A stretch of DNA of 64,000 nt from Lepidodermella squamata (lineage: Eukaryota > Animalia > Gastrotricha): positions 558,001 to 622,000 of the forward strand of contig JBLDXI010000010.1 in assembly GCA_047495785.1 (NCBI GenBank). Direction: 5' to 3'. The stretch's first letter is position 1; each line of letters opens with the position of its first letter. The position numbers and the translations under genes were made by a program. The notes under the pieces were generated by a model. It searched no databases. It had not been told where the DNA came from and was given only the letters and a program-made list of their open reading frames with translations. Shown piece after piece: positions 1-64,000 of the stretch.

Positions 1-1244
1 CACGAGGATCCGTTTGGGACAAAACAGAAGAGAATGAGAGGAGGCTGGTTGAAAATACTCGAAGACAAATTCTGACCGATTTGCTTGAGTTTCTTTTGCT
101 AAGCGCGCATTTTTCGTGGAATGAATCTGATCTCAACAGAGTGAAAACCACGTTAGCGAACATCAGATGCAAAAATATACGACAGGAAATCGTATGACCA
201 AATGACATAAAAATTTCCGCAATCCTTGAAGTTGATATGCTTTATGTGCTACATCAGATACTACGCCATACTGGTTCAACCCGAACCATAGCGTTCAGTA
301 ACCGCTGCTCCATCAGCTTTTCAACCTAGAAATTTCGAGCCTTCGATGTTGATGATGATCTCCCGCCTCTTGGCGTAGTCAGGGATGGTGCTTTCGCACC
401 TATAACGCCCTTCGCCTGCTTCCCAGCCTAGCAGAAGTAATATTCATACCTGACTTAGTATCAATTTATTATATCAAAAGTAGTACCCATGGGCCAGGGC
501 AATTAGACCCGCTAAAAATGTCACCCCAACCAACTGAAATAAGATTACAGGCATGCTGGTTCATCATAAAGCATCAGAAAAAGGTTAAACATGAATGAAG
601 TATTTTTTTACTACTGTTAAATAAAATCAGTCACCATCTGGCATGCGGGCACGAGCGCTTCCTGCTATAACCGAGTTCTTTTTAAGAATAACCGTATTTA
701 AGACACGCTATTCCACTCACTTTTTCATAAATTATTATTTTTTTTCAATTTTCAGCCGTGTTTATTCGCGATATCCTCAGCAATCCAGCCTGAACAAATG
801 TTCTCATGATTTAACCTCGTATTTCTTGCGTAGCAGCATTTTAATATGGGAATCTCGGGAAATTTCTTTACGAGTCTTGAATATCCGGTAATCCGCTAAC
901 TACAGCTGGTTGCCGATCTCTCACCAAGCCGATTTTTGCAAAATTCTCATTAACCAGCCGCATGGGAATCTAAACTAATCACTAATGAAACGAATGAAAT
1001 TTATGGCATGATAGTAATTACTTTTATTGTATTTAAATTTTATTATGGCTCAATATTTTAAATTTTCTGATTTTTTTCCATCTCATTTTGCTTTGCAGGG
1101 GGCTTTTTATTTCACTCATGAGGGACTAACAGGATTTCGCAGGGGCTTTACTCCAGGCAAATTTTTCAGGGGATTTGTACTTTTGCTTGTTTTACCAATA
1201 TTTATATTTAGATCAGTACTATTTATTATTTATTGTAATTTGAA

Positions 1245-4184
1245 ATGTTCGGTGGTTCACTTTCAATACAAACAATCTTGTCGATTGTTGTTGTTGGAAC
1301 GGTGAGTTAATCAAGTTCACCAAGTACTTCAATCAAGTTTTAACTTTTTATGGTTTTAGCTAGCAGCTGGCGAGTTTGAAGAGGTCCGGCAACAGCTTCA
1401 TTGGTTGGACTCCGAGTCGAGAAAAGATCGTGGCCTTATCCCAGTAATTTTCTTTACATTGGTATTCATGTTAAAGGTATGACGAATATCGCCTTGTTTC
1501 AGGTGCCGCTGGAGAAATTTGTTGTTAAACCCAACCGCATCTGGGTTGCCCAGGCGCCTCATCGTTACAACAGACGCATGATGGAAAAAGATCCCGACAT
1601 GACTCCTCTAGTCTCTGCGCTGGTGCTTGGAGATTTCGGCGGCCTGCCGTCTGTGCTGGTGGCCATCAAATTTGGCGAGGGCACAAGTAATTCTACTGAA
1701 CAAGAATAAGTAAGGCTTATAGACAGATTTTTTTATTCAGGTGAAGCTTTCAAGAACCGCTACATATCTGTATTCGAAAACTATAAACAAGAAACCTGCC
1801 TTGATTTCGTTATACTGGAAGCCAATAGCACCGTCACGCCAACTGCTGTTATTAACGAAATTGGCCTCGAGTATTTTGACATATTTCTGAAATGCGCCTG
1901 AATTCTTGAGTTTGCATTTGACACAGTGAACAATCTGATTCCGTGGTGGAGGGAACAACCTACATATATAGCGTAAACATAGAGGTATTGTTTACATTTT
2001 CAGAAAAAAATATGTGCTTAAATGTTTTTAATTCCAGCAATCTCATCCGATTGTGGCGGACACTGTCTATTTGGTAATGCATCACTTTGCGTACGATATC
2101 GTTTATTTAACTATTTGTTTGTCAGATGGCCGAGCATTACCGGTACGACCGGGATAATTACCTCAGCATCATGCAATACACCGAGTAAGCATTGACTTTT
2201 GTCCAAGAAAATTGTCTAATTTCTTCCTTTTCACAGCTTCACCTCTGATTTTTACGAGGCGAAGAATAGCTACGGCGTGCCATTCGACTACGGCTCGGCG
2301 ACCATGTCACACCCTCTCGAGGACGGTGGGGATTTCCAGCCGAAAGACTGGCGCTACGCGGGTGCTATGAATGCGCCTTTCACGTCGTTCAACAACTTTA
2401 AAACGCTCAACTTCAAGTACAACTGTTCAGGTTCGACGATATAATTACAGTTTACAACTGTGGCTTTTATTCTCTCGAGATAAAATAGGCCTAAATTTGG
2501 CTAACTGTTAATTAATCCTGATAATACTGTTTTTAGCCAATTGTAGCGGAACAGCTCCAGATTGCAAATTCGGTGGATATCGAGATCCTAAAAATTGCGG
2601 TCGCTGCAAATGCCCACCTGGCTTCGGCGGCCCAACTTGCGAGAAACAGCCTCCATTTGGCAACGAGGCGTGCGGTGGAGTCATCAATTTACCAGCCTGC
2701 ACTTCGGTCGAGATAACTTCACCCAACTACCCGAACCCTTACGTCGCTTTTAGCAGTTGCACGTGGTGGGTTGTTAGCTCTCAGGTAAATTTTCAAATAT
2801 ATTTGTGAAGTAAAGCATTATTTTCAACACCTAGCCTGGTACTGTGTTCGGTTTTGACGGGAGACCAGATTTAACGCAAGGAAGAAGTGAGATTTTCTTC
2901 GATGACCTTTCATTTACATACGTTTCGTTTACAGCTGTCAGTAGCTATTCATTAATCGATACCGCTTGTGCCGACTACGTCGAGTTTCGCGATCCAACCG
3001 ATGGCACCCAGCCGTATTTCCGCTACTGCTCTTACGGCGCAACAGCTGGAAAGGTCTACGAGAGCTCTACAAACAAGGCCATCGTCTACTTCAAGTCAAA
3101 CTCGCCAACCCCAGGCAAGGGGTTCCATTTGATTGCTCGATCAAGTTGCCCAAGTGACAACAAAGCGGAGCTAAGGCTGACTCCTAGCGGCTACGACTAT
3201 GAGGGCTTTGTTTCTACGACACAATCAGGAGCTACGTGCCAGCCGTGGCCTCAGCTCGACTGGATAGCAGACTACATTGAAATGCTCAAGTTCCCAAGAG
3301 GCCTCAACCTTAATCACAGCAACTACTGCCGCAATCCTGAATCACTTCCGACAGGACCTTACTGTTTCATCGATGCAGCGCGGACGCAGACTGAAACATG
3401 CAATATAACGATAACCCCGCTGGCAGTACCGATTTCACGTGAGTGTTCAAATGATAATTAGATCCCCGAAATAGTCGAGCTAATTGCTTAATTGTGGTTT
3501 TTGCAGCGCTCATCCTGTCACGATGCGTCGCATCTGCGACTGGCGTGTGGCGCGGCTGTCGCTCCAGCTGCTCAGCCGATGAGTACGCGCTCAAGGGATC
3601 GATCAAACACGTTGCAAAGAACTGCAACAGAGGGGTGAATTTTAGTCAACAGTCAATCTATTTTCGTAATAATCTTCTGCATTGTCATTATCCAATATCA
3701 GCCAGCTAGAAAGTGCATGAATCGAGAAACCGGAGATTTTCGATGCATTGGTAACGATATGAAGTGCACTGAAAGCGAAACAGTATGTGCCACAAATAAC
3801 TGCATATATGTTGCTTACCAGCGCATTCTCTGTTTTCAGACCGAAATCTACCGAGTTTACATTTTGTTCCGTCGCAACTGGATCCACTGCCAGCATAAAC
3901 GCGGAATGGTTTGAAATGATATCTTATGCTCAACTGACATGTCTTCTTGTGCTTGTATCAGAAATACGTAAGGTGCTTCGATGACAAGACACGTCGCTTC
4001 AAAGATTGCCGTCGCAAGGATTTAGGCTGCCATGCCGATGAGGTAACGCTATCACCGCTCTCGAATTGGTCTCATCTTGACCTGATGTAATCATTACTAG
4101 ATTCCGATCGGCCTAACCTACTTTGATCCAGTCACGTGTTACAAGAAAATTCGACGCATCGTTGTTCCTGACGACGAAGTTTAA
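1245..4184 (+). CDS. Multi-exon secreted astacin-like (probably inactive) protein: signal peptide - astacin fold - EGF - CUB - kringle - 3 Cys-rich repeats
   Basis: Hand-spliced: MFGGSLSIQTILSIVVVGT (1245-1301); astacin-type segments TCLDF, AEHYRYDRDNY (2126-), YGVPFDYGS; EGF CKFGGYRDPKNCGRCKCPPGFGGPTC; CUB CGGVI..ITSPNYP..CTW..DYVEFRD..GKGF; kringle DYEGFVSTTQSGATCQPW..NYCRNP..GPYCF; last exon ends VVPDDEV* at 4184. Some internal exon boundaries are uncertain. Confidence 0.8.
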
Positions 4185-4421
4185 AAACTACAACAACAAG
4201 ACACTACAAGTAACACAGAAAGACGACATTAATTTGCTCAAGATTTTGTGCGATTGCATATTTATTACTCACTTGAATACCTATAATCTATTTAATTTAT
4301 GATTATTATTTGCTTCCAACATGTAGAGATTGCCGTTTATTCATGCGAAATATTTATTTAAAATTGGAACACTACTGTAATAACGAGTTGTACGCTAAGC
4401 TAACCGGTGTAATAAAGGATA

Positions 4422-5798
4422 CCGTATATTCCGTATTAGCTTCAGGGGGCATTGTAATTTCAAAGCCTCGAAAAAGAGGGTATGTAAACGGGACGTGTTA
4501 TGGTGCTTTCACAAATGCGTCCGACGGTGAAAACTTCGGCTAGCAACTAACAAACGTCGGTAGAGTGAAGCGAAACGTCGGAGAGCGTTATCAGTGGCAC
4601 TACGGACGCGCGCGCGCGGTCGGGCGCCCGAAGTCTCTATTGTTTAGTCGCCGAAGTTGCTGGGTGTCACGCACTTGAGCGCGCGTGCATGCGAGTGGCA
4701 GGGGTCAGGCAAAAAAATTTCCATTTCAGCGTAAATGCTGAAATCAACTAAATAATGAGACTTGAAATGCGATGCGGATCATAGAAATCTAAATTTCATC
4801 GAAAAATTATGTGATAAAATGATTTCTTGCCGCGCTCAGCGCGGTTTTGCCGGCCTTAATTTTCTTTGTGCGCGGCTGTAAATTAAAAATTGAAAAATTG
4901 GTCAATTTCGAAATTATTTTCATGACTCATTGTAATCCAAGACGGCTCGAGTGTTTTACAGCAAGTCAAGCTGTCAAATGGTCGCGCGCGCGCTTATGTC
5001 TATTGGTGCGCGTGTAATAATAGTGCGCGCTATTAACTTCGGTTCGGACGCACTTCGGACGGTAGTTTTGGGGGCCTCCGATACGACGTTCTTTGTTGTG
5101 CGTGCGCGCGCCGCGTCGGACGCGCTATTGTTTAAACTTCGGGCGCGCGGGCCGAAGTGCGCGCGTTTGTGAAAGGAAATCTCAACGTCGGACAACTATT
5201 ACGTTACTTCGGGCGCCTATTACGAAACTTCGGGCGCCGAAAACGTCGGACGCTCGTCGGACGCATTTGTGAAAGCACCATTACAATTGCGAGCATGCGA
5301 CTTTATTGTTTCAAAGCAAGTTTTCAAGTGTTAAAATTGAGTAAAAATAAGAGTAAATTGATAATTTTTGAACCACTAACAGCTTGTACAGCTTGTAAAG
5401 TCAACAGCTTTTCATCAAAATCGAGAACGTCATCGTTCGATTGCGAGTTTTCAGCCATTTTTATGCAAATTATTGAAATTTTAAAATGTTAGTTTTCTTC
5501 AAATCATGAATGCTAGGAAATCGACAGCTACTTTGGCAATTTTCGTTGCTGAACTTCTCTCACTCAGCTATGTTTCGCCATTTTCTATCAAACAAGCCCA
5601 TCAAACGCCTCGGAAATGGGATTTTAAAACGATAGGCGCTATTATTTTAGAATGCGATTTTCAAAGTTTGAAATTGAATTTAGGTCCCGGGTAGCTATTG
5701 CGAGTATGAGGCTTTAATTTTTCAAAGGGCTTAAAAAGGGGGTTGTAAACGGGACGGGCGGTAATAACGGGTATATGAAACTATTACGGAATATACGG
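4422..5798. mobile_element. Non-autonomous Tc1/mariner-superfamily (Tc2-like) element, host of a nested insertion
   Basis: TIR CCGTATATTCCGTATTAGCTTCA (4422-) versus TGAAACTATTACGGAATATACGG (-5798), 2 mismatches; TA on both sides (4420-4421, 5799-5800). CCGTATATTC termini resemble nematode Tc2 ends. Confidence 0.8.
4501..5280. mobile_element. 780-bp MITE, PIF/Harbinger-like, nested in the Tc2-like element
   Basis: Perfect 26-bp TIR TGGTGCTTTCACAAATGCGTCCGACG / CGTCGGACGCATTTGTGAAAGCACCA; 3-bp TSD TTA at 4498-4500 and 5281-5283; internal GC-rich subterminal motifs (CGTCGG, ACTTCGG, GCGCGC); no transposase ORF. Confidence 0.88.
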
Positions 5799-6184
5799 TA
5801 TGCTAATTTTAAAATTGACGTCTTATGATTTCTGTGGTGATGTGTAATTTCGATTCAGGATGATTCATCGTAAAAGTGAAAAATCCAGCGCTCATCCTGC
5901 TGGGAAGTTAAGAGCTGTCGCATCTGCAGAGGCAGACCACATAGCCTGTATTTTGCTTCACTCTTTTTTGCAAACAGCAAAGGAACCACGAACATTGTTG
6001 ATGTCACGGGCATTTTCAGCTAACAGAGAATTAATGGGATGCTATCTATCAAACCGCAGATTCTGGCTGACCAATGCCAACAGTTTGCAAATCTTAATTT
6101 CTTATGTTTATCCAAAAATTTGACATACAACAATGATTGCTTTATGACCACTATCTTTCACTGATTTTATTCAAAATTCAAGTT

Positions 6185-6502
6185 TTACATCTGGCTCTTC
6201 AGAACTTTGCTCTGAGCGTTAGTGTAGACAACAGCCTGGGGCTTGCGGAACAACGGCGATTTGAAGCTATTGCCGTCATTGATATTGTTGTCAGCTTGCT
6301 GCTTGGCCGGCGATGGCTGTTGCTGAGTTCCACTCTTCGCGCCGGTTTTCAGAAATTTCAACGGCGTGTAAGCCGCCCCGCCGGACATGAAATCGAATAC
6401 GTCGTCGTTATCGATGAAAGTCTCATCGCTTACGTCGGCAGCGGAACAAAATTGCGCAAGCACGAAAAAAATCGAAAAAGTAAGAAAAATTTCGCGAAAC
6501 AT
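6185..6502 (-). CDS. Small single-exon secreted protein/peptide precursor, paralogue 1 (105 aa)
   Basis: Signal peptide MFREIFLTFSIFFVLAQFCSA; TATAAA about 50 bp upstream (near 6549-6554, minus); AATAAA just after the stop; shares motifs with the neighbouring gene. Confidence 0.75.
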   Translation of the reverse strand: MFREIFLTFSIFFVLAQFCSAADVSDETFIDNDDVFDFMSGGAAYTPLKFLKTGAKSGTQQQPSPAKQQADNNINDGNSFKSPLFRKPQAVVYTNAQSKVLKSQM

Positions 6503-6686
6503 TTCTATCAACTGTCTTGAGGCAAAAAAAACAGCTTGCTGCCGGCAATTTATAGAGACAAAACAAAAAAAGTAATTTAACCAGGATTTTCCCCCACAAA
6601 ATCAAAAGTAATGCCTCGAAAAATAATGCGATTTATTTTTACGGATAAAATTCGATAATACCACTTAAATTGCGGTGGTCTAGATT

Positions 6687-7058
6687 CTAGATCCTGTGGC
6701 GGAATTTCATCGGGCCGTTTTTGTAGACGACTGCCGTTGGCTGTTTGAAAATCGGCGATGAGCCGTAAACGCCTCCGAACAGCACTTTCTGATCAATATT
6801 GCCGCCAATTACCGAGTATCGATTGTAGGTGGTGGTTGGCGTTTCGGTGGTTGTAGTCGCGAAAATTGCATTATTTTGTTTTTGTGACGCCGGTTTGCCG
6901 AAAAATTTGCTAGGCGTGAATGATTCGCGTTCTCGGCTGTCGAAAAATGAATCAAAGTCGAACAGCCAGTCTTCAGGGTTGACAGTCTCCTCGCTCGAGA
7001 CAAGTGCTGCAGTTGCCGAAATCAAAATTAATGCTGTAAATAGATATGACAGGGGCAT
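6687..7058 (-). CDS. Small single-exon secreted protein/peptide precursor, paralogue 2 (123 aa)
   Basis: Signal peptide MPLSYLFTALILISATAALVSS; TATAAAA near 7130-7136 (minus); AATAAA near 6632-6637; motifs FTPSKF and SPIFKQPTAVVYKN match YTPLKF and SPLFRKPQAVVYTN in paralogue 1. Confidence 0.78.
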   Translation of the reverse strand: MPLSYLFTALILISATAALVSSEETVNPEDWLFDFDSFFDSRERESFTPSKFFGKPASQKQNNAIFATTTTETPTTTYNRYSVIGGNIDQKVLFGGVYGSSPIFKQPTAVVYKNGPMKFRHRI

Positions 7059-8054
7059 GTTAAAAAAAATGAAGAAATAAAGTTATAAAAATGGATATAA
7101 AAATCTTAGAAATGTTGCTAGCCACACACTTTTATAAGCTCTTTCATTGCCTTGGGCAACTAATTCAAGTTTAGACGATAGATGCCGATGGGTATTCGTA
7201 ACATGAAATTGTAAATCGCCCACACGCTTTTAAGCTTAGGAATGCGATGCAGAAATATAGCTTATTGAGGTCCCACATCTTCTGGCCTGTTTTTTAACGA
7301 CTCGAAAAGGCATCGCCTCATTTGGGTATTGAAATGGGACAAATAAGTCGCTCAACTGATAAGAAGATACATATTTCATCAAACGAGAAAAAACATGCTG
7401 AAAATTATTACGCAGCCCGTCCTTTGAGGATGCAGGGTGTTGGGGCCCGAGCCCGAAAAGTACCTGGCGCTCAGGTATACCCGAACCCGACCGGGTAACA
7501 GTGTTTTGTCTGCTCGTACTTGGATCGTTTCAAATGGTGCCCGTATGCGACGTTCATGTTACACCGGTTGAATTACAAAAAACCCACATAAGTGAACACA
7601 TGCGGCATCAACCCGAGTGCGTCGAATAGAGCAATAGAGTGAAGTAAAGCGTGATTGTTAGTTCAATTAAATGTTCAGGCAATGTTGCATACAGGCACAT
7701 TTCATAGCTGTCAGAGTGCGAAGTGGTAAATCCGCTGTCCGACGGCGTACGGGCCAAATCGGGCTTGGACCCCATCAGCGGTTAGACCTTAAAGATGTTT
7801 TTATTGTAATTTACGTCCCGGGATCAATATTATTTTGCGTACCATCACTTGAATTCGGTCGTGCGGAAAACGCACTCAAGCAGCAAATTATCAAACAAAT
7901 TGTTTATTAATTACCATATGTATTACGTCCGGGGGCGTACCACCTATTATTTATCACCTATTCCCTAGACCTTGGAAATATTGCGAAAGTACAATACACA
8001 TTGAAAAATCACAGTTCAAACTAACCGACAGGCTGAAAGCGAACCCGCTTTTAC

Positions 8055-10206
8055 ATGCCTCACATGCCGATAGGGGATGGCTTGTTTATTCATCATACTT
8101 CATTCGAGAAATTCGAAATAGTTCTGATCAGCATCAGTTTTATTGCTAACGCACTTCTGCTTTCGATTCTTTGCCTTCCGTCTCAAATTAAAAAAATTTG
8201 CTCTTTATATACAACCTGGACGTCTTCAGTAAAAACGATCAAGCCCGCCAATGAAATGCAAAATGCTAGATTGTGCTCGATAACATGCTTTGATCGAATG
8301 GGATCAGAGCGGAAAAACACTTGGTCTTGTCTAAGCAGTTCAAGCATGGACGACAACAAAAGCGAAGTTTCGATGAAAACAAGCCGGAATAATCGCAAGA
8401 GCCAATTTTTGCAACGAGGCTTCATTGCAAGTCTGGCTGTCGCTAATGTGTTCGGCAGCTTCGGCATTTTATTCAAATTAATTTCCCCTTATTATCTAGG
8501 TACAAGTTACTATCTACTACAGTTACAATTAGTGCGGTTTATTGATATCAGTTAACATTTTTCTCTGGCAATATTATTCCAAAACCAAGAGCAGGCACCT
8601 AGCATTTAGTACCTACAGCTGAATTCGTCACTGATCATTTTCATCGAAAGGGGGAGGGAGAGTGAAGGGGACCAAATTGAGCCAAAAATGTATTCGAACT
8701 CGAGGAACACGGTAAATGGCATCATATGGATTAATCCTGAGCTCCTGTCCTCTGTAGCTTATAAGTTGTGCCCAACTATATTAGAGTGCCTTGCAAGTAT
8801 CCCAGCGTCAAATTGTATGGGGGAGGGGGAAGGATTCATTAAGGGGGATGATATGGTATGCCTACGGGCCATATCTACGAAGTTCTTACTAAAATGGTTG
8901 TAGGGTCAGGTCATAAAATCTGCTGCTAACATTAACTGTGAAATTCTCAGGTTTGCCCTACTTGTGCAACGAGCTGCCGGCTATTGCTTCACTCAAAGTG
9001 GCACAGTTACAAATAATGGCATCATTATCCGGCTGCTCAATAGATCACTACATCGCCTGTTTGCGTCCCCTCTACCATTGCACGCGCTCTGCCAAACTTA
9101 AAAAATTGTACCTCACCGCAACTATCGGCATGTGGTTTGTAGCAATCGTCTTCTTTTTCGCTGATCCAATCATCCCGTTTCGGTCGAACGAGCATTGTGA
9201 TTTGGAACACAGTATTTTGTTCCGACAATTAAATGATGCAATATAATTTTAAATATCTTTTCCAGACGGCACAAGCCGGTGGATAACGTTTGTCGACTTT
9301 GTCGACATAAGGCATTTTTGCAGTGCCAAAATTTGCCATCACAATTACGGCATCGAAGGTATTCAGCACCTTATAATGGTGCCGTTCGCCACAATCATCC
9401 TGATGTGCTATGCACGGCTGACTGTTTTTCTTGTTACCCGACATCGCAAAAGCTCCAGACGGCAGATTCGTTCAAAGAAAGACGTCAAGGCCAATAGTAG
9501 TTTTCCGATGGAAGAAGTCAGACTAACCTCGAAACCAAGTGTTAACCCAAGTGAGGAGATCCAAAATTTCAATGCGGGTTCAACAGGAATAGTAAGCCCA
9601 GTTTACTTGATGATAAAAGCTGAACCTGCTTTTGATTTTGACAGCCAGTTACGATTCGCCAACAAAGCGACACTGCTAACAACGGTGGCGGACAACATTT
9701 GACGGAGAATGCTGTAACCCAAAGCATTGATGCAGAAAATAGCCCTGACCAAAAATCGAGTGCACTACCTTCAACCGAGCCCTTCGTTGAAGTGTCCAAT
9801 AAAACTTCGTCAAAATCATTTCGAATTTTCGGAAGCAGTCGCTCGGCTAGTGCTGGAAATGACTTGCAGAATGAATGCGACCCTCCGGTTGTAGTGAAGA
9901 AGCAACCAAGGCACTCGTCTTCATCCCTGCGTGGCGTATTCCTAACTGGGCTGATTTTTCTCACTTTCGCTGTGTTTTGGATGCCCTACATGATTGTTGA
10001 AATTATCCCACCCGTTGTGTCTTGGGTTGGCAAGGCAGACCAGACAGTTGCCTTTTTTAAATCAGTGAGTGCTCCTGCCGAAGTAGCCTTACTCGTAAGA
10101 TTTTTAATGTTCAGCAATTGATTCACAAATCAGATTTGACTTTCAGGTATACTGTTGCCTTACACCGCTGCTTTATGGCGGGAACCTGCTGCTCTCTCCT
10201 AAATAA
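8055..10206 (+). CDS. Divergent rhodopsin-like (class A) GPCR, 5 exons
   Basis: Exons about 8055-8499, 8951-9211, 9266-9591, 9644-10094, 10147-10206. TM1 IANALLL, TM2 SLAVAN, TM3 SIDHYIACLRP, TM4 MWFVAIV, TM5 PFATIILMCY, TM6 FAVFWMPY, TM7 CCLTPLLY. Confidence 0.8.
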
Positions 10207-11533
10207 CGGCAACAAAAGCTGATAAAACAAATGAATGCCTAACATGTGATTTTCCAACTGAAACATGATTCGCATTTATCCCTCAAAAATGGACGAAAAT
10301 TAGAAAATGTGAACCCAAGAACACGAAACTCCGCTTTGAGGTTGAACCATTTTTTTGTTTTAACGTTTTCCATATTTCAAAGGGTTATTTATTTCATTTT
10401 GAACGGTGTTTTTAACAGTAAGATCCGGGTAGAGACCAAGTTCCTCACAATTTATCAATCATCTCGGAGGGTCTCCCGTACCTCCCGGTACTTCGCACAC
10501 TGACTGAACATGTTGTTAAACCTTCAAGAAATTTGTTTTAGCTAGAATTCTCTAACGGACCACTGGCTAAACACGAATTCGAAGGTTGACTCCTGATTAC
10601 TTATATGCCATCAGCCAACGAACATCAAATTGCATCAGTTATCAGCTATACCACATACTGAATATTTTCCTGCTTATCTTCAAAGTTCGGTCGTGAGAAA
10701 TCGAAAAAGAGCAGTGAGAGATAGGCACAACGAGTTAAGATGGGAACGACGAAAGATTATTATATGAAAGATATGCTGAGGAAAAAAGTGGTACCAGAGG
10801 TGGGTTTGTTACTTAGAAATGTCAAGCGATTCTCGACCCATTGAGTAGCTTGAATCTCTGTTTAGCCGCTCCGCTATTCCATTGATATAAAGAAAAGTCC
10901 ATATGCTATGTGCTACTTTTTCCTTGCTCTTAATTCGTTGCGCTTATTAAGTTTCGCTGTTATATCATTTTGCTTTGATCATCTCGTTTGATCATTTCGA
11001 ACAAAGTGGGTTTTCTGTCAAATTTTCGTTCGCCACCGATACCGAATAGCGGGCGCAAAAATGTAAGATTCTATCGGCGATATTTAATATGTGACTGATG
11101 AGGATGATAGACAGCGATACTTCATTACTTATAGACGGCAAAACATAATTCTCGGTATACATTTTTTATTATAGCTTCAAGTCGCCGCTACGGCAGCATG
11201 TCTCCTTTACTACGAGCGCGAATAAATCGTTAAGCGCCCGCTGGGTAATTTCGTCAATATATCGGCTTCTAAATATGGCGAAAATCGACACAGCTTTTTA
11301 CCTACTCGCATCATTATAATACGGCTTTTTATACCTCGCATGCAAAGAAAAACCATTTCAGTGCGATGTTTCAGCACTAAATCTTAACCCCCTGCTTATT
11401 TTACCACAATATTTCCTTATCTCCGACTATATCAAGATAATTATCACTCTCTAGGGTGTCTTTTCAATAAAGCGAAGGAGTTTTGCCAAAACTATGTCTC
11501 CATAGAAGGCATTTGAACGTGGAACCTGAGTGA

Positions 11534-12763
11534 ATGGCCGAATACAAAGCTGGAGTAAGGGATTTGTTGGCAAATGAGTACGCGTTTTTTACTTCACTCT
11601 TCCTTTAAACTTGTTTCATTTTAATATAGGTACGGCATAGTAGTGGAAAATCTTGCTCTTCTCGATGGCTTGGCCGATAAAACGTTTCTCGTTAACGGCA
11701 ATCAATGTGTTGTGAAATTGTTTCTAGACCCGATAGCTCAAGACACGAAACAAATCGGTTGGGGAATTAGGGAAATAAATAATGTTTCAAGCACCTTAAA
11801 ATTTAGATGCCGAAATTCAGCTGATGATTTTTCTGAAATCTAAAGGATTTCCTGTTCCTGATGTTATACCGACTAAAGCTGGGGCTTACTATACCTGGTT
11901 GGAAGCCAACGAGAATGGCTCGATTGCCAAACACCCTGTTAGAATTTGTTCGTTCCTCTCGGGTAATCTTTGGTGCAAACAAAAATATGGCCGACAATTT
12001 TGTGAAAACGTTGGAATCTTCATAGGAAAATTGGTCACAGCTTTATCTGTAAAAGTTGCCGAATTTTGTCTTTAAACTCAATAATTTTCAATTTTTCAGG
12101 GATTTGAAAATCCTTACTATGAGGACAATTCTAATTTTAAATTCATCATCGATTGCAGTCCGGAGTGGAGCGTTTACAAATTGAAAGAACTCCTGAAAGG
12201 CGACGAGAGAAAATACAAGCTTTGCAACCAAGTCTGCCAAATTTTCGACGAAAAAGTGCTGCCTATTTTGGATAGACTTCCAAAACGTTTGCGCTTCCAA
12301 TTCTTTCTGTTATTCCTCTCAAGATTCGTCCTATTTTGTAGAGCAAATTCATGGCGATTGCAATTCTCGAAACATTATGGTGGACGAAAATTGCGAAAAA
12401 GTCGTAGGACTGATCGATTTTACGGATTCACGCTACATGCTCCGAATTTACGAAATCAGCATAAGTCTACCCGTCATATTGGGCCATGATACGTCTGAAG
12501 ACTATTCAGAAATTCGAGCATTCATGAAGGGTTTCAAATCGCAGGTCCAGCTGACCAGAGAAGAGCTCGAAGTTTTGAGGATATGCACCTGTGCCCGAAT
12601 CGCCCTCGTCATGACTTGTAGCCGGTTGTTCGAAATTGAAAATCCAGATTCTTACAAAGAATCGTACGTCACAAGCATGTTCGGCGATGTTTGGCGCATT
12701 ATGGACGATTTACTGAATAACCCTGTGAAAATCAGTAATTTTGAAGCTGCTATAAATGCTTGA
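11534..12763 (+). CDS. HYKK: Hydroxylysine kinase-like (APH/choline kinase fold), copy 1, 5 exons
   Basis: MAEYKAGVRDLLANEYGI..; FLKSKGFPVPDVIPT; Brenner motif IHGDCNSRNI; GLIDFTD; four introns of about 50 nt. Family assignment is by motif recall; orthology not tested. Confidence 0.72.
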
Positions 12764-12904
12764 ACCCCTGGATTTTAACGAAATGTGAAAATAATTTCTG
12801 ACGTGATTTTATTATGAATGCAATTAAACTATTTCGCGCTACAAGTTGCGTTTCCGGCTTCACTGTTCCAGGTTATAACCTTATGAGGCTGCGTCATCAC
12901 GGTT

Positions 12905-13015
12905 GTGCGCGAAAAGAGCAAGCGCGGAATATAAGAGCAAAGACATAAGAGTAATGAGATAAGAGCAGCGAAATAAGAGCAGAACGGCATAATAGAAACT
13001 GAATATAAGAGTAAT
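12905..13015. repeat. Short imperfect repeat array of (AT)AAGAG(C/T)A units
   Basis: About 6 spaced copies of AAGAGCA/AAGAGTA; absent from the homologous flank of HYKK copy 2, so probably an inserted repeat remnant. Confidence 0.45.
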
Positions 13016-13201
13016 TATTCTATTTATATTCGCTAGGTTACAACCTAAGATAAGCTTTTGGGTCTTATCGTGTCTCTCATTTTATCCAAGAGCCGTTTTA
13101 TCCGATAGTGAATGCTTCGAGTTGTTAGACAAACAGCTAAGTCCTTCGCTGGATACATTTCACCAGAATAGAAGACATTTTAAACGTGGAAACATACGGC
13201 A

Positions 13202-14436
13202 ATGGGCGAATATGAAGCTCGTGTTACGGAATTGTTGGCAAATGAGTACGCATTCTTTTTCATGTTCCTTCGACCTCTGAAATTATTCAATTTCTAAATA
13301 GGTACGGAATAGTAGCGGAAAATCTGACTCTTCTAGATGGCACAGCGGATAAAACGTACCTCGTAAACGGCAATCATAGTGTTTTGAAGGTGTTCCTAGA
13401 CCCGATAGCTCAAGACACGAAACAAATCGGTTGGAGAATTACGCATTTTTTACAACTTTTTAACCATTTTTTATTGTAGATGCCGAAATTCAGCTGATGA
13501 TTTTTCTGAAATCTAAAGGATTTCCTGTTCCTGATGTTATACCGACTAAATCTGGATCTTACTACACCTGGTTGGAATCAAACGAGAATGGCTCGGTTAC
13601 CAGACACCCTGTTCGAATTTGTTCTTTCCTCTCCGGTAGCCTTTGGTGCAAACTAAACTATGCCCGAGAATTTTGCGAAACATTTGGAATTTTTATTGGA
13701 AAATTAGTCACGGCTCTATCTGTAAAAATGTCGACATGCAGCAACATTTTATGATTATGCGAACATGTCTTTCAGGGATTTGAACATCCATACTATCTGG
13801 AAAACGCAAATTATAAGTACATCATCGATTGCAGCCCTGATTGGAACGTTTACAAATTGAAAGAACTGCTGAAAGACGAGGAGACAAAATACAAGCTCTG
13901 CAATCAAATTTGCCAACTTTTCGACGAAAAAGTCGTTCCTATTTTGGATAAACTTCCGAAACGTTTGCCTTTCATTTAATTATTCATGTTATTTTTCATG
14001 ATCAGACCTATTTTCAGAACAAATTCATGGCGATTGTAATTCTCGAAACATTATGGTGGACGAAAATTGCGAAAAAGTTGTAGGATTAATTGATTTTACC
14101 GATTCACGCTACATGCTTCGAATTTACGAAATCGGCATTGTTCTACCTGTGTTTTTAGGCCATGATACGTCTGAAGATTATTCAGAAATTCGAGCATTTA
14201 TGAAAGGCCTTAAGTCGCACGTCCAGCTGACCAAGGAAGAGCTCGAAGTTTTGAGAATAAGCACATGTGCCCGGATTGCTCTTGTCATGAATTGTAGCAA
14301 GTTGTTTGAAATCCAAAACCCGGAATACAAAGAATCGTACATGACGAGCATTTTCGGCGATGTGTGGCGAATTTTGGACGATTTACTGAATAATCCTGTG
14401 AAAATTGCCAATTTTGAAGCTGCCATAAATGTTTGA
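13202..14436 (+). CDS. HYKK: Hydroxylysine kinase-like, tandem copy 2, 5 exons
   Basis: Same exon structure and motifs as copy 1 (IHGDCNSRNI, IDFTD); high identity throughout. Confidence 0.72.
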
Positions 14437-15189
14437 ACCACGAACCACCTAACAAAATTTGAAAATAAAGGTGATTAAATTCTGAGATTTTAATGCTAAA
14501 TGTAAATAAACTGTTTCGCGCTACAAGTGACGCGTCCGGCCTCATTGTTCCAGGCTTCAACCTCGAGTCTTAGGGCTGCGTCATCACTCATCAATTTCAT
14601 GAATCGCGACGATTAAATTTGGATTTTTTGTTTCACAAAATGCGTGATTTTACTATTTTGTGGCAATTTTTTTGCTCCTGGTCAATTTTATTGCTAATTT
14701 TTATTATCAGCGGAAGGTTGGTTGGTTTCTCTAGATAAGCTTCTGGGCCTTTCTTATCGTGTCTCTTATTTTATTCATGAGCAGTTTGTTCCGAAAATAA
14801 TGTTTTGAGTGCGCCCTGGTTTCTAGGCCATTTTTACTCACAGCGCTGGTTCAAACTCGAAGCAATAATTATAACAATTTTCCGACTTGCTGAGAAGGTG
14901 AGCAATTTACTTAATTCTCATAAAAAAAATCTGATTCCGTTAAAATACGACAGTTTATTAAGTTTGATTAAACCTAAAATCTAAAATAATAACGAACTCA
15001 ATACTTCCGGTTTAATTAAAGGTTTTTATTGCAATTTTTGAAAATATTAAATATTTCCATACTTTGCAAACTTATCTTCGGTTTTGTCTGATCTCGTTTT
15101 AGTGAGATATTTTGTTCGATGCTGATTTTTCAAAACATTTCAAGTTTTTGAAAATAATATATAATATCCTTTTTTTAATTTTTTGGCAG

Positions 15190-17844
15190 GCTGTTTTGGC
15201 GAGAACTGGACCTTTTCGCTCAACTTTGAATACCCTTCGATTTGTCTCCAAAATGACGGACTCTGAGGTATCTTCAACCGCCGCCGTAGCGGATCTACAG
15301 CCTCTGCCAACGGTGGCCGATGAAGCTGCACCGAAAAAGTTCAACAAAAGTTTCGAAATCGATTTCTGCCGCAATCACCTGCGTAAACCTTCAAAAGCCA
15401 GTTACAAGCTGATCGGGAAATCTCTGGAAATCGGCAAGAACGGGTCGGCAATTTTTAATATTAGCCGGAATGATGAAACGCCATTAAATGGTGAAATCAC
15501 GGCTTTGGGCAAAGATGGAAACATCGTTCACGTTCGAATCGATACGGCAGAAATTTCCAAACCGCGATTTGAATTACAGCCTGATGACGTTGTTACATCG
15601 AATGCCTTATCGAGTTGTTATCACAAGTACCGTTTACAAACTGATGGGAAGAAAGCTTCGTCAATCAGCCTTGGAACTTCGAAGATTGTAATCAACCACG
15701 AGCCATTTAGTCTGAATTTCAAGAATGAGACTGGCGAATCTATTGTTACAATCAACGCCAAAGGAATGCTAGAAATCGGAGGGGAAGATGGAGCTATATC
15801 GGGCGATTTCACGTTTCGTGACTCGCAGAACTTGTACGGCCTAGCTGAGCATGCTGATTCTCTAAGGTTGAAAGAAACAATCGGCGATGAGCCTTATCGA
15901 CTGTTCAACTGCGATTATTTCGGTTACGAACTCGATTACCGCGGTTCTCTGTACGGCTCGATTCCGTTGATGATCGCGCCGAAAAGGGGCGGAGCTTGCT
16001 GCGGCGTGTTCTGGTTAAACTCGTCCGATACTTGGGTTGACATCGACTATCGAAACAAGCGATCATCGTCGTCTCAATTCATCTCAGAGTGTGGAGTTTT
16101 CGAAGTTTACGTCTTGCTTGGTCCGAAAATTGGCGATGTTTTGCGTCAATATCTCTTCCTGACTGGGACTACGCCGTTACCACCACTTTTCGCTTTGGGC
16201 TACCACCAGTCACGCTGGAATTACGACGACCAAGCAGATGTGCTTCAAATCAACGAAAACCTGGCTAAAAATGATATTCCATGTGATGTTATTTGGCTTG
16301 ACATCGAATATACTGACGGTAAAAAGTACTTCACCTGGGACGGAACGAAATTCCCCGACCCCCTGGCAATGTTGGAAAAGTTGAAGCAAAACGGCCGTCG
16401 TTTGGTGACAATCGTCGACCCGCATCTTAAGAAGGACCCTAGCTACTCGAAATACGCTGAAGCTAGCTCGAAAGACTACTTCGTGAAGGATCCAGTTACG
16501 AAAGAAGACTACGTCGCAGAATGTTGGCCAGGTGCTTCATGTTGGCCAGATTTCACACGGCAAGAAGTTCGCCAATGGTGGGCTGACCAGTTCAGTTTTG
16601 CCAACTATCCGTTGACAAACGACCGTGTCTACATTTGGAACGATATGAACGAACCTGCTGTCTTCAAAGGCGTCGAGACAACTATGCCGAAAGAAGTGCT
16701 CCATGCTAACGGCGTCGAACATCGCCAGGTTCATAATCTGTACGGCCACTACCAGGCAATGGGTAGTTTCCAAGGGCTTCTGAGTCGCGGAGAAGGGCAG
16801 AAGCGGCCTTTTGTTCTTACGAGGTCATTCTTCGCCGGGACGCAACGATTTTCAGCAGTTTGGACTGGCGATAACGTCGCTGAATGGAAATATTTACAGT
16901 CTTCGATTCCAATGCTTCTGAGCCTTAGTGTTTGCGGGGTAGCATTTTGCGGTTCTGATATTGGTGGGTTCGCTAACGACCCGGATGAAGAACTTCTCAC
17001 TCGTTGGTACCAAGCTGCAGTATTCCAGCCGTTTTTCCGGGAGCATTCGTATGGGAAACGTCGCGAACCTTGGCTTTTCTCACCTCGAACCAACGAACGG
17101 CTTCAGAATGCGATCAGGCTACGCTACACCTACCTGCCGTATTGGTACACCCTGTTCTACGAGCACGAAATGAAAAACGGTCTGTCACCTATGAGGCCGA
17201 TGTGGGCGGAATTCCCTGAAGAAGTCGAGACATTCACTGATGAAACGTCGTTTCTTGTAGGCGATGCGCTCTTAGTGCATCCTGTTTGCAGGTCAGGCGT
17301 GAAATTTGAGCAGATTTACATGCCGGGTAAAAATGTGCTCTGGTACAGAGCTGACCGATGGAGCTGTGTTCGTGGCGGTAAATCCTTCGTTGAAAAGCTT
17401 CACATCAACCGCATCCCTGTTTTCCAACGCGGCGGAAGTATCGTCCCACGTTGGATAAATCCGAAACAGTCGTCTGAATCCATGGCTAACGGAAAATTTG
17501 CTTTGATCGTTTGCCTTGATGGAAATGGCTCAGCTAGTGGTAATTTATTCACCGACGATTTCGACGGTTACGCCTATCGATCGGGCGGTGGCTCTTACTT
17601 TTATTTCTCGTTTGACAACTCGACGTTTTGTTTTGAAACTACGGCAACGGCGGGCCAGGCTGTTTTTATCGACAAAATTGTTGTTGCCGGCTTGCTGGGC
17701 GAGCCGCGGAGTGCAGTTTTGACACGCGATGCTAAGAAATCATCTTTGCCGCTGGTCTGGAACGAATCGAGGCGATTTGCCGAGCTTCTGCTGTCGTCAC
17801 AAGCTGTTCACCTGGGGAAGAAATTAGAAATTTCTCTGTGCTAA
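15190..17844 (+). CDS. GH31 neutral alpha-glucosidase (glucosidase II alpha/GANAB-GANC-like), copy 1
   Basis: One uninterrupted 2.65-kb coding exon after acceptor TTTTGGCAG (15189); first in-frame ATG at 15253. Motifs GYHQSRWNY, WLDIEYT, WNDMNEP (nucleophile), WTGDN (acid/base), GSDIGGF, RREPW. Confidence 0.92.
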   Translation, partial: AVLARTGPFRSTLNTLRFVSKMTDSEVSSTAAVADLQPLPTVADEAAPKKFNKSFEIDFCRNHLRKPSKASYKLIGKSLEIGKNGSAIFNISRNDETPLNGEITALGKDGNIVHVRIDTAEISKPRFELQPDDVVTSNALSSCYHKYRLQTDGKKASSISLGTSKIVINHEPFSLNFKNETGESIVTINAKGMLEIGGEDGAISGDFTFRDSQNLYGLAEHADSLRLKETIGDEPYRLFNCDYFGYELDYRGSLYGSIPLMIAPKRGGACCGVFWLNSSDTWVDIDYRNKRSSSSQFISECGVFEVYVLLGPKIGDVLRQYLFLTGTTPLPPLFALGYHQSRWNYDDQADVLQINENLAKNDIPCDVIWLDIEYTDGKKYFTWDGTKFPDPLAMLEKLKQNGRRLVTIVDPHLKKDPSYSKYAEASSKDYFVKDPVTKEDYVAECWPGASCWPDFTRQEVRQWWADQFSFANYPLTNDRVYIWNDMNEPAVFKGVETTMPKEVLHANGVEHRQVHNLYGHYQAMGSFQGLLSRGEGQKRPFVLTRSFFAGTQRFSAVWTGDNVAEWKYLQSSIPMLLSLSVCGVAFCGSDIGGFANDPDEELLTRWYQAAVFQPFFREHSYGKRREPWLFSPRTNERLQNAIRLRYTYLPYWYTLFYEHEMKNGLSPMRPMWAEFPEEVETFTDETSFLVGDALLVHPVCRSGVKFEQIYMPGKNVLWYRADRWSCVRGGKSFVEKLHINRIPVFQRGGSIVPRWINPKQSSESMANGKFALIVCLDGNGSASGNLFTDDFDGYAYRSGGGSYFYFSFDNSTFCFETTATAGQAVFIDKIVVAGLLGEPRSAVLTRDAKKSSLPLVWNESRRFAELLLSSQAVHLGKKLEISLC

Positions 17845-19500
17845 TGAACTCCTAAGCTGATTTTCTTAGAGATTTGTTTTCGTTTGATCTTAATAAAATG
17901 CTTCTGTCATATTTTTCGGTTTTCTCGGGACACTCGGGCTTGCGGCATTTTGTTCTCACTTTTAGGACGTTTCAGTGTTCAAGTTTCAGTGGATTTGCGA
18001 AGATCATCACTCTAAATAGGTAACTGAGATGAGAAATTTCGATTTTAACGTAACTCGATGTTATCATCCGGTCAAACAACAAATACTACAATGTCCAGCA
18101 TAGTCTCAAATGTTTCTGCAGCAGATAAGTAATCCCGTCATGCAAGGTTTAGCGCAATGCACGGGCACGGGGACTAGCAGTTATCGAGGGTTGTAAATAA
18201 ATGATGTAGGGATTGAGTTTGAACCAGCTTTAAGCCAGATGGGGCTGAGCAAATAGTAAACATGGAGTCGCTTTATTTCGCACTCTTTTTACTGTTTACG
18301 CTCAGCGGCTCATGGAAACTCGAATTTAGGAGATATTTTCATATTATAACCAATAATGCTTTGAAGTGTCTGAATATTACGAAATGGGACATCGATTTTT
18401 ATGATTAATTGAAACATGCTAAGAGGTTTGAAATTTAAATTCATTTTAAAATTTAATAAATTTATTAAAATTTGAAAAGAAATTGCTCGTAAATTTTAGC
18501 AAACAATATTGTGTTCACTTTTGGCTTGCATTGATAGTATTGATTTTTCAGGAACATTCACACGCCTCTGATACCTCCCTGTGATACCTGCCTACATTTG
18601 CAGCCATGAAGCATGAATATTTACTCTCTAACTTCTAACTTATCCTAGCCAAATATTGCCGGAAGCGGAGCCACATTTCGAGTAATTAATTCGCCAAAAA
18701 ATGCGAACTTTTCTGGAATTTCCCGATCAATTGGAAAAAATCGGAATGAATGGCCATAAAAATATCCGTGATTTTCAGAATTAAGCCTGGCTATCCCTTT
18801 GAGAACAATCATGATCGAAAAACAGCATTCGAAAAACATTTTAATAATTAGCGTTTGGTGCCAATTCTTGAAATTTGGTTCCGCTACGGTCAATTTTAGT
18901 TCCGCAACAGGCCAGTTTAGCGACGGGACACGGTCCGTAGCCCTTCAAATAGCGAGTAGCCAAACCGGCGTGAAGCGAAGATAATCCGTTGATTCCTCGA
19001 CAGTAAAACACGGCGAACTGTCTCAGACGCCGCGCGTGGTGCCTGTCAAGAACTACGGGTGTGGGTGCGCGTGTTCTATGCGTGCGTTGAATATGAAGCA
19101 ATAAATGCTCCGAGACATGCGATTTGTCTAGCGAATCCGTGAAATCACCGATAGCCAATGGCCGGCAAATTACCTGTTACGCCGGTATTGTCGATGGGCA
19201 TCGATTGATATTCGCCCGCTATTCCCGCTGCGTCTCGGGCCGGCGTATATCAACATGCGCGCGGCTTATTGTGTTGTAGCGCGGCGATGCGCGAACGTAG
19301 GCACGGATTACGCAACCAGCGCGCAATTATTTATTTAAGGGCGCAAAATTGGGGCGCACTTATTTTATTTTAGGCGACAGATTTTTACTCACCCATTATT
19401 TTATTTAATATATAATCACGGAGAACAAATAAATTGCACGTTTTCCGGTGTCTCCTCCGCGCGCGCACTCCTATTGGTTGGCTCGATTTTTATGCGTTCC

Positions 19501-19719
19501 GAGCTTGGACGATTTTTTTCACTAGGAATTTTCATAATATCGGCAAGGTGAATTTGCATTATATTGACGAATCACAAATCCAGCTATGATCTTTTTTCCA
19601 GCTACAACATGTGCTGTCGAAAAAAATTCTAGACTGGAACATCCAGTTTTTTATAAAGCCGGAGGTTGAAATTTTTTATTTAAAATTCATAGAAAATCAG
19701 TGAAAAATCGTCCAAGCTC
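19501..19719. repeat. Inverted repeat pair, probably part of a degraded MITE
   Basis: GAGCTTGGACGATTTTTTTCACT (19501-19523) versus AGTGAAAAATCGTCCAAGCTC (19699-19719); element ends and TSD not resolved. Confidence 0.5.
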
Positions 19720-21207
19720 GCTCAAAGTCTGGAATTGTGGACCATGATGCGGGCTACCTGGATCATTAAAAAAATTGCAACTTCAACTCAATTTCAACTT
19801 CATTAACGATTTTAATTACCTTCGGCTTACCTCGTTTCTACGGCTCTGAAAATTTCGAAAAATAACCAGCGTGTTCCTCGTGTGGCCATCTTTCCGAATC
19901 CGCCAACAACGACCCGCGGAAAAATCGGAACCGCCTCGGAACCAGCGAAAAAAGAATCCAACGTTTTGTTTTCACTACATACCTCCAAGCGCTGATGAAT
20001 CAGCTGACCATTTGACGGCGCACTCGAAGCGCGATTGAAGCGTAAAATTACAGCTATTAGTAATGTACAGTAAATGTACACGTGTAGCCTGATGTCATAC
20101 GCTGAAAACTTTGAAGCTTTGAAGTATTTTAGACACCTATTAAACCTCGAATGAAATCCGAATTTATCGACCAAGTTGGTTTCAAAATAACCGTCAGGAA
20201 TAACCCAAAATTCAAAAACTTTTCATTAATTTCACCAAATTCATCGATTTTGAAAAATCGATTTTCCGGGAATTTTTCACCGATTTTTGCCAAGATAAAT
20301 AAAACAGGCTTTTCTGTGTTGCTTTGCTGAAAATAGATACATAGATCTACATAAATCAGTCAGAAATTAACGAGAGTCAAATGGAGTAAATTAAATTTAA
20401 ATTAAATTTAAATTAAATGTGAAAAGTATAATTATAGAAGTATACTACAACCATGTCAAGATTTGTCAAGTGTTGAAGCGGGGGTAAATGGCGATGTCTA
20501 TTCTGACCGACCGTGGAGTAAATAGCGAAAAAGACACGACTGTTTAAACTCATGAAAAGTCCCATTTTCGAATAATTTTTGGTTCAGATTACGATTGCGT
20601 CATCGTGTTCTGAAAGTGAGGGCTGAACACTGAAAATCATGCAGAATTTCAACATCATTAAACGAATTTTTGTTAAAATTTAATCGTGAAATTCCAGGGG
20701 GCGTATGTTGGAAGTGTGCTTAGGTTGGATCAAGGTTTTAGGTTTAAGTTTTTGTCCTAGTTTTAAGACAACCATTGTTGCGTATTGGGACATACCATTG
20801 TTTGCGTCTATTAAATGGGACAGGTTAAAAGAATTCCTATGTTCGAAACGAAGACCTATGTTCGAATGAGAGCAAATTTGTGTTTTTTCCACTGTTTTTT
20901 CCGCTAAACCCGGTTTAAACCACGGCTTTGGTGATCCTGGTAGGGGCAGGTTTACATAAAACCGGGCATTGCGAGCTAAGATGGCCAGGACTCTTTGCTG
21001 TATCACGCATGCTCGATAAAAAATTGCACCCATGAAAATGCACATGGCAAGGAAGACAAAAATATAGCAAGTGATCAGTGTTGTTTCTTACGTGGACATT
21101 TTTATGGAAAGTTTGAAATTTAAATTTCGTCTTCCGATTTTTCGATTTCGATTTGCAAATTTCGATTGAAGGCCATCTTTAATAATTTAATAATAATTTC
21201 TTTAATA

Positions 21208-21276
21208 CAGTGGAACCCCGATTTCCCGTTTTCTGCGGTTCCACGAAAATCCTGACGGGAAATCGGGGTTCCACTG
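21208..21276. mobile_element. 69-bp minimal Tc1/mariner (pogo/Tigger-type) MITE
   Basis: Perfect 22-bp TIR CAGTGGAACCCCGATTTCCCGT / ACGGGAAATCGGGGTTCCACTG; TA TSD at 21206-21207 and 21277-21278; sits in a (TAA)n-like tract. Confidence 0.88.
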
Positions 21277-23022
21277 TAATTTTAATAATAATAATGCATG
21301 CAGAACTTGAAGCGTTTCTTGAAATTCCGAAAAAATTGAAAAAATTGAAATTCCCGCTATTTTAGCTCAACGCATTTATCATGTCCAAAATTATCCCACG
21401 TGAGGCATAAACTTAGAGCTCACCTGTAAAAATTTCCCTGCGGCTGATGTCCCATTATTTTATTATAAGTCGATAGTTCATGATGTCAAAAACTGATTAC
21501 TGATGGTAAATTTTTCAGAGCAATCGGCTTTCAGGTTGACCGGAAATAAGGGGGTCCCAAGTCGACGTTTTGAGACATCCCACCTTTCATTATATTCATT
21601 ATTATAAAAAGAGGTAACTTTCAGAATACCTTTAATTGGTACCGTTGAAAAGCCCGTCTTTCAAGGCACCTCGAGATTTTAATTGCAATTTTTTAAATTG
21701 TAGAGATACCGGGGAACGGTACAATTTTGACAACAAAAAAGTACAACTTTGTAAAAAAATCCAGAAAATCGAGTCAGGTGAATTCTTTGCAAATTCTTAC
21801 ACCGTTAGAACTCCCTTGTCCTGGGCATAATTGTTGTATTTTTTCCACGGCCTGATTCAGGTAATTCTCACCTGAGGAAAAAGGCTCGAAATAAAGGTAA
21901 AATTTTGACAAGCTAGTACAACTTTTACAGCTATATGGTAATGCCCCATTTTCAACTTTATCATCTAGCGGCAACGGTGATTCATCGTGTGCATGGTGAA
22001 AATGTAGATTTTTGTATTGATTTTGCTGATTTTTTATTTATTTTGTATTGAAACGCTGTTTTCAAGGTATTGCTTCGAAACTTCACCAAAAATGAACGAG
22101 CGGTGCTAGAATTCGGGAAAAATTGTAGAATTTTTAGATGAGACAGACAGGCTTCATCGAAGTACCATTTGAAAATGGATTGAAAGGAATTCAAGTTAGT
22201 TTTTGAGTACTGACGAGTTGTCAAAGCTGTACCTCCAAAATCGCTACTTAGCTGGTAATTTACCTGGAACTGGCTCTTTAATATTTACTGCTCTCACCTT
22301 AATTATTACCAGCTAAACGCCAGCTTCATTTTGGTATATAAATTCTATCTAAAACTTTAAAATCGCCCCTCTGGGATTTCTTCCCCAGGGCGATTTTAGG
22401 GTTTTCGAGGGTTCGATTCCAAAAATCAGCAGTCAATAATGAAATCGAATTCGGGAAAACAAAATCGATACGAGCCATTTTATCCAGGAGCCAATGGATT
22501 TTGTTGATATTTTTCCAAAATTGTAGGAAGTCAACCGCAGGTAGGCCATTAAGTAGAAAAAAGTTATCAACCACCTGTCAAAATTGTACCACTCCCCGGT
22601 ATTTTCATCGAAATATTTGTTACGCAGAAAATTTGCGAGCCTGACAGGGTTGTGATCGAAAGAAAATGGCAAATTTGCATGTTTTGTTACGCAACAATGA
22701 ATGTGACCCAATAAAAAAATACATTTTACCTGGGGTTAGCCATACCTAAGAGCTACCTGTGGTAGAATAACCCATTCAAATGTTTTCGAAACTCAAAATT
22801 TGCACTTTTCTTTCAATCACAAGTCTGTAAATCGCGAATAGTTTGTTCCAGATGACACAGTCGAAATCAATCAAAAAGGGACTTCAACGGCGTTTTTTAG
22901 TCAAATTTTATAAATTAATAGAAAAGTGTCTCGAAATGACTGGGATCTTTAGATGAATCTCGGTTTAAGGTTCAGCCTAACTTAGTAAAACTTGAGGAAT
23001 ATTTAAGTTAGTTTCCAACATA

Positions 23023-23932
23023 CGGGGTGGTGATCGTACGGACCTTAACTTAAGTGGTAACTTTTCAGATAAGTTCACTTTGCTAAGTTGACCTTAAATT
23101 GGTGTGTGATCGAAACTCACCTTATCAAAGGCGCCCTTAGTTAAGGTCCACTTAAAGGAATGTTATCGTACCTTATCCGGATCTCGATACCGTTCTATCA
23201 CCAACCTTAACTTTTTACTGAGATTCGTAAGTTGAGTGATCAAAGTTAATGTGATCTTAAGTGATTGCGCAACAATGCCAAAAGATGGCCTGATTTCTAG
23301 AGACAAATTTGTGTCCCAATTATCAGCCCTATATTTTCATTGGTCAAGATTAGAAGCTTTGTAATCGATCCTATTTTATTTCTAGTATTGCGGAACCCAT
23401 ATTTTCTCCGCGATGCTCCACTAATTCAAGATTGTTCACCTGTCTGTAGCCGCTAAAACTTTCACTAAGATAAGAAAAATCGCGATACGATCACCCAACT
23501 TATCTTTTCTTCATTGTCGATAATTATTTTGGCGCAATTTACAGGAAAACTCGACACCACTGCCTTGGCATAGGTCCGCAGTCGCACGATAGAGTCCTCG
23601 ACGCCCGGTAAACCCGGTTTTTCCACGTGAAATATCGACAACCAGTTGGCTGAGGGACCTCTCGAGGTCCCTTACACTTAGGGGTGTGACAACCCTTAAC
23701 TTATTTTCTTAAGTCCATTTTAAGGCGTCTTTTTCTTTCGATCACTTACTTATTGTTAAAAAGTACAAAATGTTTACTTATTTCCTTAACTTGAGCGTTC
23801 GATCACACTTCGACTTAAGTTGACCTTATTTCGCAAAAACAGTTAAAGATAAGGGCGACCTTAACTTTCGATCACCAACCTTAGTACTTGAGGAATTAAG
23901 GTGGGGTTAAGGAGCTTACGATCACCACCCCG
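23023..23932. mobile_element. 910-bp MITE with 3-bp TSD (PIF/Harbinger-group-like)
   Basis: 16-bp TIR CGGGGTGGTGATCGTA / TACGATCACCACCCCG; TSD ATA at 23020-23022 and 23933-23935; recurrent subterminal GATCAC and CTTAAGT motifs. Confidence 0.82.
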
Positions 23933-24475
23933 ATACGCCCCCAGAAAATTAAGAAAAGGCGCAGTTTTAGGCGAACTAATTATTTGAAATTGGGTCGAAA
24001 TATTTCCACCACTAAAAATGATGTTACAGCACTAAATTCTGGCACTAAATTTTTCAGATTCTTTGCAATTTCGGCGTTTTCGGTTTTTGATCGATACTGA
24101 TCCTAGGATTTTTTATTTTAGCTTTAGTTGTATATTTAACGACCATTAATCACATTGCCGCTCATTTTTTATTATGATTAACTCGCACATGAAAAACTGC
24201 AAAATACAGCAGCATGAGCTGATTATTGAGAGCAAAATCCACACATTATAATGTTGCATAATCAGATTTATGAGAACAGCATAACGCAATTATGATATTT
24301 CGTGCCCATTCCACAGATTCATAAAACAACCAATAATTTGCGCTGAATATTTTAGAAAATGTATCGAGAAATGAATCTTTTTCATATATTTGAGGTGAGC
24401 GGCTGAAATTATTTAATTTAACTCGAAGCCGTGATGGCGGCCGATCTCTCAAGAGTCGAGATCACGATTGGAGAT

Positions 24476-25082
24476 CACTTGGTTTCCAACATTTTTCAAA
24501 TTTAATTGCCAATTAATGTCTTGTTTAATTAAAATTTTTAATAAATTTATCTTACGGACCCGAAAAATAATAAATTCACATAGCGGGTTGCAATATCGAG
24601 GAAGCACTGCATGATTGATTTTCGAATTTTTTTTAGATGAAATTAGGGTTATTAATTTTAAACTCCCTTGGATGTCGCGGGCCTTTTTAGCTTGGGGTCG
24701 CTTGATCAGCTGGGGTTACGGGGGTCGCCGAGTAATTCTGATCAAACGGGAAAGAATCGTCGATTTCAGCCATAATAGCATTCTCGCCTGATAAATGATT
24801 TTATTTTACTTACGTATTGGAAGTCAACCAGCTTTAAAGCATTTCAGGCTGGAATTTAAAAAAAAATATTTGCAAAAATGATATTTTTATATGCTAAAAA
24901 TGCGAAAATATTATGACCGGCGAGTGAAAATTTCAGCTTGGAAAAAATCGGTATTTTGAGATCGTATTTTAAGGTTATAAAAATTGCTAAAAGTATTGAA
25001 AAATTTGAAAAAATGTTGGGGGTCGCGAAATTCTTATACGATAATGTTGTGAGTTGTCGAAGGCTTGGGCTGAGAAGCCCTG
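24476..25082. mobile_element. Degenerate hAT/Charlie-like MITE remnant
   Basis: Repeated GGGGTCGC motifs; right end TGAGAAGCCCTG (25071-25082) is the reverse complement of CAGGGCTTCTCA seen again at 30598; left end and TSD are poor. Confidence 0.3.
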
Positions 25083-25312
25083 GTATTAATTAAGAAATGG
25101 CCGGCAACAATATTTTATTCGTTTCGCAATTAATTTCAATTAATTTGAATTTTAATTGTTGCAGGCAGTTTTGGCGAGAACTAGATGTTCTCATCTTTTA
25201 CGATGTTTACGATGAACTAGTCAAGAAATTTATTTGTCGTAAAATTATTTTGGTCAATCATCGACGCTTTCTTCTAATTTGGGATAACATTGAGAGTCGA
25301 ATTTTTTCGCAG

Positions 25313-27958
25313 GTTGTTTCAGCGAGAACGGGACCTTTTCGCTCAACTTGGAACATCCGTCGATACGCGACCAAATCGACGGAGCTATGGTCAACCGCTG
25401 TAACTGCTTTACATCCTCTGTCAACACTGGCAGGCGAAGCTGCACCGAAAAGGTTCCATAAAAGCTTCGAAATCGATTTCTGCCGCAATCACTTGCGCAA
25501 ACCTTCGAAAGCTAGTTACAAGCTGATCGGGAATACTCTGGAAATCAGCAAAGACGGGTCAGCAATTTTCAACATTAGCAGGAATGATGAAGCCACATTA
25601 AATGGCAAAATCACAGCTTTGGGCAAAGACGGAAACATTGTTCACGTTCGAATCGATACGGCCGAAATTACGAAACCGCGATTTGAGTTACAGCGCGATG
25701 ACGTTGTTACATCAACTGCCTTATCGAGCCGTCATCACAACTACCGTTTACAAACTGATGATGAGAAACTTTCGACTATCATCAATGGAGATTCGAAGAT
25801 TGTGATCAACCACGAACCATTCAGTCTCAATTTCACAAATGAAACTGGCGAATCTGTTCTTTCAATCAACGCCGAAGAAAAGCTGGAAGTTGGAGGTGAA
25901 GATGGAGCAATTTCGGGCGATTTCTTTTTCCCTGACTCGCGAAGCTTGTACGGCTTAGCTGAACATGCAGATTCATTTCGTTTGAAAGAAACGATTGGCG
26001 TTGAACCTTATCGACTATTCAACTGCGATTCTTTCAGTTACAAACTCGAATACCGTGGTTCTTTGTACGGCTCGATTCCGTTGCTGATCGCGCCTAAAAG
26101 GGGCGGAGCTTGCTGCGGCGTGTTCTGGTTAAACTCGTCCGATACTTGGGTTGACATCGACTATCGAAACGAACGATCGTCGTCGTCTCAATTCATCTCA
26201 GAGTGTGGAGTTTTCGATGTTTACGTCTTGTTAGGTCCGAAAATTGGCGATGTTTTACGTCAATATCTCTTCCTGACTGGGACTACGCCGTTACCACCAC
26301 TTTTCGCTCTGGGCTACCACCAGTCGCGCTGGAACTACACTGACCAAGCCGACGTGCTTCAAGTAAACGAAAGTTTGGCGAAAAATGATATTCCCTGTGA
26401 CGTCATTTGGCTTGATATCGAGTATACGGATGCTAGAAAGTACTTCACCTGGAACAAAACAAAATTCCCTGATCCATTGGCAATGTTGGAGGAATTGGAG
26501 GAGAAAGGCCGTCGTTTGGTGACAATCGTCGATCCACATCTTAAGAAGGACCCTAGCTACTCAAAGTACGCAGAAGCTAGCTCGAAGGACTACTTCGTGA
26601 AAGACCCAGTGACGGGAGAAGACTACGTCGCAGAATGCTGGCCAGGTGCCTCATGTTGGCCAGATTTCACGCGGCAAGACGTCCGCCATTGGTGGGCCGA
26701 CCAATTCAGCTTTGCGAACTACCCGCTGACAAATGACCGGGTCTACATTTGGAACGATATGAACGAGCCTTCAGTTTTTAAAGGTGTTGAATCAACGTTC
26801 CCGAAGGGAGTCCTCCATGCTAACAACGTCGAAAATCGCCAGGTTCATAATCTGTACGGCCACTACCAGGCAATGGGTACATTCAATGGCCTTCTGAATC
26901 GTGGTGAGGGACAAAAGCGGCCTTTCGTTCTTACAAGGTCATTTTTCGCCGGGACGCAACGATTTTCGGCAGTTTGGACAGGCGATAACGTTGCTGAATG
27001 GAAATATCTGCAGGCGTCGATTTCAATGCTTTTGAGCCTTAGTGTTTCCGGGGTAGCATTTTGCGGTTCTGATGTCGGTGGGTTTGTTAACGAACCGGAT
27101 GAAGAACTTCTTACTCGGTGGTACCAAGCCGCAGCGTTCCAACCATTCTTTCGAGAGCATTCGTTTGGAAAACGTCGCGAACCTTGGCTCTTCTCACCTC
27201 GAACCAACAAACGACTTCAAAATGCGATCAGGTTACGTTACACCTATCTGCCGTATTGGTACACCCTGTTCTACGAGCATGAGATGAAAAACGGTCTGTC
27301 ACCGATGAGGCCGATGTGGGCGGAATTCGCTGAGGAAGTCGAGACATTCACTGATGAAAGTTCGTTTCTAGTGGGCGATGCGCTGTTAGTGCATCCTGTT
27401 TGCAGGTCAGGCGTGAAATTTGAGCAAATTTACCTGCCAGGCAAAAGTACGCTCTGGTACCGGGCAGATCGATGGAGCTGTGTTCGCGGTGGTAAATCGT
27501 TCGTCGAGAAGCTTCTCATCGATCGCATTCCCGTTTTCCAACGCGGCGGAACTATAATCCCACGTTGGATTAATCCGAAACAGTCGTCTGAATCCATGGC
27601 TAACGGAACATTTGCTTTGATCGTTTGCCTTGATGGCAATGGCTCAGCTAGTGGTAATTTCTTCACTGACGATTTTGATGGTTACGCCTATCGATCGGGT
27701 GGTGGCTCTTACTTTTACTTCTCTTTTGCCAACTCAACGTTTTGTTTTAAAAATACGTCAACGGCGGGACAGGCTGTTTTTATCGACAAAATTGTTGTTG
27801 CCGGATTGCTGGACGAGCCGCGGGGTGCAGTTTTAACGCGAGATGCTAAGAAATCATTCTTGCCGCTAGTCTGGAACGAATCGAGGCATTTTGTCGAGCT
27901 CCTGCTGTCTTCACAAGAAGTTCACCTGGGAACGAAATTCGAAATTTCTTTGTGCTAA
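25313..27958 (+). CDS. GH31 neutral alpha-glucosidase, tandem copy 2 (start codon unresolved)
   Basis: Colinear with copy 1 from acceptor TTTTTTCGCAG (25312); catalytic motifs intact (WNDMNEP, WTGDN); the ATG used by copy 1 reads TCG here. Confidence 0.85.
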   Translation, partial: VVSARTGPFRSTWNIRRYATKSTELWSTAVTALHPLSTLAGEAAPKRFHKSFEIDFCRNHLRKPSKASYKLIGNTLEISKDGSAIFNISRNDEATLNGKITALGKDGNIVHVRIDTAEITKPRFELQRDDVVTSTALSSRHHNYRLQTDDEKLSTIINGDSKIVINHEPFSLNFTNETGESVLSINAEEKLEVGGEDGAISGDFFFPDSRSLYGLAEHADSFRLKETIGVEPYRLFNCDSFSYKLEYRGSLYGSIPLLIAPKRGGACCGVFWLNSSDTWVDIDYRNERSSSSQFISECGVFDVYVLLGPKIGDVLRQYLFLTGTTPLPPLFALGYHQSRWNYTDQADVLQVNESLAKNDIPCDVIWLDIEYTDARKYFTWNKTKFPDPLAMLEELEEKGRRLVTIVDPHLKKDPSYSKYAEASSKDYFVKDPVTGEDYVAECWPGASCWPDFTRQDVRHWWADQFSFANYPLTNDRVYIWNDMNEPSVFKGVESTFPKGVLHANNVENRQVHNLYGHYQAMGTFNGLLNRGEGQKRPFVLTRSFFAGTQRFSAVWTGDNVAEWKYLQASISMLLSLSVSGVAFCGSDVGGFVNEPDEELLTRWYQAAAFQPFFREHSFGKRREPWLFSPRTNKRLQNAIRLRYTYLPYWYTLFYEHEMKNGLSPMRPMWAEFAEEVETFTDESSFLVGDALLVHPVCRSGVKFEQIYLPGKSTLWYRADRWSCVRGGKSFVEKLLIDRIPVFQRGGTIIPRWINPKQSSESMANGTFALIVCLDGNGSASGNFFTDDFDGYAYRSGGGSYFYFSFANSTFCFKNTSTAGQAVFIDKIVVAGLLDEPRGAVLTRDAKKSFLPLVWNESRHFVELLLSSQEVHLGTKFEISLC

Positions 27959-28320
27959 TGAACTGGCTGAATTTCTTTTAGCATTTTTCGATTAATCTTA
28001 ATAAAAATGTTTTTAATGCTGTCCATATTTTTGGTTTTTCTCAGGACACTCAGGTGATGACTTGCGACTCATTTTCACTCTTGAACCGATACGTATCCTA
28101 ATACGATGCACGATGCGATGATCATCGCCTCAAATAAGTCTCAACTGTCAATAAATCATCGGTGAGGAGCAACACCGCATTCGTCGCTCCACTTATCTAG
28201 AAACTTCCACTAAGGGAAAGTATCTCTATCTATTAGAACATCGGAAGTTCAGCAGCGGACTGTTATTTTGATGCGCATGAAACCTCAAAATTTCTTAATT
28301 CGGTTCCATAACAATAAAAA

Positions 28321-29810
28321 ATGAGGCTCGTATTATCGCGTCTTTTGCTCCTACTGCAGGTTTTCATTGGAGCCCAGAAATTATCGATGAGATCTCCAAT
28401 CTCCAATGCCGGCGCTCATCTCTTCAGGTCAACAGAATAGAACACGGATAACCGTCCCCGTAATAATTAATTATGGCGGCGTGTCGTATCCAGCTGGCCC
28501 TATTCATCCCGAAGCCGTAAGGATGGCTCTTCGAACGATCGAGCGGGCGCAACTCAGGAGGATGCCACACGCCTACCACTGGTTATCATTGGGGGCTGCA
28601 GTAACATGATTCTTGGATACATCCCCAACCATTTCAACTTCAACTTCAACGTCACTGTAAGTAACGATTACAATGTGAACATTGTGACTTGAGTTGTCAC
28701 TCTTCGTGAACAGTTGACAATGCAAGGAAAAAACGCTTTAATTTTCAAACGCAACTCGAAGCTATTCGACAGCATGCACGTCATTCTTCCGTATTTCGAG
28801 ACATTTTTTGAGGCCATGCCTCGTTTCATCCAAGCAATATGCCAGAAGCCAGAAACGGAACATTTCGGTTATTATCTCAACTAAATTCATTATGATCGCA
28901 CCCAACTCACAGGCCCAACATTGCAAGATGGGACGATAGCTCTTGGCAGCATGAAGGCGAAAGACGCAAGAATTATGATCATTAACACGCCATTTAGTGC
29001 TTTGACGGCTTGTGTGATGTATAGACTTGGGTTATACGGCCCGAACTACGTTATTTTCCTACAGAGCACGATAGCGTTTCTACCCAATACAATGCTGCGA
29101 TTCCTAATACCTGGCTGCACTGAGCAAACCCTGTTTTAAGTCCTTAACAGCGTAATATTCTTTGGTTCAAACTCAATTTCTAGCAATGATGAGAGACATG
29201 TCGACTCTTTTGGCGTTCGAATTCAAGATTTTGATAGATACTTGATGGAAATATCGATCGGCCAGATTTACAGTCCCTGTGGTGGGGCTCTCGTAGCAAT
29301 TACTACGAAGTAGTGATGACAGCCGCATTAGCCCTCAATCTTACAGAAGCTGAGCTTGCATTACGAAATGACTCGCTATCAAATTGGACACTAGGCTCGA
29401 GGAATTATATGCTGAATGGTGACCAAATCAGGGAAGTTATTGATAGAAACGTTCGTAAGGTCAACTTTGCGGGATTGGTCGCAGAGGTGAACGGAGACAC
29501 ACTGAACAATGCAAGAGGTATTACTGGATTTTACCAGATCAAAGCTATCTTGGGAACTTCTAACACTAACCTTACGATATCTGAGCGACAGAGAAAAGCT
29601 CCCGTCGCTACTTATGATGCTAGCAAGCCAAATCCAAAGCTTCTGTTAGGACCAGATAAATTGTTATGGCGCACAAAGGATGGGCTTCCGCCGCGAGATA
29701 AACTTAGCAGGTAGTAGCAGTGAAAGTTCTGCTGATCCCCATCGGCAGCAGCGTTTCATTCACTGTTGTATCTGGTTTGCTCGAAGTCACAAGCCTAATT
29801 CTGCTAATTC
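28321..29810 (+). pseudogene. Pseudogene of the GABA-B-like class C GPCR at 35421
   Basis: Homologous segments NRTRITV..NYGGVSYPAGPIH, RLGLYGPNYVIF, ISERQRKAPVATYDASKP. Lesions: 7-bp duplication TCTCCAA (28393-28406), internal deletions, GAA>TAA stop at 29137-29139, further frameshifts, homology lost around TM1. Confidence 0.9.
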
Positions 29811-30192
29811 TTACTTTTTTGCGAAGTTTTCTAATGTGTCTTATCTTAAACAAAACTGCGCACTTCGAAGTAGAAATCATACCCCGCATGCAACTATTAT
29901 CATTATTTACACTGATATAGCTTCTTATGCAGCAATATGAGTCAGAGTTGTAATATGAATATTAAACCAACTGGTAAACTTTATTCCGTGGAAATACATA
30001 GGTGTATTTAAATATGCGCAAGCTTAGGCATTCTTTTATTTTTATTATTGCGCATACTACGCAAATCCTTAAGCATCGCTCATGGCGAAACACCTAGGCT
30101 ACGCAGTTTCTGCAAGCTATTGTTCGCGAAGTCTTACAACATGATAGCATGCACCCTTTAACATCAGTTTTACATTTCTATTGTGTATATCC

Positions 30193-30312
30193 CAGAGAGC
30201 GAAGTGCCGTTGGGGATGGTAGGGATCATCCCTACTCAGCCAAAGACCAAAGGGGTACCTTATGTCGATTTTCCTTATTCTAATCAGTTCTGCAGTCCTA
30301 CTTCACTCTCTG
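30193..30312. mobile_element. 120-bp hAT-like MITE
   Basis: TIR CAGAGAGCGAAGT / ACTTCACTCTCTG (1 mismatch); 8-bp flanks GTATATCC and GTATATAA (6/8). Confidence 0.65.
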
Positions 30313-30777
30313 GTATATAAAATCTCGATTAAATATCTCGATGTGTACATTATTGTTTCGAAGCAACCAAAAACTGAGGGCTCATTCTGGCTGGAATAAT
30401 TATTTAGCTGAATCATTTAGCCTCTGAGCGACTTTGCATCATTTTTCATTTACGTGAACGGTTTTGAAGGGGGCGGAGACAGGCATTTATCGGGATTCGG
30501 GGCCTTCCTAGGGATTCGGATCCAAACCATTCGAGCACGGGTCGGTTCATTTGAGAGCTCATACGCCCAAGAGAGGGTAGCTTGCCATTGTTTAGAGCAG
30601 GGCTTCTCAACATGGAAACTGGGGACTTAAACCGGCTGGGGCATTAACTTGAGGTTGGGATAATAATTCGGTATTTCTTGCTCTACACATGGTTTATCCT
30701 TTATTAGATTTTCTTACTGATTTCTGAAATTACGCCTGCAAATAATCAAAGAATTGACATTTTTTCCATACGTGTGT

Positions 30778-31838
30778 ATGAATATTACGATAAAGGCATT
30801 AGTTGGAATTTTCTTTCTACTGGCGCTTCTCTTCGTCTCACTGCCATCAAATTTGTTTCTTGTTACTTCTACGGTTGCTTTCGCGATATTCTTATCAGTG
30901 TTTTCAACGATGGAAAGTGTCTCTAATGCAGAAGATGTGAGCCCTCCACCCCCCTCAACTACTGAAGCGGCATCTGAACAGGTTAGAAACAATTAGTTGC
31001 AAAAATTAAAATTATAGAACAATATTTTCAGAATCTTCGTCGAATCTTGGTATTTGGTTCTTCTCAAGTTGGAAAAACTGAAATGATAAACGTTTTGACT
31101 GGCCTCTTTGGAACAGAAAATGCGCGTAAAACGGGGGACAAATGCGTTGGATGTACCTTCGATTCTTACGAATTCGATCCAGTGCCAGATCCTAATGGAA
31201 AGTGTTTATATCAATTTATTGACACTGCGGGATTAAATGAAGCAGATACTACCGTTACCGTTATTGGACCAGAAGCGATTAAAAAATTGGTGAAACTCCT
31301 AGCCCACCCGACCGGTTACAATCTAATCATTATGGTTATTAAAAAGAATGTGATATTGAGGTCTACAAAAGCTAACTACGAACTTATCAAGACTTTTGCG
31401 CATGGATCAATCCCAGTGATATTGGTAGTAACCTTTTGCGAGACAAAGGCGAAATTGGGTACATGGGTCAAAGAAAACAATGACATGTTGAAGAATAATC
31501 ATCGCATGATCTTTCATAAAGATTGCGTTATTGGTACTGGCGCATGGGGAAAAGCAGAAGATCCAGCTTATGAGGCTTTATCTCCACCGAAACGCGACAA
31601 GTCAAAGAAGAAAGTTTGGAAACGTATCGTTCTTCATAGTTTAGATAAATCAGTTCAAATTCCATTTGACAACTTCGTGGAAACTTTGAAGTTCGCATAT
31701 AACTACGTTGCTTTGAAATTCTCGCTTCCTGATCGCTTGCTTATCCAAGGTCAGTATGTTCCTGTAATGATGGCGGCCGGTGTTCCTGAAAAGGAGGCCG
31801 TAGAACTTACACAAGATATTCTAAAAGAAAAAATATAA
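30778..31838 (+). CDS. P-loop GTPase of the AIG1/septin-like TRAFAC group, 2 exons, possibly with an N-terminal hydrophobic anchor
   Basis: Exon 1 ends 30981 (ATG at 30778 or 30910), exon 2 is 31032-31838. G1 GSSQVGKT, G2 GCTF, G3 FIDTAG, G4-like VVTFCE. Confidence 0.8.
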
Positions 31839-32301
31839 CTTCAATCATTGTCTAACAGCTTGATATATTCGCTCAGCGATGGCTTGCGTGTTGATTATAT
31901 TAAAGGCTTCAAAAACTGTTATTACGGAGCGTTAATACGCTTTTCAAGAATATAAATTTTACACGTCGTGTGTTTATACTTTATCGCGGAAATTTCAGAA
32001 CACTGATAGAATTACGAAAACTTTGATATTGAGAGCAAACAGTTTTGTATTCGGTACTGGTTATCTGATGTCTATCTGTCCCATGTTCATCCATAAAGGA
32101 ATATTTTCTGCTGAAAAAGTATTGTTAATGGGGATGACATTTTGCTATTATTTATTCATTCGATGATTGACACGTCTCTATTTTCACCGAACATTCAACG
32201 AGGGATCGAGAAAGGTTTATAAATCGTGCAGATTTCAAAGCTCTGTCAACTGTAAAATAAAACCAAACCAGAGGTGGTTAGAATCGTTGAAAAACGTGAC
32301 C

Positions 32302-34561
32302 TCACTGTACTCGGCAAAGCTTGCGTTGGGGTTTCTTGTCTTGTTTGTCCCGCGATGCTTCAGGAGGTTGAACAGAGACCTCTGCATCAGCCATTTTGCC
32401 CTTAGCAATACTTGCTAGCTCGTCTTCGTGCCAACCCCTCAGGAAGTCGAGCTCTGTGTCTGTCAGCTTATCGAATCGCGTTTCAAGGCCACAAACTTCA
32501 CACATGCGGCACTTGCTGCATTCAGGCAAATGCTTGGCAAGTAAATCATCGAGCGACGCGTTTTTCTCAGTGGCGAATAGTTTGCGCCAAAGGTGGCAAG
32601 TCTTACGTTGACAGAAAAACTCATGAACCTGCATGCGATAGAGTCGTTGTCCGGCTAAGACGGCTTTTAAATCAATGCTAGGCTCACTATTTTCATCAGA
32701 TGGCACATTATCAGCAGATTCCTCCAAATTTGGCTCTTTAGGTTCGTCATATACTGGGATCGCTTTCAACGCAGCGATTTCATCAGCTATCATTTGGATC
32801 CCTGGGGAGCAAACGGCATCATAAATTGGGATTGTTGAAGAAAGCTTTTGTACCTGATTTGACTTGGATGTTCCGAACGACTTCAAAGAAGAATCGAGGC
32901 GCTTGCAGCCCCTTAATGGCTGACAGGACCTTTTGCCTAGTATTTTGCCTGAGTTGGTTGCCTCGCGCCGGGTCAACGTCGTAAATAGGATTCGGGTTAT
33001 CGATTAAGCATACACGATCACGGCAACGCTTTAGCATAGAAGCGAAAAATGGCAGATGAGCCGCCTGCTGTTTGATCCACTTTTTCTGAGCCTCCTCGCT
33101 AGGATGGAGAGTCAGCGGTTCGTTGCCTTGTGTCAGCACAATGACAACATTGTTGCAACACGCTTCACCGAACATGTTCACCATGAATTCGAACGTCCTC
33201 GCTTGTTCCTGTGTCATTCGATTGGCTGGCATACAGAACAGAATGACGTCGATTCCTTCCTCCAGAGTTCCAAGGGCATCACGAAGTCGATCCTGCACCA
33301 CTGCATCAACTTCATTCGTGTCGTTCGACCCCATAGTGTCTATAAGCGAAAGATGCTCCTCGAGTATTCGGTAGCTTGAGTGCAATTTGGTTTCCGAGTA
33401 CATGTTACAGCTAGTTGGAAATGCCTCCTGACACCCGATCAGCGTGTTGCCTAGATTCGACTTTCCGGCACCCGTGCCGCCTATCAACAGCGCAGTTCTG
33501 AACTTTTTCTGCAAAGCTATGCAGGTTCGATGCTCGAGCGTAGCTGCGGCTGAAAATCGCTGGGTTGGGTCCTTTCGTAGAAGCCTGCGACATCGACAGT
33601 AAATTGAAAGATAGCATAGGATATAAAGAAAGCTTACGGTTCCAGCAGGTTGTCGAGATTGTCGCTTATATGTTTCAGCGACGGCCGCTCGCCATTCACT
33701 ATCCTCTCAGTTAGCTGCTCCTCAGTGGTTCCTACGAACGCAAACTGGCCAGTTAGCATTTCATACAGAATGCAGCCGAGCGACCACATGTCCGTCTTCT
33801 CATCGTAGCCAGTATTACTGCGGCTTTTGCCCTGTAGCCAATCGCGAACCACTTCAGGGCTCATATACGCTGGGGAGCCTCGAATAGTTGCAGCTAAGCT
33901 CCCCTTCTTCAATCGTCGGCTCTCTCCGAAATCGACTATTTTGGCGAAGCCATGCTTCATCATGATGTTACTTTTAGCAAAAGAGAAAAGCCAACTTCAT
34001 GGTCGATCCAAAATACAACACATGTTTTACTTACCTTGGCTTGAGGTCTCTATGGATAATCAATTTCTTATGAAGGAAGGCTACGCCCGATATAAGTTGG
34101 TAAAATGCGTCCATTGCAATGTCGACTCTCGTTTGTTCATTGAGACTATCGTTCGCGAATAGACCTTCTGTAAAGTCCTCCAGCGTTTCATGACAATACT
34201 CCAGAACCAATGCCTCGATACCGCCACTTGGAAACATTCCCATTAACTGAGCGACGTAACGACAGTTACCAAGTCGTTGTAGCATGAGAATTTCTTTGTT
34301 GCTAAGATATTTTCGCGGTACGAATTTGATAGCTCTTAGTCGTCTATCCTCAAGCTTTTCTTCGTCATCGCTTGTTTTTCTGGCGAGCAAATCTTCAGCT
34401 TTGAAGACGACTCCGTACGATCCCTCGCCGATTTTCTCCAGCAGCCTGTATCGCTTGCCAGGACCGGTTTCTATCCCAGGTTGCAGAGCATCAATCGATG
34501 AGAGGTCTGATTCGATTCGTCTCACCTGCGCTTGCACGCTCCCTCTCTTCTGTTCAGTCAT
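32302..34561 (-). CDS. Ser/Thr protein kinase - AIG1/GIMAP-like GTPase - His/Cys-rich domain fusion protein (about 696 aa, 4 exons)
   Basis: Exons 34561-34035, 33970-33638, 33584-32854, 32801-32302 joined by GT-AG introns of 64, 53 and 52 nt in consistent phase (2091 nt). Kinase GEGSYG, AIK, HRDLKPSN, DFG, SPE, DMWSLG; GTPase GGTGAGKS, LIDTMG, VLTQGN, CRDRVCLIDN. Confidence 0.88.
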
Positions 34562-35420
34562 TTAATTTAAAACAAAAGTAGACAAAAAGTCGACAATACA
34601 GATGATAACGCTAAATTTAGCTTCAGCTTAATTCGCCATATCACGATAACATGGCGGAGATAAAATGACGGCTGCTCTTATTACGGTTTTGTATCGTGAA
34701 ATTGAAATTATCTTTCTCCTTCTCACTTTCACGGCGAAATCGTCGTGTGGAATTAAAAATACAAAATATCGTTGTATCCGAATGACATTCAAGTGAAAAC
34801 AGGATCTTTGCAATCATCGACAACCCTATTTGAACCAGCCGTAGAGTTATATAATCCTAACTAAAAGTAAACAAAATAAATTTTAAAATCATAAGAACTT
34901 TGGCGCCATTTCATTGCTCGTTAGACCTCTTTGGTTTGTGTATTTTGAGGAAATTGGTTTGCATCACCAAAAGGACACGTTCAACACTCTTTTATCCTAG
35001 TTCATGAAGCTTCCTTTGAGCTACGATTAAAGATTCAGAGAGATGACCAAGATCTTTCGAGAATTACCCTACAGCGAAAAAGAATATTTTCACTGTCTGC
35101 CGATAAGCATCTATTGTTGCGAGCACGAGGGGAATAAGGCTGAGATACAAGTTCTGGCTCACCCTAATTTCTAAAAACGTTGTGTTAATATATGGTACGT
35201 TGGCACTTGAGATCAAATTCGCGACAAGTTGTCGAAAAGGCACGGCAGTTTAAACAGCTCGGAAGCGGATGAAGCCGAAAGCGTGGTCACTTATATTGCT
35301 AGATGTGAAAAAACCCGCCGACGGGAAGCTTTCATGGGGCCTTTCATCTTACATCCAGACGCCTCCACACGCACATTTGCTGTCCATTCCTGCATTGAGA
35401 CCCAAACATCACTGAAAAAA

Positions 35421-38033
35421 ATGAAGGTCCTTTCTGCAAATTATCTCATTATAACGCTGTTCTCTGTTTTCACTGGAGCCCAAAAACTGTCATTAAGATC
35501 CCCGATGCCAGCTTTCGTCTCTTCACCTATGGCAACTCAACGGAATAGAACGCGGATAACGGTGTCTGTTATCATGAATTACGGCGGCACTTCTTATCCA
35601 GCGGGGCCAATCCACTCCGAAGCTGTAAGGATGGCCCTCCGAACTATCGAAAGAGCCCAACTTTTACCGAACTACGAACTGAATTTTCAGCTCCACGATG
35701 ACCAGGTTAACTAGCATTTCACTTTAATAAACAGTTTATTACATAGTCCTTCTCAGTGTGCATCAGGGCGGCCTCATTCGGTTTTTCTGAAAGAGATTGC
35801 CGCTCAGGATGATGGGTCAATCAATCGATTACCATTAGTCATAATCGGGGGATGCGGTAATAACATTGTTGGCTACATCACTAATCGATTCAATTTTGTC
35901 AGTGTAAGTAAATCTTCGATGTGTTCAAAGTAACTGAAGATTTAAATTTATTTTTAATCAGTTATCAATCCAGGGTTCCAGTGCACTCATTTTCGAAAGA
36001 AACAAATTGTACGATGGCATGAATGTAATTCTTCCGTTTTTCGAGACATTTTTCGAGGCTTTGCCACGTTTCATCCTTGCAAATGGCTGGCGAAACATCT
36101 TCTACGGCTCTGAGGCCAATGATTATTACGCTCAATTTGATTTTGTTTTCGCCACCATGTGCCAGAAACTGAACATTTCAGTTGATATCTCAACTAAGTT
36201 CATTTATGACCGCACCCAATTCACAGGCCCGACCTTGCAAGATTGGACGACAGCCCTCGGTAATATGAAATCGAAGGACGCAAGGGTCATTATCATCAAC
36301 ACACCTTTCAGTGCTTTGGCGGCTTGTGTAATGTATAGACTTGGGCTATACGGGCAGAACTACGTCATTTTCTTCCAGAGCACGATTGCATTTCTACCCA
36401 ACACAATGCTGCGATTCCTGATACCCGGTTGTACAGAGCAAACGTTGTTTGAAGTCCTCAACAGTGTACTTTTCTTCGGCTTCAACTCACTTTCAAATAA
36501 TAACCAGAAGCACTCGGATACATTCGGCCTAAGTATAGAAGATTTTGACAAATACATGCTCGACGCGATAGCCCGTCCTGATTTAGATTCGTTGTGGTGG
36601 GGAAATCGAGTCTACTACTACGACCTAGCGATGACAGTCGCACTAGCCCTCAACCTTACAGAAGCTGAGCTTGCATCTCGGAATGACTCGCTGTCGAAGT
36701 GGACACTAAGCTCGGCGAATTACATGCTTAAAGGTGATGAGATCCAAGAAACTATTGACAGAAATGTGAGAAAAGTCAATTATACCGGCTTGCTCGCCGA
36801 GATTAATGAAAACACGCTGAACAATGCCAAAGGATTGACGGGATTCTACCAGATCCAGACTATCTGGGGTACGTCTAACCTTACGATATCTGAGCGTCAG
36901 AGAAAAGCTCCTGTCGCTACCTATGACGCCAGCAAGCCGAGCCCAAAGCTTCAGTTAGGACCGGATAAATTTGTGTGGAGCACAAAGGATGGACTTCCAC
37001 CACGAGACAAACTAGAAGTGGTTGCTGTAAAAAGCCCTCTAATCTCTAAAGCTGCTAGTATTTCCCTAACTGTTGTTTCTGCAGTACTATTCCTGGCTAG
37101 CATTGTTCTGTCAGCTCTAAATATCTGGAAATATGATACGCTGCGGGCGTCAATGCCTGGCTTCAACGGCTTGATTTTGCTAGGGAATTCGCTAATGCTA
37201 GCCTTTGTTTTGATCATGTTAGCCAACAATATGGCTGATGAGATGATCAACATCCGCTGCATGGTTGCCTCGACGTCCCTTATATTTGGCTTTGGCCTAA
37301 TTATAGCATGCTTTATTGCTAAAATGCATTTAGCTAAACGTGCATTTGACGCTCGAAGTAGGAATAGAATCGTAAGATTAAGGTCTTTGGTGATTCCAAG
37401 CTCATCCTCCCGCCCAAGCCAACTCAGTACTGCGCAAATTCCAATAGCAGCTCCATCAAATATGGAGGTCGTCGAAATTACTGCAAAATCACAAATGCTA
37501 TCAATGGCGATCGCAATTTTTTCTTCGCTACTCACAGCTTCGATTAGTGCCGCATGGTTCATTGCAAAGCCTATGAAATCTGAAATCAACTCGCTGAATT
37601 TCGAAGTTTCTGAGGACGACAACAGCTTGGCATACCAACACTTCACCTACATTTGCACGCCTTTACCTGGGTCAGAAGGTTTCGCCATATCAATCATCGT
37701 AGTTTTTACACTGTCGTTTCTTCGAGCGATTTTCCTCGCTATAATTGTCCGGAAAACGAATTTGCCGGGTCAAGTCGATGACTTGCCAACGATTAGATAT
37801 CTAAGCTACTGCGTCACCCTAACTGTGGTTGCTGGTGGTGTTGTTACATACGCGTTTTTCTCCAAAGATCTTGGTAAAATGTTGGTTGCCATTAGCACCA
37901 TCGTTAGTTTGATATCCATCCTGATACAAGCATTCATCTTTGGTCCTAAAGTAAGTTATTCGAAATATGAGTAATAATTGAATTATCTCGAATGATACTT
38001 TCGCAGGTCAAACGCATTTTTGGACGTGCTTAG
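35421..38033 (+). CDS. GABA-B-like class C GPCR (Venus-flytrap + 7TM, no cysteine-rich domain), 4 exons
   Basis: Exons 35421-35705, 35757-35903, 35961-37950, 38007-38033. Signal peptide, LLPNYELNFQLHDDQC, long ectodomain ending GLPPRD, TM3 C..FGFGLIIACFIAK, TM7 end FIFGPK. Confidence 0.85.
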
Positions 38034-38097
38034 TTTGTTAATTGCGGTTGGATTTAATAATAGCAAAACCGAGTTAAAATATTCCCTGATGATGAAT

Positions 38098-39301
38098 TCA
38101 GGCATCAAGCAACACTAAGAAGATTGAACAGTAAAAAGTACCACCAGCTAGCAGAAAAATAATGAAAAAGGTCAAGTCTATGGCAAGATAAAGCCTAACA
38201 TGGGTATTTTTGCATAATTTGAGAAGCATCTTAGCTCTATTCGTGTAAAGAGTGACAAAAGAGCACATAATTCCAGCATATACAGCACACAACATTTGAT
38301 ACACGATCTGGCCGAATAGGAAATGTGTAGCCACGATTCTTTCGCTTGTTACCGGTAGATTTGACAGCATATCTGATTGAAGGACAAAAGTCGCGAGCAT
38401 GATTGTCGAAGCGGACGTAACGGTCTGGGAATTTAGCTGGAACGAAAAAGCTGCACAAGCTGAGAATGGTCAATATAAAACTCGGCGCGAAAAGGTTAGC
38501 AACGAAGTAGTTTGGATCACGCTTTAACGTCAAACTGAATGAAGCTGTGTATCCATCGGCTTCTTTAAACGCTGTACCCGCCTCGTACTTCCAAATGGAG
38601 CCATTCGGCATGAATGATGGAGAGGTTAGCAAATGAAGTCGGCCAATAGTAGCATACTTTGGCACGGCTGACAGCAGAAGACGAATAGAACAGTTTTGAG
38701 AATCGAAAATAAATCGCCAGAAATTCAAGTTGCAATAGGATGTGAAAGGCCCCATTATGACATTCATGTAAAACCCAGTTCGGACGAATATGCTCGTAGA
38801 GCGACTGATTTCGTCGCCGTTCATCGCTGCGTTGTTGAACGAGTTGCGGTGGATGATGCTCGGCCACCATATTCGGTCGCTACCCTTCAGCAATTCCAGA
38901 GAATCCACTCCTCCTGCCTTATGTATCAACTGATCAGAGTCTTTCGTGCAATTGTCGTACCATGCGAATGTAGCAACACCGCCAACAAGCATCGTCTGCT
39001 CAACGTCGTTCAAACTTACGAATCGATCGATTATGAGGTATATGTCGACGCTTGTTGCTTCACTTGTAAGTTCGCTTGGCGCATTGTAAATCGGTTCCAA
39101 GTGGCACGCAGTGTAGGAAGTAGCGGGAGGGATGAGGGGGTTTACCCCCTCTTCGCGAAAAGTCGCGCCCCCAAGAAAGTAAACCATCCCCCCTGTTTTA
39201 AACTTGTTCGTAAAAGGAAAGTGCACTGCACTCAGCAAACCACAAACTTTAGCCTCAGAATCAGTCGTGATGTAGCTACTACAAGAGTTGCAGCTATGCA
39301 T
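38098..39301 (-). pseudogene. Cys-loop (pLGIC) subunit with a frameshift just before M2; 5' end unresolved
   Basis: IWWPSI, Cys loop CNLNFWRFIFDSQNC, LKRDPNYFVANLFAPS and M1 in ORF 38237-39301; M2-M4 lie in another frame (ORF 38098-38400); shift near 38421 with no room for an intron. Could be an assembly error. Confidence 0.7.
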
Positions 39302-39344
39302 TTTCAGAGCCAGAAATGTGCTTTCTGTCTTGCATTTTCACAAT

Positions 39345-40160
39345 TTTTCACTCGCTGCGCTCGTTCAGGCTACATATCCTTTTAGATGTGCGAAGAGCAT
39401 GCAATCTTTGGGTTTAACTGGCACTTCAAGCTTTCGTCGAACTCGATTACGTTGAGGGTGAACAAGAATCCCGCATCGGCCCGCAAATGTGAAGGGATAG
39501 ACTTCAAACATTGTTTTTCAAGCTTCTTACAAATCAAGCTTGTTAAACTGTAACCAATCGGACTGATTGTAAAAACCAAGGTGGTATTAACGTCTGGGAA
39601 AGCCCGTTTTATCGTCATTTTTAGGAGGTTTCGGAAGTAATTTTAGCGGTAAATCCGGAAAATTCCCTCGCTTCGCTCGTATTATTGGTTCAAATTACAT
39701 GAAATGTTCACCAATGCAGCACAACTCTTTTAATGTTCGAGCGAGGTAACTACCACAAAATCTTTTGTAACAACCAATCGCTTGTTTAAAAAAAACATTG
39801 CTTCACTGCATGAAATGCTGGCAATCTTCTAGTTAGCATTTCGTGGTTTTATTTATATAGGCCCTCCGCTAGCTGATTTGAGTTGATGTGACCTTCATCC
39901 ACGATCCAATAGTTTTCAATTCGAATCATTTTCAGCGCATTTCTAACCAATAAATTTGCGAAAAAAGCGACAGCTAAAGCTCGCTTCGCTCGCGGTGTTG
40001 CAATTCTTTGATCAGTAGCATTCTATCAGAAACTATCAGAATTCATGCGAGGGGAAAGTCTTAATTACAAAAATAGGAGCGAATCGAGTCAAAAAGCATT
40101 ACCAGAAAAGAGGAAAAGTCTTAGGTGCGAGCGACGTAGTCGCGAGCGAAAATTTTAGAT
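39345..40160. repeat. Degenerate repeat region with CTCGCTTCGCTCG / GCGAGCG motifs (TE remnants)
   Basis: Motif copies near 39351, 39667, 39980 and 40127-40150 in both orientations; no termini resolved. Confidence 0.35.
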
Positions 40161-41335
40161 GGTCATCCCCCTTTCGGCAAAAAGCCTACTTCCTTCACTG
40201 GTGGCACGTAGCGAGTAAAGGATCGAGCAGTGGCAATGACGCATTTAGCATAGCGAATTATGCGATGATTTATGCGGGAAATAGTTGTTTTTTGGATAAT
40301 ATACCGTTCAATTGTATATTGCTTATAATCGCTCTAATAGTAGCCCAGTTTTGAGGGATCAAATCGGTTCGAAAACATGACAAATGAACGATCCACCGAA
40401 ACTTAATTTTCGAATTCTTCAAAATTTCAAGGTTAAAAATGTAGGCTGCTAAACAAATACGGTAGTATTCGCTCTATTTGGCGTCGACCATCAATTAAAT
40501 TCTCCCGGATATTTGAGATTCCTGGTATGGTTTAATTAATGAAATACAAGCTGCGATTGGGTTTTATTATTAGCGTGGGCTTGAACCAAAGCCAACAATT
40601 TAGTTTATCATGTGAATACGGTATTTGAGATTAGAGAAAAGACGAATAATTACGATAGTTTCTGACATGCAAATCAGTTTTTGGCATGTCTCCTGCAAGA
40701 TCTTCCGAGACTAGCCTCATCTGCTGAACGTTGAACATCCTCTGAGTTCATTACCCTAAAAAATGAGGCGAACAATACTATGAATTGCATTTGGTAGCCA
40801 ACCACGAAAGTCTGAATTAAGTCGAACTGACGACTGGAAATTACGGAAACATTTGCGCGACAGGTGACAGGTGATCCAGTTGTCAATTTTGGAACTGTTA
40901 CTTGAGGGTTTTCAAAGGTTGATATTCCAATTGTTTTCGACTCTTCAATTGAGAATTTCAATGAGGAACAATGAGGAATTTCATTATAATTGTTCATTGA
41001 TTCAACCGAATCTTCGTCAAAGCAGTTGCTCGTGTGATTATACTTTGCAGAAGTCACGCACGGAAGTGGTTCATAAGAAATCAAATGTGCTTCCTAAAAG
41101 AGTATCCTGAAAGAGTATAAGCTACGAATGCTGCTGCTTTTCGAGAAAATTAACTCAAAATTTGTTGAGTATCTTCGCATTGTCCCGGAAACGACGCATC
41201 AATGTGAACACGGCTTTCATCAGGTAAAATTTCAACAACATACGTGGCTGTGTGAGAAATATGTCCAATAAGATCGAGTCCGATTTTTTGATAAAAGTCA
41301 TATAAAAGAGATTATTAAACTCCACTGCTTTGGAA

Positions 41336-44062
41336 ATGAAAATTCTCTGCCTTTTAGCTTCAAGTTTTGCAGCTCTGTTGCTATTGGTGTCGAGCCAGAA
41401 ATTGAACCTTCTGTCACCAATTCCCAAATTCATTTCGTCACCAATAGCTGGAACACAGAACAGGACCAAATTAATCGTTTCAGCTGCTATGAACTATGGT
41501 GGCTACGTATTTCCAGCCGGTCCAATATATTCTGAGCCCATCAAGATTGCTATGGATACAATTGAAAGCGCCAATATCCTACCCAATTTTGAACTCATTT
41601 TCCAACTGCATGATGATCAGGTATATCCAATTTTCCGTTATGGTTCCAACAATTGATTTAAATTTGTGATACTGTTCAGTGTCTTCTTGATCAAGCCCAT
41701 ACAATATTCTTACAAGACATAGCAACAAATAACAACGAATCTTCGAATCGTCTGCCGATCTTCATCGGAGGCGTATGTGGCAACCAAATCGTTGGATATC
41801 TTCCCCACCATTTCAATTTCGTCATGGTAAGCTTGAAGGCCAAGTATTGTTTTGCTCATTTGCTCATTCACATCTTTATAGCTGACAATGATCGGAGTTC
41901 ATCGGCCTATTTTCGTACAAAGAGAGCGTTACGAATCAACAAATGTCCTGCTACCGTTCATCGAGACGTTTTTCGAGGCAATACCTCACTTTTTGAAGGC
42001 GAACGGCTGGACCAAGGTGTTCTACGCATCTGAAGCAACAGACTACTACGCTGCATTCGACAAGGTCATCTTGAGAGCCTGCGAACGGCTTAACATATCA
42101 CTGGACGTATCGACCAAGTTCGTCTACGATACCACTCAATTGATAGGCCCGACAGTGGAAGATTGGCAGATGTCCCTAGGCCAGTTGAAGGAGAAAGACC
42201 CTAGAATAATAATCATCAATACCCCATACGTTGTTGCAGCAGTTTGCGTCATGTATCAACTGAACCTATACGGACCGAATTACGTGATATTTTTGCAAAG
42301 TTCAACTGCTTTTCTTCCGAATTCACCCATCAAATTTCTGGTCCCTGGTTGCACTGAAGAAATGTTATTCGAAGTGTTGAAAAGCGTCGTCTTTTTTGGA
42401 TTCAACTCATTGGCTAATAACGACGAAAATCGAGTCGACTCTTTTGGCCTATCTATTCAACAATTTGATGCTAAAATGAAAGAAGCTATTGAAAGGCCAG
42501 AGCTGGAAAATCTATGGTGGCTGCACCGAGCTTCTTACTACGACATGGCCTTGATCATAGCTCGAACATTGAATGCTACGGAAATCGAGTTGAACAAGCG
42601 CAATGAATCCCTGGCGCAGTGGACTACTGAGACTTATAAGTTCAAAAACAATGGCAAAATGATTGCCGAGATGATAAATCGCAACTTGCTGAGCTTGAAG
42701 CACAATGGTTTATACGCAGATTTGAGTGGCAAAGAATCCTGGAATGCTTTCAAGGGGCAGACGGGGTTCTATCAGGTTCAAATGACTCACAGAAAGAAGC
42801 CGGCAGATTTAACATTCTCTGAGCTGCAAAGAAACGTGCCGGTTGCTAGCTATGATGACAGCGCAAAGAATCCGCAGTTGAAAATTGGCCCTGGAAAACT
42901 TGTATGGAGGACAAGAGATAGACTCGCTCCCAGAGATCGGCTACTGGTGATTCATTATTCAATCCCAATGATTCCTTTAACCGCGACTATCACCCTATGC
43001 TCCATCTCGGCATTTTTCGTACTGACCAGCGTGACACTGTTGATCATCAATAGCGTACAGGCCAACAAAGTGAAATCCTCTATACCAGAAGTTAACTCCG
43101 TATTGCTTATTGGGGCTATTCTGATCTCAATGTTCAACTTAGTCGTAATGTCCAGCGATTCTTCGATCGGTGTTAGATGCATGATTGGGTCGGTCTTGCT
43201 TACGCTAGGGTTTAGTCTAACATTCTGTTCCCTGATAGCAAAACTTCAACTGAGCAGCATGCTGTTTTGTCGATCAAAGATTATTAGTAGAAACGCGACT
43301 CATAACACTTTAATGTCAACCCAGACGCCAAATGCTAGACGATCAGGACTTAAGAATAAGACAAAAAGTCATAACAGACTAGCCAGGTCGAATTCTTCGA
43401 AATTTGTCACTATATCGGAAGTTCCGAAGTCTGAGACTTTCCATTTTCGTGCTGGGGAGAGTTCTATCGCTCCGTCTACAACAGTTATGGGGAAAATTTC
43501 TGAGAAAACAGTTAAAATTACTGTTTTAGCGATTCTGATTATATCTGTCGCTATAACTCTGATTGTAGCAATCTGGTTCGGAATCAGCCCGCTGGAGGCT
43601 GAAGTTCTCAGTGGGAAACTTCAGCTCCAGAGTGACGACATCAGTCTTGCTTATCAAAGCTATACCATTGTTTGTAGCCTGAACCAGGATATTCCCACTT
43701 CATCCGGTTTCATTGGTACAGTCGCAGTTATTTTCGCACTGATGTTCCTCAGAACGATATTTCTGGCTATTCAATTGAACAAAGTCTCTCTTCCCGTTCA
43801 AATTGATGACTTGCCGGAAGTTCGATCTCTTGTAAATTACATCATGATTATTGTTGTAGCCGGAGGTGTTGTTGGTGTAGCGTTCTTCTCGAATGATCCC
43901 GGAAAATTTGTATTAATTATCGGCTCGATTTCATGCGTGATTTCCGCATTAGTCACGTTGTTCATCTTCATTCCCAAGGTAGGTGGAAACAATACAAGAC
44001 ATTTCCGTTAGTTAGTCACATTTTGCGATTTGTTTCAGATTAAGCGCCGCAGCTACTTCTAA
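41336..44062 (+). CDS. GABA-B-like class C GPCR, second intact paralogue, 4 exons
   Basis: Exons 41336-41620, 41680-41826, 41882-43978, 44039-44062; same intron positions and motifs as the 35421 gene (ILPNFELIFQLHDDQC, APRD, GFSLTFCSLIAK, FIFIPK). Confidence 0.85.
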
Positions 44063-44240
44063 CGCCCTGTTTCCTGCACTGAAATAGATTCAAGTAGACA
44101 ATTAGTGGTGTGACATTTCAAGCATTAGAACTTATTTTATTTCAATGGTGAAATTAGGGTTAAATAAATATCGAATAAATATATTTAATATATTTCATTG
44201 TGTTTCGAATGAATTGCTCGTTCTTGATTTTTCGCGATGT

Positions 44241-46023
44241 TCAAAGTGCAATTTCCTCCAAATAGCTAGCCAGGACTTTCGTTCCTTCTATGTAGTTGCG
44301 CTTGGAAACTTTCTCGTTGTTCGAATGCGCACCATCATCGGACTGGCCAATAGGAAGTAGCAGAACACTCTTCCCAGTCATGTTCTCAAAGGTGAGAGCT
44401 ACAGGGATGGAAACACCCTCTCGAGTTAGGTCAGGCTCCACGCCCCAAACTATAAAGGATTGTGAAAATTACGAAAACTATGAAATTGACCTGAAAGTTG
44501 TACCTCTTTTCACAGCTCGCCGTCCTGCTTCGTAGTTGGGGTGCTTGTAGTCTGCGACCCATGCTGGAGCCCCGTGGCAAAGAGCCACTCTATCATTAAG
44601 AGCATACATTAAAATAGTAAAATTCAGCCATAATCCTCACGTCAGTTTGTTAGGACTATTCAAGGTCGCGAATTTAGCCTCCAGATGTTTACGCACCAGT
44701 TCGACCACGTTGTCCAGCTCCATGTGAGGCACAAGACGAATGGAAAACTTTCCAATGACCCTAAACATTTCTGAGATAATGGCACGTCTCTTAAATCAGA
44801 AAAGCTTACTTTCGGGGAATAACAGTTTTGGCGCCCGGGTCTGAAAACGCTCCTTCAATGCCGTGCATGGATAGAGAAGGGAACCTCCATCGGTGTTGCA
44901 AAAGTTTCGATTTCTCTGCATGGAGAAGCTTCGTTGTACCAACATCGTTTTCGGCAAAGTCTTTCTGTAATCGAGAAATATTTCAAAGGAATTTTCCATC
45001 GAGAGATTCACTTACCAAGTCAAATTCTATGTTTTCATAGAGCTTAGCTTCATCGTCAGTCAGCGGAGCGACCTTGTCTTGGATGCCTTCAATCAAAATT
45101 TTACCATCCGGGGTCACAAGAGAGGTTAGCAAGGCCATAAGGTCCCACATGGCCTCGTGAACCGCCCCGCCATACACGCCTGAATGCAGATCACGGCGCG
45201 CGCATTCAACCGTGACGAAAAAGTACGCCATCCCTCTGAGACCGTAAGTAACACACGGCTTTGTTGGGGTCAGCCAATAGTTGTCGGAAATGCAGACGAA
45301 ATCAACATCGGACATGAAGTCTTTGTTCTCTTCCAGAGTTTCATCCAAACCAACAGAACCAGACTCTTCCATGCATTCGAAGATGAATTTCAGGTTCACT
45401 GGCAACTCGAGGCCAAGTTCTTTGTAGGCCTCTAAGGTGTTCAGCCAGCCCATGACAGGACCTTTGTCGTCCGTAGCTCCTCGGCCGAAGAAGCGATCTC
45501 CATCCTCAGTGAGGACGAAAGGTTCAGTATCCCAGCCATCGGTCTAAAATCCGGAAATAAATTATTTATTCATTACAAATGCGGGCAAATACCTTGATTG
45601 CGGGTTGAACATCAAGATGGCCGTATACCAGAATGGTTTTCTTGGTTTTGTCACTACCGAAAGTCGCAAACAACAACGGTGGGCATTCCAACTCTTGACC
45701 AGAGCTCGAATGGATTTGCTTGATAGTGATTGGTACAAGCTTTGCAATCCCTCCGAGCTTCTCCAAATTCTACATAGATCAATTGTGGACAACATGACGT
45801 CAGACTGAAGGTTTTAAACTTACAGCTTTGGTCCATTCAACCATTTGGACACAGTCATGCCTTGTATGGGGCCATGCTGATACGCTTTTTATGGCAACTG
45901 CATCAGCCAATCGCTTGTAGAAATGCTCCTTCTTCGAGTCTATGAATCTGTTATTTCCTAATTTTACAAAGCCAGTAAGGGGAAATCGACTCACTCGTAG
46001 ATTTTCGCAAGCTTGGAATCCAT
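44241..46023 (-). CDS. CNDP2: Cytosolic non-specific dipeptidase (M20A), copy A, multi-exon
   Basis: [62 protein letters not shown]; ATG at 46023, short introns. Confidence 0.9.
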
Positions 46024-46287
46024 TTTGAACGGTAATACCAAATCTTATCGGGAAATAGAGAACTATAAGGCAAAAACTCTTCTTTTATCAGAGAAGTAGT
46101 GTGTTTGTGTGAAAAGATAAAGAAGTTATGAATGATATCAAGATCTCGTGCGTACACGCGACTGAAAAAATCAAAATTCAAATAGCTCAGTTTTATTCAA
46201 ATTCAAGGGCGTCAAAACTTATTTATTAGTTTATTCAACTTTATCACTATTGTTAATCAATTAACTTGAATGCCTTGAATTTTCAGT

Positions 46288-48097
46288 CTATATTTTGCCA
46301 AGCTCATCGAGATATGCCGCCATTAGTTTAGCCTGGGGAAGAAGGTTTCATGAAAGGAAAATAAGGAAGATTAGCCACAAATTTACCCCCTCGATGTAGT
46401 TTCGCTTCGATATCTTCTCGTTATTTGAATGGGCACCATCATTCGGTTGGCCAATAGGCAGCAGAAGAACATTTTTACCTGTAAGCTCTTGAAAAGTCAA
46501 TGTGATTGGAATTGAACACCCTTCCCTAGTCATATCAGGTTCGACTCCCCAAACTGCAACACAAGAAATTCGAACCATCAGTAACTAAAGCGAACTTCAA
46601 TCAAACCTCTTTTAACTGCTTTTATCCCAGCGATATAGTTAGGATCGTTGTAATCAGCCAACCATGGCGGGAACTTGATTTTTAAATCGATCCTTAAGCG
46701 GAAAACATTTGTCATCATCAAATTTATGGATGAGTTAAGCTTACTCAATATGATTAGGGCTGTTGAGTTTAGCAAACTCTTTCATTAGGTGTGACTTGAC
46801 TAATTCTTCAACTTTTTGAAGATCCATATCATGTACGATCCGAATGGAGAATTTCCCAGTCACTCTGTAAAGTGGATAGATGAACATTAAGCCACTGTGA
46901 TTGGTTTATAAATACCTTCTCGGGATGACAGTTTTCGTTCCTGGCTCTGAAAAATCCCCTTCAATACCATGGATTGTCAATGATGGATATCTCCACCTAT
47001 GTTGAAGCAAATCGTTCTTGTTGTTATGCAACAGCTTATCAGTTCCTATTTCTTCGAGCCTGTATTCGTCCTAAAATCAACACATGTAACAATGCCGATT
47101 TCTATTTGAGGATATCTTATACCATGTTGAAATCAATTTTGTCGTAGAGTCTTGCTTCTTCTTCAGTCAATGGCTTGACTAATTCATCGATTCCTTCGAC
47201 AGGAATTCGGCCATCCTTCGGCGAAATCAAGGAGCTCAGTAGATGAACCAAGTCCCACATTGCCTCGTGCACGGTGCCGCCGTAAATTCCAGAATGAAGA
47301 TCCCGTTTAGCACATTCGACCGTAACAAAGAAATAAGCATTCCCTCGCAGGCCATACGTCAGGCAAGGTTTGTTCTGCGTAAGCCAATAATTGTCTGAAA
47401 CGCAGATATAGTCGACATCCTTAAAGAATTCTTCATATTGCTTCAAAGTCTCGTCTAAGCCAGGAGATCCTATTTCCTCGATTGGCTCAAAGATGAATTT
47501 CAAGTTGAGAGGGATGGTCTGATTTGCTGCCTTGAACGCCTCCAAGCAGTTGAGCCATGCACAAACTGGTCCTTTATCATCTGTTGAGCCTCTTCCGAAA
47601 AGGTCGCCGCCAACTTCTGTGAGTTCGAATGGCTCAGTATCCCATCCATCGCTCTAAGGGGGTCATGAGTTAACAGTTGGACATCAGGATTCTTTCATAC
47701 CTTCAAAGCTGGCTGAACGTCTAAATGGCCATATATTATAAGCGTCTTCTTTGCTGGGTCTTTTTCAGAAGCCCCAAATAAAAGAGGGGCATATGGATTC
47801 TTCTCCTCTTGAGAAATAATCGGTATTTCGTTGCATCTTATACCTATTCTCTCAAGATTCTAAACTCAAAACCCTAAAAAGGGGGCAATTTAATTTAAAA
47901 TCTCACTTCTCTCATCCATTGAACAATGTTGATGCATTCATCGAGTTTATCAGGCCATGCAGATACACTTTGAATGGCAACAGTTTCACGTAATCTCTGG
48001 ATGAATCGATCCACATTTGAATCGATGAACCTGGATAGAAGGGGAATCAAAGGGGGATTTTGTATGGAGTTTGCTCATACGCGTTCAATTTTTCCAT
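46288..48097 (-). CDS. CNDP2: Cytosolic non-specific dipeptidase (M20A), tandem copy B, multi-exon
   Basis: [52 protein letters not shown]; ATG at 48097, stop at 46288-46290. Confidence 0.88.
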
Positions 48098-48207
48098 GTT
48101 GCTATTAAAATGTAGATAAATAAGTAACAAAGTGCACTGGGATTGAAAGGCTATATGCTGAATGATAAAGCTAGTGTTTTTTGCCTGACGTATTCCACTT
48201 GTTTACT

Positions 48208-49496
48208 TCAATGAGCATTGCTAGATACATAGTTCGCGATAACTTGCCCCATTAATTTGTTAGTTACGTTTACTAGTTGTGGAGTGTTTTTCAAAATTGA
48301 GGTAATTGCTTCAACTTGTCTCAGAGGGATTTCATTGAGGGCGTGAATCATCGCCATCATGATTTGACTACGCCTGTTAGCCTCTGCCTGGCCGAATTCC
48401 TGAGACAGCTGAGCCCAATAGACTGAACCAAGGGTATGCAAAGCTTTGGCCACAGCAGATGGGTTCTCCAGCTTAGTATCTGGCGGAACCGAGTAGAAAA
48501 GATATGCCATGAGGAAGGCATTTTCGACGACACTCGGGTTCCAGCTTCTGAACATATTCCATAACTTGATAGCTTCATCCGCCACATACTGAAAGAAATT
48601 ACTATCTGTGATCTAGACCAGCTAAAAGGAAAATTATTTAACCTTGTATTCTGGGAAAATCATCGATAGCCGGGAGAAGTCTTGCCAATCCAGTCCAAAA
48701 AAGAGCGGTTCATGCGGACGGTTGTAGAGATTTACAGATGTAATCTTAGCAATTGAATGCGAGAACAATGTGCATCGGTCAGTCAACGTAAGGTCATGGT
48801 AGCCTAATTACAAAAATATTCAAAGTGAACGAAATTGAATTCTCTAAACTACCAGGAAGTTGATAGGCAAGACGTTTAAGCATGCGAGCATTCTGTTCGT
48901 AGACTGAGACTCCATTCATCCAGACTTCGTATCGATCCCTTGAGTTGATCACATTTCTTTGATAAATTTCTAAAAACTGTATGCTTTCCTGGATAAGAAT
49001 TTGGAGCAATTTAGCCTGAAAATCATACCCCCTTTCGGTCCTCGGAGTACGTATTGGATGCTTGCACAATTCTTGTCAGTGTCTGTTCCGCTTCCCGTAG
49101 ATCTTGGCCAAATATTGCGGTAGTTGAGATAGACTCGATTTTAGACATTTCTGTGCTAGCTTCACCAGTCATGCCTGCTTCGACGCATTTTTCGTAACGG
49201 CACCTCGCGCAAAACTGTCTCAGTTTGGCGCCCTTCCATGAAACGTTTTTCATGCGATCTGAGGAAGCAGATGTTTTCAAGCAGTTATAGTTGCGCACAC
49301 CGCAAAATAATTCGTCGCCTTTCTTGCGGTTCCTAAGAAAAAATCGCTACGAAATAGGTGAAACTGACAATTACATAGGTTGAAGTCGCGTCAAATTTAC
49401 CTTGCAAGCTTCACAGGCGTAAACACCGCATCTAACACGCTTGGAAGTTTCCAACCCGCAAACAACACACAATACAGTTTCATGTTTACCAGCCAT
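48208..49496 (-). CDS. Divergent nuclear receptor A (C4 DBD + short LBD), multi-exon
   Basis: CVVCGLETSKRVRCGVYACEACK|RFFLR..C..C..CARCRYEKCVEAGM; LBD signature-like LPGYHDLTLTDRCTLF. Confidence 0.85.
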
Positions 49497-49704
49497 TTTG
49501 AATGAAAAATGGCCTAGACTGAAATCTAGGTTCTAAAAAGCTGAATAGGAATTACACGCGATCGTTTGTCCAAATGTCAGTTTACATTAGCTTCAGCTTT
49601 TCATTCAATGTGCTAGAGCGTTTCAAAAGAAAATGTACATTACATAGGTTCAGCGAAAATGATATAATGAGGAAAAGGGCAGGATAATTTTTCTGACTAT
49701 AGAC

Positions 49705-49845
49705 CAGTGCTCGAAGTACCGGGGATACTGATGGGTATAGTAGTACCCCTTAGTTCGCTATGTCAAAGTAGAAAAACCACAGGGAGGACAGTTCGCTCAT
49801 AAATTTTGCACCTGATAAGGTACAAGACCCCTAGTTCTAGAACTC
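49705..49845. mobile_element. Old hAT-like MITE related to the 30193 element
   Basis: Left end CAGTGCTCGAAGT, degenerate right end AGTTCTAGAACTC (9/13); 8-bp flanks CTATAGAC and CTAGAGAC (7/8). Confidence 0.5.
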
Positions 49846-50136
49846 CTAGAGACTATAATAGCAAAGTAACACCTGAATAGGTCACGTAACACTTAACTTT
49901 CAGTGATGCATGCAGTTACACACGTTCATTCACACCTGATCAGGGTCGTGATAAGGGGGCATTCAATGAGCCAAAGTGAAAAATCAACAGAAAGTTCAAT
50001 CTGAGACTCTGTTTCTTTATTCAGCGACAAATAAAGGTTCGGTCATCTTCAAAAACACAATTAATTGCTTTCAATTACAAAGGAATTAACTATTAGCTAT
50101 TGGCTCGGATGATATTTTGTCTATTCTCCATTCGGA

Positions 50137-51465
50137 TTAGTTAGAATCTTCATCCCAAAAAGACTGAACAATCCTATAGTTCAAAGATCGCTGACAACTG
50201 ACAATCACTTGGCTTATCAATTTGTTAGTGACAGGCGCAAGCTCGGGTGACTTTTCGAGGACAGCATTGATTGCGTCAATTTGTCTTTTCGGCACTTCGT
50301 TAATTACATGAATCATTTTCGTTAGATACTGACGGCGTAGCCTCGATCCATCAGCGCCAAACTGCCGACACAAGTAAGCCGCGTAAACAGCATCTAAGCC
50401 ATCCATAGCTTGATTGAGGACCGACGGATTTTGCAGTTTAGTATCAGCGTTAACTAACAAACAAAATCGATACTCAAAAAATTTGAAAAGTGATCAATTT
50501 CTAACCTGAGAAAAACAAGTAGGCCATGAGAAAGGCATTTTCGGCTTCGGTTGGATTCCATTCTCTGAACATTGACCAAATGCGAACTGACTCGTCCATA
50601 ACATACTAGAGGGTACATTAGGCTGGACTATAGGATGATATTCGGGCTTACTCTGTATTCTGGAAAGAAAAACGCGAGTCGGATGAAATTTTCTTCACGC
50701 AGGCCATAAAGAAGTGGCTCGTCTAGCCGGTTGTAGAGATTGACAGATAGAATTTTCGCGATGGAATGCGAGAAAAGGGTACATCTATCGACTACAGTAA
50801 AATCCTGATAGCTTGGTAGTTCCCTGACAAAGTTTTTCAGTATCATCGCGTTTTCGGTGTAACTCGAGTATCCATTCATCCATATTTCATGCCTACTTCC
50901 TGCCATGTTTATATTGGCTTGAAAGCGCTCCAAAAACTGTATCAAATAATGTTAATCAAACGTTTTCAAAGAGATTGAACACTTACTCCTTCTCTGTCAG
51001 CCGCGAATCGCTTGGATGCTGATACCACATTACTAAGATTTCGTTCATTCTTATTCAAGTCATCGAAAGGCATAAGCGCGAAACTCGATTCGCTGGCCAC
51101 GACAGTGTCCATTGTTTCTGGTTCGGATGAAGACTCAGTTGTCATGCCGACTTGACGGCATTTCTCATAACGGCATTTCGAGCAGATTTGGCGCAACTTT
51201 GAACCAGTCCATGATAGAACAAGCGATCGATCTCCCTTGGCCTTGATGAGACAGCTGTAACTTCCAGTACCGCATTTCAACTCCGAGCTTTTGAATCGAT
51301 TTCTGAGGAAAAATCGCTGCGAAAGAGGAAAAATGAGTAATTAAGTATTTCCGATATAGTGAAATTTACCTTGCAAGCTTCGCACGCGAATACGCCACAG
51401 CGTTTGCGCTTTTGGGTCTCCAAACCACAGACGACACAAGGAAACAGTTTTCTCTTATCACTCAT
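50137..51465 (-). CDS. Divergent nuclear receptor B
   Basis: CVVCGLETQKRKRCGVFACEACK|RFFLR..CSKCRYEKCRQVGM; LPSYQDFTVVDRCTLF; intron layout similar to A. Confidence 0.85.
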
Positions 51466-51982
51466 TTGCAGGAATTAAAATATCTTAATCCGACGATTTT
51501 CAACTTATGACGGTGTCCAGTTGCATTTTCAGCGAAAACAACGCGCAATTCGCATGTCATTCTCGATAACAATCAGCCGTGAGAGCGTCAGTTACCCAAC
51601 GCAGGCGAGAGGAGTTGATAATTGCCTCGTTTAATTGCATTCCGAACTGAAAAGTGTCGGGAAACAGTCACCTCTGTAGCGGAGGACGAAAACTCATAAC
51701 CCACTCTTACTTTCAAATATCACTTTATGTGATTCAATTGTTGCACGTCACTGAGTGTTTTGAGTCCACATTGTCTACTGAACTCATTGAAATTATGCAA
51801 ATTAAGTCACTAGCTTCGAGGTCTCCGGAATTCTATTCACTGTGAGAAGACCGATATCCGTAAAATGACAACTGTGCATAGATAAAGTCCTATTTATTCG
51901 GCGATCATGATTTTACAAAGAGACAATCATTTACAATTTTGTATCTTGTGGCAGCTCATTTCAATTGTTGACCATCACTAAG

Positions 51983-53303
51983 TTAAGATGTAACAGTCTT
52001 GCAACTAGTTGAATAGTTGATAACAACCTGGCTGATTATTTTATTAGTAACATCAGCTAGCTCCGGAGTATTGCGGAATACTGCACCAACTGCAGCCAGT
52101 TGCCTTTTGGGCACCTCGTCAAGCGCATAGATCATCTTGAGCATCAACTGACTGCGATGATTCGCTTCAACCTCACCGAATTCCTTACATAGATACGACC
52201 AGAAAGCTGCGTCAAGTTCGTGCAATGCCTCCACGAGAAGACTAGGATTTTCGACAATTGATTCCCTTGATGCTAAAATAGCAGATTACTAGCTGGCTTG
52301 ATGAGATGTTGAACTCCAAGTGTACCTGAGTAGAATGTGTATGCCATGAGGAATCCAACTTCCACATCGGTCGGCTGCCATTCTTTGAATAAAGACCATA
52401 GTTTGAATGACTCCTCCACTAGGTACTAGACATAATTGGACCAGGATGATTAATTTATCAATTTTCGAATAGGAATCTACCTTGTATTCAGGAAACATAC
52501 AGGAAAATCTGTTGAAGTCTTCCTTGTTGAGCCCGTACATGAGAGGTTCATTCGGCCGGTTGTAGAGATCGCTAGATATTATCTTAGCGATTGAGTGGGA
52601 GAAAAGCTTGCACCGATCAGCCAGGCTTAGTTTGTGATAAGCTGGAAGCTGCTTCAAAAATGCTTTTAAGATGCTAGCATTTTCGCAGTAGTTCGATGAA
52701 GCACCTCTCCATATTTCAAGCCTGGTGTTCGCTAGCCTAATTGCAGACTGAAATTTTTCTAAATACTAAAGTCACGATTGGTTGAGGTTGTTTGCAGATT
52801 TGCTAAAACTATTCGTACCATATTCCGGGAATTGAGATACTGTTTCGAAGCCAGAACAATGCTGCACACGGTGGACTCAGCTGAAGTAACATCATCCGAA
52901 ACTATCGAGGTATTCAGTGGCGACAAAGCTTTACATTGCTCGGCATCTTCTCCAATTAGGACAGCTGATTCCGTCGCCATTCCAACTTTGATGCATTTTT
53001 CTAACCGACACCTAGGGCAAATTTGCCGTAGCTTCGATCCTTTCCAGGAAAGGGGCACGGTGCGGGCTGACGGTGGCAATTTTAAGCAATAATAGCTCCC
53101 AAATCCACACTTTAAAGAGCTAAATTTCAGTCGGTTTCGCAAGTAGAATCTCTTAGGGAAGAAATTTAGGTAAAATAATAGCCTTACACAAAAGAGGTTA
53201 GCCTTACCTTGCATGCGTCACAAGCGTAAACTCCACATCGAATTCGCTTTGTAGTTTCTAACCCACATACGACACAGCTTACTGAGCTTGAAATCTCAGC
53301 CAT
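51983..53303 (-). CDS. Divergent nuclear receptor C
   Basis: CVVCGLETTKRIRCGVYACDACK|RFYLR..CPRCRLEKCIKVGM; LPAYHKLSLADRCKLF. Confidence 0.85.
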
Positions 53304-53502
53304 TTGGAATATCAATGAAAAAAACTACGACGAATCCTGAAGGATGATTCTAATGGAATTACGGTACTCGAGAGACTGTATCGCGATGTCTAGCATGACA
53401 AGATCATAACTTGTCCAATGTCATCCTCGATTTGCATCAAATGATGCTTTAATCCGACCTCGAGGTAAAAATGGGGATCATCACGCGGAAGTAATTTCGC
53501 TC

Positions 53503-54837
53503 ATGGATCCTAAATTGATCAAGAACATCGAGCCACATTGCTCCATATGCGGAGCAACAGCTTGCATCAAACGGCGATGTGGAATCCAGGCCTGCGAGGC
53601 ATGCAAGGTAAATATATTCGGAGTTTACAGTGTCTTCTGAGCTTGAAACATATTGTAAAATTTTCAGAGATTTTACTCGCGGAATAAGGATAAGGCTGAT
53701 CGGTTGGTTTGCGATTCGGGAACAAACAACTGCCTAGAAATGGGCCGACTTGCAGTAACGTACAGTGGGTCAACCTGGAGGCTGATGTGTGCGAGTTGCC
53801 GATTCGCAAAATGCGTGCAACAAGGTCTAGGTAGTCAGCCTCAAACAATTTCCCCGAAACAGGAAGCCGTCATGCGCATGAAAGTCGGCGTTCTGAATAA
53901 CGAATCCCGAAGAATCAGTTCGACAGTTGACCAAGTTGTCAGAGCGTCGCAATCGTTCACAGCTAACATGGCTGAGGTACATAATTTAGCCAACGGTCCG
54001 AATAGGCGGATTGCGACTAACGCGGTGCAGAGCTGGAGGAATGGATTCGACCGTCTCCGAATCAATGCTAACATTATGAAAGACTACGTCAGCCAACTTC
54101 CAGGTAAAGGTAAATGCAGCATTTAGAGCAAACCCTTTTGATTTCGTCTCTAGGGTACAACAACTTGGCTCTCGAGGATCGATCTTTACTGTTTAGTATG
54201 GCTATGACAACGGTTATAATAGCGGAGGAATGCACGCAGCCTGGAGGGCCACTAATGTTTGGGAAAACTAGGGAACATTTTCCAGATTTAACCCGATTGT
54301 TCCCAGAGTTATCGGTAACTCTTGCTCTTATTTCTTATTCTGCTGAGAAATTCGTATTTCGATTTTAGTATGCGTCGTTGCAGGCTCAACACGTGTGGCA
54401 CATCTTCGCCGATTGGAATCCGACGGCTGTTGAATTTGCATTTTTGCTGTCCCTGTTGTTTTTCAACGGTGGGTGGAGATTTCAAACTAAACGGCTGTTA
54501 TTTTTTGCCTTTTCTTTGCGTAGGCGATGATTCACGCCTAACGAACCGCAACATAGTCACAGAAACGAGGCAGGAACTCGCCCGAATTTATCTCGCGTAT
54601 CTAAGCAGTGAATTCACCGCTGATGAGGCTGCGAGGCGACAGGAGAGAATGTCAGCGTCTCTCGAATTCCTAATGTCAGCACTCTGGCGCAGTCTAGATC
54701 CTTACGTTCAAATAATGACAAGATGCCCAGAGCTTGTTCCGCTCAATAAATTAGCCGAGGAGTGTTTTCAAGTCGTCCAAAGCACAACGCCTGTTCTAAA
54801 AACACCCACAGATGACAATTCACATGATTCTTATTAA
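53503..54837 (+). CDS. Divergent nuclear receptor D, head-to-head with C
   Basis: CSICGATACIKRRCGIQACEACK|RFYSR..CASCRFAKCVQQGL; LPGYNNLALEDRSLLF; start codons of C and D are 200 bp apart. Confidence 0.82.
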
Positions 54838-54877
54838 TCCGGTCAGAAATAAAATGGTACAACGTCTGATAGTACTG

Positions 54878-56512
54878 TTAGTTGCTACGGCGTGTGATCC
54901 TAACTTCGTATTGCGGGGGAATGTTGGTCACGTTATGCTTGCCTGCATTCAAATCCACTTCGTAGTCACTATGTGGGAAAGCGAAATTGAAACGCTGAAG
55001 AATCGCTGTTGTGAAGATGAAATATTCGACTCGGGCCAGTTGCTCGCCGAGGCAGATCCGCGGGCCGATGCCAAATGGCATGAAATGCGATGCATGGCTC
55101 AGTAGCGACCCATCTTCTGCTATCCACCGTTCGGGTCGGAAATTCACAGGATCTTTCCAGTAGTCTTCATCGTAATGAACTGACCAAATATTGCACTGAA
55201 TCGTTGTATTAGGTGGGATCTTGTACCCTGAAAATATCACGGAAAGGTGAAACCAGACTCAGTCAGTTGTTTTTACCTTCAAACTCCACAGTCTGAAACT
55301 TAGTTGCATGGAAAATCGAACTTGGAACTATATTTGCATGTCGAAGCACTTCGCACATAACAGCATCAAGGTAGACAAGTTTCTTGCGATCTTCCAGTGT
55401 AGGCATTCTGTCAGCTTTTATGACTTGATCAATCAAAACTTGACACTTCCTCTGAAACTCAGGCCACTTGCACAAGTAGAGAATGGTCCAATTCAAAGCT
55501 GTTGCTGTAGTCTCAGTACCAGCCCCGAGAACATCGCGCATGATCGGTCCGAAAGATTTCACAGAAATTCCATTCTTCTCGCCCTCGGCTATGTAAACAT
55601 CGATGAAATCACGAATGTTATCAGCGTTGAAAACAGGCAGACGGTCTTTGATTGCTTCTTCAACCAAATATTGGACATAGCGGTCAAGTGCTACGACATC
55701 TTTGACTTGGGGTGGTAGGTTGAATTTCGCTAGAAGCGGGATAGCAAAATATATCGCATTCTCCTTCAGAGGCCGTTCAAAGAAATCGGCTAGCAGTTTG
55801 ATTAATTTGACGAATTTGGGATCGTCATAGCTCAAACGTTGGCCCATTGCCAAAGAGTAGATTACGTCAGAGACTGCGAACTGAAGTAAGTGGCGAAGAT
55901 TGTGCTCAACGCTACCAACGCTTCGGTCTAACTCTTGAACTAAGGCTGTAGCCTCTTCTTGGATCTTGGGTATAATTTGATTTCCAGAGTAACCGAGATC
56001 TTTCAGAGCCCGGTGGGCAAACCGGCGATGTCTAACCCAGACCTCACCATCACAATTCGTTACAATAGCTGCGGTAAGGTATTCGTAACCAGGCAGAAAA
56101 GAATGCGGGCGGTAACTGAATTCTTTAGCTTGGGATACCAGAGCCTTACGAATGGCATCCGATGAGTTCAGGTTGACGATTCTCGTCTGGCCAAAGTAAA
56201 ATGTGTAGATGGGGCCATATTTCTTAGCCAGAGCATCGTAGGTCCACCATGGTTTCTTCCTGATATCGTCCTCCATGAGATACGCAGTGCCTATATCAAA
56301 TAGGTTCGTTATAAACGGTTTTGCATAACGTATTGGGTCCTACCTATGAATGGAAGGGGCATTGGCCCAGGAGGCAACCGCCGGAACCAGTCGACAATAA
56401 AGACATGAGAACCGTATAACAAAACGGCGCCAGGTGCTAGAATGTACCACCATGATTTTGCTTTCTCTAGCAGTATCTCGCAGATATTTCGGATTCTGTC
56501 ATCAACCAACAT
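54878..56512 (-). CDS. Cytochrome P450, clan 2 (CYP2-like), 3 exons
   Basis: Exons 56512-56344, 56290-55277, 55227-54878. PPGP hinge, WVRHR, AGTETT, EVLR, PERW, haem motif FGIGPRICLG. Confidence 0.93.
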
Positions 56513-57012
56513 GGCAGCTTTAAGTGTTGTGGAGAATAAACTGGGCAGACCGCAAATACACGTAGGGAAAAATGTATTATAATAGATAAAAGTAATTTTC
56601 CACCGCTATAATGACGTGAAACAGTTATCTGCAGTAAAAAATGAGCATATTTGCAGCCACAGTTGTAGTGATGTGAAAACGTAAACTGCATTCATTGAAA
56701 CAGGGCTGAGATAAATTGACGCCCATCAAAAAACCTGGATGAATATGCGCTTACGATGTGGAAAATTCAGGTTAAATGTTGCTTTCCAATCAATTTTCTG
56801 AGAAATTCGACGTAAAATAAACTCCTGAAAATGTCAGGTCACCCATTTTTTATTTAATGTTTTATTTATATAATGCTAAGCTACTTGCGACTGCACCAAA
56901 TCTGGCCAGTTCCCAAAGGAAATAAAACGTTAAAATTTAATATGATCATACAAGAGTTCATGACAACTGATCTGGCAGTGAGTATCGAGTTTACGAATGC
57001 GGCGGATGAGCT

Positions 57013-57024
57013 CACCTGGGACTT
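57013..57024 (+). promoter_or_regulatory. Conserved upstream motif CACCTGGGA(C/T)TT, copy 1
   Basis: Same 12-mer 70-115 bp upstream of all three pLGIC start codons, while most of the surrounding sequence has diverged. Confidence 0.55.
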
Positions 57025-57093
57025 TAATTCAATTATTAGTTGAGTGCTAGCAGCGATTTCCGGAATTGGTTGCAGAACACTAGATTCAGGATA

Positions 57094-58421
57094 ATGAAAA
57101 TCATGATCACTTGCTCTTTGGCGTTTATGATCCTGATTTTGAACGTCCTAATCGAGGCAACAAGGCTTGTAACCGATTCCAATGACGACCCAAGCCTTAT
57201 TGGCAGAAGTGACCTTGTACTTCGTGACAGATTTTTTCGTCTCTGCCCAATTGCGAGAGCGATAAACCTGCCCTCTGCATGGCAGCTAGATACTGGAAAT
57301 TACAGCTCTCCCATCAAAACAACTCTATACTCAATGATAATGCAAGTCAGCGCGGTCAACGATTTAGACATGAGGTAATCATAATTAAGTATTGCAATCA
57401 CTGGATTCAAATTTCCATCTCTAAGCATGACAGTTGCTATGAACCTGGGGATGAATTGGCTGATTCCTTGTCGACCAAACATTAGGTCTGAACTCTTGCC
57501 TGGCTACGAGAATTTAACGCAGGCCACCTTGGATCGTATTCAATTTGCGATTCCATCAGATACGGTTTGGTGGCCGGATGTGCAGCACATTAATGCTGTC
57601 GGAGAAGCTACAAGGCCGCTGAGAGAGTACTCCAGCTAAATCTTTTTCTTGAGTAGCAATAAAATTGCTTCTTTTTAATTAATTTTAGAGAAAGATATAT
57701 CCGCGCGCGCCCATTCCATAGTAGTGGATTTCGTTATGTCATTAGCTGCCTTCGATCCTTCACCTCTCTCTGCTATGGTTTCAGCTTCACTAAGTTTCCA
57801 TTCGACCAGGCGACGTGCACATTCGAATTTGAGCACGAAAATCGTGCAAATGAAGCATCAATCGCCATCGAAAGGGTTGGAATAAACGACGACTACACGC
57901 CAGTTCGTGATGACGACATTTGGCTATTCGTCTCCTACAACGGATCGATTGTTAACAAAGCCGGATATCACCACGCTACCTGTATCTTGGTTCTGAAACG
58001 GAAGTATCAATATTACGTCGCAAATGTCTTCATTCCATCAATCACGCTGTTTCTCATCCAAATATTCGCTTTAGTCATGGATCCTGGTCATCCGGACCGC
58101 CCGACCTTTTGTATCACTGTGAATCTTTCGCTCGCCGTACTCCTAACCTTGGTTTTTACGCTTATACCCCGAACATCCCAGGAAGTCTACCTTATCAATA
58201 TATTGGTATTTTTCATGATTATATGTGTAGTTCTGACTGTTTATACTCTGATTACTAACTATGTTGAAAGCATGAAGTTCGCTAAAGCTATATTTTTCGG
58301 CCGTGCAAATGGTAAAGGCGGAGTTCGCTTTATCCGGCTATGCGACCTCGGAGTCTCTATGGTCGCTTTTTGGGTTGGCATTGGAGCTCTGCTCTATTAC
58401 GGAGCAATGATGATTTCGTGA
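57094..58421 (+). CDS. Cys-loop ligand-gated ion channel subunit 1, 3 exons
   Basis: Exons 57094-57374, 57426-57626, 57689-58421; signal peptide, VWWPD, CYGFSFTKFPFDQATC, LKRKYQYYVANVFIPS, four TM segments. Confidence 0.88.
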
Positions 58422-59171
58422 TAATTATTCATCATGACCTTTGCCGTTGGAAAAACCGTTATTATTATTGCCGGATTGGATTATTATTTTATGTAATCGT
58501 GAACAATTCTTTTAATGTTTAATCTCATTATTAATTGCATTTCTATATCGATGAACTGAATGCATTGAAATTCGTTTAAAATGATCAATTTTCTTACGGA
58601 TTTTTGTGCGAATTTTCGTGATGCCTGGTGATGCCTGAGGTTCGTCAGGAGGCGTGACCAATGCGCGGGGAGTTGAGGAACTAACAGCGCAACAAGAAGG
58701 TCTGAGAATCCTGGGTACTAGGGGCACCAGCTCGGCCTGCTCTGGTCCGAGGAAGCTATCTATCTGCTCTGTTCTCCAAACCTCCAAACCTCAACTCTGT
58801 TGTCCTTGCCCACAAACTGCTGACGCCGGCGCCTGCTCCCTTTTTGCTCCCTTTACTGCGACGCGGCTGCCGATGTTGCCATACGCCAGCGATTAGCTAA
58901 AACCTTTCAAGGCCAGTGGGATTGACTATGTTAAAGCATCTTCGTGGCGTCCCTCTTCAACCTCATTGTTCAACGTGCCTTCGGGAGCTACTTTACTGTC
59001 GATGTAGTTGTTACCAACTAGTGAGGTTTCATTTTTAATTATATTTCAAATTAATTGATCGCGCCTCAATCTTTTAAACTGTTTCCTCCGGAATCTTTAT
59101 CGCACTTGATGGGCATAGGCACTCATAATAGCTCAATCAGGTTCTGTTTTGCGAATACGACGGACAAAAAC

Positions 59172-59183
59172 CACCTGGGACTT
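59172..59183 (+). promoter_or_regulatory. Conserved upstream motif CACCTGGGACTT, copy 2
   Basis: Identical to the 57013 motif. Confidence 0.55.
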
Positions 59184-59296
59184 CGATGTAATTACGCACT
59201 GCGCATGGCGTGACAATTTACTAGTGCAGGTTTTTTTCGGACAAAGTTGAGAAACACCCAGCTCGTTCTAATTTTTTTACGATTTAAATCACTATA

Positions 59297-60619
59297 ATGT
59301 TACTAGCTCATCCGATACTTCTCATTTTTGCCATTTTGAATCGTGAGTATATCATCGAGGCAACGAAACTTGTTATCGATTCGAATGACGACACAAACCT
59401 TGCTGGTAGCCGAGACCTCGTGCTTCGCGAGCGATTTTTTCGTCTCTGCCCTATAGCGAAGGCAGCTAACCTTCCTGCAGCCTGGCAGCTCGAGTCTGGA
59501 AATTACAGTTCTCCCATTGTAACAAGTCTTACATCACACCTTATGCAAGTAAGCGTGGTCAGCGATGTAGATATGACGTAAGCAAGTTTACAGAAAGAAA
59601 TAGTCTATCAAACTTGATTAATTTTCTTCAAGTATGACGGTTGCTATGAATCTGGCGATGAATTGGATTATTCCGTGTCAACCTAACATTAGAAATGATA
59701 TTTTCCCTGGCTACGAAAATCTGACTAGGTCCACTTTAGACCGCTTGCAATTTTCGATACCATCAGATTCGGTTTGGTGGCCTGACATGCAGCACATTAA
59801 TGCTGTCGGGGATGTATCAAGGCCGTTGAGAGAGTAAGTTGTACAACAATTCGAATTACAGCGTCTATTATGCCAGATAATTTCAGAGAGAGATTTATTC
59901 GAGTGCGGCCATTTCACAAGCAAGGAATCCGGTATCTAATTAGCTGCCTCCGATCCTTCACCTCTCTTTGCTATGGTTTCAGCTTTACTAAGTTTCCATT
60001 TGACCAGGCGACGTGCACGTTTGAATTCGAGCACGAAAATCGTGCGAATGAGGCCTCAATTGTTATAGAGAAGGTGGACGTAAATGACGACTACTCGCCG
60101 GTTCGTAATGACGACATTTGGGTATTCGTGTCTTACAATGGTTCAGTTGTCAACAAAGCGGGTTATGATCACGCTACCTGTACGTTGGTACTGAAACGGA
60201 AGTATCAATATTACGTCGCGAATGTCTTCATTCCATCAATCACGCTTTTTCTAATTCAATTACTAGCGTTGGTCATGGATCCTGGACATCCTGACCGGCC
60301 GACGTTTTGTGTTACCGTCAATCTGTCGCTTGCTGTACTTCTCACTCTGGTTTTCACATTGATACCTCGAACATCTCAGGAAGTCTATCTTATCAACATA
60401 CTTGTGTTCTTCATGGTTATATGCGTTGTTCTTACTGTATATACTCTGATCACCAATTACGTCGAAATCATGAAGTTCGCCAAAACCGTATTTTTCGCAC
60501 GCGCCAATGGTAAAGGCGGAGTTCGCTTCATCCGGCTTTGCGACCTTGGAGTGGCTCTTTTAGCCTTTCTGTTTGGAATTGGAGCTCTGTTTTACTATGG
60601 AACAAAAATGGTACATTAA
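59297..60619 (+). CDS. Cys-loop ligand-gated ion channel subunit 2, 3 exons
   Basis: Tandem paralogue of 57094 with the same introns and motifs. Confidence 0.88.
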
Positions 60620-61750
60620 TTGGCATCATCTGGGGCGCTGATCCTTTTCGATCGTAAACAGCCCTATGCCTTATATATGAGAAAGTGGCTCTAATCAGGG
60701 TTCGTTTGTACTGTATATGACTTTTCAGCGTGGTGAATTCCAATAAAATATGTTTTTTGAAGCAACTGCTTCTCTTTCCGTGATCATAGGTCAATTCCTG
60801 TTCTGGAACTGTTCTAAACATTCCGGGATAGATGATCGGTCCCTTTCTTTCGCGCGTCATCCCAGCCTGCCCGGCGGTCGGCATTAAAAGAGGTCAAAAC
60901 CTTTCTTTGCTGACGATCGAAACTTTCGAGACTTTCGAAACGATCGAAATGCCAACAAAAAGCAAACGTCAAATGTATATATTTCTTTACAATATAGTAA
61001 AGTTGCGGTTTCCACCATAAAACAGGCTGGAGTCTGGCTACGCTAGAATGCCAGGCATTATTATCCCTGCTTCTGAGGATGAATGTATGGATTATGGTGC
61101 TCGAGTTGATGCCTCAGTTTACGAGACTTACGAAAAGGTTAATGTCGGACGAACGAGACTCCGAGGACATGGAGAGAATGGTCAGAAAAACATGTCACAA
61201 GATACGCATTATCGAGCATTCGTGATAACTGCGCCAACATTATAGCCCATCAGTTTCATAATTGCGCCTTCATTCCCGGCAAGGTGAGGTGCAAATCCAA
61301 CACATGTGAAATTTCTCATAACCATAGTAGGAGAGACATTTTGAGATTCCTGAGAAGGCCGGGAAGGATTAGCTATTCTCAGTAACTCGATTGTTGCCAT
61401 TATTCTTAGGACTACGCAATTTTGAGCTAGCACGTAGGCCTTGAAATTTGCGAAAAAACTCAAAAAGGACAAGATAGGCGTAGAGAGTGTCATGATGTTA
61501 CTACTGCTGAAACTTCTGAAAAATAATTCATATTGAGGCTTGAGGTGGCTGTTTTGTCGCATACTCGACCATTGTCGTGATTATTTCAATTTTCAACTTT
61601 GACTTTGATAATGCTTACTTAGATACACAGTGCATACTTAAAACCGTAGTAAAGATGTGAGCAAAAACGTGAGCCGTTTTCTTTGAAATAATATGAATAC
61701 TGAGAGGAATTATTCATGGGTTTTAAAAATTTATCTGAATTCATGCCCCA

Positions 61751-61858
61751 AATCACTCTAATTCATGTACAAAAATGGAGTTATTTATCTACTGAAAGCA
61801 TGAATTTAGATACCCAAACTAAATTCATGCTTTCGGTAGATCGGTAAATTAGGGTGAT
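61751..61858. repeat. Palindromic element with a 23-bp central stem
   Basis: ATCTACTGAAAGCATGAATTTAG (61787-61809), 9-nt loop, CTAAATTCATGCTTTCGGTAGAT (61819-61841); outer inverted pair ATCACTCTAATT / AATTAGGGTGAT. Confidence 0.7.
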
Positions 61859-62328
61859 ATTTTTTCTGGTGTAGTCCAAAGTAAAAAATTCGAATATTAA
61901 ATTTTTAAATTTAAATTTTCACTTTTCTCAAAATTTGCTACGGATAAAAATGTCCACTTTCGGGTTTTTCATGTTATAACTTTTTTCCGTGGCACGAGTC
62001 GAAAAATCGCATAAAAAGTAGGGCTAGGAAGCCCAAACTTTTCACAAAAAAACAAATTTAAAACTTTTGATTATAAATTATCAATCCGTGAATCTTCACC
62101 CTAATTCGCACCAACTGAGCTGAAGGTACCATCCAGTCTTAATTCCCTTATGACAGGTTAAAACTATTTGTCACGCCACAGGCTATGGAGTTGCCTGGAG
62201 ACAGAATAATAGATCCCGCTTGCTATTAACAGTCCATCACACCTTCGTGACGATGCGTGTTCTTGCCAACTGAATGTCTGTCAATCATGAAGTTCGCAAT
62301 CAGTTTCGTGGATACGGCCAACGGAACT

Positions 62329-62340
62329 CACCTGGGATTT
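62329..62340 (+). promoter_or_regulatory. Conserved upstream motif CACCTGGGATTT, copy 3
   Basis: One substitution relative to the other two copies. Confidence 0.55.
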
Positions 62341-62434
62341 CACTTTATTTATTGCGTGTCAGCATTTCAGTGCAGGAAGCCATTCAAGCTCATCTGCATA
62401 ATACCAAATGCATTCTGATTGACAGCTAGAAATT

Positions 62435-63746
62435 ATGATAGTTCATTCTATAATTTTTATAGTTCTGAATAATATTCTCCTAAGCGGGGCAACGAAACTT
62501 GTTATCGATTCCAATGACGACCCAAACCTTGCTGGAAGTCGTGACCTCGTACTTCGCGAGCGATTTTTTCGACTATGCCCTATTGCGAAGGCGATCAACT
62601 TGCCATCAGCCTGGCATTTAGAGACTGGAAATCACAGTTCTCCTATCATGACAAATCTGACGTCACTCATTATGCAAGTAAGCGTGATCAGCGATGTGGA
62701 TATGAGGTAATCAAATTATTTATTAAATTCCTAAAAATCGGCAATTCAAACTTGTGTTCTGCAAGCATGACAGTGGCTATGAACCTGGCGATGTTTTGGA
62801 ACATGCCTTGTCAGCCTAACATTAAATCTGAACTGTTGCCCGGATACGAGAATCTCACTCAGTCCATTTTGGATCGCTTGCAATTTCCAATACCATCAGA
62901 TTCGGTTTGGTGGCCTGATATGCAGCACATAAATGCTGTCGGGGATGTGTCAAGGCCGTTGAGAGAGTAAATCCTTAGAATACTTCTTTGGTTAATCTAA
63001 TTTTTAATTTCAGTGAACAATATATCCGAGTGCGCCCGTTCCATAGGAATGGACATCGCTTCGTTATCAGCTGCATTCGATCATTCACCTCTCTCTGCTA
63101 TGGCTTTAGCTTCACAAAGTTTCCATTCGATCAGGCGACGTGCACATTCGAATTCGAACACGAGAATCGTGCGAATGAGGCATCTATCGCCATCGAAAGG
63201 GTTGGAATAAATGACGACTACACGCCAGTTCGTGATGACGACATTTGGGTATTCGTCTCCTACAATGGTTCAGTTGTCAGCAAAGGGGGATTCGATCACG
63301 CCACCTGTACCTTGGTACTGAAGCGGAAGTATCAATATTACGTCGCAAATGTCTTCATTCCATCCATCACGCTATTTCTCATCCAGATAATAGCGTTGGT
63401 CATGGATCCTGGACATCCTGACCGGCCGACGTTTTGTGTAACAGTCAATCTATCGCTTGCAGTAACCCTGACTGTGGTTTTTACGTTGATACCTCGAACA
63501 TCCCAGGAAGTCTACTTAATCAACATATTGGTCGTTTTCATGATGATTTGCGTCGTTCTGACTGTGTACACATTGATTACGAACTATATTGAAAGCATGA
63601 AATTCGCCAAAACCTTATTTTTCGTACGTGCTAATGGCAAAGGCGGAGTTCGATTCATTCGGCTTTGTGACCTTGGGGTGTCTATCTTAGCGTTTTGGTT
63701 CGGAATCGGAGCGCTACTCTACTACGGAGCAAAGATGGTTGCTTGA
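62435..63746 (+). CDS. Cys-loop ligand-gated ion channel subunit 3, 3 exons
   Basis: Tandem paralogue of 57094 and 59297 with the same introns and motifs. Confidence 0.88.
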
Positions 63747-64000
63747 AAATGCTGTTATATTAATGTCTTCGTATTCCGGACTTGATTCAATTCCTAATAA
63801 AAGATGGTCTCCTGCAGTTATCCTGGTTATTTTTTGCTAACATCTGGTATAATATTTTCAAAAATCCATAAATATAAGAATTTTGCGAAGAATTAGTAAT
63901 ATAATACGGGCGAATTTCAATAATTAATTCCAACCGATTAATTCTCGCACCCATCAACTAGAACCTCGAGCATCCCGATTTCATACCGGATCGTGGTATT

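Follow-up and report, generated by a model that had tools for sequence, protein, structure and literature searches.

The question raised by this locus is whether four minus-strand open reading frames (ORFs) of a gastrotrich genome encode one protein, in which a kinase is fused to a GTPase, and whether the GTPase could control the kinase. The locus lies in a window of 64,000 nucleotides of Lepidodermella squamata DNA, whose first letter is position 1 of the coordinates used here. Recomputed by script, the four joined exons give a single frame of 696 codons followed by a TGA stop (2091 nt), made of the following parts.

Exon 1: 34035..34561, minus strand; from the ATG at 34561 through a 37-residue N-terminal lead, the kinase N-lobe and the catalytic loop as far as HRDLKP; ends in phase 2.
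Intron 1: 33971..34034, minus strand; 64 nt, GTAAGT..AAAAG; divides the catalytic loop (HRDLKP|SN).
Exon 2: 33638..33970, minus strand; kinase C-lobe with DFG, activation segment, SPE and DMWSLG.
Intron 2: 33585..33637, minus strand; 53 nt, GTAAGC..CGCAG, phase 2.
Exon 3: 32854..33584, minus strand; final helix of the kinase (LLRKDPTQRFSAAATLEH), a linker of about 5 residues and the entire AIG1 GTPase domain.
Intron 3: 32802..32853, minus strand; 52 nt, GTACAA..CCCCAG, phase 1; placed by its canonical ends and by the two frames that it joins.
Exon 4: 32302..32801, minus strand; acidic linker of about 50 residues, His/Cys module, helical stretch, polybasic run and CaaX box; stop codon at 32304-32302.

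This locus is a single, transcribed animal gene of four exons that encodes a 696-residue protein. The original prediction had proposed that the four ORFs form one gene, and several observations bear this out. Exons 1 and 2 each match the Pfam kinase profile (Pkinase, PF00069; cut-off 31.7 bits), exon 1 over profile positions 1-126 (8e-16, 58.6 bits) and exon 2 over positions 128-233 (3e-22, 79.7 bits), and the profile thus continues from one exon to the other across intron 1. All three introns have GT..AG ends, and two of them are seen to be spliced in contigs of X1, a cDNA-type run in which a SMART cDNA oligo occurs as a loose end: two X1 contigs jump exactly the 64 nt of intron 1, joining 33970 to 34035 over ends that read CT..AC on the plus strand, and 53 nt are missing from two X1 contigs between 33583 and 33637, at intron 2. 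The proposal of one frame running through three introns is therefore established for introns 1 and 2, while intron 3 is a junction that we infer. Run X1 also covers exon 4, and at the 5' end of the gene its coverage ends near 34526, where the DNA-type run X2, which covers the entire region, goes on; an in-frame TAA (34564-34562) lies directly 5' of the ATG. The gene has a second copy, roughly 8-10 % divergent, and 28 of the 36 listed differences between the copies fall at third codon positions of the model (p = 6e-8), a bias that argues for purifying selection. Finally, the fusion is not an artefact of splicing, as had been argued from the start, because the end of the kinase (KDPTQRFSA) and the GTPase P-loop lie within one exon, exon 3, and the homologue described below is arranged likewise. 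All the motifs quoted in the original prediction were found where it had placed them (GEGSYG, AIK, HRDLKP|SN, DFG, SPE, GGTGAGKS, DTMG, LTQGN, CRDRVCLIDN, HEFFCQRKTC and HLPECSKCRMCEVC).

To judge from its sequence, the N-terminal part is an intact Ser/Thr kinase, as had been supposed: both exons score above the Pkinase gathering score, and the catalytic residues are complete in the translation, from the glycine loop (GEGSYG) and the beta3 lysine (AIK) to the HRD aspartate with its asparagine (HRDLKPSN) and DFG. The APE-type motif SPE, DMWSLG and the subdomain XI arginine, in KDPTQRF, are present as well. The subfamily is not recognisable: the N-lobe is closest to CDK5/CDK2 and the C-lobe to RAD53, PKA and ULK1, which are the closest solved kinases to exon 2 (about 1e-12), and all these affinities are weak.

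The GTPase domain that follows is carried whole by exon 3, with these motifs.

P-loop (G1), GGTGAGKS: 33458-33481, minus strand.
G3, DTMG: 33329-33340, minus strand.
ANRMT, within the conserved box: 33212-33226, minus strand.
G4 region, LTQGN: 33122-33136, minus strand.
CRDRVCLIDN: 32996-33025, minus strand.

A G2 motif, SETK, is present as well. By its sequence, this GTPase is of the AIG1/GIMAP type and not a Roc domain, in agreement with the initial assignment. AIG1 (PF04548) is the best-scoring GTPase family for exon 3 (2e-20, 73.5 bits against a cut-off of 27), followed by MMR_HSR1 with 30.8 bits; Roc and COR gave no match to exon 3 or exon 4 in Pfam (E<=1), and the PDB sequence matches of exon 3 are GIMAP4, GIMAP7, GIMAP1 and Toc34. 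In the PDB sequence alignments ILFCMPANRMTQEQARTFEFMVNMFGE is aligned with the conserved box that GIMAP4 and GIMAP7 have between G3 and G4, and ANRMT lines up with LGRYT of GIMAP7, which provides the conserved-box arginine. Specificity for GTP is no more than predicted, because the G4 region (LTQGN) departs from the canonical motif and varies among relatives. Exon 3 has 2234 matches in a library of 1.84 billion representatives; a collection of 15 billion proteins holds no close relative, the nearest GTPase being at most 35 % identical. The exon had no match in the metagenome scan, and the viral-contig scan gave only an AIG1-like stretch that is 25 % identical (L011).

At its very C-terminus (32305..32346, minus strand) the protein carries the polybasic run KQDKKPQRK, then a leucine and the CaaX box CRVQ, an end that is probably a farnesyl membrane anchor. 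Among the 150 AIG1 GTPases nearest to this one, 41 have a cysteine at position -4, and these CaaX-ending relatives include a gar GIMAP8-like protein, which also ends in CRVQ, and dinoflagellate proteins. The polybasic CRVQ end did not figure in the original prediction.

Taking gene and mechanism together, we think it likely that this four-exon gene joins a kinase, an AIG1 domain, a His/Cys module and a CaaX end, and that its product works as a kinase switch driven by GTP and membrane. By analogy with GIMAPs, which show GTP-dependent dimerisation and membrane scaffolding (PMC8201404), a kinase switch under GTP and membrane control is plausible. The farnesyl group and the basic tail would keep the protein at a membrane, where GTP binding would cause the G domains to dimerise or oligomerise, as the G domains of GIMAP2 and GIMAP7 do. 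Since there is almost no linker between the kinase and the G domain, this association would bring the kinase domains together and allow trans-autophosphorylation, and phosphorylation might in this way report on GTP state and membrane context, most likely in the signalling of defence or stress. The role of the metal module would probably be that of a folded surface for interaction or dimerisation. The Roco-like GTP switch on the kinase that was first envisaged is thus a reasonable idea, compatible with GIMAP dimerisation (PMC8201404). The architecture alone, however, leaves the direction of control unfixed. The kinase could phosphorylate its own G domain or tail and thereby govern the GTPase cycle or the binding to membranes; alternatively, a constitutively active kinase could simply be localised by the GTPase and the CaaX box, a role for which the membrane anchor that the CaaX evidence makes plausible would be suited. 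The near-absence of a linker and the dimerisation-driven behaviour of GIMAPs weakly favour a control that runs from GTPase to kinase, and we regard reversed or absent control as possible but rather unlikely.

The proposed switch includes the tail, and the evidence that intron 3 is spliced, joining the GTPase frame to exon 4, is indirect. Part of it comes from a homologue on a Logan contig of another sequencing run (L001, ERR11809031; proteins P0015 and P0153), which has the kinase C-lobe, the AIG1 domain, the His/Cys module and a CaaX end, the kinase N-lobe being cut off by the contig. Compared piecewise by BLASTP, the two genes match over the kinase (1e-7), the GTPase exon (4e-34) and the tail (7e-11). 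In L001 a single exon spans the kinase end and the P-loop and is followed by a GT..AG intron, which links the GTPase frame to the homologous tail, and then by a tail exon with the eight ligands of the module and the CaaX end. The acceptor of intron 1 is present in L001 at the same position and phase, and intron 2 is likewise shared in position and phase, 11 residues ahead of a common SAA. The differences are substantial: identity is only about 27-33 %, the L001 kinase C-lobe has an extra intron, the linker from GTPase to tail is of another length with its intron elsewhere, and the C-terminus is CSIL, which we take to be a CaaX box of the geranylgeranyl type, in place of CRVQ. Nevertheless, both genes have the kinase end and the P-loop in one exon, the eight-ligand module and a CaaX end, and by this common layout from kinase C-lobe to CaaX they belong to a small family of kinase-AIG1-module-CaaX genes, whose conservation is seen in a single homologue of about 30 % identity.

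The protein could instead end after the GTPase, either because intron 3 is retained, so that the chain would finish in ...VKSGTKAFFNNPNL followed by a stop, or because exon 4 is a separate small gene, which would start at the ATG three codons into the exon; the kinase-GTPase would then have neither module nor anchor. Exon 4 does have an in-frame ATG at its third residue, exons 3 and 4 are not linked by any contig, and the sole X1 contig at the boundary of exon 3 and intron 3, which stems from the variant copy, reads 39 nt of the intron. This contig is, however, one of several X1 contigs that are strand-flip chimeras, and a separate gene would be left with only about 60 nt for its promoter. In addition, indels between the two copies occur only within the 52-nt intron: intron 3 of the second copy shows two 3-nt insertions and 4 substitutions, against 22 substitutions and no gap in a 268-nt piece of exon 4. 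With the same order in L001 and a CaaX-ending tail of the kind that many of the nearest AIG1 GTPases have, we find it improbable that the protein stops short of the tail, and we retain the full-length model, in which intron 3 is spliced.

In the full-length protein the His/Cys module (32491..32625, minus strand) reads H-x3-C-x4-C, then 21 residues, then H-x3-C-x2-C-x2-C-x2-C. The pattern first noticed in the tail is real, and its eight ligands, together with one Trp, are unchanged in L001. Eight conserved ligands are enough for two zinc ions, and metal binding is predicted. The run of cysteines suggests another possibility, since C-x2-C-x2-C plus one more Cys resembles ferredoxin-type cluster motifs: C-x2-C-x2-C-x2-C, all four cysteines of which are kept in L001, could hold an iron-sulfur cluster instead of zinc, in which case the module would be a sensor of redox state. 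Two tetrahedral zinc sites are the better fit to the pair of conserved H-x3-C motifs and to a total of eight ligands, and no Fer4-type match is found in Pfam, so that we attach little credence to an iron-sulfur cluster and prefer the two zinc sites. The likeness to TAZ zinc fingers that had been suggested for the tail is not supported. The region is predicted to be helical with H-x3-C pairs at the ends of predicted helices, as a TAZ-type finger would have it, but the TAZ unit has the spacing H-x3-C-x12-C-x4-C, from which the module differs, and the module has two sites against three. For exon 4, Pfam gave no match at E<=1, to zf-TAZ (PF02135) or to any other zinc finger; NCBIfam gave none either, and PDB sequences none at E<=10. 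AlphaFold2 models of the tail are of low confidence (pLDDT 47 for the tail alone, 51 with a two-row alignment), and the Foldseek matches obtained with such a model are meaningless, with no TAZ entry among them. A TAZ-type finger is therefore very improbable. The tail was also without a match in the 5.8-billion word search, the metagenome scan and the viral-contig scan, the ESM Atlas features search gave no lead, and a profile built from both tails recovered only the L001 ORF.

The idea that the hand-built joined model is an artefact, whether a chance set of four ORFs, a pseudogene or an error of assembly, is effectively refuted by the continuity of the Pkinase profile halves over intron 1, the spliced contigs for introns 1 and 2, the codon-position bias that points to purifying selection, the X2 coverage of the whole region and a homologue with the same layout.

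How does this protein compare with known systems? Like the ROCO proteins (LRRK1/2, DAPK1 and the Dictyostelium Roco kinases), it combines a GTPase and a kinase in one chain, and the proposed logic, in which the state of the G domain controls the kinase, is the same. Unlike them, it has no Roc and no COR, the order is reversed, with the kinase first, and within TRAFAC its GTPase falls in the septin/Toc/AIG1 branch instead of the Ras-like one. The resemblance to ROCO is an analogy and not family membership. With the prenylated immune GTPases GBP1, GBP2 and GBP5, in which the CaaX box serves membrane targeting and oligomerisation, it has in common that a large GTPase of immune type ends in a CaaX box; GBPs have a G domain of another family (dynamin-like GBP) and neither a kinase nor a metal module. 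The closest likeness of the G domain is to the GIMAP/AIG1 (IAN) GTPases (GIMAP2, GIMAP4, GIMAP7, fish GIMAP8-like proteins and plant AIG1), which likewise have an AIG1 domain (PF04548), the conserved box with its arginine, a helical extension at the C-terminus and an end that anchors the protein to membranes, the last being predicted here. The present protein differs from them by a complete kinase immediately ahead of the G domain and by a His/Cys metal module that replaces or interrupts the usual coiled coil, and it ends in a CaaX box where membrane-bound mammalian GIMAPs have a transmembrane helix (PMC8201404).

The kinase-AIG1 architecture is not unprecedented, and the novelty implied by the original prediction was too strong: a 2020 snail survey already lists, for Biomphalaria glabrata, AIG1 proteins with an N-terminal Pkinase domain, and notes a kinase domain for Atlantic salmon or fungi as well (PMC7053062). 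Compared by the survey entry alone, the snail proteins have the same order, Pkinase then AIG1, the entry describing neither a tail module, nor a CaaX end, nor a function (PMC7053062). The snail-type fusions and the present one may be independent in origin, because the 150 nearest GTPases include no annotated protein that bears a kinase. In the same 150 representatives phmmer gave no match to the kinase or tail pieces, in a set where fusions split by introns are invisible: prokaryote-style gene calling breaks fusions at introns, and P0015 is such a case. The contigs of four other relatives (P0147, P0018, P0026 and P0060) carry AIG1 genes that stand alone or in tandem, and no kinase lies near them. 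A profile of exon 3 and P0015 returned P0015 alone at E<=1e-10, a threshold too strict for distant kin.

Many animals, plants and protists have expanded sets of GIMAP/AIG1 GTPases, which are tied to immunity and cell survival, and how these proteins act biochemically once GTP is bound is not yet clear (PMC8201404, PMC7053062). A G domain welded to an intact kinase offers a directly assayable output, kinase activity, against GTP state, oligomerisation and membrane attachment. Extra handles, hardly discussed so far, are the conserved His/Cys module and the CaaX ends that related GTPases often have. More speculatively, the gene might represent a conserved, undescribed class of membrane-anchored signalling proteins whose built-in kinase is gated directly by an oligomer of the GIMAP-type GTPase together with a His/Cys sensor module that holds two metals or an iron-sulfur cluster. 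A protein of this class would be a natural read-out of what GIMAP/AIG1 GTPases signal to, and kinase-GTPase fusions of this genome would then form a lineage-specific innate-immune kinase system, ROCO-like but independent; we hold this wider proposal to be doubtful. If the mechanism itself is true, the ROCO principle of a kinase controlled by a GTPase would have been invented a second time, independently.

The mechanical ORF list of the minus strand contains four ORFs (34031-34561, 33634-33963, 32819-33514 and 32302-32976), which the original prediction had spliced into one 696-amino acid frame encoding a kinase, a GTPase and a zinc-finger-like tail. The minus strand was read directly and the model was then recomputed by script; the frame was reproduced exactly, all the motifs quoted in the prediction were found in the translation, and the observation of a fusion gene is confirmed. 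The model is composed as follows:

34561-34035, minus strand, exon 1, with the start ATG at 34561
34034-33971, minus strand, intron 1, 64 nt, GTAAGT..AG
33970-33638, minus strand, exon 2
33637-33585, minus strand, intron 2, 53 nt, GTAAGC..AG
33584-32854, minus strand, exon 3
32853-32802, minus strand, intron 3 (inferred), 52 nt, GTACAA..AG
32801-32302, minus strand, exon 4, ending with the stop TGA (32304-32302)

The exons total 2091 nt, that is 696 codons and the stop, and a TAA lies in frame immediately 5' of the ATG.

Each exon was searched separately for domains. Pfam Pkinase matches exon 1 (8e-16, profile 1-126) and exon 2 (3e-22, profile 128-233), and since these ranges adjoin, the profile runs on across intron 1, which divides the catalytic loop between HRDLKP and SN. 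The kinase looks active, because the full set of catalytic residues is present in its sequence. Its nearest solved relatives are weak matches that give a mixed picture, CDK5/CDK2 for the N-lobe versus RAD53, PKA and ULK1 for the C-lobe, and the kinase is assigned to no subfamily. Exon 3 opens with the last kinase helix (LLRKDPTQRFSAAATLEH) and about five residues later enters the first strand and P-loop of the GTPase. The assignment of this GTPase to the AIG1 type was borne out (Pfam AIG1, 2e-20, 73.5 bits for a cut-off of 27), with no Pfam match to Roc. By sequence, the solved proteins closest to it are GIMAP4, GIMAP7, GIMAP1 and Toc34, and the GIMAP conserved box lies within the alignments. 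In PDB sequence alignments the Arg of ANRMT in the fusion protein lines up with the Arg of LGRYT in GIMAP7, which probably serves as catalytic arginine in the GIMAP7 dimer. The sequence of the G4 region, LTQGN, departs from the canonical form, and is variable among relatives.

The stretch carrying the fusion gene is present in two runs, X1 (cDNA-type) and X2 (DNA-type). X1 behaves as cDNA, because a SMART oligo occurs among its loose ends, because its coverage ends near 34526 while X2 goes on upstream, and because its contigs, and not those of X2, skip precisely 64 nt (from 33970 to 34035) and 53 nt (from 33583 to 33637), both with GT..AG ends on the strand of the gene. These skips show that introns 1 and 2 are spliced. 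At the exon 3/intron 3 boundary the sole X1 contig reads 39 nt into intron 3 and then flips strand. Several further X1 contigs are strand-flip chimeras; the several opposite-strand joints in X1 and the contig flipping strand inside intron 3 (window 32016-32108, 34244-34418 and 32815) look like cDNA or assembly chimeras, and X1 contigs need cautious reading. The whole gene (window 32300-34560) has a second copy, about 8-10 % divergent, which occurs in both X1 and X2 and from which at least some of the intron-skipping X1 contigs derive. Intron 3 of this copy contains two 3-nt insertions, and 28 of the 36 listed exonic differences between the copies fall on codon position 3 of the model (p = 6e-8); purifying selection in the model frame thus acts on both copies. 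This second copy may represent an allele, an ohnologue or a duplicate of recent origin.

The part of the protein encoded by exon 4 comprises successively an acidic linker (12 Asp/Glu among 54 residues), a His/Cys module (H-x3-C-x4-C, 21 residues, H-x3-C-x2-C-x2-C-x2-C), a helical stretch and, at the C-terminus, KQDKKPQRK-L-CRVQ. The eight ligands of this putative metal module fit two zinc sites, an iron-sulfur cluster held by the C-x2-C-x2-C-x2-C run being a minor alternative. The suggested likeness to TAZ zinc fingers gains no support as homology: the tail has no match in Pfam at E<=1, zf-TAZ included, nor among PDB sequences at E<=10, and a 5.8-billion word search, the ESM Atlas, metagenome and viral-contig scans and a two-tail profile yielded a single relative, on the Logan contig L001 described below. 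The sole TAZ likeness is that both H-x3-C pairs lie at the ends of predicted helices. AlphaFold2 models of the tail reached pLDDT values of only 47 and 51, which makes its Foldseek result meaningless. The original interpretation is partly supported: it stands for the AIG1 GTPase, and is unsupported for the TAZ-like tail.

The C-terminal KQDKKPQRK-L-CRVQ, overlooked in the original prediction, is a predicted polybasic CaaX signal, and a final Gln in a CaaX box suggests farnesylation. Of the 150 GTPases closest to exon 3 in a 1.84-billion library, 41 have a Cys at position -4, and the CaaX-ended ones include fish GIMAP8-like proteins (one ending CRVQ) and a protein of the dinoflagellate Polarella glacialis. 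CaaX ends therefore recur among the neighbours of this GTPase, and the one that closes exon 4 provides indirect evidence that this exon is part of the GTPase gene.

With exon 3 as query, an exhaustive search returned 2234 matches, none of them a close relative in the collection searched (best identity 35 %). The best single-domain match, P0015, is encoded on L001, a 3190-nt genomic contig (run ERR11809031), with a Pkinase fragment among the ORFs called on its upstream side. All parts of this second gene lie on one strand, in the following order:

first kinase exon, (S)NVFLLGGTVKIGDFG...SPE...DLW
intron, 78 nt
second kinase exon, SCGCILYEM...
intron, 68 nt
GTPase exon, from LVQRIASARMSAADFLE directly into GMTGNGKSS and the full AIG1 domain
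intron, 219 nt
tail exon, IHETRCRRKDC...KHRVSCANCKKCQVC, with a CSIL end and stop

In BLASTP against the window exons, the first kinase piece scores 1e-7, the GTPase exon 4e-34 and the tail 7e-11; the short second kinase piece gives 0.004 over 9 residues only. The two tails have all eight predicted metal ligands and one Trp in common. Two introns have the same position and phase in both genes, one with its acceptor one base 5' of the catalytic-loop Asn codon, the other a phase-2 intron 11 residues ahead of a common SAA. Because L001 repeats the layout, including the linker-less one-exon junction and these intron positions and phases, the comparison argues that the kinase-AIG1-His/Cys-CaaX layout is inherited and not a local accident. 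L001 is probably not from the strain of the window, since exact look-up found none of six window ORFs in the collection holding the ORFs of L001, and its gene may be a paralogue in a related species. Further features of this contig (1-60, 520-560, 1440-1620 and 2871-3089) are CCCTAA repeats at its start, TTAGGG-type repeat tracts within two of the gene's introns and, downstream on the other strand, a putative retroelement integrase-like fragment recognized by eye.

Other genes were noted in passing. Tail-to-tail with the fusion gene lies a two-exon gene (30911-31838, plus strand), whose first exon, MESVSNAEDV...ASEQ (30911-30980), precedes an intron of some 51 nt. The product is a small stand-alone P-loop GTPase (motifs GSSQVGKT and DTAG), for which family matches are weak (only MMR_HSR1, 1.5e-5, and Roc, 3e-4, below cut-off), with no PDB sequence match and no similarity to the adjoining AIG1 domain. 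An uninterrupted 953-codon ORF (25097-27958, plus strand), unusual here in lacking introns, resembles by eye a family-31 alpha-glucosidase (WNDMNEP motif), and was absent from the protein collection by exact look-up. Elsewhere, a metagenome contig probably from a protist (L002, 51-3641) has three adjacent intronless AIG1 genes, of which P0060, the one examined, is rich in coiled coil and has the CaaX end CLMM, and an IMG/VR contig classed as viral (L011, 79-603) has an AIG1-like stretch (25 % identity over 170 residues).

The bare pair of Pkinase and AIG1 is already on record, though unstudied: a survey of the Biomphalaria glabrata AIG family lists AIG1 proteins with extra N-terminal Pkinase domains, and mentions a kinase domain as known in Atlantic salmon or fungi (PMC7053062). 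Not one of the 150 closest GTPase representatives has a kinase within its own sequence; intron-split fusions are hidden in such protein data, as P0015 is itself such a case. In the literature we came across no publication dealing with the four-part layout, with the His/Cys module or with CaaX-ended AIG1 GTPases as such, nor one treating prenylation as a feature of AIG1 GTPases.

GIMAP2 dimerises upon GTP binding and is thought to build membrane scaffolds, and GIMAP7 hydrolyses GTP via dimerisation (PMC8201404). The fusion protein has a kinase about five residues ahead of such a G domain and a putative farnesyl-polybasic anchor at its far end. The simplest and most likely model is that the protein would attach to the membrane, where GTP-driven pairing of the G domains would bring together the kinase domains, which would trans-autophosphorylate and then signal. 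Control may instead run in the reverse direction, or an active kinase may merely be localised. An immune or stress role of the fusion protein would be a guess from the reputation of the family.
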